Assembly (NCBI GenBank): GCA_024679065.1 | Contig: JAGIQG010000001.1 | Span: forward strand, 99,882,001-99,946,000 | Length of the DNA: 64,000 bases | Reading direction: 5' to 3' | From: Sphyrna mokarran | Taxonomy: Eukaryota | Shown here: piece after piece, positions 1-64,000 of the stretch | How the letters are laid out: each line of letters starts with the position of its first letter | How positions within the stretch are numbered: the first letter of the stretch is position 1 | Translations under genes and position numbers: made by a program | Notes under the pieces: generated by a model | Database searches by the model: none | Seen by the model: only the letters and a program-made list of their open reading frames with translations | Told to the model about the DNA's origin: nothing

Positions 1-640
1 CATTCATCCTCCACTGCTGCCACTCCACCCATGCTCTTGCTGTTGTCTATCAACCACCTCAGACTGCTGCCACCCAGGCCAAACTGGTGCAATCCAAAGT
101 TGGGTCTACAAGGCCCAGATGTGCTACAGTTTGTCTCCCAAGTCCATCTGCAGTCTCCCCCACAGCAAGCCAGCAGATTTCCATCTGCAATGCTGTGATC
201 ATTGGGTAAAACTGCTTTATGATGCTGGGACAGACTTAATTCCCCATAAGAACGCAAAGGCTGAATAGTTCAGTTTTAAGTGCAGTATTGGGAGTGTTGC
301 TAAATTAAGTTGTTATTGAATGGTTTTATATATTTTTTAATTTTAATATTTCAGAAGGTGGGGAATTGTGATACAACTGTGATGTGAGAATGAGATCCCA
401 GAGGAACTGGAGTCCAAGTATCCACTCATGGTCAGTCCACCTGAAGCGACGGGATTCTGGGTTTCTGTGTGCTTTCCCCCTGTTGCTCTTTTTCCTCCTC
501 ATCCTCCTCCCTCTCCACATAGTTTCCCCTCTCTGCTGCCTGTGCTTCATTTCCAGTCCTGCTGCAGCCAAGAAAGATTGCTTCTGTAGCAGATTTTTTT
601 CCTGCCCTGCCAACCATTTCCTCTGACCCCCTTGTCACGG
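1..640. mobile_element. Possible decayed Harbinger-type transposon interior (convergent 3' ends of Myb-like and nuclease genes)
   Basis: + strand 60-210 reads QTAATQAKLVQSKVGSTRPR...PSAVSPTASQQ, a low-complexity tail reminiscent of shark Harbinger Myb proteins. - strand 432-638 has an acidic EREEDEEEKE stretch. No catalytic motif is visible. Confidence 0.25.
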
Positions 641-779
641 TCCAGTATCACTCCTTTGAAAATCCAAAAATGTGTCAAAACTTCTCTAACAACGGAGTAC
701 AGAGTATTTCCACTCACTCTGCAACTCCAGAAGAAAATCAAACACACTTCACCTCAAAGTTTGAAGGTTGGCTTTTAAA

Positions 780-1500
780 TAACATTCGTGTGGATCTTTC
801 ACGCAGCTGAATGCCTGCTACATTATGAGTGATTAAAAGAGAGCACTAATGAGACCAGTGCTGGCCAATAGAGCAGTTTGGGGTTAAATCAGCATTAAGG
901 GCTGTTCGATATCACTCTGCATGCTTTCAGTGCATTTGTGACACATGTGTACTCACACCCTGTCAGTCAGGGTTCATTGAATATAGCTGTGCCAGAAAGA
1001 GCTGAAGGGAGTCCAGCCACCTCTTTATAAGTTTGTGGCTTTTGGATTTCCAGCACTAGGGAACGACAGACTCCCGTTTCACAGCCAGTAACTGTAGCAT
1101 AAGGAAAGGGTGCACCATTGGTTATAATATCACATGCATTGGCCCATTACTTCCCATTTTTATTGCTATCCTAAATTATCTGTGTCTGTGGATGATTTAT
1201 AATGCTTTGCATGCTCTTTTTATTTCCTTGAACCAATAGTACAGTAAATGATTCTGAGCGCTTGTCAATAAAGAACAATATCCCTTTTATTAAGTCTACA
1301 TCATCTGTTCTTAGGACAAACTCAAATCAAAAGTGAATTACTCTACTAACCTTCAACACATCTCAATGTTATTTAATGAAAATGTCAATACATTGAAATG
1401 CTTCAGCATCATTATTTTCTTTTGTAACCAACTGGTAAAAGGTTAAGATGACATATATGTTAATTATTGCATCTTATATTAAGCAGGTGCACCTTTGTTA
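780..1500. promoter_or_regulatory. Repeat-free island, candidate conserved non-coding element
   Basis: No repeat similarity and no ORF. Contains TGATTAA, TGATTTAT (Hox/Pbx-like), CTGTCA and TAATTA motifs. Confidence 0.25.
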
Positions 1501-1877
1501 ACAACCAGAGAGACGTTCAGCATGTCATTGAGGGTAATTTTGGATTTGGGAGATAGTGTAAGTTGGGCAATACAGAGTTATATACCCACTAAACACCTCC
1601 ACCCAGAGACTCCACTACGAACAAAGAACAGGAAAGGTGTTTAACCAGCTGCTACGCTGATATTATCCATTTTACATCACCATCTGAAATTAAAACAAAC
1701 CACATTATGTACTCATGAAGTGTGGGCTGCAGCTCTTTTTAAAAACTTAAAACCCTGGATTAGAATCATTGCAAATTTGGTTTGGCTGAGTCAATGAATT
1801 TCAGCTAAAACTCCAGCAAATTCCAAATTAATTGTGAATTGGAATAGTTATTGAATATATGCAGTCTCTTTTCTTAG

Positions 1878-1935
1878 GAAGATTATAAGATTATGCAAAC
1901 AGACCTGAGACCTGCATACAAACATGAAAAGATGG
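1878..1935 (+). other. Candidate 58-nt exon
   Basis: Acceptor tctcttttcttag|G and donor TGG|gtaagt. Frame 0 is open (EDYKIMQTDLRPAYKHEKM); the peptide is not recognised. Confidence 0.25.
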
Positions 1936-3163
1936 GTAAGTACTTGTCAATGACTGTATTTCAAACTAACATTAAAATGAACTGAAGCCCGATAATATAG
2001 TGAGCATGTGTCTTGGTTACAAGATTTCATTATACATAGATCATCAATAATGGTTCATATAAGTAATATTTTCTCAGATGGTATTATTGGCTCTAGTATA
2101 TTACAGATACTTCATAAAAAATGCAAGAGAATAGCATCATTTTAGCAAGAAAGTGAAACCTTGTTTGTTAGGAAAATTCATTTATAAGAGAATAGGTGGG
2201 GCTGATTTTCCCGACAATCCTCAGCCCACATTCAGGTTAGCGTACCCATAGTGATAACATTCATTGGCCCTGATACATGGCATGTCTGCCTAGTCAGCTC
2301 TGATGTTGGGCATCAATTGCAGAAGTGAGAGCAAGTAAGGTCCTGGCTGCTATTGAAGCCCAAGGCTAAAGGAGTTTTTTAACCACAAATCATGGTTACT
2401 TGCTGAAGGAAGATGAACCACCAACCATCTGGCCTTGATATTGCATCAATTAAAGCTTTCAGAAAGTTTCACAGTAGATAATCATTTGTGTACGCACTGT
2501 AGATCTGAATGATGCAATGTCTATCTCAGTGCAAACAGACCAGCACAACACTCCTCCAAAAGTGCCTTTACAGCACATATTTTAGACAATAAATTGAAAC
2601 AATTGTGAATTGATAACATGCATTTGTTTCAAAGCAAATAGAAGGTTATGAGGTTAATGTAAGGCATAGTTCTCAGACAATAAGAATCCTGTTTTTGTGA
2701 GTACCTCTAATCTAATCAAGATTATTTCACATCCCCTAACCATATGTTAGTTTTATCAACTGTTTTCTCATCATTGTTTTAAAACTTTTGATTTTTAAAA
2801 ACCTACAGGGCAAATGTTTACCAACACATATGAAGCATTTTAAGTTTAAAAAAAAACTGCTTGAACCTTTTTGAGACTGACAAAAAGATTGTTGTTAAAT
2901 GCCTTGTGTTAAAATAATGCTGGATTGAAAGCAAGGTTGGAGAAAAAATTATAATAGAATTCCAAACTGAATTAATCATCTATTGCTGGGGTGAGGGTAA
3001 TGTTATATCTGCAAAAGACAGCAAATATTCTTAAGTTTTGCTTAGTTACTCTTCAAATTAGAAAACTTTTATGAAAAAGTTTTTGTTCTGAAGATTAAAT
3101 GGCAGTGTTACAATCATTGTCATTGGAAGGTATGAGCTTTTCAAAAGAATGTCTTTACTCAGT

Positions 3164-3380
3164 TTTGATGTGGAAATGCTGGCATTGGACAGGGATGGGC
3201 ACAGTAAGAAGTCTCATAACACCAGATTAAAGTCCAACAGGTTTATTTGGTAGCATGAGTTTCGGAGTGCTGCTCCTTTATCGACTGAGCCCATTCACCC
3301 AATGAGGGGGCGGTGCTCCAAAAACTCAGGATACCAAATAAACCTGTTGGATTTTAACTGGTGTTGTGAGATGTCTTACA
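3164..3380. mobile_element. Penelope-like inverted pLTR (hairpin) insertion, family A
   Basis: Inverted arms (gtaagaagtctcataacaccag...gtttatttggta / taccaaataaacctgttgg...gtcttac). TSD TTACTCAGT at 3155-3163 and 3381-3389. Confidence 0.85.
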
Positions 3381-3969
3381 TTACTCAGTAAATTTGTTAT
3401 GCCTCATCAAGGCAAGGATAGAAATATAACATTTGGCTTGTCATGTTTGGTCTGACTGTTTTCCAGGTTATTCATTTTTTGTTTAAACAATGCAATCCTG
3501 ATTGAAATGTATCAGTCTGGCTCCAGGTCGAAGCAGCAGTTAATGGCAGCATGCACACAGCACAGGATAAAAGCTTGGGGATAGATTGTGGCTTTCATTT
3601 TCCAGAACTTTTGCTGTAAGTTCAGCTCAGGGAACCACAAAAACCTCAGAGTAGAATAAGCTTTCATGGGTTTTCCCTGAAGCTCCGGTTATTGTTATTG
3701 CAGTAAAAGAACATGTGAGGAAATGATCATTTTAAAATCTATGTTCTGTTCACGATGGTGAAAAACATGGATTAAAATCATCTCCGAGACAGCCTAACTT
3801 TCTCACCATGGCAATTCCATTTTCATGATTGTGTCCAAGATTCAGATGTTCTGTACTGAAGAGATAACTTCTTTTCTCCCTATGCAAAAGCAATTAATCT
3901 TGTCGATTTTGTGCTTATTGAGGTGAAGGATGTTAACTAAAATATAACTATAAAAGAAAATAGTGGAAA

Positions 3970-4250
3970 TAAAGGGAAGCAGATTTAGAACTGAGTTGAG
4001 GAGGAACTTCTTCATCCAAAGGGTTGTGAATCTGTGGAATTCCCAGTGAAGCAGTTGAGGCTACCTCATTGAATGTTTTTAAGGCAAAGATCAATAAATT
4101 TTTGAACAGTAAAGGAATTAAGACTTATGGTGAGTGGGCAGGTGAGTGGATCTGAGTCCATGAAAAAAATCAGCCTTGATCTCACTGAATGTCAGAGCAG
4201 GTTTAAGAGGCCAGATGGCCTATTTCTGCACCTAGTTCTTATGTTCTTAC
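3970..4250 (+). mobile_element. CR1 LINE 3' end
   Basis: KGSRFRTELRRNFFIQRVVNLWNS C-terminal motif; 3'UTR ends gttcttatgttctta. Confidence 0.85.
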
Positions 4251-4479
4251 GAAATACATTGCAGGTTAACTGGGATCTGCAAAGAGGAATGAGGAAATTA
4301 TGCTGAAGGATGGATTCAGATCAACATCAGGAACTCTCAAGTATTGTAAGGTAAGTTGCAAAACAAACATCCACTGCTCTATCCCAACATTCCGTTCTAT
4401 TTCCATTGTGTCACATTATATATGTGCGATGACTGCTCCATCTCCAATTCAAAAGATAAAATCATAGACTGATGCATCA

Positions 4480-4725
4480 CAGGACAGGGACATTCCAGAC
4501 TCTTAGCAATGTGGTTGACTCTTAACTTCCACCACAAATGGGTAGCAAGCTATTTAATTGTTCATGAACAGTTGAGTAAGTGTAAAACTGGATAGACCTA
4601 GACACCAAGTACAGAGTGTCCAGTTGATGAGATCCTTATTTCTAACATCTGGGGACTTGTGCCAATATTGGTAGACCTGTCCCCCAGTCTAGTCAAGCAA
4701 CAGTCTGACATAGTTATGTGCATCT
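4480..4725 (+). mobile_element. LINE 5' fragment (end of SINE-like head joined to start of endonuclease)
   Basis: gcaatgtggttgactcttaac (shared with the SINE body) is followed by NIWGLVPILVDLSPSLVKQQSDIV. Confidence 0.6.
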
Positions 4726-5832
4726 ATCCATTTAGAATGGTAGTAGTACCACACAATACAATGGAGGATATCCTCAATGTGAAGATGTTACTTTGACTCC
4801 ACAAGAACTGTATGGTGGTCATTCCGACTGTCCTATGATACTGTCGTGGACAAATGCATCTGTGGCAGACAGGTTTGTGATGATGAGGTCAAGCATATTT
4901 TTCTCTCTTGTTGGTTCCCTCACTACCTGCTGAAATCCCAGTCTAGAAGTTATGTCTTTGGGACCTGGCCAACTCAGTATGTGGTGGTGCTGCCAAGCCA
5001 TTATTCGTGATGGACATTGAAGATCCCCACTCATAGTACATTCCATGGCCTTGCTAACCTCAGTCCTTCACCCAAGTGGTGCTGAACATGGAGGAATATT
5101 GATTCATCAGCTGAGGGGGGAGGGGGGGGTTGGGGGCTTATGATACATGGTAATCAGTAGGAAGACTCCTTGCCCATGTTTAAACTGATGCCATGAGGAT
5201 TCATGCGGTCCAAAATCAATACTGAGGACTGGCAGGGCAACTCTTACTCAACAGTGTACCACTGTGCCATCACCTCTGCTGGGTCTGTGTTGCCAGTGAG
5301 ACAGGACATCCACAAGAATGGTGATGGTGGTATCTGGGATATTATCTCTAAGGTATGATTCTGTGAGTATAGCTATGACAGGCTGTTGCTTCATTTGCCT
5401 ACGAGACAATGATCTCAATTTTAGCATAAAATTCTAGATATTAGCAAGGAGGACTTTGGAAGGTTAACAATTAATGAGTTTGTCATTAATTTTTATGATG
5501 CTGGTTGATCCACCTGGTTTCCTTCCTTATCCAATTTTCTGTAGTAGTGGTTTGCTGCATCATTTCAGAGGGCATTTAAGAGTTAACCACATTGCTGTGG
5601 GTCAGAAGTCACATGGAAGCCAGACAAGTTAGGGATGACAGACTTCTTTCCCTAAAGGGCATTACTAAACTAGATGTGTTTTTGACAACAAATAATTAAC
5701 TAATGGTCATAATTAGACTTTTAATTAGAGATTTGTATTGTGGCGTTGGTGGGATTTGAACCCAGGTTCCCAGAGCATTACCCTAGGTCTCTTGGATTAC
5801 AATGACAAAACCACTATGCCACTGCTACCTCC
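4725..5832 (-). mobile_element. CR1-group LINE 5' region: tRNA-like head plus APE endonuclease remnant
   Basis: - strand begins ggaggtagcagTGGCATAGTGG (A box) ... GGTTCAAATCC (B box). It continues into ILTESYL, GIFNVHH and REPTREKNMLDLIITN...IGQSDDH (APE motifs; ORF 4819-5046). Confidence 0.8.
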
Positions 5833-6144
5833 TTATCACTACTATGTTTTATAGATATGTAAGTTTACTGTCATGTGTTAATATTCAATCAGACACATGT
5901 TATTTTGTTTTGTTGTCTGGTAAGCAGTTCCTATCTTTAAAGATAAACTTTTAGAAGGGGATTTTCAGCCAGCATTGACCACAAGCAAAAATAGCTACAC
6001 AGTTGGAAAATCCCACAAGACCGTGGGAATGAGAACCTCAGGAGCAGGATCTAGTTCTCGAATTTTCCCTGTAACTTGCTGATGACAAATAAAAGTCAGA
6101 GATATCATGGTTCAGAAGCAGATAAGGACACAATAGAAATTATA

Positions 6145-6430
6145 GGGCAGCATGGTAGCATAATAGATAGCCCTCTTGCTTCACAGTGTCAGGAACACAG
6201 ATTCAATTCCCGGCTTGGGTCACTGTCTGTGCAGAGTCTGCATGTTCTCTCCTTGTCTGCATGGGTCTTCTCCAGGCGTTTTTGGTTTCCTTCCACATTC
6301 TGAAAGTTGTGTTGCTTAGGTACATTGACCTGAAGAGGCAGTGAACTGTGATGACTCAGAGAATTTCACAGTAACTTCATTGCAGTGTTAATGTAAGCCT
6401 TACCTGTGGCTAATAAATAAATTATACTTT
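6145..6430 (+). mobile_element. HE1/V-SINE-type tRNA SINE (tail type 2)
   Basis: tRNA-like head, V-domain ggtcactgtctgtgcagagtctgcatgttctc, tail gtaacttcattgcagtgttaatgtaagcc...taataaataa. Confidence 0.85.
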
Positions 6431-6439
6431 CAAAAAAAG

Positions 6440-6810
6440 TGGGAACAGGGCAAGAAACATTAAAAGTTTAAGGTTTTGTAACTGAATACTCAAAGCATCC
6501 AAAACAAAATGGATGAATTGGTTATGCAGATAGATGTAAAAAGATATAATATAGTTAGGATTATGAAGACATGGCTCCAAGGTGATCATTGATGGCTACT
6601 AAATAATGTTTAAGAAAAACAGACAGGAAGAAAAATATGATGGAGTTACATTGTTGATTAAAGGAGATATTGTACAATATTGTACCAATACAGATTCCAC
6701 AATGTGGTGGAATCTGTATGGGTCAAGTTTAGAAACACCAAGGAGCAAAAAATATTTGTGGGGTTGATATACGGACCACCAAATTGCAGTGATAATGTTG
6801 TGAATTGCAT
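6440..6810 (+). mobile_element. CR1 ORF2 endonuclease N-terminal remnant
   Basis: Degenerate LNTQSIQNKMDEL, IMKTWLQ, VESVWV, GLIYGPPN. Confidence 0.75.
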
Positions 6811-6844
6811 ATCACCTTCGGAGGTGAGGTCACCATTCTTACCG

Positions 6845-7158
6845 ACAGGTTAGAATAGCCTTTTTCCTAGGATGGAGAAAGCTAGCACGAGGGGACACAG
6901 CTTTAAATTAAGGGGTATGAGTTATAGGACGGATATCAGAGGTAGGTTCTTTACTCAAAGAGTGATTAGGGAGTGGAATGCCCTGCCTGCAGCTGTTGTA
7001 GATGCGCCAAGTTTGGTGGCGTTTAAGAGGTTAATTGATAAGTATATGGAAGAGAAGGGAATGGTTTAGTTTGGAGGGGCATTGCTTTTTATTTTGGTCG
7101 GCACAACATCGAAGGCCGAAGGGCCTGTTCTGTGCTGTATTGTTCTATGTTCTATGTT
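6845..7158 (+). mobile_element. Young CR1 3' end
   Basis: ORF 6872-7069 (TRGHSFKLRG...FFTQRVIREWNALP); tail tgttctatgttctatg. Near-identical to 62898-63171. Confidence 0.9.
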
Positions 7159-7474
7159 AATGCAAGCTCAAAATTCCATCTCTGACAAATTATCAGAAAA
7201 TTCTAGCCTCAGTTCAATAAAGTGGGATGACCAATGAATGTCAGTTGAAACAAATGTCAATCACTACTATCACTGATACAGGATATAATGTCATGGTTCC
7301 ACAACTTGTAGGTAATCATAAGCAGTTGTTATAGAGGTTAAATGTGCACCTCACAAACTTCCAGTGAACATCTATATATTGCCTTATCTGCAAATAAAGA
7401 ATCAATATTATTGTTTCACCAATCCTTGTGTATGATTAGTGAATTTACTTGAAGACAAGAATGTAACATCTGGG

Positions 7475-7670
7475 GTCCCTACAATACTGAAAGAAGCCAT
7501 TCAGCCCATCATAGTGGCATCAGCTGTTCAAAAGAGTACCTTACTCATGTCACCCATTCCTCTTCCTGTAACCCTGCACATTTATTATGGCTAATCCATC
7601 TGACCTGCACATCTTTGGGTACCAAGGGAAATTTAGCATGGCCAATCTACCTAGCTTGCACATCTTTGGT
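7475..7670 (-). mobile_element. V-SINE 3' portion (CR1-type tail)
   Basis: Reverse complement of gatgtgcaagctaggtagattggccatgctaaatt and gggctgaatggcttctttcagtattgtagggac. Confidence 0.6.
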
Positions 7671-7727
7671 TAAATAATATCTGCTAAATGTAATTTCCTT
7701 ATTGCTATTCTTTTACTGCCAGAAATA

Positions 7728-7945
7728 AACATAGAATAAAGAGCAGGAGTAGACCATTCATCCCACTAAGCCTGCTCTGCCCCTTCATTATGATCATGGC
7801 TGATCATCCAACTCAGTAACCTCTTCCCACTTTCCACTTTCCCCCGATGTTCTTTGATTCCCTTAAACCCCAAGAGCTATAACTAACTGCTTCTTGAAAT
7901 CATACAATACTTTGGCCTCAACGGCTCTCTGTGGTAGAAACTTAT
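7728..7945 (-). mobile_element. CR1 3' end
   Basis: ORF 7863-8045 LPQRAVEAKVLYDFKKQL; 3'UTR gatcagccatgatc. Confidence 0.8.
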
Positions 7946-8982
7946 CATTTCTGTAACTGACACGAGACATGGTTATAAATGGCCAACTGAAAGATAGTTG
8001 AGGAAAATGTTCAATGTTACTATTTGAACATTCATTGGACAGCACAAAGAGAAGACAATATGTCTGGAAAGGATCATAGCCAATACTAAAGCACAGTTAT
8101 GGTTACAAACACAAGTTGAACATATTCCTGGAAATGTCTACCAATGTCCCCTGGATGCCAGTTGACCTTTTCCATCATTCCTTCTATCAGTTGCCCAATA
8201 TGCCAATCCTCCTAGACACTATCTTTCCATGCCTACTGGAAACAGACTTTTCATTACTTGATTGGATAATTCTTTCTCAGTCATGTGTTCTTTTTTTTGC
8301 TCCCACGCTGAAGAACTAATAAAGAAAAATGTTCAAAAAAAACGATGAAAAACATTTTTGAACGGATGTATGATTTTGCTCCAGTTTGGCTCACAATAGT
8401 ATCTGGAGATCAATCTTCAATTCCTGGAGACTCTGGGGTAATCCTAAACTCAATTTATTTTCCTGAAAAGAAATCCTCTCTGCTAACACCCTGTAATTCA
8501 TGTTTTTACACCAGATTATTTTACAAAAAAAATACCTGAGTGGATTTTCTTTCAGCAAAGGTCTTTCAGTCATCACAATGTCAGATGTAGAAGGCTAGTT
8601 AAAGATGGAATGATGAAGGATTACCTTGTGATTTTATTATATAGTTATTGTAATGATACATGAAGACTAGCAAGTCATTTTGAGGGTATCTGGGGTTATT
8701 TTCATAAAACAAGACCGACAACTTTCAAACAGCTTTCAAGTAAAGCATCACCTTCACAAGAAATAAATGCAGAAAATGCCAGAAATACACAATCAATCTG
8801 TCACTACCTGGTAAAAGAAAATACATTTCCAAGAATGATACTCTGCCCGAACTAAGCAGGTATAATTATCAGGGCAGCCTGAACAGAGTGGGGCTTTATT
8901 TCTGGAAAACAGAAGGGTGACTAATGGAAGTCTTTGACATTATGAAAATGTTTGAGATGTTTCTGGGAGTCCAGAACTAGAA

Positions 8983-9210
8983 GTGGCACAGTGGTTAGCA
9001 CAGCTGCCTCACAGCACCAGGGATCCAAGTTTGATTCCTGGCTTGGGTCACTGTCAGTGTGGAGTTTGCACATTCTCCTTATGTCTGCATGGGTTTCCTC
9101 CAGGTGCTCTGGTTTCCTCTCACTGTCCAACAATGTGATGGTTAGGTTGATTGGCCATACTAAATTGACCTTAGTATTGGGGGGTGAGGTGGGGGGATTA
9201 GCAAGGTTAA
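8983..9210 (+). mobile_element. HE1/V-SINE (3'-truncated)
   Basis: gtggcacagtggttagcacagctgcctcacagcaccaggg head and V-domain tggagtttgcacattctcc. Confidence 0.9.
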
Positions 9211-9684
9211 TGCTCAGAGTTAATGAGAAATTTAAGAGTGTGCAAAAACAGGCCGTACAAGAAAACCCTTCGCATGAAATGGAACAGCAAGGAGTGGATT
9301 TCTAATAGATAATTCAGGCTGTGGGTACAAGGGGATTTTGGGGCCTGATACCGATAAGAAATTCTCTTCAAACAAGGTTTGGCTTGAATGGGAGCGCTCC
9401 ACATCCTTGCGTTGCCTCAACACCCCGAGTGTAACTGTGGCTGAGCGCCACATTTTTAAGGCTCACCAGGGCTTTGTCTGGAGCTGGACAATGCACAAGT
9501 GTTTCAGCAACAACTAGCCTGCTCCTCTGTCATCCTGTATGTCACCAACTTTGGTCACCTTGGCAACTCTCACATTCAGAATTCCTGCTAGTGGAGATGT
9601 GCATTCATGAACAGCTGCTGTGGTGTGATTTTGTGTCTCCTGGCCTCATGTTTCCTAGTGCATTAATGTAACCACTATCAGAGA

Positions 9685-10762
9685 AAACAGAAAATAAGAG
9701 CAGTACTTTGAGCCTGCGCCAACATTCAGTATGATCATGGCTGATCCTCTATCTCAATGCCATACGCCCATGCTTTCTCCATCCCATTGACTCCTTTAAA
9801 ATCTAGAAATCTATTCCCTTTCTAAATATATTCAGTGATTTGGCCTCCACAGCCTTCTGTAGAAAATTCCACAGGCTCATCATCCTCCGATTGAAAAGGT
9901 TTCTCCTCATCTCAGTCCAAAATGGCCTATCCCATATCCTAGACTGTGACACCTTGGTCTAGAACCCTCAGTAAAGTTTCACAACACCAATTTTAAATCC
10001 AACCAATTTATTTGATAGTACATTCGCAAGCTCGCGAATTTACTATCAAATAAATTGATTGGATTTAAAATTGGTGTTGTGAAACTTTACTGAGTTTACC
10101 CCAGTCCAACGCCAGCGTCTTTACATCATGACTAGAACCCTCAGCCAGAGGAAGCAACACCCTATATCCAGTATGCCCAGCTCTGTCAGAAATGTGTGCG
10201 TTTTAATGAAATCCCCCTCTCATTTTTCAAAATTGCAGTGCATACAGCCCTCTCAACCCAATTTCTCCTCATACAACAATCCTGCTATCCCATGAATCAG
10301 TTTAGTGAATCTTGATTGCAGTCCCCATATGGCGAAAATAACTTTTCTTAGATAAGGAAATTAAAGCTGTACACACAGCTCCAGGTATGGTCTCACCCAA
10401 GGCGCTATACAGCTGCACTAAGACATCCTTGCTGCTATATTCAAATCCCTCTTGCAACAAAGGCCAGCGTTCCATTTGCCTTCTTGACTGTTTATTGTAC
10501 CTGCAGGCTGCTTTCAGTGACTGGTGTACTAGGGCACCCAGGTCACTTTGAATGTCAACATTTCCCAATCTATCTTCATGTAAATAATACTCTGCTTTTC
10601 CTTCCAAAGTGGAAGCCTTTACAATTATCCATATTATACTGCATATGCCATGTATTTGCCCACTCAACTTCTTTCAGTCACTTTGAAACCTCTTCACATC
10701 CTCCTCACCACTCACATCCCCATCAAGTTTTGTGTTATTAACAAACTTGGAAATATTACATG
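9685..10762 (-). mobile_element. CR1 3' ~0.9 kb, interrupted by Penelope hairpin
   Basis: ORF 10302-10667 (DLGALVHQSLKA, FEYSSKDVLVQLYSAL) and CR1 3'UTR. Confidence 0.85.
9967..10131. mobile_element. Penelope-like inverted pLTR insertion, family B
   Basis: Near-perfect 128-bp palindrome 9967-10094 centred on AG|CT, plus a one-sided ~37-nt tail. TSD CTAGAACCCTCAG at 9959-9971 and 10132-10144. Confidence 0.9.
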
Positions 10763-10944
10763 CCACCACACTCCCTGACAAGATGCATGGGAGAACAGAT
10801 TGAGTAGCTTCATGGTCACCATTATTGAAACTGACTTTGGTTTCCAGGTTTATTTAAGTCACTGTAAATAAGTTCTTCTACAACTGTGGTTGGATTTGAT
10901 TTTGTGTCTCCTGAACATCAGTCCAGATCTTGGGTTTCTTTTTG

Positions 10945-11410
10945 CATTACAAGGCTGAAGCATTCACCACAATCTTCAGCCGGAAGTGCAGAGTGGATGA
11001 TCCATCTCAGTATCCGGAGGTTCCCAGCATCATAGATAACAGTCTTCAGCCAATTCGATTCAGCCCACGTGGTATCATAAAACAGCTGAAAGCACTAGAT
11101 ACTTTGCAGACTCTGGCTGAAGACTTGTGTTCCAGAATTAGCTGTGCCCCTACCCCAAGGTATTCCAGCTACAAAACTACTGAAAATGGGAAAAATTGCC
11201 CAGGTATGTCCTGTACACAAAAAGCAGGACAAATCCAACTGATCAATCATCAGCAAAGCAAAAGAAGGGTTGCCAACAATGCTATCAAGTGATACTTACC
11301 CAAAAATAACCTGCTCACTGATGTTCAGTTCAGGTTCAGCCAGGGCCACTCAGATCCTGACCTCATTAGACCTGACCTTGGCACAAATGTGGAGCTGAAC
11401 TCAAGGTCAA
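10945..11410 (+). mobile_element. CR1-group LINE RT-upstream fragment (probably the tRNA-headed family)
   Basis: ORF 10930-11292 KAEAFTTIFSRKCRVDDP...LQPIRFSPRGIIKQLKALDT, then NLLTDVQFRFSQGHSDPDLI. Confidence 0.7.
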
Positions 11411-11419
11411 GTTTCAAAA

Positions 11420-12060
11420 GATCAAATGCAACTATCTTTATGTCATGAATAAGGCAGGAGATGTCTCTGTTGTGGAAGATGTGATATTCCCGTCGATCAG
11501 CAAGAATTTGTCAAGGTAGATGATAAGTGAATGCTTTTCAGGGTTTGGATGAAGTTTTCTGTTAGTCCATTAGCAGCATGATGATAAAGTACAGACATCC
11601 TGTGATAAATACCATTTCCTGGGAGGAAGTTCACAAATTCCTGCCAGACAAATTGAGATCCGTTGTCACTTACCAGATGTTCAGGAAATCCAAAGCATCA
11701 AAATACTTCTCCTATCTTCTCAATATGTGTCTCAGATGAGGTAAATGTCATCACCGCAGAGGCCTCTGATCATTTGGTATGAGTATTGACCATTATTAAG
11801 AACATACATCCTTCGAAAGGTCCTGCAAAACCCACATACCAACATTGCCATGCCTCTTCAGACCATTCCCATGGATGCAGCTGTGCTATGGGGCTGCGGG
11901 TTTCTTATCTTCACATAAGAAGAACATGTTCTCACTTTCTCTTCAAATTCCACATCCAGATCACCAGAATAATTTCTTGCTGTTTCTTTCATGTATACAA
12001 CTCTGCACTGACCTTCTCATAGCCTCCCTAACAGCTGTTCCCTTAATGGTGGCAAAATAT
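11420..12060 (-). mobile_element. Gypsy LTR retrotransposon integrase remnant
   Basis: - strand frames give HPWEW...GFAGPFEGCMFLIMV, FGFPEHLVSDNGSQF and YHHAANGLTENFIQTLK (rve integrase core), with stops. Confidence 0.85.
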
Positions 12061-12149
12061 TCACCCTTGAGACCCCATAGAAGACACTTCACTAAACTAA
12101 CAGCTCCATTCTCCTGGAGTAGTAGGGTTTCAGGTTAGGTGTTAGTTAG

Positions 12150-12350
12150 GCTGTTGGTGGGGGTGGGGTGCAAGGTGGTGGCAGAAGGGGGAGGTGGTGG
12201 AGGTTGGATTGGATAGTGGGGATGGGGATGGGAATGGGGGGTGGGAGGCTAGTGGTTGGGTTGGGAGGGGTTAGATGTAGGGCTGGTGGGGGTGGGGGGA
12301 GAGTGGTGTGGGTGGGTCATTTTGGGTGTTGATGGGCTGGTGGTGGAGTG
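12150..12350 (+). repeat. G-rich low-complexity tract with G-quadruplex potential
   Basis: More than ten GGG(G) runs with short spacers. Confidence 0.7.
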
Positions 12351-15300
12351 GTGACAATAATCACATTGTGAGATCTGGTACTGTAAAAGAAAGCCATTCT
12401 GACCAACCTCCTGATGAGACCCACGCATCAGACAAATCCCCTGAGTTGGACCAGATTAGATGCAAGGCTGCCTATTTCTTGCCTTTGCCTTTTCCCATGG
12501 GCACAAACCTGCTTACCTGCAGAAAAATAAGGCTGATGACCCTATTAAAGCCCACTCTGCTGGGCTGCTGCACCTTTGTACCTCCACAAAATAGGAAACT
12601 GGTCTTTCATGGCAATGTTTAACAAGCGGTAGGGAATTGACCCTATTGGAAAAGAAAATCAGGTGGGTTGTAAAGCAAACTGATAACTTGCTATCCACCC
12701 ATTTTATTGCACTGCCATAGACAGATTTCACCATTTGCAGATTTGAAATGTTGTATTCAGAAACTGGTTCCAAGCGGAGATTAAAGTCTGCATTAAGTAC
12801 TTAATATATGATAGGCACTTAAAAAGAGGAACATTTTTATTTGTACCAATCTCTATCAGCCTACTATTATGACAGGGGAGTAGAGATAACCTGAAACTCC
12901 CAATTTCCTTCCCTTACTGTCTGTAGTCAGTGTGAATTTTTGTTTTAGAAAGGTCAGTGTGTGTACTTCTAAGCCCCTTTTAGCCCCAGGATATCAATTT
13001 AGTGGTTTTAAACAAGGACTATTCATGCATTCACCCCAAAAGTGAAATGATACTTCACTCACTCTCTTTAAAGATACCATTAAAGAGAATAATACACTTT
13101 TACAAATGGTTATTAAAGATCAGTTCATATGTTTGGCTCATGTAGGAGAACCTGGTAAAGAAAGAATTTTTTTCCACTTTCAAGTTATAGTTTAGCTGGG
13201 TTTAAATAGCTGAAATCAGATATCAGGATTATTGTTGGATTTCTTTGAAGAGATGGCTTTTTCAGTAGATCATGAGATCACTTTCTTATGAGTGTCTTAC
13301 CAGGAAGTCAGGTTCTGTGCTAGTGGACTTCTGAGGGAAAGAAATCAAGCTTCTAAGATTTTACTGCCTCTGTGTTTAAAGTCAAAAATGCTCCTGCTCT
13401 TTTCTGCAGCTGTTGTGTTTTTCTGTCTTTTCTGCAGATTGTCTGGAAAAGAAGGAACAGACCAAAAACATGGCTGCCTAAAGCTCCCTTCCAAATATGG
13501 TGTTGGCCTTAATTTGATTAGCCACATCCTGGGCTATTGTTTCTAGCTCCTCAAAGGGCTCGAGACCATTAGTCTCTTTGTTTCTGAAAGTGCCCATTCA
13601 AGCCAGAAATGCAGTTTTGGATGGTTTCAGGATATAGAAAGTTCTTAATCTAAAATGGCAACCATTGTTTTTCTCAGACAATGTGATTTCCACGGAGGAG
13701 TGTTTGATAGTATGTCGAGTAAAGGGAAGCGGCCTCGACCTAAGGGGATTTAGATAGGAACTTTCTAGAAGCTTGAGATAGTCTACTGAAGTTGACCTTT
13801 GGTGTATATCTTAACTGTTCATTATGTCCATTTTAAACAAAAGATGCCCCAGCAATTTCACTGAGTCCATGTTTAGCTTTATGAGTTTGGCATGCCTTTA
13901 CTGGGAATAAGATTACCAATAAAAGAATCCAGAATAAGAAATTCATTTCAACATTGACAGCATCAAATTGGTTATCTGATATCTGCAGTGGCTGGGGTAT
14001 TTAAGACCATATGAAATAAGAACTGAAGGAAACCATTCGAAATTGCTTCACCATTCAGTAAGATTATGGGTTAATCTTCTATTGTGTGCACCTTCCTTCA
14101 CAATCTTTGGACAACTCTGTATTATATTCCATCTATCTCATTTAAACCATTAATATCGAAATAGCCAAGGCCAAAGCACTGATCCTTCTGGTATCCGGCT
14201 AATTACAACTTGCTAATTCATTACAATCAATGGAATTAACTACTAGTCATTGTGTACAAGGAGCAGCCAATGCAATTTTTTGTGCTTTGCGGAGGCCAAG
14301 ATGGATTTCTACCCCACTGTTCTGTAGACTAAACAAGCTGAAGTGGTTAGTAGACTTGTACAGCCTAGTAAATCTGTTCATAATCTGCAAGCAATGGAAG
14401 AAGCTCATGAAGAAACTCCAAAGCTCAGGCTGATTGAAGAGGCTGATGTGGAAGGACATTTCGCGGTGGTGCTGATCAATAGAATTATGCTGTCTTGTAA
14501 TCACTTTTGTGCTGTTACTTAGTCCCATGACTAGTAGACAGACAGATTCAATGCAAACATATTCTTCATATAATCCAAAAGCAAACGTAAAGCAAGTCAA
14601 CATAAACACTTTTGAGATGACAAAATGATCAACTTGTTATCCAAAGTTATCTATCTTAGTTGGAGTATTTCTTAAATGGCATGGGAGTGGGAAATGTTCT
14701 AGTCAGAAGGACTTGGGTGTCATTCCTTCAAATTTAGAAGATTGAGAGGTGATATGATTGAAACATCTAAAATGCTTAAAGAGCTCAAAGAGTAGATGCT
14801 AGGAAGATGTCCCCCTGGCTGGGGAGTCTAGAACAGGGGAGTCTCATGTTAAATCTGACAAAGAGGACTTAGAATAATTTAACAACTGAAGTTCAAAATA
14901 GCAAATCTCACAATGTAAAGTATTAGTAGCTTCTGACAAACATTTCCAGGATGGATGAAGAGGGTTATTTGCACATTTGCAAAGTATTTTGTACTTATTT
15001 ACAATATTTAGTTTCCTAATAACAGTAACACAGGTAAGCAGTTCGGAATAATTGCAGTGAAAAAATTTAGCAATTTGAAAGAAAATTTAAGCATTGAATA
15101 GTTGGCAAGGCTGAGAAAACGATAACATTACAGTAACAGTTCATTATAGGTTCAAAGTGCTGCAACATGAAATCCACAGAGAATTCAACAAGCATGAACA
15201 GGGGTGCGCCACGTACACAAGACTGTGATCAATTTGAATTTGGCTGACTTTTGCAGACTTGGATAAACTTAAATCTCCCTGATTCAGAGGAACTTTGCAT

Positions 15301-15857
15301 TAATTTGACAGCCATTAATTATTTATATATGAATCAAATGCTGCTGTCCGCATAAATCTATATTCTGAAAGAGAGAATTGTGGTTGAAGCATTTTGATAA
15401 TATTATATTGTCTGAAATTTATTTTTATTTTAATTATAATGTTTTAAGCACCTTCTACAGCACAAAAAAAACGTGCTATGCCTTTCAACTTCCTGCTGTA
15501 CTGTATGCCAAAATCTATTCCATTGGCACGTTTCTGCAAGTTTCTTTTTCCTCCTGTTTTCCCCCTTGACTGTGGACGGCACGTTTTGAGCACTGGGAAT
15601 TTATTTGGATAATACATGTAAAATAATAAACATGTTCAAATGACCAAGGAGGAACCTACAAAATTCTTTTACTGACGCCCTTTCCTTTCAAATTATAGAA
15701 CAATTACCAAAGAGAGAACATCAGATGAAATCAAGATCAGTACCACTGCTAAGAGCGGGATAGATGGATAAATAAACACAATGCTTGGTTTCATTTTTCC
15801 CTTATATCCTTATGGAGCAAAAACATGGCTCTTGTGAACCCTTTTTGTGTGAAATCC

Positions 15858-15871
15858 CTGCCATCTAGTGG
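15858..15871 (-). promoter_or_regulatory. CTCF consensus site
   Basis: - strand CCACTAGATGGCAG matches the CTCF core CCASYAGRKGGCRS and lies in non-repetitive sequence. Confidence 0.55.
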
Positions 15872-17129
15872 AAGCCAATGTTTTTCTGTCGACATCTCCA
15901 TTATTTCATAAACACAATGCACTCATATTTTCCAAAGATTTCAAAATGAATGCGTATGCACTAAAAATGCCAAATATCTCTGGGAAAATGAAACGTTAGG
16001 GCAAATAACCTGGCTGCAGCATCAAAAGAACTATATTTTTCCCAGAAGAATTTCATTTTGAAACATGGCTAATTGGTTTTGATTTTGAGATCTTGAGTCA
16101 TAGAGGCCTGATTGAAATTTTGAGAAGTCTTTTGGCAAATGCACACTATATCTAATGAAAAACATCAAAAGATTTTTTTTACATATGCCAGCAAACTAAT
16201 GGATGTGCAATACAATGACTTAAAGGATATTAGAGATGTGAGACCTCACATTGTATACTTTTATAATATGTATGTATATAGATTGCTGTTTGCTATTCTT
16301 AAAAATTTCAAACTGAAACAAATAACTTCAAAATGGCATCATTAATGGTTAGGATATTCCACTCCTGCATGCCATGGGAATCTGCACAGGCAGGACAGAA
16401 AACTTGATTGACCAGCAGAAAGTCTGGTCACTTCAGACAAGAATTACTGGTCATGCCGTGGCCAGGACCAGAAATCCCATCTTATGTCTGCTTGTGACCT
16501 TTGAACAAAAGAAGACACTTGGCAGTTTCAGGAAAACTCATGGCTCGTTATCTCTGAGGAGCCACTAATGAAGCCCAATGGACTATACAGCCAAAATTCA
16601 AGAGGTGATATACTAAGGCCATTTGATTTCAATAATCTAGGCTGGCCAGAAGAAGATAGATTGACTCTTATGGCAAAGGTCCCGCAGCCTTCCTTTTCAG
16701 TTCCAAATGCTGACATATTTCACAGTCTTTGGAATGCAGATGGTAGATGCACATCATATTTCCAAAGATGGTAGAGAGATGGAAATCATAGAGGTGATCT
16801 TGGTCTCCAGTTTGTAATAGTGCCTTGCTGAACTGAAAAGTCCAGTCTGCTTTTTACCATCTGTCCAGCAGCCTCACAGACAAGGAGCTTCACCCAGCTG
16901 GAGTACCTGGCCTTCATCCACAATCTGTCTGCTGGAAATCCTGGACCATCACCGAGAAGACTGATTCATCTCTGAAGCCTATCTCCTCATGTGAAGTCAG
17001 CAGTAAAGGAAAATTGAATTATGCAACATTTTTCTTCACCTCCTGGCTTCCATAAAGAATTACAGAATCTTTACAGTGCAAAAGGAAGTCATTCAGTACA
17101 TCAAATCTAACTGGCTCTCTGAAAGAGCA

Positions 17130-17990
17130 TTTTATCTAGTTCCACAGCTGCTGGCATTTGATGTCTGTTGGGCGTCCAAGGGCCAAGGAGATTAAAGTGA
17201 CCAATCCACTTCAAATTTTTCACAAGCCACAGAACAGAATGAAGACTTCGATCAGTGAGATGCCTGAATTCACAATGCCAACAGTGATGTCCAAGTTTCT
17301 CAAGGCTAGAAGGGGCAGTCTAGCCACTAGATTCCTATCCCAGGAGACAATGTCGAGGTTAATTCTTTGCCCCTGTCAAAAGCCCAGCCAACCTCCCAGG
17401 ACCTTTGGGGTGCTCTTCCTTTGCAACCTGGCAGTGGCAGAGAGTACATGGCACTGCACTTAACTCCTTGACTCCACTCCCCCTCCTTTAGGTCCAACGT
17501 ATCAGGCAAGGATGTCAGTGTCAAAGTGAGAGTACCAGGTGTCAGTGCCAGGGTGCCAGGGGCAGTGCACCATTGGCACTGCTGATGGAGATGTCCTGGG
17601 GGAATGGCTGGTGAAAGGGTAGCTGTGGGATGACATGGTTTGGGAGGGGGTTGCCTGAATGTGGGCTACCCTCATGCCTATGTGGGCGGGTGATCCTTTA
17701 TTTCAGTAAAGGGAGGGAGGGTGCCCTTTTTTCCTGAATTGTTTGTTGTTTTCCCTTCATCAGCTGTGGGTCATCATTTCTACTCTCTCTGAACATGGAG
17801 ATAAGGGTGTCTGATCTTGGTGAAGGCGGGATGGTTGACATGCCTTCTGTTATGCATATTTTTATATGCTAAAAGTAGGCAAATCTGACCTGGGAGGCAC
17901 TGTCAGCTCCCATCACAAACACTCTGGCATTCATGCTGACAGCAGCACTTTGCTCATTTTTCGGAGAATTGTAAACCACAGTTAACAATT
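17130..17990. mobile_element. Decayed non-autonomous DNA transposon (Harbinger-like)
   Basis: GC-rich gtgcca/ggcac motifs; the end ggcattcatgctgacagcagcactttg...ggagaatt resembles the termini of other such elements in the window. Confidence 0.35.
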
Positions 17991-17999
17991 TTTCCAGTC

Positions 18000-19400
18000 T
18001 TCTTATCATCTGAAAATGTTAAACTTATGCACTGAACAATCTAGCTCATTAATGTACATCAGGAAGAACACAGGTCTGTACGCTGACCCCTGGAGTCTCC
18101 ACTAGATATTCCACTCCACTTCCTCCAATCTGAAAAACAACTATTTATCACTACTCTCCATTTCCTGTCATTTAGCCAATCTCTTATCCAAGTGCCTACT
18201 TTCCTTTTTATTCCATGAGTACACAAATCTGTTGTGTGGCATTGCATCAAATGCCTTTTGAAAATCCATGTATACTACATTGATTGTGTCACCTTTATCA
18301 ATGTTCTCCATTACCTCCTAAAAAATTCCAGCAAGTTTGTTAAACATGATTTTCCCTTAATGAATCCATACTGGCTTTCTTTCGTTACCCTGCAATTGTC
18401 TGAGATGAGTTTCCAAACATTTCTCCACCATTGAAGTCAAACTGACTGGCTAGTAGTTGCTGGCTTTATCCTTGCGTCTCTTTTTGAATGAAGGAGAAAC
18501 ATTCATAGCTTTCTAGGCTTCTGACAACACGCCTATTAATACAGAAGACTGGAAGATTATCACTAGGATCTCTGCAATTTCCACTCTTACTTCGCTTAAT
18601 ACCTTTGGATGCATCTCATCTGGTCCTGGTACCTTATTAATTTTAAATGAAGATAGCCTTCCACTTCTTCATTTTCAATTATAAATTGTGTACCAGTTAC
18701 CTCCTCTCTCACTTTAACCTGGGTAGCAACTTGTTCCTTTGTAAAGACTGATGCAAAGTACACATTTAATATCAAACCTCTCCCATTTTTCCATCCATGT
18801 GTGGAACAGTTCAATCTTCCTATTATGCTCATTAGCATGTGTACAGGAATTCATTCTGAGATAACATGCTTGAAATCCAATTTTTAATCTGCTTCCTAGC
18901 TTCCTAAAATCTGATTTCAGGGTCTCATCTCTTTTCCTATTTATTTCATTAGTTGCACGGTGGACCACAAACTCTGCCTGTTTACCCTCTCCCAAAAGAC
19001 TGTCTCGCAGCTGCTCCATGATATTCCTGATCGAGGAACTAGGGAGACAACATACCATCCTGGAGTCTTGACTATGTTTGCAAAAAAGCCTGCGTGTTCC
19101 CCTAACTATGGAATTTCCTACCACTATAGCACTTTCACTCTTTCTTCCCTCCAATCCCTTCTCTGAAGCTCAGCCACCCATGGTGCCACAAACTTGGCAC
19201 TTGCTACAATCGTCTGAGGAACAATCTCATTCACCAGTATCCAAAACAGAAAAGCAGTTCAAAAGAAAGATGGCATCAAAGCATTCCTACATTAGCTGTC
19301 TATTTTTCTTGGATATTCTAGTGAGCACCCATTCCTTCTCTGCCTGTGTACTTCTTAATTATGGTGGCATTCCTCTCTGAACATCTGCTGCTTTATGGAC
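18000..19400 (-). mobile_element. CR1 LINE remnant with ORF1 SGNH esterase and ORF2 pieces
   Basis: ORF 18714-19154 AIVVGNSIVRG...VCCLPSS...VVHRATNEI; ORF2 pieces LNVYFASVFTKE and HGIKRKVGTWIRDWLNDRKWRVVIN. Confidence 0.85.
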
Positions 19401-20547
19401 TCATTCCCTCTCTCAACTCCCATTGCTTTATAAGCTTGCTCCCTCTACAAACCTTTGCTGCCTTGTAGGCTTGCTCTTTCTCTGAACTTCTGCTGCTTCA
19501 TGAGGAATATTGAGTTGGACTCAAACATGAGCTGAAACTCATGTGATTCAATATTTATTTGCTCTGTAATCTTTGTACTGTCAAATCTTGTTTTCTCTCT
19601 CCCTCTCTTTACTCTCTGAGTGTAGAGGCTACATTGTGATCCTCCTTTCATTTTTTTAAATATGTGCAATGAACAAATCCTTTTTTTAGTTCATATCATC
19701 ATGAGTTTGCTGTGGGGTTATTAGTAGAAAATTGGATCATTCAAAAAGGCTGGCATTAGGGAACGCACTGCTGCTTATAAAAGAGAAATAAATCAAAAAT
19801 GTAATCCTGTTTACAGATGGGTGGTGAAAGTTAAATTTGGTGCTGTTCAAATGAACCCCACTCCTGTCCATAACAGAAGGAATTTCTAACGTGTAGCATT
19901 AGCTGCCCACAAAATTTTCAGGCAAACTTTCAAATGAACAAGTAACATGCCTGACCATTTAGAACCAAAGACTATACAAATATGCAAATCAGGTTCCTAC
20001 ACTGTTGAAGGATTTCAATGGCAATTCTGAAGTCCAAATGAATGAAGAATGTGACTCTATCTGTATCAGGCAGTTAGTAGAGAAGTTGGGGCTTCTTAAA
20101 GGGACCACGCTGTTTCATGAAAAAGTGCCAAACTTAATTTTGAATAAGCTTTGTATTATGAGGAATAAGGCTGTTCATCCTCGCCCCACAGAAATAACAT
20201 CAGTCTGTGTTTGTCCAACCTACTGAGGTTGTCTCTAACCTACCAACTCTATCCCAGGCCTGACCTGCTGATGTCAGCATTGGAACTAGCTGTTTACAGC
20301 TTTCTCAGGGCTGGTAGTTTGCAACAAAGCATTCATTTGTCATCTGCAGTTCACTGGGCTAAATTCACAGTTATGTCCAAGCGGGGTTTGGTGAGCAGCT
20401 CTATTAGCTTGATCCCCATTTCAGGTTAAAAGTTAACAATTCTCACCACTGACTTATTTAAATTTCCACTCCAGTCGATGGATGTGAAATACAGAAAGAA
20501 AGAAAATAATTGCATTATATAGTACACTATTCACGTTATCTGGTCAA

Positions 20548-20620
20548 CTGAGGCTCAGTAGGTGGCACTCTTGCTTCTGAGTCACAAGAGTTCAAGGACC
20601 ACTCCAGGATTTGAGGAGAA
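20548..20620 (+). mobile_element. tRNA-derived SINE head fragment
   Basis: ggctcagtaggtggcactcttgcttctgagtcacaagagttcaagg (A-box- and B-box-like). Confidence 0.45.
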
Positions 20621-20629
20621 AAATGTGAG

Positions 20630-21560
20630 TCAGATAATAATAGATTTTAAGAGGATGTAAACAGACTGATACAACGTGCAGAAATATGGAAGGTGAAATT
20701 TAATGCAAAGTGTGAATTGATGGATTTTGGAAGGAAGAATGAGGAGGCAATATAAAACAAAGGCTATAATTCTAATGCGAGTTTAGGAACAGATAGATCT
20801 ATGGGGCATATGTGCACAAATTAATGAAGGTGGCAGCACAGATTGAGAATGCTGTTAAAAAGGCAAAAAGAATCCCAGGTTTTGTAAATATAATGTGGAG
20901 ATGCTGGCATTGGACTGGGGTAAACACAGTAAGAAGTCTCACAACATCAGGTTAAAGTCCAACAGGTTTATTTGGTAGCTAGTGATGTTTGCTACCAAAT
21001 AAACCTGTTAGACTTTAACATGCTGTTGTGATACTTCTTACTTTGTAAATATAGACAGAGGGTACAAAAGGAAGGAAAAGACAATGAACTTTTATAAAAC
21101 ATTGGTTTGGCATCAACTGGAGTATTGTGCCCAAACATTAAGCAGGTTGTGAAGGCTTTAGAGAGGATGCAGAGAAGAAAGATTTGTGAGTGTTTCTGGA
21201 GTTGAGAGACTTTCCTTACATAGATACATTGGAGAACCTGTATTGTTGCCTTAGGTAAAAGAAAATTGAGAAGTGATTTGATAATTGTGTTCAAAATCAT
21301 AAGGGACCTGGAAATAGTGGATGGGGAGAAAGCTTTAGTATTACTGTAAGGGCTGAGAAGCAAAGGACACTAATATAAGGTAATTGGCAGAAGAAGTAAT
21401 GGCCACTTTTTTGCACAGCTAGGAGTGAAGATTTGGAATGCATTGGCTGAGAGTGTGGTGAAGGCAGATTCAATCATGGCTTTCAAATTGAAGTTGAATA
21501 AATGAGCGAAGGGACAACATTTGCAGAGTTTGATAGGGAAGTGGGAATAGTAGAGTTGCT
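20630..21560 (+). mobile_element. CR1 ORF2 C-terminal remnant interrupted by Penelope hairpin
   Basis: WKVKFNAKCELMDFGRKN, LYKTLVWHQLEYC, VKIWNALAESVV. Confidence 0.8.
20893..21041. mobile_element. Penelope-like inverted pLTR insertion, family A
   Basis: Arms agtaagaagtctcacaac...tttggtagc / gctaccaaat...cttcttact. TSD TTTGTAAATATA at 20881-20892 and 21042-21053. Confidence 0.9.
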
Positions 21561-21562
21561 CA

Positions 21563-21832
21563 GGTCACTGTCTTGTGGAGTTTGCACATTCTGCTTGTGT
21601 CTGCGTGGGTTTCTTCTGGGTGCTTCGGTTTCCTCCCACAGTCCAAATATATGCAGGTTAGGTTGATTGGCCATACTAAAATTGCCCCTTAGTGTCCTGA
21701 GATGCGTAGGTTAGAGGGATTAGCAGGTAAAATATGTAGGGATATGGGGGTAGGGCCTGGGTAGAATTGTGGTCGGTACAGACTCAATGAGTCAAAGGGC
21801 CTCTTTCTACACTGTAAGGTATCTATGATTCT
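21563..21832 (+). mobile_element. HE1/V-SINE (CR1-type tail)
   Basis: V-domain, then tail gactcaatgagtcaaagggcctctttctacactgtaaggtatctatgattct. Confidence 0.9.
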
Positions 21833-22096
21833 GTTGTCTAAAAGCAAAATGAAGGACAAAAGCAAGGCCAAAAGCTAAAATCAGTAAAGAAGAAGAAAAG
21901 AAAATGGAGGTATTTGAAGTCTGATAATTGGAGATTTCTATAGGGTATGGAGGACCATAAAGTACCTTATTGAAAGATTAGGGATTGTTCCTTGAAGTTA
22001 GACTGAGCTTCATTGGAAGACTTCAGGAGACCAAGGACAAAAGGGTCAAGGTAGGAGCAAGCTGGGGAATTAAAATGATAACTCCACTGAATCTTT

Positions 22097-22330
22097 ATAG
22101 AATCACTACAGTGCAGAAGGAGGCCATTGGGCCCATCAAGCCTGCATCGGCAACAATCCCACCAGGACCCAATCCTTGTAATCCCATTTATTTACCCTGC
22201 CAGTCCTTCTGTCACTAAGGGACAATTGATCATGGCAATTCACCTAAACCACACATGTTTGGAGCGTGAGAGGAAACTGGAGCACCCTGAAGGAAACCTA
22301 CACGGGGAGAAAATGTAAACTCCACACAGA
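22097..22330 (-). mobile_element. HE1/V-SINE (CR1-type tail), truncated by the adjacent DNA element
   Basis: Reverse complement of V-domain and gatgggcccaatggcctccttctgcactgtagtgattcta. Confidence 0.85.
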
Positions 22331-23025
22331 GGGCCTGATTTTACTATTGTGTAGTGCCCATTTTCAGGTGTGAAAGTCGGGCATGAGGTGATTAGTATGA
22401 TCCACACCTGCAGCTGCGCAGATGCCCACTTTACCAAGGCCCAAAAATGGGCATGATCCGAACCGCACCCAAAATGGGTGCAACAGCGTTTTAAATGCTT
22501 TTGCATGAACTTAAATTGAATTATTGGGCTGCCCACCCAAGGTTACCAGCATTTTGCCCTTTACCGTTGCATTTACCCATCTAGATTCGGTGCGTAACAG
22601 ACATACTTGGCAAAAGCCTGTTTCGGGCGCTCCAGCTTCTAAAGAGATAAATTCAGAGTTCCCAACGGTTCTCTGACTCAGATCGGTGGCTGGGATGGGG
22701 GTGGGGGGTAGTGGCAGATCATTCTTTGGTGAAGACCAACTCTCTCTGTGTGTGAGTTCAGTGGCCAAAATCCGCCAAAACCCAGAAATTGTAAATATTG
22801 TTGACGAGATTGCAATTTCCAATTTTCGCTGTTCACTGTTTGGGGGAGGGGGGAAATGCAATTCTGATTACATGGGGGGATAGGGCGAGTGGGGTAGGAT
22901 GCCAGCTCTGATTTCGGTGGGGATAGGTGGAACCCCTGAGATCTCATGGTGAGGTATGGGAGAGATTACTTTTTGCTGGCGTGTTTAGGCCCCATCCCTC
23001 AACATGACAGTATGAAACATGCCCC
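22331..23025. mobile_element. Non-autonomous DNA transposon (Harbinger-like)
   Basis: Left terminus gggcctgattttac and degenerate right terminus gtatgaaacatgccc; internal hairpins such as gcaccc-aaaat-gggtgc; CpG-rich. Confidence 0.5.
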
Positions 23026-23677
23026 CTGCATTTTTTGGATAGAATGTCAGAAGATCTGAAGAGAAAACAAGCCTATTTTGCTGGAGAGAAACAAATTAGT
23101 TTTCAATTAGATCCTGACACTTGGCCAAATTCTGATAAGGTCATCCCCAGAGCTGGTGACCATTTTGTGATCCACAAGCACGATCCTGAGCCTGATGTTG
23201 AAACTGGGGGTGACAGTAAGCAGTGCATCAGCTTATGAATTGTGCCCTTCTATTAACTATAAATCATCAATATTCATGATACTTGACATCCCCATGCAGG
23301 CTAGTGAAACTTGTCATCCTTTTACTGTAGTCTGTCAGTGTCAAATTTACCCTTTCCTTTTCTCTTTCCTCCCGGTCCTTCCGCCTAGTTCCTATGGAAG
23401 AGGATTCAGAGACGAACCATCCTTTGAACAAAGTACTGTCACACTCTGTGATATCCCAAGCATCAGCAATGACATTAATCTGTTGCATGGGTTAATGGGT
23501 GAGTTGGAGAGGTGAAGCAGCCAGCACTGATGAGCAATACTAGGAAATGGTGGTAAGGTCAACCCAAGTGATATCTTATTGGGGGGGCAAGCTTGGATCC
23601 AGGCTCTATTGCGGAGGACACAGATACTAACTTCAGGGACTTCACCCAAGAAAGTTATTTTTCATTTACAATGAATG

Positions 23678-24023
23678 GGGAGGCTATGGCCTAGTGTTAT
23701 TTTCATTAGACTATTAATCCAGAAACTCATCAAATGTTCTGGGGACTTCGCCAAATGGTAGAATTTGAATTCAATAAAAATATCCAGAATTAAGAATCTA
23801 TTGATAACCATGAAGCCATTGTCGATTGTCAGAAAACTCCATCTGGTTCACTAATGTACTTTAGGGAAGGAAATCTGCCATCCTTACCTGGTCTGGCCTA
23901 CTTGTGACTCCAGAGCCACAGCAATGTGATTGACTCGCAACTGCTCTCCAAGGGCAACTAGGGATGGATAAAAAGTGCTGGCCAGCCAGTGCTGCCCACG
24001 TCTCATGAATAAATTTTTAAAAA
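23678..24023 (+). mobile_element. tRNA-headed bipartite SINE
   Basis: Head and body as in 5560-5832(-); tail caagggcaactagggatgg...gctggccagccag...atgaataaa. Confidence 0.85.
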
Positions 24024-25789
24024 TATGATCGAGCATGTGGTTACCTCCATGGACACTTCAGCCAAGCCTTCACCAGCTTTTCAAGTTTTGATGGAAACCC
24101 ATGCATTGGCTGAGCTCCAGAGTTTGCTGTGCTTTGGTTAGGCAAGTGGACCTTAGAGATAGCTACTATTGAATCAGATCAGTCAGAGTCGTGAGCTGCA
24201 GCCTCATGGTTCATGGCTCGATGGCAGTGGCACGTGCTACTTCCTTCCAGAATATTAGCCAATCTTCCCCCTTGCTGCCCCCTCAATCAATACCCAACAT
24301 GGTACAAGAAAACAAAGCGGGGAGCAGAGTACCTCGGCCACAGCCCAAAAATATGGTTAACAACCTCTTTCTGAACAGAGTGCCCAGAGTTCATCAAACA
24401 TGACAACTGAAAAATACTACCTTGAGCGACAGCAGCTTTCCCACCAGTTACACTGTAGAAGAAGGAGGGCTAATTCAAGTAAAAACATTGCATTAAAGAA
24501 CTATGGGGTGATACTCGAGTGAGAAATGATGACAAGGCCATTATTTTTGCAGGCTTTAATTTTACAAAAGGTGATTAGTCTGCATTGTCAGTATGTCATA
24601 CTTCATTGGTGTCGATTTTGTATATTGGGTGGCTGTCTGACAAATCCGGTTAGCAAAGGAGGCCTCAGTGTTGAGTACCCCAACCTTATTTACATTGGGC
24701 CAGTGAGACGACAGGCAACACATGGGATCCAATGCAGTTGGTTTGATTGAGACCTGAAAAGTAAGTGTGGGGAGGGGAGTTGTGATCATGTGAATGGGGC
24801 TACAGAGGCGTAGGCTTTATAAAAGGCTGCCACAGTGGTATTATGTCGCAGCTTTTACAACTTAAGAGTGAGACTTCTGTCCCTTAGAGACAGGACATTC
24901 CAGCCTCGAGAGCTCCTGCCAGTATGATTGGCTGACAGCTCTTGCAATCTTAGCAGCACTGGGGAAGGTAGTCTGAAGGAGGCACATGAAGAAGATTGAA
25001 TGAAACCAGACCCTAGTAAATCCCAGGCTTGAAGGTAAGAAGGGATCAGACACCCTAACTGGTGGTGGGGTGTGTGGGAGAGAAGGTTTGGATGCCAGGT
25101 GGAGAGGCGTAAAGACAGGTATAAACTTGGGGAGATGCTCCAATGCACAGAAGTTGCAGATATCTCCCCGTCTTTCCCATCTCTTCACCAACTAAGTAAG
25201 CGCACAAGAAACAATATGTTTCACTGTGTATTAATGCGTAACAATCATAAATCAAATCAACTGGAGTGAAAAACAGCCTTCCTGCTTTTGCCTGTCTTCC
25301 ACGATCCAGCATCTTATAAGAGTGGGGGCAGATTATGGTCATTAATTGTCCCTAACTATGCAAGCAAAGGGCCTAAGTAAACTTGAGGATAGGCAGCCAA
25401 GTGGGTGTATTATGAGGACCAGGGTGGGTGGGAACATAATGGGCTACCCACCACCTAATTTCACACATCCCACTAGCTCCCACTTCCACCAAACTTGCTC
25501 GAAGAATGGCTGTAAACTTGGACTTATGGAGTCATGAGGTGGCAGCAATTCACATGATGACGGAACCTTTGGTGGAGCTTTGGGAACTAACTCCACAAAG
25601 TTTCAATCAACCAGTTCAGTGCCAAGTAGCTCTTACATTCCTAAAGGAATTACATTATTCAGTTTTGATCAGACAGCAACCAAGTAGTAATGGGTGATGA
25701 ATCCATGATGCAACTTTTAATTCCACCACAGTTTGATCCATCAGGTGGTGAGTTAAAATTGCATCTTTCATTTCACCTTTTCCAATCCT

Positions 25790-26720
25790 CACATCCATTC
25801 ACGATTAAGTGAAGCACATTTACCTGCCTGAAACAGAGTGATATTTAACACTAAAATTCATATTCAAATAATGTTCATGACTGCAATTAGGAGAATAAAT
25901 GTTTAAAAATTAATCAATTTCAATACATTATAACTGCATATGCCATCAGACCACGCATATAGCTGTTTACTATTCATCCCTTCATAATAAGCCTCTACGG
26001 CGCCAATATGACATTTTCAGCTCCTATAATTTGCATCCTTGTGGCGATCTTAAGTGAAATTACTCTAATTAGTGCCAATTAGTGCAGAATATCAGGCTAG
26101 TTTAGCTCTATGGTTTTGTCTTTACTGGGAATTAGCTGAGATTGCCTGAACTCATTAAGTATCAAGTGCTTTTCCTATTTCATAATAGCTTACTTTATTT
26201 TATTACAATTTTACTAATGTTTGCTTGGCAGTTAAAATGGTGCTAATACCTCCATAAGGTTAACTTGCTAAATGATACATTTTAAGTCGCAATTACTTTT
26301 TAGCAATACCATCAGTATAAAGCAGTTTAACTGTGAACTGGTTCTCAAATTGTAAGGGTTGGTTTTACCTATGTCAGTAAAAACAGAGAGCCTTAATGGA
26401 TGACTGCACTATTTGGCGGATTGCAGGAACTGCTTACGATTTTGTGTCCATGCAATCTTCCCATAGGCATGGAGCCAAAAGGCAGAACTCCCTGGCTGTA
26501 ACACACTGTGGTATATCTAACCCTGTAACAACTTCACTCTATAGTGTGTGGCTGGGCTGGATGGAAACTGCTGTCATTAGTTTCCAGTTACTCACTGGCA
26601 CTGAAGTGATGCAGTTAGTCCCAGCAAGAGACTGGCATCAGTATTGCAATGAGTGTGATGAATCTGTACTCCTAAAGCTGATTTTTAAAAATCTAACTGA
26701 CAAAATGCCACCATCAGTGC
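25790..26720. promoter_or_regulatory. Candidate conserved non-coding element/enhancer
   Basis: Repeat-free; FOX TGTTTAC (25964), octamer ATTTGCAT (26029), tandem AATTAGTGC x2 (26067-26085), retained CpGs. Confidence 0.4.
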
Positions 26721-27904
26721 ACCATAAAGTTGTGATGACCTGGAGAAAGTGACTGTATTTGTGTAAATTATGTGAGCAATGTGAATGCCCACAAATCCAC
26801 TAAAAATTGCCCCAATTTCTGGCCAATTCGTGTGCAAACAGAAAGTTTCATCAGTTACCATTAGTTATATTAAATTTCTTCCCAGGTAGAAACAACTCCC
26901 ATTGCCCAAGATACTGTGCATTTCATGTTCAGGTATAGATTAGAGATACAGCTCATAATGTTTTAATAATAACAGCCCTGAGATTTCGAAGCCTCTTGCC
27001 TTGTCGATGTGTTTTAACCTGGCTCACAAGACATTGACTGTGGGACATAGCTTGCTAACACTTGGGAATTATAACTGGTAATTTTAAAGGCTCCATGAAC
27101 AAAATGTATTTAAAAATCAATGGAAGAAAACTTGACACCTCCCCCCCTCACTATTTGGATTGATTTTATTTCAGAAAGCAAAGTGAAGGGCCAAGCTCAT
27201 TAGATAGCCCCAAGGTTAAACAGAGTCAAATAGAAATTCCAAAAGCACTCATCAGCTGATGCCAGGTTTGGATTTTAAAAGCATGAGTGTCTCACAAGGA
27301 AGAAATGATGTAAAATATAGCAAAGACAATCCATCAAAACCATTTTGGTGTTGATGCCCAAGTGGTGGCCCTAGACCTATTCAGAAAGGACATGCTAAAA
27401 GTTTTTACAGTTATGCGAGTGAAACTTCATCTGCATCAGGAACCCGGCACAAAGTCAATCAAGAGACTCCACTCCAGCCAGAATTTGGAGCTTTGGGACT
27501 GCAATAAAAATTATAGGAGAGCCACCAGCCCTGACCGCACCCATACAGGCAACTCATCCTTCAGTCTGACAATGGCCAGGAGGGGAAGGAGAGATGCTGG
27601 GGGACCAGAAAAATTGGGTAGGACTGTATATTTACGCTTCTACAGGAGCAAGTGAAGAAAGAGCAGAGGATGATCACCCGTAGTTTAATTAAAAATAGAA
27701 AAAAAAGAAAGGTTCAATGGAGAAAGAAGGGCTGAAACTGGACAATAATACTGAGAGAGGAATCACTTATTGATTTGGAAAAGAGATCTGAGAAGACCAT
27801 CCCAACATATGGAAGCAGAGATTTGGTCTTTAGGGAAAGTTGAGTGATCTTTGAATGAGAAAGAAATGTTTGACAGCTTTAACTTTGGAAGAGTTATTGG
27901 ACTC

Positions 27905-28974
27905 TGTTGTGATCCCTGTAGAGATAGTTTTTAAAAGGTATTTAAAATTCAGCACCCATTGAAATGATCGCACAAGATTTTGGGTGGATTTTACTCATCC
28001 CTCATCCTAAAAACATAAATGGAAAGTCAATGGATCTTCTCAGTGAACAAATTCAAAACAAATTTGACAAAGCATTATTTTTGAAGGAAACTTGCTCTAT
28101 AAACTACAGAGAAGTTTCTCATTTAACTTCTGAAATGTTCAAAAAGCCTCTCCATAATTATACTTAGTCCCTTAGGTGGACATTTCAATAGTCAAAAGCT
28201 ACACTCAGATCTTGATGTCTAGTTTCCCCTTTTCCAGATGGATAGTTTCTAATTTCTGAACTGACTTTTCCAGAGAGGCCTATCCTGGAGATTCCTCCGT
28301 CTAGCCAAAGTTAGGAGAATTTTGCAACGTCATTTAAATTCTCATGATTTAAGTTTAAGGTCACGAGTTCAGGGTCGAGGGGGTGGGGGGCAAGGTTCAA
28401 TAGAGATATGCGGGGTACGTTTTTTACACAGAGGGTAGTGGAGGCTTGGAATGCATTATCAAGCAAGGTAGTTGAGGCAGACACACTAGGATCATTTAAG
28501 ACTTATCTAGATAGCCCCATGAACAGACTGGGAATAGAGGGATACAAACGAATGGTCGAGTAAGGAACACATGATTGGTGCAGGCTTGGAGGGCCAAAGG
28601 GCCTGTTACTGTGTTGTATTGTTTTTTGTTCTTTATGAACGCGGTCTCCTTGTTGCAAGTACAAGCTCCTACCCACATATTGGGTGGCGAATAATAGAGC
28701 CTAGTTGCTTCTATGCTTTGTTTTTTCTCAGCTTCTTACAGACTAACCTACCTGTGGGGTTGAGGGGTAACTTAAAAAAAGCCCAGTACCCTAATATGAT
28801 AGTGAGTTGTTATGGACTCTTTTCATCTTAAAGCCCATCTTCATGGCAAGATGAATCAGATGAGCCTTATATCCATTTAGAAATGTTAATTAGCTATCCT
28901 TTAAAACCCCAATCCCATTCCATCTTAAAATTAAATAGACAGTTTAAACTATACAAAAGCTAACATTCCTAACA
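27905..28974. mobile_element. Probable solo LTR containing a CR1 insertion
   Basis: Begins TGTTGTGA and ends TCCTAACA (TG...CA, short inverted ends); no clear TSD. Confidence 0.35.
28350..28635 (+). mobile_element. CR1 3' end
   Basis: GHEFRVEG...FFTQRVVEAWNAL; 3'UTR gggccaaagggcctgtt...gtattgttttttgttct. Confidence 0.85.
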
Positions 28975-29863
28975 CTTTCTATATAAGACTTGAAGACTAA
29001 GGACAGGTCAGGAAGACTCCACATTTGGTTTCTGACAGATTCATTTTTTATCAGCTAGAGAAAGGACGAGGTGCAATATGCTGAATTAAAACGTTTTGGC
29101 TCATCCAAGGGCCTAATTTTAAAATAAAGCTCACCGCTAGATGCCAGCTAATTCCCAGGCAGCAATATGGGAGTCACAAATTGACACAGTAAATGTAAGT
29201 ACTCTTAAAGTGTAGGTAAGATCTGTACAACTGTGATGATATGTAGTTTATTAAAAAGCTATGGCTGTCAATGAGAGATTTAAAAAACACATTACTGGGC
29301 TGCCTTGATTGACACATGTAGGTCATGCAATGTTTGCTAATATTTGCAGGAGTGGTTGGGGAAGGTTTAAACTAAAATGATAGGGGTGGGAACATATATA
29401 CAAGGAGTCAGAGAAAGGCAAAACAAGGACAAGAACGAAGGACAGAAAGTGGAATAAGAGAGAGAAATGAGGGTCCAAAATCAAACAGTGAAAAATAATG
29501 GGAATGGGACAAGGAATGTTAAAAAGAGAAGTGTGAATGCTTTGTGCCTTAATGCACTCAGCATTTGCAATAAAGTAAATGAATTAATTGCACAAATTGA
29601 TGTAAGTGAGTATGATAGTGTCAGGATAATGGAGACATGGCTACAAGCTGAATAGAGATTAGAACTTAACATACAGACGTATTCATTATTTAGAAAGAAC
29701 AGACAAAAAGGAGCAGGTGGTGGGGTTGCATTTCTTGTTAAAGTGAAGGAGGATATTAGCTCCACTGATGTGGAATTTATATGAGTAGAGCTAAGAAACT
29801 TCAAGTGACAAAAATGTTAGCAGGGCTGTATAGTGACCCCCAAATGTAGTGGTGATGTTGGAA

Positions 29864-30080
29864 ATAATAAGAAGTCTCACAACACCAGGTTAAAGTCCAA
29901 CAGGTTTATTTGGTAGCACGAGCTTTCAGAGCATTGCTTCTTCATCGGGTGAGTGCTACAAAAGATGAAGAGGCAGTGCTCCGAAAGCTCGTGCTACCAA
30001 ATAAACCTGTTGGATTTTAACCTGGTGTTTTGAAACTTTTTATTGTGCCAGCCCCAGTCCAATGCTGGCATCTTCTCACA
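29864..30080. mobile_element. Penelope-like inverted pLTR insertion, family A
   Basis: Inverted arms that each contain a hammerhead-like core, plus a one-sided tail. TSD ATGTTGGAA at 29855-29863 and 30081-30089. Confidence 0.9.
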
Positions 30081-30328
30081 ATGTTGGAATTGGTATCAAA
30101 CAGGAAATTAGAGACGTGTAATAACACAATATCTGTAATTATGGATGACTTTAATCTGCATATAAATTGGGCAAGTCAAATTAGCCACAATACAGTAGAG
30201 GAGGAATTTCTGGAGTTGAATGGGATTGTTTTCTGGGGCAAAAGTTTGAGGGACCAACTCTAGGAACAGGCCATCCTAAATTGAGTATTGTGTAATGAGA
30301 AATGAATAACATTACACAATCATATTAT

Positions 30329-30417
30329 ATTCTATCATATTATACTTGCTCATCCACAATGGACCTCACTCATTGAGTGAGGCCCATTGTGGATGAGCAA
30401 GTATAACATGACAGAAT
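30329..30417. repeat. 89-bp near-perfect palindrome (fold-back duplication)
   Basis: 44-bp arms around T30373 with 3 mismatches. Confidence 0.9.
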
Positions 30418-31216
30418 TTTTAATCAAAATGGAGAATGAGATAGTTGATTCTGAGACTAGGGTCCTGAATCTAAATAAAGGAACTTCAAAGGAATAAGGC
30501 ACGCATTGGCTACGATGAATTGGGGGATGTTACTTAAAGGGATGACAGTGGATGGGCAATGGCAAACATTCAAAGAGCACATGGGTGAACTGTAACAATT
30601 GTTTATTCCTGTCTGGCATAAAAATAAAACAGGCAAGGTGCCAAACCAGGGCTTACAAAGGTAATTAGAAATAGAATTAGAGCCAAAGAAGAGGCATATA
30701 AATTGACCAGAAAAAGCAGCAGATCTGAGGATTGGAAGCATTTAGAATTCAGCAAAGGAAAACTAAGGGATTTATTAAGGAGGGGAAAATAGAATATGAG
30801 AGTAAGATTGCAGGGGCTCTGACCCAAATTTTCAATTCTTCTCTGATCAGCAGATTATTGGAGAACAGCTAAGGAGATTCTGCTATTTAAGAAGGGAAGT
30901 AGAGATAAGTCACTGAACTATGGACCAGTTTCACATCAGTGGTAGGGAAATTATTAGAGAAACTTCTGAAGGAGAGCATCTATCTCCACTTGGAGAGGCA
31001 AAGCTTGAACAGGGATAATCAGCATGGCTTTGTCAGAGGGAGCTCATGCATCATAAATTTGATTGAATTCTTCTGGTCCTGCTGCTGTCAATGGGAGTTA
31101 TGATGTAAAGATGCCGGCATTGGACTGGGGTGGTAAGAACTCAGTAAGAATTTAGCAACACCAATTTTAAATCCAACCGATTTATTTGATAGTAAATCTG
31201 CAAGCTTTCAACAGCC

Positions 31217-32401
31217 ATGGGGACCAAATTCGCACCTCAGTATGCCAACATCTTCATGCACAGGTTCAAACAAGACTTCTTCACCACACGAGATCTTCAA
31301 CTAAGGTTATATACTAGATACATTGATGACATCTTTTTCCTTTGGACTCATGGTGAACAATCATTGAAACAACTGTATGATGATATCAACAAGTTCCATC
31401 TCACCATCAGACTCACCATGGACTATTCTCCAGAATAAGTTGCATTCTTGGACACACGCATCTCCATCAAAGACGGTCACCTCAGCACCTCACTGTACTG
31501 CAAACCGACAGACAACCTCACAATGCTCCACTTCTCCAGCTTCCACCCTAGACACGTTAAAGAAGCCATTCCCCATGGACAAGCCCTCCGTATACACAGA
31601 ATTTGCTCAGATGAGGAGGATCATGACAGACACCTCCAGACGCTGAAGGATGCCCTCGTGAGAACAGGATATGGCGCTCGACTCATCGATCGACAGTTCC
31701 GACGTGCCACAACGATAAACCGCACTGACCTCCTCAGAAGACGAACACGGGACACGGTGGACAGAGTACCCTTTGTTGTCCAGTACTTCCCCGGAGCGGA
31801 GAAGCTACGACATCTTCTCCGGAGTCTTCAACATATCATTGATGACGATGAACATCTCGCTAGGGCCATCCCCACCCCCCCACTTCTTGCTTTCAGACAA
31901 CTGCACAACCTCAAACAGATCATTGTTCGCAGCAAACTACCCAACCTTCAGGAGAACAGTGACCACAATACCACACAACCCTGCCACAGCAACCTCTGCA
32001 AGACATGCCGGATCATAGACATGGACGACATCATCAAACGTGAGGATACCATTCACCAGGTGCACGATACATACTCTTGCAACTCGGCCAACGTTGTCTA
32101 CCTAATACGTTGCAAGAAAGGATGTCCCGAAGCATGGTACATTGGGGAGACCATGCAGACACTACAACAGCGGATGAATGAGCATCGCTCAACAATCACC
32201 AGGCAAAACAGTTCCCTTCCTGTGGGTGAACACTTCAGCAGTCATGGGCATTCGGCCTCCGACCTGCGGGTAAATGTTCTTCAAGGGGGCCTTCGTGACA
32301 CACGACAGCACAGAGTCACTGAGCAGAGACTGATAGCCAAGTTCCGCACACATGAGGATGGTCTTAATAGGGATCTTGGCTTCATGACACACTATCTGTA
32401 A
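31217..32401 (+). pseudogene. Penelope reverse transcriptase C-terminal part plus GIY-YIG endonuclease
   Basis: ORFs 31217-31438 and 31448-32401 are in the same frame, separated by one TAA. Motifs MGTKFAPQYANIFM, RYIDD, CxxxxCxxC, VVYLIRC...WYIGET, RMNEH, VGEHF, GLNRD. Confidence 0.92.
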
Positions 32402-32619
32402 CCCCCGTAACTTGCCTGGGTTAGCAAAAAACCTCACTTACTGTGCTGTCTGGAGAAAATACACAATTCTCTAACCAATGCTCAGGATTCCCTTCACACA
32501 CATTGTTAGCCACTTTAACACTTGAATAGCAGGTTAGATGTAAGGGTTCGCATTCTAATCAGCAATCTCTGACTGTCTGTGCTGATGTGTGCTATTGCAG
32601 ACCGGAACACTGCATTTGC

Positions 32620-32650
32620 CTGACGAAGACACAGAGTGTTGAAAGCTCGC
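32620..32650 (+). ncRNA. Hammerhead-ribozyme-like core in Penelope pLTR
   Basis: CTGACGA-A-GACAC(AGA)GTGTT-GAAA-GCTCGC. Helix I and the canonical UH triplet are not evident. Confidence 0.45.
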
Positions 32651-32821
32651 AGATTTACTATCAAATAAATCGGTTGGATTTAAAATTGGTGTTGCTAAAT
32701 TCTTACTGAGTCAATGGGAGTTCCCATGGATTTACCCCACACTGCTGGGAAATCTATGGGTAGGGATGTGCTGTCAGCAGGGCCAGAGGATCTCATTGGC
32801 ACGAATAGCCAGAGAATTCGT

Positions 32822-33095
32822 CTATTGAGTTGGTTAGGATTATTTTTGCTGGAGTTTAGAAGAATGAGGGAGAATCTCACAGAAACCTACAAAATTCTAA
32901 CAGAGCTTGACTGGGTAGGAAATAGGACTGGTAGGACTTGGCAGGAAGATGTTCCAGAATCAGGGTACATAATGTAAGGATATGGGGTAAACCTTTTAGA
33001 ACTGAGATGAGGAGAAATTTCCTCACCCAGAGTAGTAAGCTTGTACAAAGCAGTTGAGACCAAAACGTTGTATGTTTTCAAGAAGGAATTAGACA
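32822..33095 (+). mobile_element. CR1 C-terminal fragment
   Basis: LGLFLLEFRRMRENLTETYKIL (ORF 32714-32977). Confidence 0.8.
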
Positions 33096-34249
33096 ACTCT
33101 GTCACACTATGTTTTTGGAGTAGAGTGTCATATTCCAATTCTATTATTTTCCAGTAACAAGCCATTGATTTTCACTTTCTAATCTTACTGATCTTTCATT
33201 GTTAACATTATCACATATAAAAACCAGTGAGCACACTGTCCAAGCATGTAACCCATTTTAACAAAAGAAACAGAAATTAAATAAAACCATCTTGTGAACA
33301 TCAAAATATATATCGTCCGGCATTCTCTATTACTCTTAACAGTACTAAGAAACTGTGGTTAGTGCTATCATTGCATGACTACATGATACATTCATAACAA
33401 ATTCCTTTTTCCACTATTTTAAGAGATGTTATTTTAAATGAATTGTCACCTCCATTAACCCAGAAGAGAATGACGTTTGATATGGAGATATTGGCTGGAA
33501 CTTTATCACCTCACCAGCCACAGAAACAAAGCGGGTGAGGGTCTAACAATGGAAATCTCCCTTGACCTTGGGCTGGGATTTCTGGTTTCGCTCCAGCAAG
33601 GCTGTAAAATCCCATTCATTGTCATGATCTGCATTTGTTCAAATACATTTTCTCACACTCAGTGCTGTAGTTCTTTTACACAGGCAAGTTCTATGAATTG
33701 CAACTTACCTTTATGCAAATTGAGTTACTTAGGCGCAGGGCAAGAAGTGATTCATTTCTACAATGAATCTTTGTACCTTACAGAATTTCATTGCACACTG
33801 GATTTCAATGACTGGTAACAGTCCAATGGATCACATCGTGCAGTCTAAAGAAGATAGGCCTGAAATTCAACTTGGACCAGAATGACTGGCAATATATTTG
33901 AAATAATCTCAGCAAAAAAGAAAGTAAAAAATATATTGCTTCTTTGTATACGTCTTCCAGTGTTCATTTTAATGACTGCTGGTTAAGTCACTGAAGACAT
34001 GGAGCATGAGTGGAAATTTAGCCCCCCTATTTGTAACATTTTCTAGGTGTTTAAACATTCCTATTTGACTAAAATTGTCACAAGGGACATGATTTTTGAG
34101 CCTCACTTGTGACCACATGCTGGGGTTTTCAAATCTTGAAATTTTCTTTTGGAAGTGGAGCCAAAATGTGTAACCACGAGCAGCAGCTGGAGTCAAGCCA
34201 TGTGAAAATCCTGAGAGACAGATCAGAGTACAGACAGCAGAGAACTTTA

Positions 34250-34460
34250 TCACATAGGGTGGTGGAGGCTGGATTGTTAAGTATGTTCAAAGCTGAGATA
34301 GACAGATTTTTAATCAGTCAGGGAATTTAGGGGTTGTGGGTATAAGGCAGGAAAGTGGAGTTGAAGATTATTTCAGATCAGTGATGATCTCATTGAATGG
34401 AGGAGCAGACTCAATGGGCCAAATGACACACTTCTCTTCTAAGTCTTATGGTCTTATTGG
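34250..34460 (+). mobile_element. CR1 3' end
   Basis: RVVEAGLLSMFKAEIDRFL; tail gtcttatggtctta. Confidence 0.8.
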
Positions 34461-34900
34461 GTGAACGTTGTGATACAAAGAAGGAGCGCAGCTAGTGGAA
34501 AACACTGGCATTGATGTTTGCAGCTTCTGTTTGTAATAAAAATCAGCAACAATCTCCATCCCCTCCCAGGAGTCATCATATTTCCCTGGATTTGCTCAGT
34601 AGGGCCTTCACTGTAGCTCTACTATCACTGCCATTTCTCTCCAGGGCAGATCTAACTGTGGGGATTGATAGAAGGGTCTGTTTTCAAATGCGGTCAACAT
34701 AAGTGGATGTCCCACCACCACACCTAGAGCCCACTTTCACAGCAGTATTACTGTGTAGATAGGTCTATTTATCTCCATTAATTTCTGCATCACTTTAATA
34801 TTTCTGTTCACAGTGCAGCATGTTGATGTATCAGTCTCACTAGAGCGTCATCTGTTTAACATGGTCACAAAAGTTTCAAATGTTCTTCCACTAATGAAGA

Positions 34901-35177
34901 GGGTGGCACCATAGTTAGCACTGCTGGATCACAGCGCCAGGGACCTGGGTTTGATTCCCAGTTTGGATCACTGCCTGGGGTGGGGTCTGCACATTGTCTG
35001 CATGGGTTTCCTCCCACAGTTTGAAAGATGTGCTGGTTGGTGCATCAGCCATGCTAAATTCTCTCTCAGTGTATCCGAACAGGGTCCAGAACATGACAAC
35101 TAGGGGATTTTCACAGTAACTTAATTGCCAAGTATATGTAAGCCTCCTTGTGACACTAATAAATAAACTTTAAACTA
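34901..35177 (+). mobile_element. HE1/V-SINE (tail type 2)
   Basis: Head gttagcactgctggatcacagcgccagggacctgggtttgattcc; tail gtgacactaataaataaactttaaact. Confidence 0.85.
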
Positions 35178-35588
35178 AATATTTCAGAATTCCTGCATCA
35201 GTGGATTTATAACATAATTTAGATGGGGCTTTTGATGATTATTAATCTGTTTGAAAAGAGGCCTTTTGACGAAAATAATTTGAGAACCACTCTGCAGGAG
35301 CTATGATTTGTAATGGCATCCATGAATTTCTGGCGGTCCAGCCCTGGAACCATAGAACCAAAATGGTCTTCTAGACTTTGCAGGGTGTTAATGAAATAAT
35401 CTCTCCATCGGGAAAAAGTGAGGGAAATCCAAGAAGGGAAAGAAAGAAAATGAAGACAGATCACCTGTATTATACTGGAGTTAATCAAACCCAATTTTGG
35501 TACATTTTGGCTGTAAACTAAAATATCTCCAGAAAATCTATCATATTCACTATCTGCACAAAACAGAGATTCTAGACTGATAAACAAA

Positions 35589-35945
35589 GAGAGGCAATGG
35601 CTGAGTGATATTATCATTAGGCTGTTAATCCAGAAACTCAGTTTAATGTTCTGGGACCTGGATTCGAATCCCACCATAGCAGATGCAGAATATGAATTCA
35701 ATAAAAAAAATCTGGAATTAAGAATCTCTGATGACCATGAAACCACTGCCAATTGTTGGAAACACTCACCTAGTTCACCAGTGCCTTTTAGAGAAGGAAG
35801 TCTGCTGTCTTTACCCAGTCTGGCTTACATGTGACTCCAGATCCACAGCAACATGGTTGACTTTCAACTTGCTTCTGAAAAAGGGCAACTAGGCATGGGC
35901 AATAAATGCTGGCCAGCCAGCGATGCCCATGTCCCACAAATAAAT
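35589..35945 (+). mobile_element. tRNA-headed bipartite SINE
   Basis: B-box-like gattcgaatcc; body as at 23678; tail gggcaactaggcatgggcaataaatgctggccagccagcgatgccc; approximate TSD taa(a/g)caaa. Confidence 0.85.
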
Positions 35946-36675
35946 TAAGCAAACATGATCCTTTGTCTATACAGACAAAAATATGAAAGGAATAATAGGT
36001 TGAATTTTTTTCATAGTAATACAGTTTATAAACTGAGTTCTGATCTGTTAGTGATTCAATAAACTTGGACTGAGATTTATACATCAACAGTCAATCTGTG
36101 TTGGTGGGAGGTTGTGTAGTGCAGTGGCTGCATCCTTATACCTCTGGGACAGAAACTCCAGCTTCCAGACCCACACTGAGACTTTTTGGCCACAGATAGA
36201 GTGTTTATGATGTGGTTTGACTGGCTGATAATCAGTCTGGGAATCTTTCCACTGCCTGCCCCACTATTCCCCGAAGGGAAAATGTATCTGTAAAAATATG
36301 TAGAAAACAAATCCAAGTTGGTTTTAAGTTCATAAAGAAAAAATACAATTCATGATTTTTAATGTAAATGTCTTTTTTAAGAGTTCCTCTCTTGATTTAT
36401 GAGATGGTGAGGTTAGCACATCTTCTAACATCTGTTAGAAGCTGATAGCTTACACACTTGGAACTTGCTGGCTTCCAACATAGCAACTCATTTCCCAGAG
36501 ATAGGGAAATCTCTGGGAAATTTCCAGAGATCACAAGGGATCACAAGTTGAATTCACTCCTCTAGCCTTCATAATAGAATAGAAAATTTGCAAAATTGGG
36601 TTATGGATCTATGCCCTCCCCAGAACAATCATATTATTGACATAAACAAGGTTGAAATGTTAAAATGGCTGATGC

Positions 36676-37047
36676 AGAGAGTGTGTAATGGAAAGGGACT
36701 GATTATAGAGACTGTGTACTGGAAAGGGACTGATTGTAGAGAGTGTGTAATGGAAAGGGGATGATTATAGAGACTGTGTAATGGAGAAGGACTGATTACA
36801 GAGAGTATGTAATAAAGGGAGACTGATTGCAGAGAGTATGTACTGGAGAGGGACTGATTACAGAGAGTGTGTAATGGAAAGAGACTGTTTACAGAGAGTG
36901 TGTAATGGAGAAGGGCTGATTGCAATGTGAATGTGTAATGGAGTGGGACTGATTACAGGGAGTGTAATGGAGTGGGGCTGGTTACAGACAGTGTGAAATA
37001 AAGTGTGGCTGATTACAGAGAGGGTGTAATCGAGTGGGCCTGATAAC
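36676..37047 (+). repeat. Minisatellite, 31-bp unit, ~12 copies
   Basis: Consensus approximately AGAGAGTGTGTAATGGARAGGGACTGATTAC, diverging toward the right end. Confidence 0.9.
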
Positions 37048-37411
37048 TGTGAGGGAGAGGAGCTAATTAAGGACGTATAAACTGGGAACAGGACGAGACT
37101 TTTTGACTACAAGCCAGCTCTATGATTTAATAAGATCTTCCTTTCTCAGACTATGTGCAGTAGCAGTGATTCCATCAGCACTTTGCCTGCTGGCCAAATT
37201 CCATGCTTAGAGCCTTATTCATTAGCCACATGTGACTTTCCCGATGAGATGCATGGCTAGCTGGCAGATGATTTATCCACTAGGTACTATAGCACTGGGG
37301 GAGTGGGTGCTCAAAGGTCCCAGTACAATGCGCAGTCCAGCATACTCCTATCATATTCTCTTGTCTTCACCAGACTGCACAAGATGTGCGGAACCCAGAG
37401 TCAAAAGGCAA

Positions 37412-37630
37412 GTGGCCTCAAGAAAAGGCAGCATCAGCTATCACCACTCAGGCTCTTGACACCCTTATTGAAGGATTCTGGGCCATTGGCATTTGTTTTG
37501 CTATAGGGATTATTAAAGAAGTACATGTACCTGACCTCTCTGGCCTGGGAGGGCATTGCCCAGGAAGTCAATACCAGCCTGTGAAGTGCCATCGAGTGCA
37601 AGAAGCAGATGATCTTATCCAGTCTTCTCT
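37412..37630 (+). pseudogene. Harbinger Myb/SANT-like gene remnant
   Basis: PQEKAASAITTQALDTLIEG ... AWEGIAQEVNTSL*SAIECKKQ/DDLIQS, frameshifted trihelix pattern. Confidence 0.55.
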
Positions 37631-37860
37631 CAGTTCCCTTCTCTCAGCATGGAATCACGCACTCAATCTGCTACTCCCTTCACAGATCTCGTACATTCAG
37701 TCCCGGGGAACACATATTAACACATACTCTCTCAGCAAGACTTTCACAACACCATCATCCCATCTGTCTTGTTGCTTGCATTCCATCCCCTGTCCTTTCT
37801 GGGCACACAGAGGGCATACATTCCACACAATCTCTGCTCCATCCTTTCTTCTATCTCTTG

Positions 37861-38169
37861 TAGAATCACAGATTCCCTATAGTGCCAGAGGAGGCCCAAC
37901 AAGTCTGCACCGACAATAATCCCACTCAGACTCTCACCCTTATTCCTTATCCTGCATAATTATCCTGCTCATCCCTCTGACACTAAGGGACAATTTAGCA
38001 TGGCCAATCAGCCTAACCCGCACAGCTTTGGGCAGTGGCAGGAAACCGAAGCACTGGGAGGAAACCACACTCAGACATAGGGAGAATGTGCAGACTCCAC
38101 ACACACACTGACCCAAGCAGGGAATCGAACTCAGGTCCTTGGCCGTGCCATTGTGCCACCATGCCACCC
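37861..38169 (-). mobile_element. HE1/V-SINE (CR1-type tail), near full length
   Basis: Reverse complement reads gggtggcatggtggcacaatgg...gttcgattcc...V-domain...gggaatctgtgattcta. Confidence 0.9.
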
Positions 38170-38319
38170 AAACTCCATACAGACCAAACTTGCATACAAC
38201 AAATGTCTAATTTTTCCTCATATGTCCGATCTACTCCAATTGTTGGTCTGGTAAACCTTCACTGAACTGCTTCCACATTCACTCTATTTAGGCCTTGCAG
38301 TATCTTGTAAGTTTCAGTG

Positions 38320-38458
38320 TATTAGCAATGCTAAGTTCTCTGTCAGTATATCCAAACAGGTGCTGGAGTGTGGCAACTAGGGGATTTGCACAGTAACTTC
38401 ACTGCAGTGTTAATGTAAGCCTTCTTGTGACACTAATAAATAAATTTTAAACTTTAAA
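38320..38458 (+). mobile_element. V-SINE tail type 2 fragment
   Basis: caggtgctggagtgtggcaactaggggatttgcacagtaacttcactgcagtgttaatgtaagcc...taataaataaa. Confidence 0.8.
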
Positions 38459-39159
38459 TCCCTGCGGTAGCCACTAGTCACCAATTGGAAAAAGACCCAT
38501 TTATGTCAACTCTTTGCTTCCTATCTGCCAACCAGCTTTCTATTCATCACAAGATGTGATTTAAATTCACATAGTTATCTGCTGTGTGAGAACTTTCTAC
38601 AATAAATTGTGATGTGTCACTTGTGATATTGCCACTGCTCTCTGTGGTGCTGACAGCATTGGCCAGCAGCTCTTGAGGTAAGTTGAGGTTGGGGGTGGAG
38701 GAGGTAAGAATTCTGTCACTAGGGTCCTTAACTCCAGGCAAGGCCTAGTGCTGACCAATTAAAGGATACAATTCCACCAGGTCTTCTTCAAGGCAACAGG
38801 GGTGCCGGAAACATCCTTGCAACATTAAAATCCACCCTAGGTTGGAGTGACTCGAGTTTTGAAGTAGAGATAACAAAATTTGAATTAATTTCTGCTCATC
38901 ATCTTACTTATCATCATTCCTGCAGCGAATGTGTTGGAGTTGAGCTACACAGTTAAAAGTAAGATGAGTATTTTGGTTGCCTGCAATGACACCTTGTTTG
39001 GCTCCAGACTTCAGTGAGACAAGGTCTGTGGTGGCCCATTAGTAAGCATCACAGCTTGCATGCCATCAGATGGTAGATGAAATTACAAATTTCTGAATGC
39101 AGCCAAATTTGAGGAGAGCCCTCATAATTGATGGAGTTAAAATCCTTTGTGAGCTACAG

Positions 39160-39431
39160 TTTTAAAATTTATTTATTATTCATAAGTAGGTTAACACTAG
39201 CACTGCAATGAAGTTACTGTGAAAATCCCTTAGTCACCACAATGTGGCACCTGCTTGGGTCAATACACCTAACCAATACATCATTCAGACTGTAGGAGGA
39301 AACCAGAGCACCTGGAAGAAACCCATGTAGATATGGGAGAACATGCAAATTCTGCACAGACAAGCCAGGAATTGAAACCAAGTCTGTGGAATTGTAAGTC
39401 AGTAATGCTAACTACTGTGCCACTGTGCCAC
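39160..39431 (-). mobile_element. HE1/V-SINE (tail type 2)
   Basis: Reverse complement of head gtggcacagtggcacagtagttagca and of the type-2 tail. Confidence 0.85.
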
Positions 39432-39919
39432 AATGGTTAGTGTTGTATCTGCATTTTTCCTTTATTTGCAATGAAGTGCTGATCATTTCTGAAGTGTAAT
39501 GCACACAATGCTGTCTTACTTTAAAAAAAATAAAGTCCACAATCCTCTGCAGCAATTTAAACAACCCACACAGCAGCTTACGGAATATTTTGTTAACTTG
39601 CACTCATATTAACAGTACACTAAGAGAACTGAGAGGCAACACTATTGTCCTAAATGTATCTTTTTCTTTCTCATTAATGTCACATTGACCCAAAAGATGA
39701 TCAAATGTACATCTTTGGCAATTAAACAAGCTGCCAATCTAGTTAGGGTTCTGATGAGCAAAAAATTCATACAATTTAGGTAAAAAGCAGAGCTGCAAGG
39801 AACATAACTATTTGTTCAGACAAAAACTGCAGTCAGCTCTTTCTTGATTTGTTGTCGTCTGCTGCTTAATATTCATCAGCCTCATCACCTGGGTGGCTTG
39901 AGTCTTCTCTTACTTGTTA

Positions 39920-40215
39920 AGCAGGAGGATAATAGTGATTTTGGCGTGCAAGTGCACATGTCCCTAAGGGTAGCAGTACAGGCAGATAAGATTGTAAAGA
40001 AGGCACATGGAATGTTCTCCTTCACTGGCAGCAGTATAGAATGCAAAAGTAGGGATATAATGATGAAACTGCATAAGAAATTGGTGAGGCCACAACTGGA
40101 GTATTATGTGCAGTTCTGGTAACTACATAACAGGAAGGACGGAATTGCTCTGGAGAGAGTGCAGTGGAGATTTACTCGAATGTTGTCAGGAATGGAGAAT
40201 TATAGTTGCAAGAGT
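39920..40215 (+). mobile_element. CR1 ORF2 fragment
   Basis: DFGVQVHMSL...LVRPQLEYYVQFW. Confidence 0.85.
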
Positions 40216-40429
40216 TTGCTCTTGATCTATTACATGGTCCTAGAACCTTTTATGTTCTCTCTTGGAATTTGATGAAAAAATTGCTTGAACCTGCTTGTTC
40301 ATGTCCAGACAAGTCTTGGCCATTCTACTTCAACCTAATCAACAGGATGTAAAGGGACTATTAGAGAAAGGCGAATAAAAAAAAAATTACTGAACGTTTG
40401 AAAAAAAGAACAGACTAAAATGAGAATGA

Positions 40430-41000
40430 AATTGCTCTCATGAATGTAAGATCATTGTAAATGTCACTCATTTGAGTGACTTGAAAGGTTTCCTTTAGCT
40501 CCTGATCACTACATAAACTGTCCAGACATTCCTTCTCCCAGCTTATAATGTTTTCTGATTCCGTTAATGAAATGATTAACTTGTAATTACTCCCAGCTGT
40601 CCACTTTTCTTGAATTAATTGATAATTAAACTAAAATTGTGAGGGGAGTGAGCAGGTTTTCCATTCCTGCCCAGTGAAGCCTCCTTTTAGAAAACACATG
40701 AAGCAGTGACAGGCCTGACAGGTACATTAACACATCTGTCACTAGTTGATTAGATGGGGACAAATCATAAGGATTAGAGGTGAACTGGAGCAAATCTAAC
40801 AGAGATTACAATATACAATGTGTCTTAATTGCAAGGAAAAATGAAATAAAGCTTACCTTTAATTAGAACTGTTAATGATGATGTTTTGGAACAAAAGAAT
40901 TGTGGTTTAACATTTTCAACATAGAACAGATAAAGTTTAAACTCCTTCAGGGCTTAATTCAATCAGTCAAGTGCACATTACAAACACTCAAATATGTTGT
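40430..41000. promoter_or_regulatory. Candidate conserved non-coding element
   Basis: Repeat-free; dense TAAT/ATTA, paired TGACAG...TGACAG and CTGTCA sites. Confidence 0.35.
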
Positions 41001-41084
41001 GCAATCTTTTGATTAGGAACATTTTAAAAGCTCCTATGTGAATTCACCAAATTGGAATTTCTACCCTGGATAGTTTGAGCCTTG

Positions 41085-41555
41085 AGGTCTGCTTCAATGA
41101 GATCATCTCTCATTCTTCTAAGCAGTAAGAAGTACAGGCCCAGTCTTCTCAATATCTCTCTCCAGGATACTTCTACCACCAAGGGATCTGTCTGATGACC
41201 TTCAATACACTCCCTTTATAACCTTCCTTAAGGAAACCAAAATTGCACAAATACTCAAGATATGGTTTCAGCAAGCCTCTATATTGCAAGTCTTCTTTAC
41301 GCCTGTATTCAAATCCTATTGAAATAAAGGCTAACATACCATTTGCCTTCCTAACTGTCCGCTGCTTCTGTATGTTAGCTTTCAGTGACTTATGAACAAA
41401 GGTATCCAAGTCAATTTGATCATCAATATTTCCCAATTCCTCACCATTTAAGAAATATTTTGCATTTCTTTTTTTCCCTACATGAAATGGATAACCTCAC
41501 ATTGTTCTAAATTATATTCCATCTGCTTGCTCACTTAACCTGTCTAAATTTCCTT
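41085..41555 (-). mobile_element. CR1 ORF2 fragment
   Basis: ORF 41173-41436 VRKANGMLAFISIGFEYR. Confidence 0.85.
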
Positions 41556-42042
41556 GATGCTATGGACGTTATACACTGAGATGGAGACTCTTCCAGTGAG
41601 AAGGAGAACTGAGAAGGAAAGAGAGGAGGATAGGTGCCAGATACAGCAGGATCTGGTATTGGTGAAAGGTCAGATAGCCACAGGATTCCCCAAACGAGTC
41701 AAGGCTACCCAGCAAAAAAGATCTAACGGCAGCAATGAAACTACCAGCAGATGTCAGAACTCCAGCGTCTACAGCAGCTGCATCTATCCTGAAAAACACT
41801 GATGGATCTCTGCAAGATGATGGCAGTGGAAGTCAGTTTTAATTAGGTTTGTGGTCATCTAATTCCCATGGCTCGGAAGATCCCAGTGATCCTGAGTTTT
41901 TTGTGATTTGTTCTCATTCTAGGAAGCAGCTGGATCAGGAGTGAAACTGATGCCCTATTCTAAGAAGTCAATATTACATCAAATTTACAACAGATGTCAA
42001 CAAACAAATCAAGAAAGACAAAGCTATTACTGGATTTTCCCA

Positions 42043-42530
42043 ATTTTTTTATTGATTTATACGATGAAGGCTTCATTGACTGGATCAAAATTCATTGCTC
42101 TCCCTAACTGACCTTAGAAAAATGGTGGTGAGCTGCCTTCTTGAACTGCTGCAGTCTCTGAAGTGTAGGTACACTCATGGTGCTATTGAGGATGGAGAGC
42201 CAAGACTTTGACCAACCACAGTGAAAGAATGGTGATAACGTTCTAATTCAGATGGTAAGTGGCTTGGAGGGGAACTGTCAGATGGTGGTTTTTCCAGGCA
42301 TCTCCTGCCCTCGTCGTTCTGTATGTAAGTGGTTGTGGGTTTGGAAGGTGCTAAGGATCACAGGTGAGTTCCTACTATGCATCTTGTAGATTGTACACAC
42401 AGTTGCTACAGTGTGTTGGGAATGGAGGGAGTGAATGTTTGGGGAAGCGGTGCCAATCAAGCAGGCTGCTTTTCTGGGGGGATGTCAAGCTTCTTGAGTG
42501 TTGCCGGAGCTGCATTCATCAAGGTAAAGG
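42043..42530 (-). mobile_element. CR1-group LINE 3' end (tail shared with the bipartite SINE)
   Basis: ORF 42278-42460 NIHSLHSQHTVATVCTIYKMH; 3' end ctaaggtcagttagggagagcaatgaattttg...aataaaaaaa. Confidence 0.75.
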
Positions 42531-42559
42531 GACAATAATTATATGGCGAGTTCACAAAG

Positions 42560-42767
42560 CGGTATCTCGGCCTTTTGGCTAAGATGGAAATGAGATCAAG
42601 GCTTGGAGGAGGAAGCTATGCCTACTCCAATTAGCTTGGAACATGTAGATCAAGTGCAAGACAGGAAGTGAGAGTCCTGTGTTGTCAGCTTGGATCAGGA
42701 ACGTCTCAACTTGTTGAGACTCTGAATTGGACTTGATTTGATTAAATTGGAATAAAAACAGAAAAAA
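42560..42767 (+). mobile_element. U2 snRNA-headed retroposon-like insertion (SINEU-like candidate)
   Basis: TCTCGGCCTTTTGGCTAAGAT (42565-42585) equals U2 nt 7-27. Non-U2 multi-hairpin body, A-rich tail, degenerate TSD agttca(tt)caaa(a)g. Confidence 0.65.
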
Positions 42768-43148
42768 AGTTCATTCAAAAGTCTGACAGCAGCAGGGAAG
42801 AAGCTACTCTTGAGTCAGTTGTTAAGTGACGTCAGACTGTTGTATCTTTTTCCCGACAGAAGATAGAAGAGAGAATGTCCAGGATGCATGGGGTCCTTAA
42901 TTATGCTGGCTGCTTTGATGAGTCAGCAGGAAGTGTAGACAGAGTCAGTGGATGGGAGGCTGGTTTGTGTGACGAATTAGGCTATATTCACAACCTTTCA
43001 TAGTTTCTTGCAGTCTTGGGCAGAGTAGGAGCCATACCAAGCCGTGATATAACCAGAAAGAACGCTTTCTATGGTGCATCCATAAAAGTTGGTGAGATTC
43101 ATAGCTAACATGCCAAATTTCCTTAATCTTCTGAGAAAGTAGAGGTAA
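42768..43148 (-). mobile_element. Rex1/Babar LINE 3' region
   Basis: LYFLRRLRKFGM...FYGCTIESVLSGYITAWYG...IIKDPMHPGHSLF...SFFPAAVRLLN. Confidence 0.88.
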
Positions 43149-43179
43149 TGCTGGCATATTCGCATTTATTCCTTCTGAA

Positions 43180-45000
43180 ATTCCTACTCCTTGAACTGTG
43201 GCAATTAAAAGGCATAACAATGACATCTCCAGTTGAATTAGTATAAATCTGAAAATTATCCTAAATTCATTCTTATTTTAATGGTCAATGTAACAAATAG
43301 TTTTATATTTTCATTTGGATTTGTGTACGTTATAACATGCTTATAATAAATCTCACTGATGCAAGTAAAATCCAGCAAGTGCCATCATCCATTCGGCGTT
43401 GTTGAATGGAGGTGTGATGCAGATGTTAATTTGACGGAAGAGTTTTAACACCTTAGAGAATAGATATGCTGCATTTAGAAAATTCTCCATAGACTGATAG
43501 CAATGTTTCATGCTAAGGCCACAGCAGAACAGATGTGGAGACATCTGAAGGAACTCACCCACTCCCTTTAATTTGTTTCTCTTTCTGAAACAAGTTCTAC
43601 ACTGGGATTGAGTCACCATTATTGGCAGGCTGGGTGAATTTAGAAAATAAGAGAGATGCATAATGTGAACTACTGAAGGACGAAGGAATGCGCAATGAGA
43701 TTAATAAGATTCATAGAAATCGGAGACTAAAATTTAAAAAAATACAGCTATGATAATAGTCATTTGTTATCATTAAGTACACATTTTGGAGGTGAAGTCA
43801 GTTAGCTTAATTGATGCATTGTATGGTTTATGTAGTTGGTCATATACTGCATGCATCTATATTTATTTAAATGTATTAATTTTATGTTACAATCTACTAA
43901 AATAGCTTAATTTAAGCTATTTGGTAATTCAATTTTCTTTACTAGTAAATTACCACTTCACTGTAATTTTTAAGGTGATTAATTCAAATTATTGAATATT
44001 TTATATCGCAAGAACAGCTTGATTATTAGAGGTAGGCTATTTATTTTCATTATTTCTTCTCTCGCTTTTCACATTCAGCCTGTTCCTTGAAATGATTTGA
44101 TTACTTACCTGTTGTATATTATCTCTTTTATAATTATGAGTTTACTGATGTCCTGCAGCATCAGACAGCTTTCCACAATAAGTTAATACAACTCAGGGCA
44201 GTCACATCATAGCATTTCCCTGGTGTCTTATTGATCAATGGCTCAGTTAACTGTACATGTGGCAACAAAACATAGCTTAATTAGCATATTGCAGCCAGCT
44301 ATAATACTCCTCCATGACCTTCATAAAAATTCTCCAAAGACTATTTCTAAGAATCTTTTATTGAGTCTTTGAATATGCATGGCATCTAGTCACTGCGGCA
44401 TTTTTAGCATCATCTTATGTGTTTTTGTAAATTATGGTGAAAATCATAAAGCTGTTCTCACCACTATATATTACAAAGAGTGCAGAAATATTTGATTTGT
44501 TTTACTGATTTTGACACAATGTCTACATAGACTATCAAAACAACACCGTCTAGTTAGTTGAAATATATGCGCAAGTGCCTTTTGCAACATCTGCTCAACA
44601 AAGATCTTTGTTTATTGCCATGTGTACAACATCTGTTCCCATCACATTTAATCACACCACCAGCTTGCAAGCAAACTAATTTTCGGTAATAGGCAATTGT
44701 TATGGTCAGTTTATCACTTTTTTAAAAAACCAGGTTGTTAATTATTCAATGCAACTAACATCAAAGTGATGTCCAAAAGGCAAAGTGGCCACAAACAGGC
44801 TGAAATGGAGACAGTGTTCACCCCCCCACTGAGGAAGAATTCTTCATCTTGTGATAACAAAATATACATTGAAATTGATCCCAAGGTTAATGACATTTTA
44901 AAACACAAACTAGTTTAAACCATGATCCTTATTCTGATAGTAAAAGTAGAAATTCTGGAATTTATTTGTATGAATTTTTTTAAAGGATCACCCAATCTGA
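43180..45000. promoter_or_regulatory. Large repeat-free island, candidate CNE cluster
   Basis: About 1.8 kb with no recognisable repeat; TAGCTTAATT occurs three times, plus a 23-bp palindrome and many TAAT sites. Confidence 0.4.
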
Positions 45001-46419
45001 AGTACAAATTTAGTTGTTAAGCAATAGCATATATTTTAGTCTGGGTTTTTTTGTCTTTTTGATCATGAGTGAATGTTACAGGAACGTAGAAATCATGATG
45101 TAGGTACTTCTGGAAGCAATAAGTATAAACTCTCATTTAAAAAATAATGGAGTAGATTTTGAGCCTGAGATATGACTGAGCCTCTATTCTGCAGGAGTAA
45201 CCATTGGGTGACCTGAGTGTTGGTATGTTGCTGATTGTCATTTTTTGCCAATACTGAGTGGAGCACGTGCAACCCACTCAGTGTTAGCAGGCAGTCCAAC
45301 CAAAGAGAAACCCAACTTTTTAAATTGACATCCTTGTGCCAGGAGAGGAGGAATGCCCCCTCAAACTCCACATCAATATCCTGGGATGCTGCCACAGCTG
45401 GTCCATCCTGCTCCTGTGGTATAAGTGAGGGCTAGTACCTCTCAGAGATGGACTCGCCCCGCTTTTGGACTGGCTCATCCTGTATTGTCCTCATCTTCAA
45501 CTAGCTCTCATCTCTGGCTCCTAGTACTCACTAACATGTAAGAGGGGGCATATCTCAGTGAACAGCCTTGATTGGTGGACAAACCAGGCAAGGATAGTCA
45601 TTGGATCTCTTACCTTTTACAACTGTGGGATTTGTCTACCCTGGCATGTGAGGACTGATTCCAATGGACTGGGAAGATGAGACCCAAACTAAGATCCAGT
45701 GGCCTTAAGCACAAATTGGCACTGTGTTGTGGAATGTATAGAGCATGACAAGATACAGAAAAAGTCCTCGTCATGCACTGCATCTGGATCTATCTCCAGC
45801 TGTTTCTACTCGTCTTAGAATTGGATCAAGATAAATCAAGACGAAAGACTGAAATGATGACAAGCAACTCTCCCTCACTATAGTCCATTCTATGTACAAG
45901 TTATGTTCATCACCTTGCTACTGTTTATTATTCATCATCGATCTACCATCACAAGTCTTGTGGCAATAGGCAAGTGACATAGCAGCAGTTGTGGATTCAC
46001 TGGGAGCTGTATACCTATACATTAGACAGTTCAACCAATTGGGCTGGTTTTTGATGGGAGGAGGCAAATGTGGAACTCAGCAGCCCCCTGAGTTACTGAG
46101 CAATCTTTTACAGGATCACACTGTTCACCTCCATCATATGAGGAAGGGACTAAAAAAAGTGTCTGTATTTGCTGTAGGAAGATGGCTGGGAATGTCCAAA
46201 TTGCTATAATCGGCAAGAATTAATATCCTTGCAATGAAAATCAGGACACGTTACAAATGGTTTTTCTGCAACCGTGGAAAAGAAGAACAGCAGAAAGCTG
46301 CTGCTAATAAACTATCTCAGCAATATGTTTACTTGCCTTCTCAAGGGTTTAAATTATCATCTGATTGTGCTTAAACCACCTTATATTGCATTCAGCAAGC
46401 AACTCTTATATTATATGCT

Positions 46420-47378
46420 CCTACCATGACTAACCCTGAAGACAAGGATAAATTGGTAATAAATTGATAAATTGGGTTGATAAGTTTGCTGACGACACAA
46501 AGATTGGTGGTGTTGTGGATAGTTTGGAGGGATGTCTGAGGTTGCAGCATGACATAGATAGGATGCAAGGCTGGGTGGAGAAGTGGCAGATGGACTTCAA
46601 CCCAGATAAATGTGTAGTGGTCCATTTTGGCAGGTCAAATGGGATAAAGGAATATAATATCAAGGATAAGACTTTTAGCAGTGTAAAGGATCAGAAGGAC
46701 CTTGGGGTCTGGGACTCTTAAATCCGCTTTGCAGGTAGAGAACGTGGTTAAGAAGACGTATGATGCATTGGCCTTCATCAATCGAGCAATTGAGTTTTGG
46801 AGTCGGGAGATAATGCTGCAATTTTATAAGACCCTAGTCAGACCTCTCTTGGAATACTCAGTGCTCAGTTCTGGTTGCCTCATTATAGGAAGAATGTAGA
46901 AGCTATTGAAAGGGTGCAGAGCAGAATTACAAGGATGTTCCCTGCATTGGGTGGCATGTCTTATGAAGATAGGTGAAGGAGCTCAATCATTTCTCCTTAG
47001 AGAGACGAATGATAAGAGGTGACATGATAGGAGTGTATAAGATGTTGAGAGGTATAGATCAGGTGGATTCTCAGAAGCTTTTTCCAAGGGCTGGAATGGT
47101 TGCTACGAGAGGACACAGGTTTAGGGTGCTGGGGAGTAGGTACAGAGGAGATATCGGGGTAAGTTTTTCACTCAGAGGGTGGTGGGTGAGTGGAATCGGC
47201 TGCCATCAGTTGTGGTGAAGGCAAATTTAATAGGGTCTTTCAGGAGACTTCTGGATGAGTACATGGGATTTAATGGGATTGAAGGTTATAGATAGACCTG
47301 GTAGGTAGGGATATGATCGGCGCAATTTGTGGGCCAAAGGGCCTGTCTGCAGTGTAGTTTTTCTATGTTCTATGTTCT
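46420..47378 (+). mobile_element. CR1 3' ~0.95 kb
   Basis: KFADDTKIGG, WQMDFNPDKC, FYKTLVRPLLEY, TRGHRFRV; tail ttctatgttctatgttcta. Confidence 0.92.
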
Positions 47379-47497
47379 AAATTCAATGTTGACTGTCATT
47401 CCTTAATTGGCATGACTGACTTTGGAAAAGTGGGTATCATGCTTGCTGACCTCAGCTGAAAAGTTGGTGCAGATTACAAACACACTGCCATCAACTG

Positions 47498-47620
47498 CTG
47501 AGTAAGAGGCCTGACAACACCAATTTTAAATCCAGCCGATTTATTTGATAGCAAACTTGCAAGCTTTCAGCTTTTGTAGTCTTCTTCAGGCGAATGAGGT
47601 GTTCTGGTCTGCAATAGCTG
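47498..47620 (-). mobile_element. Penelope family B pLTR fragment
   Basis: Reverse complement matches 32591-32710, including CTGAAGA...GAAAGCTTGC. Confidence 0.85.
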
Positions 47621-48879
47621 CAACTGCTAAGACATGGATGCTGGGAAGCCAAGTTTGGGAATTGAATGTTCAATGATACTCAATATTTCGGAAGGATAGG
47701 CAGAAAGGAAAAGGAGGTGGTGTAATTTCGTTAGTTAGGAAGAAATCAGTGCTGCACTGATAAGTGATATAGGCACTGGGTCCAAGCCATAGAATGAGTC
47801 TGGATAGAAATAAGAAATAGCAAGGGAAAGAAGTCCCTGGTGGGAGTAATCTATAAGTCCCCAAACAGTAGTTCCGCAGTAGCATACAATATAAAACAAG
47901 AAATACTGAGAGCCTGTAAGAATCATGGGTAATTTTAATACGCATATTGACTGGAATAATCAAATTGACAAAGGTAGCTCTAGGGAGAATTCATTGAATG
48001 CATTGTTTTTGGAGCAATATGTTGTGGAACCAACCAGGGAGCATGCTATTCTAGATCAGGCATTATGTAATAAAGTAAGACAAGTAAATGCTCTCATAGT
48101 TAAGGCTCTTCTGGAGAAGAGTGATCGATCATAAGATGCTCGAATTTCAAATTCAGTTTGAGGGTGAGAAGTTGGAGTCCAACACTAGTATGCTTGATTT
48201 AAACAAAGGAAATTACATCAGTATGAGGACAGATTTCACTCTTGTGCACTGGAGAGGATACTAAAAGCTAGGACAGTGGATGAACAGTGACAGATAATTA
48301 AGGAGATATTCAAGTCTACTCAATTAAAGTATTTCCAGAGAGGAGGAAAAGTGGTAGGATGGACAAGGTGCCTTAGTTTTCATGGCAAAGGACAAGAGTA
48401 CCATTCCAGTAGTAACAGAAAATGCAGGAGTTATAGAAAGGAACGAACATAAAATTATCATCATCACGAGAAAAAAGTACTGAGCAAACTATTTGGATTG
48501 AAAGCAAGCAAATTTCCAGGGCCTGATGGCCAACATCCTTGGGTCTTAAAGGAAATACAACAGAGTTAGTGGATCCATTGTTATGATATGTCAAAATTCC
48601 TTGGATGTGAGAAAAGTTCCAATGAATTTGAAAAATGCTAATATTCAAAAAAGAATGGAAGCAAATATAGAAACTGTAGGCCAATTATTTATCTTCTATT
48701 GTTGAGAAGTTGTTAGAATCCATTGTAAAGGAAGTAATAACAGGACATTTAGAAAGTCAAAATGCAACCTATCAGAGTCAGCATGGTTTTATGAAGGGTA
48801 AATCATGTTTGACTAATTTGCTTGAGTTTTTCAAAGATGTGATAAGCAAAAGTGAATAATGGTAGATGTAGTAAACCTG

Positions 48880-49636
48880 GGCTGGGATTCACCCAAAACA
48901 AAACTAAGTGCCCAACAGGTGAGAAAATGGGAGAAATTCCCACCCATTTTTGGGCATATTTACCTGAAGGGATCTCTGAAGATGCAGAGTGTCTTAGAGT
49001 GATTTATGCTGAAAAATAGGGGGCGGGGCTGCATCCTGCCTGACAAGCCGGCAGCATACTGCTGAACATGCCTCTGCCCAGAAGTTCCCACCAGCAGGGT
49101 GAGAACGCTTGTTCCCCAAAGGACAAAGGACAAGAGTAGCATCCCAGTAGTAACAGAAAATGCAGAAGTTATAGAAAGGGGGGAACATAAAATTATCATC
49201 ATCACAAGGAAAAAGTACTGAGCAAATTATTAGGATTGAAAGCAAACAAATGCCCTGAGCCTGATGGCCGACATCCTCAGGTCTTAAAGGAAATGGCAGT
49301 GGAGTTAATAGATCCCATTGGTTACAATATTCCAAAATTCCCTGGATGTGAGAAAGGTTTCAGTGAATTGGAAAAATGTTAATATAATGCCTTTATTCAA
49401 AAACAAATGGAAGCAAATGTGGGGAGCAGGTGTAATTTGTAAATCCTATTGATGGGAATCATTCCTAGCAAGGGGAGGTACAGAAGGGAGACGGTATCAT
49501 ATGGAAATGTGAATTTCTGAAAAAAAGCACTTGGGAGATTCGTGAACAGCCAGACGAATCTTGAAAAGACCCTCCGTTGATGTCACCCAGCCGCTGCACT
49601 GTTCGAACAGCACAGCAGGCTGGCGCCATGCCAGTC
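48880..49636. mobile_element. Non-autonomous Harbinger-like element containing a copy of flanking CR1 DNA
   Basis: Termini ggctgg... / ...ccagtc; CTG duplicated at 48877-48879 and 49637-49639; internal 49124-49418 resembles 48386-48666. Confidence 0.65.
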
Positions 49637-50009
49637 CTGGACTTCCAGAAGGCAATGACAAGGTGCCACACAAAGGTTAGTATGGGATTAGGAGTAATTT
49701 ATTAGCTTGCTTAGAGGATTGGCTAACCAACAAGAGCAGAGAATCAGGATAAATGGGTCTCTCTTGGGTTAGCAAGATGTATCTCATGGGGCACCATAAG
49801 GTACATTCCTTGGGCCCCATTATTTGTAATCCATATTAATGACTTGGTCATAAGTGTAGTATGTACCATAGCCAGGTTTCCAAATGACACTAAAATAGGT
49901 GGCATAATAAGCTACAATAACGAAATAAGACATTTATAAATGGATATCTATAGGCTAAGTGCAAGGCACTTAGCAAAACTTGGCAGATGGAATTTAACAC
50001 GGATGAGTG

Positions 50010-53000
50010 GGGGAAACTAATATGGCAGGGGGATAGGAGCCTTTGCAAGAATTCAGAGCAGGGAGAATTAAGAACAAGAGAAAAAACTGTAAGGACAATA
50101 AGGAAAGTGATAAGCAGAGAAATCAAGGGCCAGAGTCAGATGAGGACAAAGTAAAAAAAATAGTAAAGGGAAAAGAAACGTTAAAATGCTCACCTTTAGG
50201 TTTTGTACCTGAATGCACAGAACATTCAAAACAAAATGGATAAATTAGTTGCACAGTTAGATGTAAAGGGGTATGATATATTTGGCATTATGGAGACATG
50301 GGTCCAAGGTAAGCAAGGATGGGAGCTAAACATTTGAGGGCTATTCAGTGTTTAGGAAGGACAGATGGAAAGGAAAGATGATGAAATTTTAATTTTGATC
50401 GAAGATCATATTGATACAATATAGAGGAAAGACACTAACATAGATGATGTGGAATCTGTGTGGATTGAGTTAAGAAACAAGAACCATTAGTGGGAGTGGT
50501 TTACAGACCACCAAACTGTAGTGGTAATATTGGGAAAAGCATTAAATAGGAAACCAGAGAGGCATGTGTGAAAGGAACATCTGTGATTATGGATGACTTT
50601 AATCTGCATATAGATTGGAAGAGTCAATTTAGTCACAATACAATAGAGGAGGAATTTCTGGAGCGCATGCAGGATGTTTTTGGAGCAATAACTGAGGAAC
50701 CAATGAGGCAACAAGACACCTTGGACCAGGTGTTTTGCAACGAGAAAGGATTAGTTGGCAATCTAGTTGTGAGAGAATCTCTGGCGACAAGTGACGACAA
50801 TATAGTAGAATTCTTTGTCAAGGTGAATGGTGATGTAGTTGATTCTGAGACCAGGCTCCTGACTCTCAATAAAGGTAGCTATGATAATATGAGACATGGA
50901 TTGGCGATGACAGACTGGGAAACTTTATTGAATTTCATTCAATAAAGAAGATGAACAGGCAATGGCAGACAGCTAAAGAATGAATAAGTGAACTCCAAAA
51001 GTTGTTTATTCCTGTTTAGTGCAAGACTAATAAGGGAATTGTGGCCATACCACGGGTCACTAGGAAAATTAGAGATAGTATCAGATTCAAGGAAGATGCA
51101 TACAAATTGGTAAGAAAAAGCGATAGCCCTGAGGATTGGGAACAGTTTAAAATTCAGCAAAAGAGGACCAAGGGATTGAATAAAAAGGAAAAATAGAATA
51201 TAAAGTAAATTATCGGAGAATATAAAAACTGACTGTAAAATTTCTAAGGGAATATAAAGAAAAAAACTGACAAAAAGAAATGTAGGCCCCTTACAGTCAG
51301 AAATGGGCGAATTCATAATGGGCAATAAAGAGATGGCCAACGAATTAAATTTATATTTTGCTTCAATCTTCACAAAGGAAGACATGAATAACATACAAGA
51401 AGTGCTGAGAGAAACAGGTTTTAGTGAAGTGCTGAAAGAAATCAGCATTCGTAGAGAAATAGTTTTGGGGAAATGAATGGGATTGAAGGTGGATAAATTT
51501 CCAGATTCTGATAATCTTTATCCCAGAGTACTTAAGGGATGTGGTCTTGGAAACAGTAGATCCATTGGTGGTTATTTTCCAAAATTCTTTGGCCTCTGGG
51601 CTGGTTCATACATATTGGAGGGTAGCTGAAAGAAAATTACAGCTCTGAAATAAGCCTTTTGGCCCTTCTTATCTGTGCCAAGCCAATGTAAACCTGCTAT
51701 TCAAAAAGGGAGCTAGAAAGAAAGCAGAGGACTATAGATCAGTGAGCTTAACGTCGGTACCGGGAAAGTTGCTAGAATGTATTATCAAATATGTCATAAT
51801 TCAGCATTTGGAAGACAGTGGTGTAATCAGACAAAATCAACATAGATTTCCAAAAGAGAAATCATGCTTGAGGAATCTACTGGAATTTTTTGAGGATGTA
51901 ACTAGTAGAGTTGACTGAGAACCAGTGGGTGTGGTTTATTTAAACTTCAGAAGGCTTTTGACAAGGTCTTACATAACGGACTACAATGTAAAGTTGAAGC
52001 ACATGGGATTACAGGTAACATCTTGAAATGGATAGAAAACTTGTTAGCAGATAGGAAGCCAAGAGTTGACATAAATGGTATTTTTTTGATTGATTGATAG
52101 TGACTAGTGACTGCAGGGATCTGTGCTTGAACCCTAACAGTTCACATTATTTGATTAATGATTTGGAAGAGGGAACTGAATGCATTATTTCCAAATTTGC
52201 AGATGATACAAAGTTGAGTGGAAGGCTGAGCTGTGAGGAGGATGCAGAAATGTTTCAGCGTGATTTGTACAGACTGAGTGTATCGACATATGCATGGCAG
52301 ATACAGTATAATGTGGATAAATCTGAGGCTATCCATATTGGTAGCAACAATAGGAAAATAGGTTATTACATGACTAGGTGTAAATTGAGAGAGGTGGATA
52401 CTTAACGAGACTTTGGTGCCTTCGTGTATCAGTTGCTGAAAGTAAGCGTGCAAATACAGCAGGCAGAAAAGAAGACAAATGATATGTTGACCTTCATTCA
52501 GAGAGGATTTGAGTATTGGTACAAGAATGTTTTGATGCAATTATACCTGGCATTGATGAGGCCCAACTTGGGGTATTTTGTGCTGTTTTGGTGTCCTTAT
52601 CTGAAGAAGGATGCCTTTGCTATAAAGGGAGTACCAGGCTGATTCCTGGGATGGCAGGTCTGTAATATGAGAAGAGATTAAGTCAGCTAGGATTATATTC
52701 GCTGGCATTTAGTAGAGTGAAAGGATCTCATAGGAATATTAAAAATTCTAACTGGTTTAGACAGGATAGATTCAGGAAGAACGTTCCCAATGGTGGGAGA
52801 GTCCAGAACTAGGGGTCATAGTTTGAGGACACGTGGTCAACTTTTAGAGCAGAGTTTCAGAGAAATTTTTTCACCCAGAGGCTAGTGAATGTGTGGAATT
52901 CACTACCACAGAACATGATTGAGGCCAAACCGATCTCAAGAAGAAATTTAGATATAGCTGAAGTGCTAAAGTGATCAAAGGATATGGGGGGAAAGGGGGC

Positions 53001-53103
53001 ATCAGTATATTGCATTCAGTGATCACCCATGATCAAAATGAATGATGGAGCAGGCTCGAAGGGCCAATTGGCTGACTCCTGCTTCTAGTTTTGATGTTTC
53101 TAA
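50010..53103 (+). mobile_element. CR1 with near-complete decayed ORF2 (~3.1 kb)
   Basis: IMETW, VIMDDFNLHIDW, LATSDDN, ELNLYFASIFTKE, KAFDKV, INDLEEG...KFADDTKL, TRGHSL, 3'UTR. Confidence 0.92.
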
Positions 53104-53611
53104 GTTTGTAAGTGCAAGCTTATCCATTTTGGTAGGAAAAATATAAAGGCAAATTATTATCTAAATGGAGAAAATTTTAAAATCCTTCGCTGAAGAGAGA
53201 TCTGAGTGTTCTCATGCACAAGTCGCAGAAAGTTAGCATGCTGGTACAGCAGGTAATAAGGAACGCATTTGGAATCTTGGCATTTATTGCTAAAGGAATA
53301 GAATATCAATAGAAGTGTTGTACAAAGCATTAGTGAGACCGCATTTAGAATATTGTGTACAGTTTTGGTCCCCTTGCTTGAGGAGGGATGTAGTTGCATT
53401 GGAAGTGGTTCAGACAAGCTTCACTAGATTGATTCCAGATATGAGAGATTTGATTTGTGAAGAAAAATTGGATAGTTTAGGCCCATACTCCCTGGAAATT
53501 ATAAAATGAAAGGAAATCTAATTGAGGTATACGAGATAACAAGGGGGATTGACAAAGTCGATTATGTTTTCCCTTATAGGGCAAGCTAGAACAATAGGTC
53601 ATAATTTTAGA

Positions 53612-54880
53612 GTCATAGAGGTTTATAGCATGGAAACAGGCCCTTTGGCCCAACTTGTCCATGCCACCCTTATTTTGTTTTAGAACTCCTAAACTAATCC
53701 TAATTGCCTGCATTTGGCCCATATTCTTCTATACCTATCATATCCATCTAATTATCTAAATGTTTTTTAAAAGATAAAATTGTACCCTCCTCCACTACTA
53801 CCTCTGGCAGCTTGTTTCAGACACTTGCCATCCTCTGTGTAAAAAAAATTGTTCCTCTGGACACTTTTGTATCTCTTCCATCTCACCTTAAACTTATGCC
53901 TTCTACTTTTAGACTCCCCTACCTTTGGGAAAAGATATTGACTTTTTACCTTGTCTATGCTCCTCATTATTTTATAGACCTCCATAAGGTCATCCCTCAG
54001 CCTCCTACACTCCAGCGAAAATAGTCCCAGTCTATTCAGCTTTTTCTTATAACTCAATCCAAGGTCCCAATAGCAAATTAATAAATCCTTTCTGCACTTA
54101 TTCTAATTGAATAATATCCCTTCTATAAATAGAGTGACCAGAACTGCAGACAGTATTCCAAATGTGCCCTTACCAACGTCTTGTACAACTTCAACAAGAT
54201 ATCTCATCTCCTGTAATCAATGTTCTGATTGACGAAACCAAGCATGCCAAATGCCTTCTTCACTACACTATCCACCTGTGACTTCACTTTCAAGGAGCTA
54301 CAAACCTGTACCCATAGACCTTTTTGTTCTGTAACTCTCCCCAAAGGCCTACTATTAACTGAGTAAGTTCTGCCCTGGTTCAATCTACCAAAATGCATCA
54401 CCTCACATTTGTTTAAATTAAACTCCACCTGACTGTCATTCATCAGCCCACTGGCCCAATTGATCAAGATCCCATTGCAATTAGAGATAATTTTCTTCAC
54501 TATCCATTATGCTACCAATCCTGGTGTCATCCACAAACATATTAACCAGGCCTCCTATACTCTCATCCAAATCATTAATATAAATGACAAATAACAGTGC
54601 ATGACTGATCCCTGAGGCATACCACCGGTCACAGGCCTTCAATTTTAAAACAACTCTCTACAACCATCCTCTGGCTTCTGTCAAGAAGCCAATTTTGTAT
54701 CCATTTATATATTTCACTCTGGATCTCGTGAGATTTAATTTTACTCAACAACCTACTATGCGGTACCTTGTCAAAAGCCTTGCTAAAGTCCATGTAGACA
54801 ACATCAACTGCACTGCCCTCATATACCTTCTTGGTTACCCCTTCAAAAAACTCAATTTATGAGACATGACTTTCCACTGG
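53612..54880 (-). mobile_element. CR1 3' ~1.3 kb
   Basis: ORFs 53767-54057 and 54204-54500 (VEFNLNKCEVMHFGR, LGLFSLECRRLRDDL). Confidence 0.92.
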
Positions 54881-56094
54881 AAAATCTGCTACCCCTCGTT
54901 CTTAGGATAAGGATAAGGAGTAGGGTAAAGAGTAGCAGATTTAAAACAGAGATGAGGAGAATTTACTTTTCTCAAAGGATAATGAGTTTGTGGAATTCAC
55001 TATCACCAGAGTGTGATAGCACTTCGAGTAAATTTAAGGAAGAGTGGCCAGGTTATTAAGTCATAAGGGTTTGAAGGGCTTCATATATTGGGCAGATAAG
55101 TGGAGGTGAGACTATGATGAGATAAGTCATGATCACATTAAATGACAGAGCAGGCTCAAGGGGTTAAATTGCTTCCTCTTACACCTAGTTCTTATGATCC
55201 TAGTGAAACTTGAACTCATCAGAATGAGCCCCACCCTGCTCCTTGATTGGCTCTCCAGGTCATGTGATTTATAGTCAGCAGATGGATCTTTAAAGTGGCA
55301 ACACCACAGGGGCCTAACCTCAATCACTGTCCATATTCCTAGGTGGCATGTTATCCCATCAGTCAGACAACTTAGAGTAAGAATGCACTCTTTCCAAATT
55401 CCATCACAGAGACTGTTATCAGACAAAATAGCCTTTTGACATAATTTGTAAGCCTAAGATTCAACCAGAAATTTTGGGAAAATAAGCTAATGAATTGCCT
55501 AGAGTATAGCAAATTCACTTCACTTCAGTGAATTGTCAGTCACAATTTACTGACAATTGAATTGTTTGTCAGACATTTATAATTAAATTTGCTGAACTTG
55601 CTGAGCCCAAAGGTATAAATAAATCCAATTACGAGAAAGAGTAGATAGTTCAGGCCAGTGAGATGTTAATGCTTTAATATTTGAAGATGAGGCCTTGGAT
55701 TGAGACAAGGTGAAGGACGGTGTTCCAACAACATCCACACTATTTGTTTTGGAAAATTGACTATATGCAGATTCACACAATGAAAATCATTGAAGAAAGG
55801 AAAAAAAAGATGGATACATTTCTGGGCAGATCCAAATAATGGTTTAACCAAAGGCTGCAGGATGTAATTGAGTATTGTACTTTTAAGAAGAACCTTCAGA
55901 GGATAGAGTGGCCTGTCATTAGTGGCAACTAACCCCATCCTCCAAAAAAGCATATAAAAGGTTGAACCTATTGGCAATATTTCCTGCAGGGACAAGAGAC
56001 CAGCAGTGCAGTGGAGGCTAGGGGAAAGTCCAGCTAGATTTGCTCAGTTGAATCTGACCGAGTACTGGAAGTAGACCCTGCATGATTGTAAAAT

Positions 56095-56375
56095 GGTAGC
56101 ACAGTGACACAATGGTTAACACTGCTGCTTCACGGCACTAGGGACCCAAGTTTGATTTCCGGCCTGCCTCATTGTCTGTGTGGAGTTTGCACATTCTCGC
56201 CATGTCTGTGTGGGTTTCTCTGGGTGTTCCAGTTTTGTCCCATATGTTGAAAGACATGCTGGTTAGTTGCATTGATCCAAACAGGTGTTGGATTGTGGTG
56301 ACTAGGGGAATTTAACTGTAACTTCATTGCAGTGTTAACGTAAGTCTTATTTGTGACTAATAAATTTACATTACT
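56095..56375 (+). mobile_element. HE1/V-SINE (tail type 2)
   Basis: Head, V-domain and tail gtaacttcattgcagtgttaacgtaag. Confidence 0.85.
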
Positions 56376-57495
56376 TAACCAGTCTGTAACATATTTGTGC
56401 TAAGCGTTGTTGAAACATTTACAGGCTGGAAACAGAATAACACAGGTGGAACATCCATTTGCTGGGAGTACAGTAACAAAGCAGCTGTTATGTTACTATT
56501 ATTCTCCATTCTCTTCTTTCCTCAACCTTTTGGATCTGTAATCATTTTCTGTAACCATTTTAATTTTCCTGTTATCATTTCATGTCAGTGTCTGCTTTAA
56601 ATCTACAACCGTGGATACAAGTAAATTAACCCCATTAAGCAAAACAAGCTTTTATGTGAGTTGTCAATTTATTCTCTTCAAATTCAGAACAAATGATGAG
56701 TAGGGTGGCTGTTTTATAAAAGATAAAAAGTCCAGCGTAAGGAAATGGAAAAATAAGCAATGTTCTTGGTGATAGATGGCGAGTAAGTGAGTTGGAGCAG
56801 TTGGGGCTTTGGAAAAATGAGAGAAAAATTTTTGGTCAGGAGGTGAAGGTATCAACTGTTGACAGATAGTGATCCAGATCTATTGGGTTCTTCTAAAGAC
56901 AGAAGCTTATGGGCTTTTAGACCTATCTGTGAGCACTGAGGATCATATTATGGTGCTTTTGGGTAACAAGTAGATTAGATGACTCCACCATCCACACATA
57001 CCTAACAGATGACTCTAGCAATGGGCACAACTCTGGAGTATATTGTTCTATTCTATTGTTCTATTGTTCTATATTAAGGATTCCACCACAATCTGTGCTT
57101 CATCCATGAATATCACCATAGAAATCTAAGGTTGCAGACTGTGTTTTCCTGATCTCTAAATGACAATCTGGCTACAGGCAAGTATCTCCCAAAACTTTAT
57201 TCTGATGCTTTAATTTACCACAGATCCACCATGATGGGAAAGTTTATTAGAATGGCGGGAAAAGATAAGGATGATGTTGCTGTCTCTTGCTAAATGCATG
57301 GATGTCCTCCATCTTATACATCAGATGCGATCTAGGATTGGAAAGAACTACTTGAAAGTAAATCAGTATCAGAGAAGTGGAGATATTGAAAGAAGAGCTA
57401 ACGATAGTCCAGAATCAATTGGTTTCACCAAGAAAAGTGGAGGGACTCCCAAGTCTGGACCCATCAGATGTCAATGTGGATAAAGAGTAAGATAA

Positions 57496-57764
57496 GAATC
57501 ATAGAGTTCTTGCAGTGCAGAAGGCCATTCAGTCCATCGAGACTGCACTGACAACAATCCCACCTACGTCCAATCCTTGTAATTCTCCCTATTTATGCTG
57601 CTAATCCCCTTGACACTAAGGGGCAATTTTGCATGGCCAATCAACTTAATCCACACATTTTTGGACTGTGGGACCACCTGTAGGAAACCAACACAGACAC
57701 AGGAAGAACATGCAGACTCCACATAGACAGTGACCCAAGGCTGGAATTGAACCTGGATCCTTGG
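57496..57764 (-). mobile_element. HE1/V-SINE (CR1-type tail)
   Basis: Reverse complement of V-domain and gatggactgaatggccttctgcactgcaagaactctatgattct. Confidence 0.85.
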
Positions 57765-58302
57765 GTGAGATTTAAAAGGAAATTAAGAAAGCAAAAGAAA
57801 AACAGGAAAAAATGCTAGTAAGTAAAATCAAACAAAACTCAAAAGATTATTTGTAAGGAAATGAAGAGCAAGAGGACAACTAGACAATAATAGGGCCAGT
57901 TAGAAACTAAAAGGTAATTTTTAAGCAGAGGTGGAATATGGGGCATAATTCTTTGCATCTGTTTTACACAACAGAGGGACAAAGTAGACATTATAGTCAT
58001 GGAATGTGAAATATTGGATGGAATAAACATAATGAAAGAAAATGTATTAAGGTGCATTGCATCTTTAAAAGCAGATAACCATCAGGCCCAGTTGAAAACC
58101 CAGATTATAAAGAGAAGCAAGGGAAGAAATAGCAAAGACTCTGATATTCACACTCCAATCTTCTCAGGTTTCAGGAGGATTCAAGGGCTGCCAAACATTT
58201 CACCATTGTTTAAAAAAGGAAAAAGTGATGTCTAAAGTATTTTCAGGTCATTCAGCCTAATCACAGTTGTGGGCAACTTATTGGAACAAATTCTGAGAGA
58301 TG

Positions 58303-58915
58303 GTGGCTGGGATTCTCTGAAATTTTGGCAAAGTGTCAAGTTGGGCAGGATAACTGGGGTGTTATCCATCACTGGCAGCAGTTCATTCAGCCACTTAGAA
58401 TGGTACTAAACTTATCCATGGCATGGATAGACTCTGATTCACTGGCCTATACTCAGGCTAATTGCTTCAACTTATAGGGAATGACGCTTCAACACATCCC
58501 CAGCAAATCGTCCAAATCAGGAAGATCGCACCACATTTCTCAAACCAGGAGCTCGCCAGACTGCTGCAAGGGATGGAGATGAGGGTTTGATACCTTTAGC
58601 TGGGGTCGGGAGGAGGCCCTCCAGCAAGGTCACTAACAAGGAATGGGCAACAATGGCAGTGCTGGTAGGTGCCAACTCTCTGCACAGGAGGTCAAGAGTG
58701 CAGTGTAGGAAGAGGATGAATGACCTTCTCCGGTCAGCCTTGGTAAATCACTGTATCCAAACACACATCTGTCACATGGCATACTTACACTCTTCCAAGT
58801 TGCTCCATTGCAGGAAAAGAATGCTCACAACTGCTAGGAGAAAGAAAAGATGGGCGGAGGGATAGCCAAGTTAAAATTGCTCATGAAGTTTGAGGAGAGA
58901 GCTATTTGCCGGGGA
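58303..58915 (+). mobile_element. Harbinger transposon fragment with intron-containing Myb/SANT-like gene
   Basis: Terminus ggctgggattctc. Exon 1 KIAPHFSNQELARLL...KEWATMAVLV...RSRVQCRKRMNDLLRSA; GT-AG intron 58743-58813; exon 2 EKNAHNC*EKEKMGGG...FEERAI. Confidence 0.8.
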
Positions 58916-59469
58916 GGCATTGTGTCTAATTATGGATAGAAAGAAATCAGGACAAGTCAATAGTGTGGTCAAGATGACAAAAAGACTATTAACTGAGGCC
59001 TAGAGCATAAGAGCAGAGAATTTGTGCTGAAACTATGTAAATAAATCACTGAATACACTGTATTTACATTACTTTGTCCAATTTAGGTCAGCACATTGTG
59101 GGAAGAATGTGCCCAAATTAAAGAGGGTATAGAAGTGTTACTAGAAATAGAGAAATTTAGCTATGAGATATAAGTTTGAATTGTTTCCTTTGGAGCAGAT
59201 GAGGCTGTGCAAATATTTATTTGAGACATGTAAAATTATGAAGGGCCATAATAGAATGGATAAGAGGGGTCTAATTTTATTAACAGAGAAGTAAATAAAC
59301 AAAGGGTATCGAGTTGAAGTAATTGTCAGAAGGATTAAAGGGAAGTTGAGGGAATTTGTTTTATTCTGAGGGCAGTGTTTGTCTGAAACTTTCTGCTTAG
59401 AAAAGTGGTAGAAGCTCGTGCTTGAATGTGCACTTAAGCCGTTGTAACCTACATGGTTACAGACCAAAG

Positions 59470-59990
59470 ATGGAATCTTGTGCCTTCCCCCATCGCAGAT
59501 TTGGTGAGGGGGGCATTTAATCAGATGTTAGGATGGAGACTCTGTTGCCTTCCCACCTCCATCCTGATTAAATTATGTGACAGGAAAGCCTGTGTCAGCC
59601 TCCCCACCCCATGAATTGTGGCCCTTAAGTGGGTAATTAATGCCCATTTAAGGGCCTCGTCCCACCATTGCATCATTAACCCAGTGAGAGGTGGGAACTG
59701 AACATGTGGGGAACATGACAAGGGACTGCTTGTGGGCTCCCAAGTAGCATCTCTCTTGATAGAGAAACCCATCATCGGGAAAGAGTAGGTGACTGTGAAT
59801 CACATCATTGCCAAGGCAGAGAAGACCTCCGCTTTAGGGGTCCTTGATTCCAAGGTGAAAGCCTGCCACTGGCCTGAGAGGAATAAGATGAAGTGACTCT
59901 TCTGAAAAAGATGTAATGCCGAGCCCTTGCCACTTCTCCAGCCAGCAGACAAGATTCCTATGGCTTCCACAAGATTGGCTCCAAGTGCTG
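59470..59990. mobile_element. Non-autonomous DNA transposon with internal hairpin
   Basis: ggcccttaagtgggta-attaa-tgcccatttaagggcc hairpin; ends ggaatcttgt / acaagatt. Confidence 0.5.
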
Positions 59991-60399
59991 AAAGGTATGA
60001 TTAAATTGGGTAACTCTTTTTCAGCCAGCAAGAACATGCTAGGCCAAACAGCTTCCATTTCTATTATAAATCTTCCTATGACAGGAGGTTGACAGCAATA
60101 CAGATTTATAAAAGTAAAAGTTATTTTTTTGTATTACAAGTGACAGTGCAAAAACACCTATGGCCTGTCTCATGCAATTGAGGCTGGAGCTGTAATAATG
60201 TGACTTCTATGGAGAATTAACATCCCAATTGGAGATTTCTGTGAACACGCTGAGGTAGGATTGCACCGGTGACTGAACAGTTATGGTGATGTAAGACCTG
60301 ATCCAATCCAGATATACTGGACTCCTCTAACCTTCCTTTCCCTTCAAGGAAGAATGACGGCCAGGGGGATTCCCTTGGCTCTATTTAGGCTGCATCCTC

Positions 60400-61260
60400 T
60401 TGAATGGAGAAACAGGCACAGGTGGAAGATATAGTCTGACTTCCAGAAGTTTGGAATAATTTCAATTTTGAAAACATAGCAAAACATGTAATAAGCCGCA
60501 GAGTTAATGGGAATGAGCCGAATGAGTGCTCATACCAAGTTGCAAAACAGATGAGTCCATTTTAAGAGAAAGGATCCCACAGTACAACCATGCCTCCCAT
60601 GAGGCGGCCATGTTATTTGAACAATGAGTGCCTGGAGCGCTGTTCTGCCACTTTGACCACATTATGGAGCTTTGACCTCATTAATGTTTTCTTCTAGGCC
60701 TTAATGATCCCAGCACACAGCAGGTGCACAGCTTTCAGAGCCACATGCACTTCTACATTGTAATATGAAGCACAGTGCCAACGGACACTGAGTAGGCTTC
60801 TTGACTTGCTAACCAGCACACCATGAACAGTGTTATTAGCTCCAGTCTCCCCTTTAAACTGACAGTTTTTGTCAAGGCAGTCATCCCATCAATCATTAAT
60901 CTGCAAAACAGATCTTCAGTTCTCAAAATCTATCAGAATTCACAAATGCAGTGGCAGGAGACAATTTTCAACTATGCTTTATTTTGAACATTCATATTAA
61001 ACTAATTAACTAGTAAAGTGGAGAAGGTCTCCTTTAAATAAGACAGGTAGCCACTGTGGGAAATTTAACTTTGCACTAATTAAATATTTTCCATACATTT
61101 GTCAATGTCAGAATGTAACTGGTCTCAGTGTAGTGAAAAAATGTTAAAGACGTCAAGAATTTCTTTAATACAATTCTGAAAGAATGTTTTCTACTAACTG
61201 GCTGCACATTATCATATTCCGTGACTAATTCAGCTGTCTCTTACTGAATGTTTTCCCACA
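60400..61260. promoter_or_regulatory. Candidate conserved non-coding element
   Basis: Repeat-free; SOX AACAATG (60620), CTTTGACC x2 (60651, 60670), TGACAG, ATCAATCA, retained CpGs. Confidence 0.4.
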
Positions 61261-61669
61261 CAATGTCATTAGAGATCTGTCATTCAGAACTAATAAAAAT
61301 GATTTTATGGCCCTTGTTTGGGGGGGATTTTAAAGGTTATAGCCTGTATTTTACATTTCGAAGTCAGACCCTGACCACAAGTAAAATTGCACGGAATGAC
61401 GGAGGGCATGTGTCCCAACATCATCATGAATATGTGCAATATTGAGGGGCGGGGCGGGGGGGGGGATGCGAGGGAGACAGAACAGTGCCCGCTGTCAATT
61501 AATGGGTCAATTAAGACCATTACACGAGCCAGATTTTAAGTTGCCCGTGCAACTTTGCATTCATCACATGGGCAAAAAGTGCAGGCAGGTGGTACATTAT
61601 TATTAATTTGTCATCCAACAGTGGGTTAAAAGGCTCTGAAAGCACAAACACTCTCATTTTATTTCTGAT

Positions 61670-61960
61670 TTTGCTGCTGTCACATTTCCTAATTTTGGCA
61701 AATTTCCTTTTGATTGTGATAGTTTTTGAAACTGGTTCACCAACAAATCTGTGCCAAAAGTTCCAACAAAATAGATCAGCCTGTACAAACCATTAAAAAT
61801 GTCCCTGAACTCACACACAAATCCTCTCACTATAATGACCAACAACATATTAGTTGCCTTCTTTATCACCTGCTGTACCTGCATGCTAACCTTGAGTGTA
61901 TGAGGACATCCAGATCTCATTACATATTCCCCTCTCTCAATGTATAGCCATTCAGATAAT
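61670..61960 (-). mobile_element. CR1 ORF2 fragment
   Basis: ORF 61654-61980 LKVSMQVQQVIKKATNML. Confidence 0.75.
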
Positions 61961-61961
61961 A

Positions 61962-62325
61962 AGTCATGTGGCTCAGCCAACGTTGTCTACCTGATAGCTG
62001 TGGGAAAGGATGTCCCAAGGCATGATACATCAGTGAGGCCACGCAGGCACTACAACAACAAATGAATGGACACCGTGCAACAATCACCAGGCAGGAGTGT
62101 TCTTTTCCGGTCAGAAAACACTTCAGCAGTCAAGGGCATTCAGTCTCTGATTTTCAGTGTTCTTCAAGGCGGCCTTCAAGAACATGTCAATGCAGAATTG
62201 CCAAGAAGAAACTGATAGCCAGTTCCACATACATGAGGACGGCCTCAACCAGGATTCTGCATTCGTATCACACTACGTGTAGCCCCCACCATTTGGCCTG
62301 GGCTCACAAAATCTTATTAACTGTA
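61962..62325 (+). mobile_element. Decayed Penelope GIY-YIG fragment
   Basis: SCGSANVVYLI...MNGHRATITRQECSFPVRKHFSSQGH, homologous to 32075-32440. Confidence 0.85.
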
Positions 62326-63480
62326 AGCAGGTTTAAACAGAGTCAGCGTGGATTTATGAAAGGGAAGTTATGTTTGACAAATCGACTGGAATTCTTTGAG
62401 GATGTAATGAGTAAACCTGATGAGGGGCAGCAAGTGGATCTGGTTTATTTGGATTATCAGATGGCTTTCAACCACATAAGAGATTAATGGGTAAAATTAA
62501 AGCTCGTGGAATTGGAGGTAGTGTTCATTGAGATGGATAGAAAACTGGTTAACAGACAAGAAGCAAAGAGTAGCAATAAACTATCTTTTTCCAAATGGCA
62601 GGCAGTGATCAGTGAGGTACTGCAAGGTTTGATGATAGTAAGCAACAATTTATAATATACATTAATGATTTAGATGAGGGAACTAAATGGAAGATTTACA
62701 TATTTGCAGATGACTCAATGCTGAGTAGGACGATGAGCTATGAGGAGAATGCAGAGATGCTTCAGTATGATTTCCGCAGACTGAGTGAGCAGACAAATGC
62801 ATGGCAGATGCAGTTTAATGAGGATAAATGTAAGGTTATCCACTTTGGTAGCAAAAATAAAAAGACAGATTATTATCTGTCTTTTTGATTGTTATCTGGG
62901 ACACAGCTTCAAATTAAGGGGTGATAGTTATAGGACGGATGTCAGAGGTAGGTTCTTTACCCAAAGGGTGGTTTGGGAGTAGAATGCCCTGCCTGCAGCA
63001 GTTGTGGATGTGCCAAGTTTGGTGGCATTTAAGAGGTTAGTTGATAAGTATATGGAAGAGAAGGGAATGGTTTAGTTTGGAGGGGCATTGCTTTTTATTT
63101 GGTCGGCGCAACATCGAAGGCCGAAGGGCCTGTTCTGTGCTGTAATGTTCTATGTTCTATGTTCTATGTTCTATCTGAATGGCTATAAATTGAGACAGGG
63201 AAATATATAATGAGATCTGGATATCCTCTTACACTAATCATTCGAGGTAAGCATCCAGGTACAACCGGCAGTAAAGAAGACAACTAATATTGGTCCTCAT
63301 AGTGAGAGGATTCATGTATAGATTCAGGGATATCTTGTTGCAACTATACACGGCCTTGGTGAGACGACATCTGGAATATTGTGTGTAGTTTTGGTGTTCT
63401 TATCTGAAGAAGGATGTTCTTGCTATGGATGGAATGCACTGAAGGTTTACCAGACTGATTCCTGGCACTGATATAAGAGG
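62326..63480 (+). mobile_element. CR1 RT remnant with a nested young CR1
   Basis: SQRGFMKGKLCLTNRLEFFE, VYLDYQMAF, INDLDEG, FADDSML, WQMQFN. Confidence 0.88.
62880..63171 (+). mobile_element. Young CR1 3' end
   Basis: Near-identical to 6893-7158; (tgttcta)n tail; TATCTG duplicated at 62874-62879 and 63172-63177. Confidence 0.9.
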
Positions 63481-63654
63481 AGAGATTCTCTGGCCTTCCA
63501 GCTATTTTTTTCTCACTGGCAAGAGGCACTGTGCCATTTGCAAGCAGCAGGATTTGGTCTCACAGCAATCAATGGGATTTCGCATGGATTCTAATCCTTG
63601 TTGGGATGGAACAGAGGCTGGAAAATGGGTAAATTCAACACTCTTACTTTCACA

Positions 63655-63890
63655 GGTGGTTGGCTAGCTCAATTGGCTGGACAGCTAGTAAATTGTGCAG
63701 AACAATGCCAATAGTGTGGGTTCATTTCTGTACCAGCTGAGGTTATTCATGAAGGCCCACCCTTTCAACCTTGCCCCTCATCTGAGGTGTGGTGATCCTC
63801 TGATTAAATCACTACTGATCAGCTATCCCCTCAAAGAGGAAAGCAGCCATGTTCATCTGGAACTCTGGAAACTTTGCCTTTTACTTTCAT
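63655..63890 (+). mobile_element. tRNA-derived SINE (third family)
   Basis: Head tagctcaattggctggacagc (A-box-like) and gggttcatttc (B-box-like); body ctgaggtgtggtgatcctc. Confidence 0.65.
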
Positions 63891-64000
63891 ACTAATGATT
63901 CACGCTCATAGTAATAACTGGATATTGATAGTTTTTAATCGTACCTCTGATATGCAGTTCCAGTGAATGTGGGATCACTGAATATCCTCCACAAGGTAAC

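Follow-up and report, generated by a model that had tools for sequence, protein, structure and literature searches.

A U2-headed retroposon family in Sphyrna mokarran with copies inside U2 genes and a probable Tx1-like LINE partner

A 64,000-nucleotide stretch of the Sphyrna mokarran genome (contig JAGIQG010000001.1, positions 99,882,001 to 99,946,000 of the forward strand; hereafter the window) contains a perfect piece of U2 snRNA followed by three hairpins and an A-rich tail, set into the end of a LINE. What kind of element is this, where does it begin, which enzyme copies it and from which promoter might it be transcribed? The feature proves genuine, yet it represents only the rear two-thirds of a retroposon copy and not a whole element. 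Our preferred reading, in which we have reasonable confidence, is a 5'-truncated, U2-headed poly(A) retroposon that probably owes its copying to a Keno-like Tx1 LINE and, in copies lying inside a U2 gene, its transcription to the U2 promoter.

The window copy and its insertion site

The window copy, its parts and its immediate neighbors are listed in order of position.

42103..42528, minus strand: a different, 5'-truncated LINE fragment adjoining on the left, presumably CR1/L2-like; 67–79% matches in 5 loci ending at 42523–42528
42549..42554, plus strand: possible left target-site duplicate AGTTCA (6-nt exact match)
42556..42759, plus strand: 5'-truncated U2-headed retroposon copy of the young subfamily, corresponding to family consensus nt 103–305
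42565..42585, plus strand: second (internal) U2 piece, U2 nt 7–27 (stem-loop I), 21/21 identical to U2 gene L031
42590..42645, plus strand: hairpin module A, with AGATCAAG (U2 nt 24–31) as outer arm, inner stem 42603–42630 and a complementary outer arm (from folds of the window copy and of the consensus)
42647..42698, plus strand: hairpin module B, outer scaffold as in module A, inner stem 42657–42684 (from 13-nt and 10-nt internal repeats in the consensus, plus folds)
42703..42720, plus strand: hairpin C (inverted repeat in the consensus, folds)
42751..42768, plus strand: AATAAA and A-rich tail, the common 3' end of the family (A tail at 42760–42768)
42768..42773, plus strand: possible right target-site duplicate AGTTCA, at the start of the host LINE
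42769..43140, minus strand: 3' region of the host LINE, which we take to be Rex/Babar; 10,499 first-look candidates, top matches 85–88% identical, Pfam PF09004 at E = 3e-5

The motifs reported by the first-pass annotation were all found in place, including the 21-nt U2 identity, which is perfect (21/21) against the U2 gene of S. mokarran itself. The same segment is matched by Rfam RF00004 (model positions 7–26); the Rfam U2 search alone gives only E = 0.48. All three hairpins described at first pass fold, and a 208-nt stretch of the window copy is more stable than expected (z = -3.6), with none of 200 shuffles equally stable. The copy is 93.6% identical to a consensus built from 30 copies and groups with young copies at diagnostic sites upon clustering.

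Comparison with the family altered several points of the earlier description. A 10-nt U2 match, AGATCAAGTG, is present but is a private mutation of the window copy, the family having AGATCAAGCC. Likewise, GCTTGGA does occur three times, but the first occurrence is private and reads CCTTGGA in the family. Absence of GUAGUA holds for the truncated window copy only; the family carries GTAGTA at consensus nt 33–38. The view that U2 nt 7–27 forms the head and start of the unit had to be abandoned, as 24 of the 30 best-matching copies reach ~80–105 nt further 5'.

The proposed target-site duplication (TSD) of 11 and 14 nt contracted as well: AGTTCA is exact, but no exact match extends beyond those 6 nt, and 4.9% of mismatched flank pairs score as high. 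The 5' AAAG of the claimed duplicate is also the element's own sequence, and in most of 29 other host-LINE copies the 3' CATTCAAAAG belongs to the LINE itself. Approximately 20 nt left of the window copy weakly match the continuation of the host LINE (p = 0.03; 0.001 with the 6-mer). A search left of the window copy for the rest of that LINE found none (best E = 0.26), and the left LINE fragment has no match to host-LINE loci. Insertion into the end of the host LINE with a decayed 6–14-nt duplication is plausible, and AAAG common to target and element at the 5' junction is what would be expected of microhomology at truncation.

Elsewhere in the window, 46788–46811 is a 24-nt, 87.5% match to U2 nt 94–117 (E = 0.009 within the window) that may be due to chance. 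Positions 31439–32401 (plus strand) hold a 320-aa open frame of another retroelement-like repeat, presumably Penelope-like from its GIY-YIG look, with a decayed relative at 62026–62487.

Structure, subfamilies and spread of the family

Searches of the shark's own genome returned 2,847 first-look candidates with the window copy as query and 2,013 and 2,803 with other queries, numbers that are not copy numbers. All 40 scored genome matches were 89–100% identical. The sequence is thus not single-copy (2,000–2,800 first-look candidates), and the original suggestion of a multi-copy, independently mobilized, structured, U2-derived SINEU-type family in a shark is borne out by these dispersed copies. 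The 30 copies of the first set have a common 3' end, with flanks that diverge past the A tail, and the flanks of 89 copies are unrelated and diverse. That this is a multi-copy retroposon family spread by retroposition is virtually certain.

The consensus unit comprises ~305 nt plus an A tail (a ~315-nt family). It consists, in order, of U2 nt 1–40, a 68-nt spacer, U2 nt 7–27, two hairpin modules built on a common scaffold, a third hairpin, AATAAA and the A tail. It was built in-script from 30 copies except for nt 1–10, which were taken from U2 gene L031; in this form nt 1–40 equal that gene, and 16 of 29 copies picked by their head align from nt 1. Among 30 copies chosen on their 3' part, 24 start at U2 nt 1–24. 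Inspection of 89 copies revealed no common non-U2 5' extension.

Clustering employed 83 copies, namely the 89 fetched by element queries minus 6 with an incomplete 3' end or tail, and resolved two subfamilies separated by ~25 diagnostic sites. The older contains 28 copies with a median identity of 91.3% to their own consensus. The younger contains 48 full and 6 truncated copies that are 94–95% identical to consensus; one further copy is intermediate. Along with common ends, copy-specific TSDs were found: in a wide scan, 12 of 83 copies had a TSD score of at least 8, versus 0.3% of mismatched flank pairs. These TSDs of 10–13 nt mark a minority, 71 of the 83 copies being without a clear one, and a narrow-window scan of 30 copies detected a single clear TSD, no better than the null.

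The element was present in 14 DNA-type sequencing runs from at least six organisms; in four runs of other organisms, 1,842–3,793 contigs match the window copy. Element words were absent from three possible RNA runs, and six RNA runs with a share of 0.07 proved to be metagenomes of other hosts. Rfam has no family for the element body.

U2 genes and a Tx1-like LINE

Two associations escaped the first-pass annotation: a Keno-like Tx1 LINE is linked to the element, and U2 genes serve as targets. The LINE in question is ~5.2 kb long and encodes an ORF1 (PF23057/PF23058) and an ORF2 (RVT_1, zf-RVT). We take it to be Tx1-like from this domain layout, and presume its endonuclease motifs from inspection by eye. 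The endonuclease piece had no match in Pfam or PDB, and a piece of ORF2 had only three matches, all shark proteins at 57–68%.

The genome has a U2 cluster on contig C949 and 48 Rfam U2 matches. At three loci (L051, L116 and C949:17389778-17390226) the element is followed directly by U2 from nt 39–40, and at four others (L052, L056, L219 and L228) the 3' end of the Tx1-like LINE is followed by U2 from the same position. These junctions fall at the published Keno/Utopia site: the 3' junction of Utopia is reported at U2 nt 39, with an identical 3' flank for Keno (PMC4640811). Most insertions of element and LINE lie outside U2, with U2 following 1 of 89 element copies chosen by element sequence and 2 of 58 non-query LINE 3' ends, and the 3' flanks of element copies yield no consensus. 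Specificity is therefore relaxed.

Searches with the U2 5' flank returned eight loci, six of which are U2 genes and two of which hold the element. At C949:17389778 a complete older element resides inside U2, and the U2 5' flank is split by another repeat. At L198, U2 nt 1–39 and the initial 14 nt of the young spacer are present before a LINE fragment interrupts the copy. The U2 5' flanks of these loci score 106 and 91 against shuffle null maxima of 54 and 48, and the best of 89 dispersed-copy flanks scores 49. Because both copies are decayed or interrupted, they show a route rather than an active master. C949:17313671 was considered as a third promoter-bearing copy and rejected, its flank not being significant.

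Element and LINE are also joined outside U2. With the query copies set aside, an element begins no more than ~35 nt from the 3' end of the LINE in 5 of 29 older LINE copies and in 3 of 29 younger ones, compared with ~0.001 cases expected by chance in 58 at one element per Mb (hand estimate). These pairs are matched in age, old with old and young with young; median identities to consensus of old and young copies are 87.6% and 93% for the LINE and 91% and 94% for the element. In L136 and L146 the element behind the LINE has its own TSD and was thus inserted separately at the same spot. At L273 the order is LINE, element, full LINE and then two elements. Same-orientation tandem arrays of the two, with up to five units, were seen at L273, L145, L269, L026 and L107.

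U2 pieces occur at the LINE's own 5' end, at 20 of 29 loci versus 1 of 29 control windows. The heads vary, comprising U2 nt 1–35, 1–58 or 32–52, U1 and U3; Rfam detects the U3 piece in L164 (E = 0.008) and the U1 piece in L181 (E = 0.023), both below gathering score. A head of U2 nt 1–58 is what the 5' half would give if 20 nt were duplicated at the nt 39 site. The LINE 5' ends at L164, L167, L176, L165, L175, L178, L179 and L181 appear as subfamilies with nested heads, the U3 snoRNA piece (L164) and the U1 piece (L181) standing in front of U2 nt 32–52. Alignment of the young LINE 3' UTR (L146, L200–L228) suggests a tandem duplication with a remnant resembling U2 nt 38–48 between the halves (L228), which looks like a relic of an earlier insertion into U2. 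From the junctions, the adjacency and the U2 pieces at LINE 5' ends, the Tx1 LINE is very probably the partner of the element.

We propose the following route. The LINE endonuclease would nick U2 at nt 38/39, a strongly preferred but not exclusive site, and the element would land in a U2 gene. The upstream snRNA promoter would then drive an RNA from U2 nt 1 through the element; as this RNA would start at U2 nt 1, dispersed copies would begin there and lack the promoter. LINE ORF2 would reverse-transcribe the RNA from its A tail, with no common tail sequence needed. The antisense arm described below may fold back over U2 nt 11–39 and hide the branch-point- and U6-pairing sequence, and a head masked in this way would keep element RNA out of the spliceosome. 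On sequence grounds, we consider transcription of the element from the U2 promoter fairly probable.

An alternative, which we hold to be unlikely, retains the same family and Tx1 partner but derives the U2 head from template switching, with masters that use unrelated upstream promoters and U2-gene copies that are dead ends. Kojima 2015 favors template switching for head addition (PMC4494074). Consistent with such a mechanism, an additional U2 piece lies between TSD and element in L004, the LINE heads are nested U1, U3 and U2 pieces, and the promoter-bearing copies are decayed. Against it, the head ends (nt 37–40) coincide with the insertion site at nt 39 and do not vary inside a subfamily, the 89 copies have no non-U2 5' extension in common, and the element occupies two of eight loci with a U2 5' flank. 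Template switching does also occur, as the extra piece of L004 and the mixed LINE heads show. The U2 promoter remains our preferred origin of the element RNA.

Quite improbable is a derivation of the element from Tx1 by internal deletion, with 5' UTR joined to 3' UTR, instead of a SINE-like composite. Element and LINE both start with U2 pieces, and the last 42 nt of the element resemble part of the young LINE 3' UTR (p = 0.07). The body, however, has no significant match to the LINE 5' UTR (p = 0.37–0.56, sampled subfamily), so that its candidacy as a Tx1 5' UTR was rejected, or to the 3' UTR (p = 0.07–0.19, one LINE lineage sampled). Against a whole LINE copy the longest match is 11 nt exact, and the terminal 3' sequence of the LINE differs from that of the element. 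Given these UTR results, the element is not the 3' end of the sampled LINE, an outcome that speaks against the possibility, raised at first pass, that the body is the 3' end of a U2-targeting LINE.

It is very improbable that the shorter unit first described, which begins with the second U2 piece, forms a separate family. Starts at consensus nt 96–110 were found in 4 of 30 copies, and L019 starts with U2 nt 4. Yet the starts are ragged, that of the window copy lies on A-rich microhomology with its target, and the short copies have every scored diagnostic state of full-length young copies. Because they carry these young states, we regard them as truncations of the composite element.

Other arrangements of U2 were noted. 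Many dispersed U2 copies have ~40 nt of gene 3' flank and no 5' flank (L036–L047, L051, L053, L056, L059, L060), and several of them start near nt 34–46; they may be retrocopies of U2 RNA extended at its 3' end, or may stem from read-through out of elements lodged in U2 genes. At L052/L071 (C1548) and L219/L277 (C113) a divergent U2, 80–82% identical to the main gene, comes after the LINE 3' end, and another U2 5' piece lies ~200–230 nt past it, which may point to a second type of U2 gene or to a unit that was transduced. Four near-identical U2 genes lie in ~8-kb tandem units at C949:17.326-17.351 Mb (L062–L065), and truncated and disrupted U2 copies occur at the edge of the C949 cluster. At L218 the LINE 3' end runs into an inverted U2 1–40 head, and an element body lies on the other strand at a distance of ~590 nt, possibly by inversion or opposite-strand insertion.

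Folding of the U2 head and relation to known elements

Consensuses of the two subfamilies fold with z = -4.2 and -6.3. The reverse strand of the young consensus gives z = -4.1, and z alone therefore does not orient function. More specific is the start of the spacer, an imperfect antisense copy of U2 nt 13–39 whose match to antisense U2 is significant in the old (p < 0.001) and young (p = 0.037) subfamilies. Predicted pairing of this arm with the head covers nt 33–38 in the young subfamily and nt 33–36 in the old, in which nt 37–38 are unpaired. When the first 75 nt of U2 are folded by themselves, nt 33–38 stay largely unpaired, and pairing probabilities for nt 34–38 are at least 0.94 in the young head versus at most 0.24 in U2 itself.

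Transitions within the arm preserve pairing as G-U in 7 of 7 young (p = 0.013) and 5 of 5 old cases (p = 0.054), counts that are not independent since four transitions are common to both subfamilies; selection for pairing or RNA editing could each give this pattern. In body stems, fixed differences between subfamilies are not significantly rarer at paired (4/88) than unpaired positions (5/43; p = 0.15), mismatch at the copy level is 5.1% paired versus 6.7% unpaired, and the three body hairpins lack two-sided compensatory changes between subfamilies. Masking of the head as a selected function is conceivable on these predictions, although we lean slightly against it.

At consensus nt 95–102, roughly where U2 has its Sm site, the hairpins are separated by a single-stranded U-run that is not a canonical Sm sequence.

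The idea, also offered at first pass, that a functional, unannotated U2-variant RNA gene gave rise to the copies as its retropseudogenes can draw on the strong folding, the branch-point- and U6-pairing sequence of the head and the two copies with U2 5' flank, but is practically discounted by the lack of an intact, conserved, promoter-bearing gene among the eight loci with that flank, by successive subfamilies as in transposons, by the non-canonical U-run in place of an Sm site and by the predicted masking of the working sequence. The element has neither the Sm site nor the intact promoter-bearing gene of a functional U2 variant, and the composite retroposon stands as our reading.

Among known systems, the SINEU elements of crocodilians are closest. 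Kojima 2015 (PMC4494074) describes SINEU-1, -2 and -3 together with Tx1-Mar, finds none outside crocodilians and leaves SINEU transcription as an open question, the snRNA promoters lying upstream of the transcribed part. The shark element resembles SINEU in its U2-derived head, repeated addition of snRNA pieces, length below 500 nt, poly(A), oligo-T runs, occasional ~10-nt TSDs, tandem insertions and a Tx1 partner with U1/U2 pieces at its 5' ends. SINEU has no LINE with the same 3' end, and the shark element gave no significant match to the 3' UTR of the one LINE lineage compared (p = 0.07–0.19).

Four class features of SINEU are present: a U1/U2-derived head, fewer than 500 nt with a 3' poly(A), amplification as a unit with subfamilies and a Tx1 LINE with the same targets (U2 nt 39 junctions, tandem stacking), by which we infer mobilization. 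Differences from the described SINEUs are the shark host, a preferred target that is the U2 gene itself instead of Mariner-N4 (Mariner-N4_AMi), copies behind a U2 5' flank, the antisense arm over the head and a partner LINE that also carries U3 pieces; the layouts described for SINEU-2 and SINEU-3, with U1+U2 or an internally deleted U2, differ as well. We do not file the element under SINEU-1, -2 or -3 because the host differs, a separation made on host and not on body sequence. The literature searched, which did not extend to Repbase, Dfam or most subscription journals, held no snRNA-headed SINE from cartilaginous fish and no SINEU outside crocodilians.

The published Keno and Utopia LINEs have the same 3' junction at U2 nt 39 as the element and partner LINE, but the element is 0.3 kb long and non-coding. 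The partner LINE departs from the strict U2 specificity of Keno, with U2 after only 2 of 58 non-query 3' ends, and has ORF1 plus an ORF2 with RT and zf-RVT, as opposed to the C-terminal restriction-like endonuclease ascribed to Utopia. Ordinary U2 retropseudogenes and snRNA-LINE chimeras, as treated in the Discussion of PMC4494074, likewise have a 5' U2 fragment fronting a retrocopy. In contrast to independent chimeras of that sort, the element has thousands of candidate copies, one fixed composite structure and subfamilies. These sequences are best read as a SINEU-like element outside crocodilians that depends on a Keno-like Tx1 for its mobilization and probably on U2 promoters for its transcription.

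The full scenario, that of a shark SINE that homes into U2 genes, employs an snRNA Pol II promoter, obtains its head from the 5' half of its target and bears a masking arm, alongside a Tx1 that stacks U1, U2 and U3 pieces, is tentative. If true, it would represent a second, independent origin of SINEU, and homing into U2 genes would answer how promoter-less SINEU elements are transcribed. Copies inside U2 genes at the Keno site, two of them behind a U2 5' flank, provide a concrete and testable route, namely transcription together with the target gene, the way R2 is transcribed in rDNA, but here for a non-autonomous element. The family constitutes a gap in repeat libraries if uncatalogued, and its abundance and presence in several organisms make it a source of markers for shark phylogeny.
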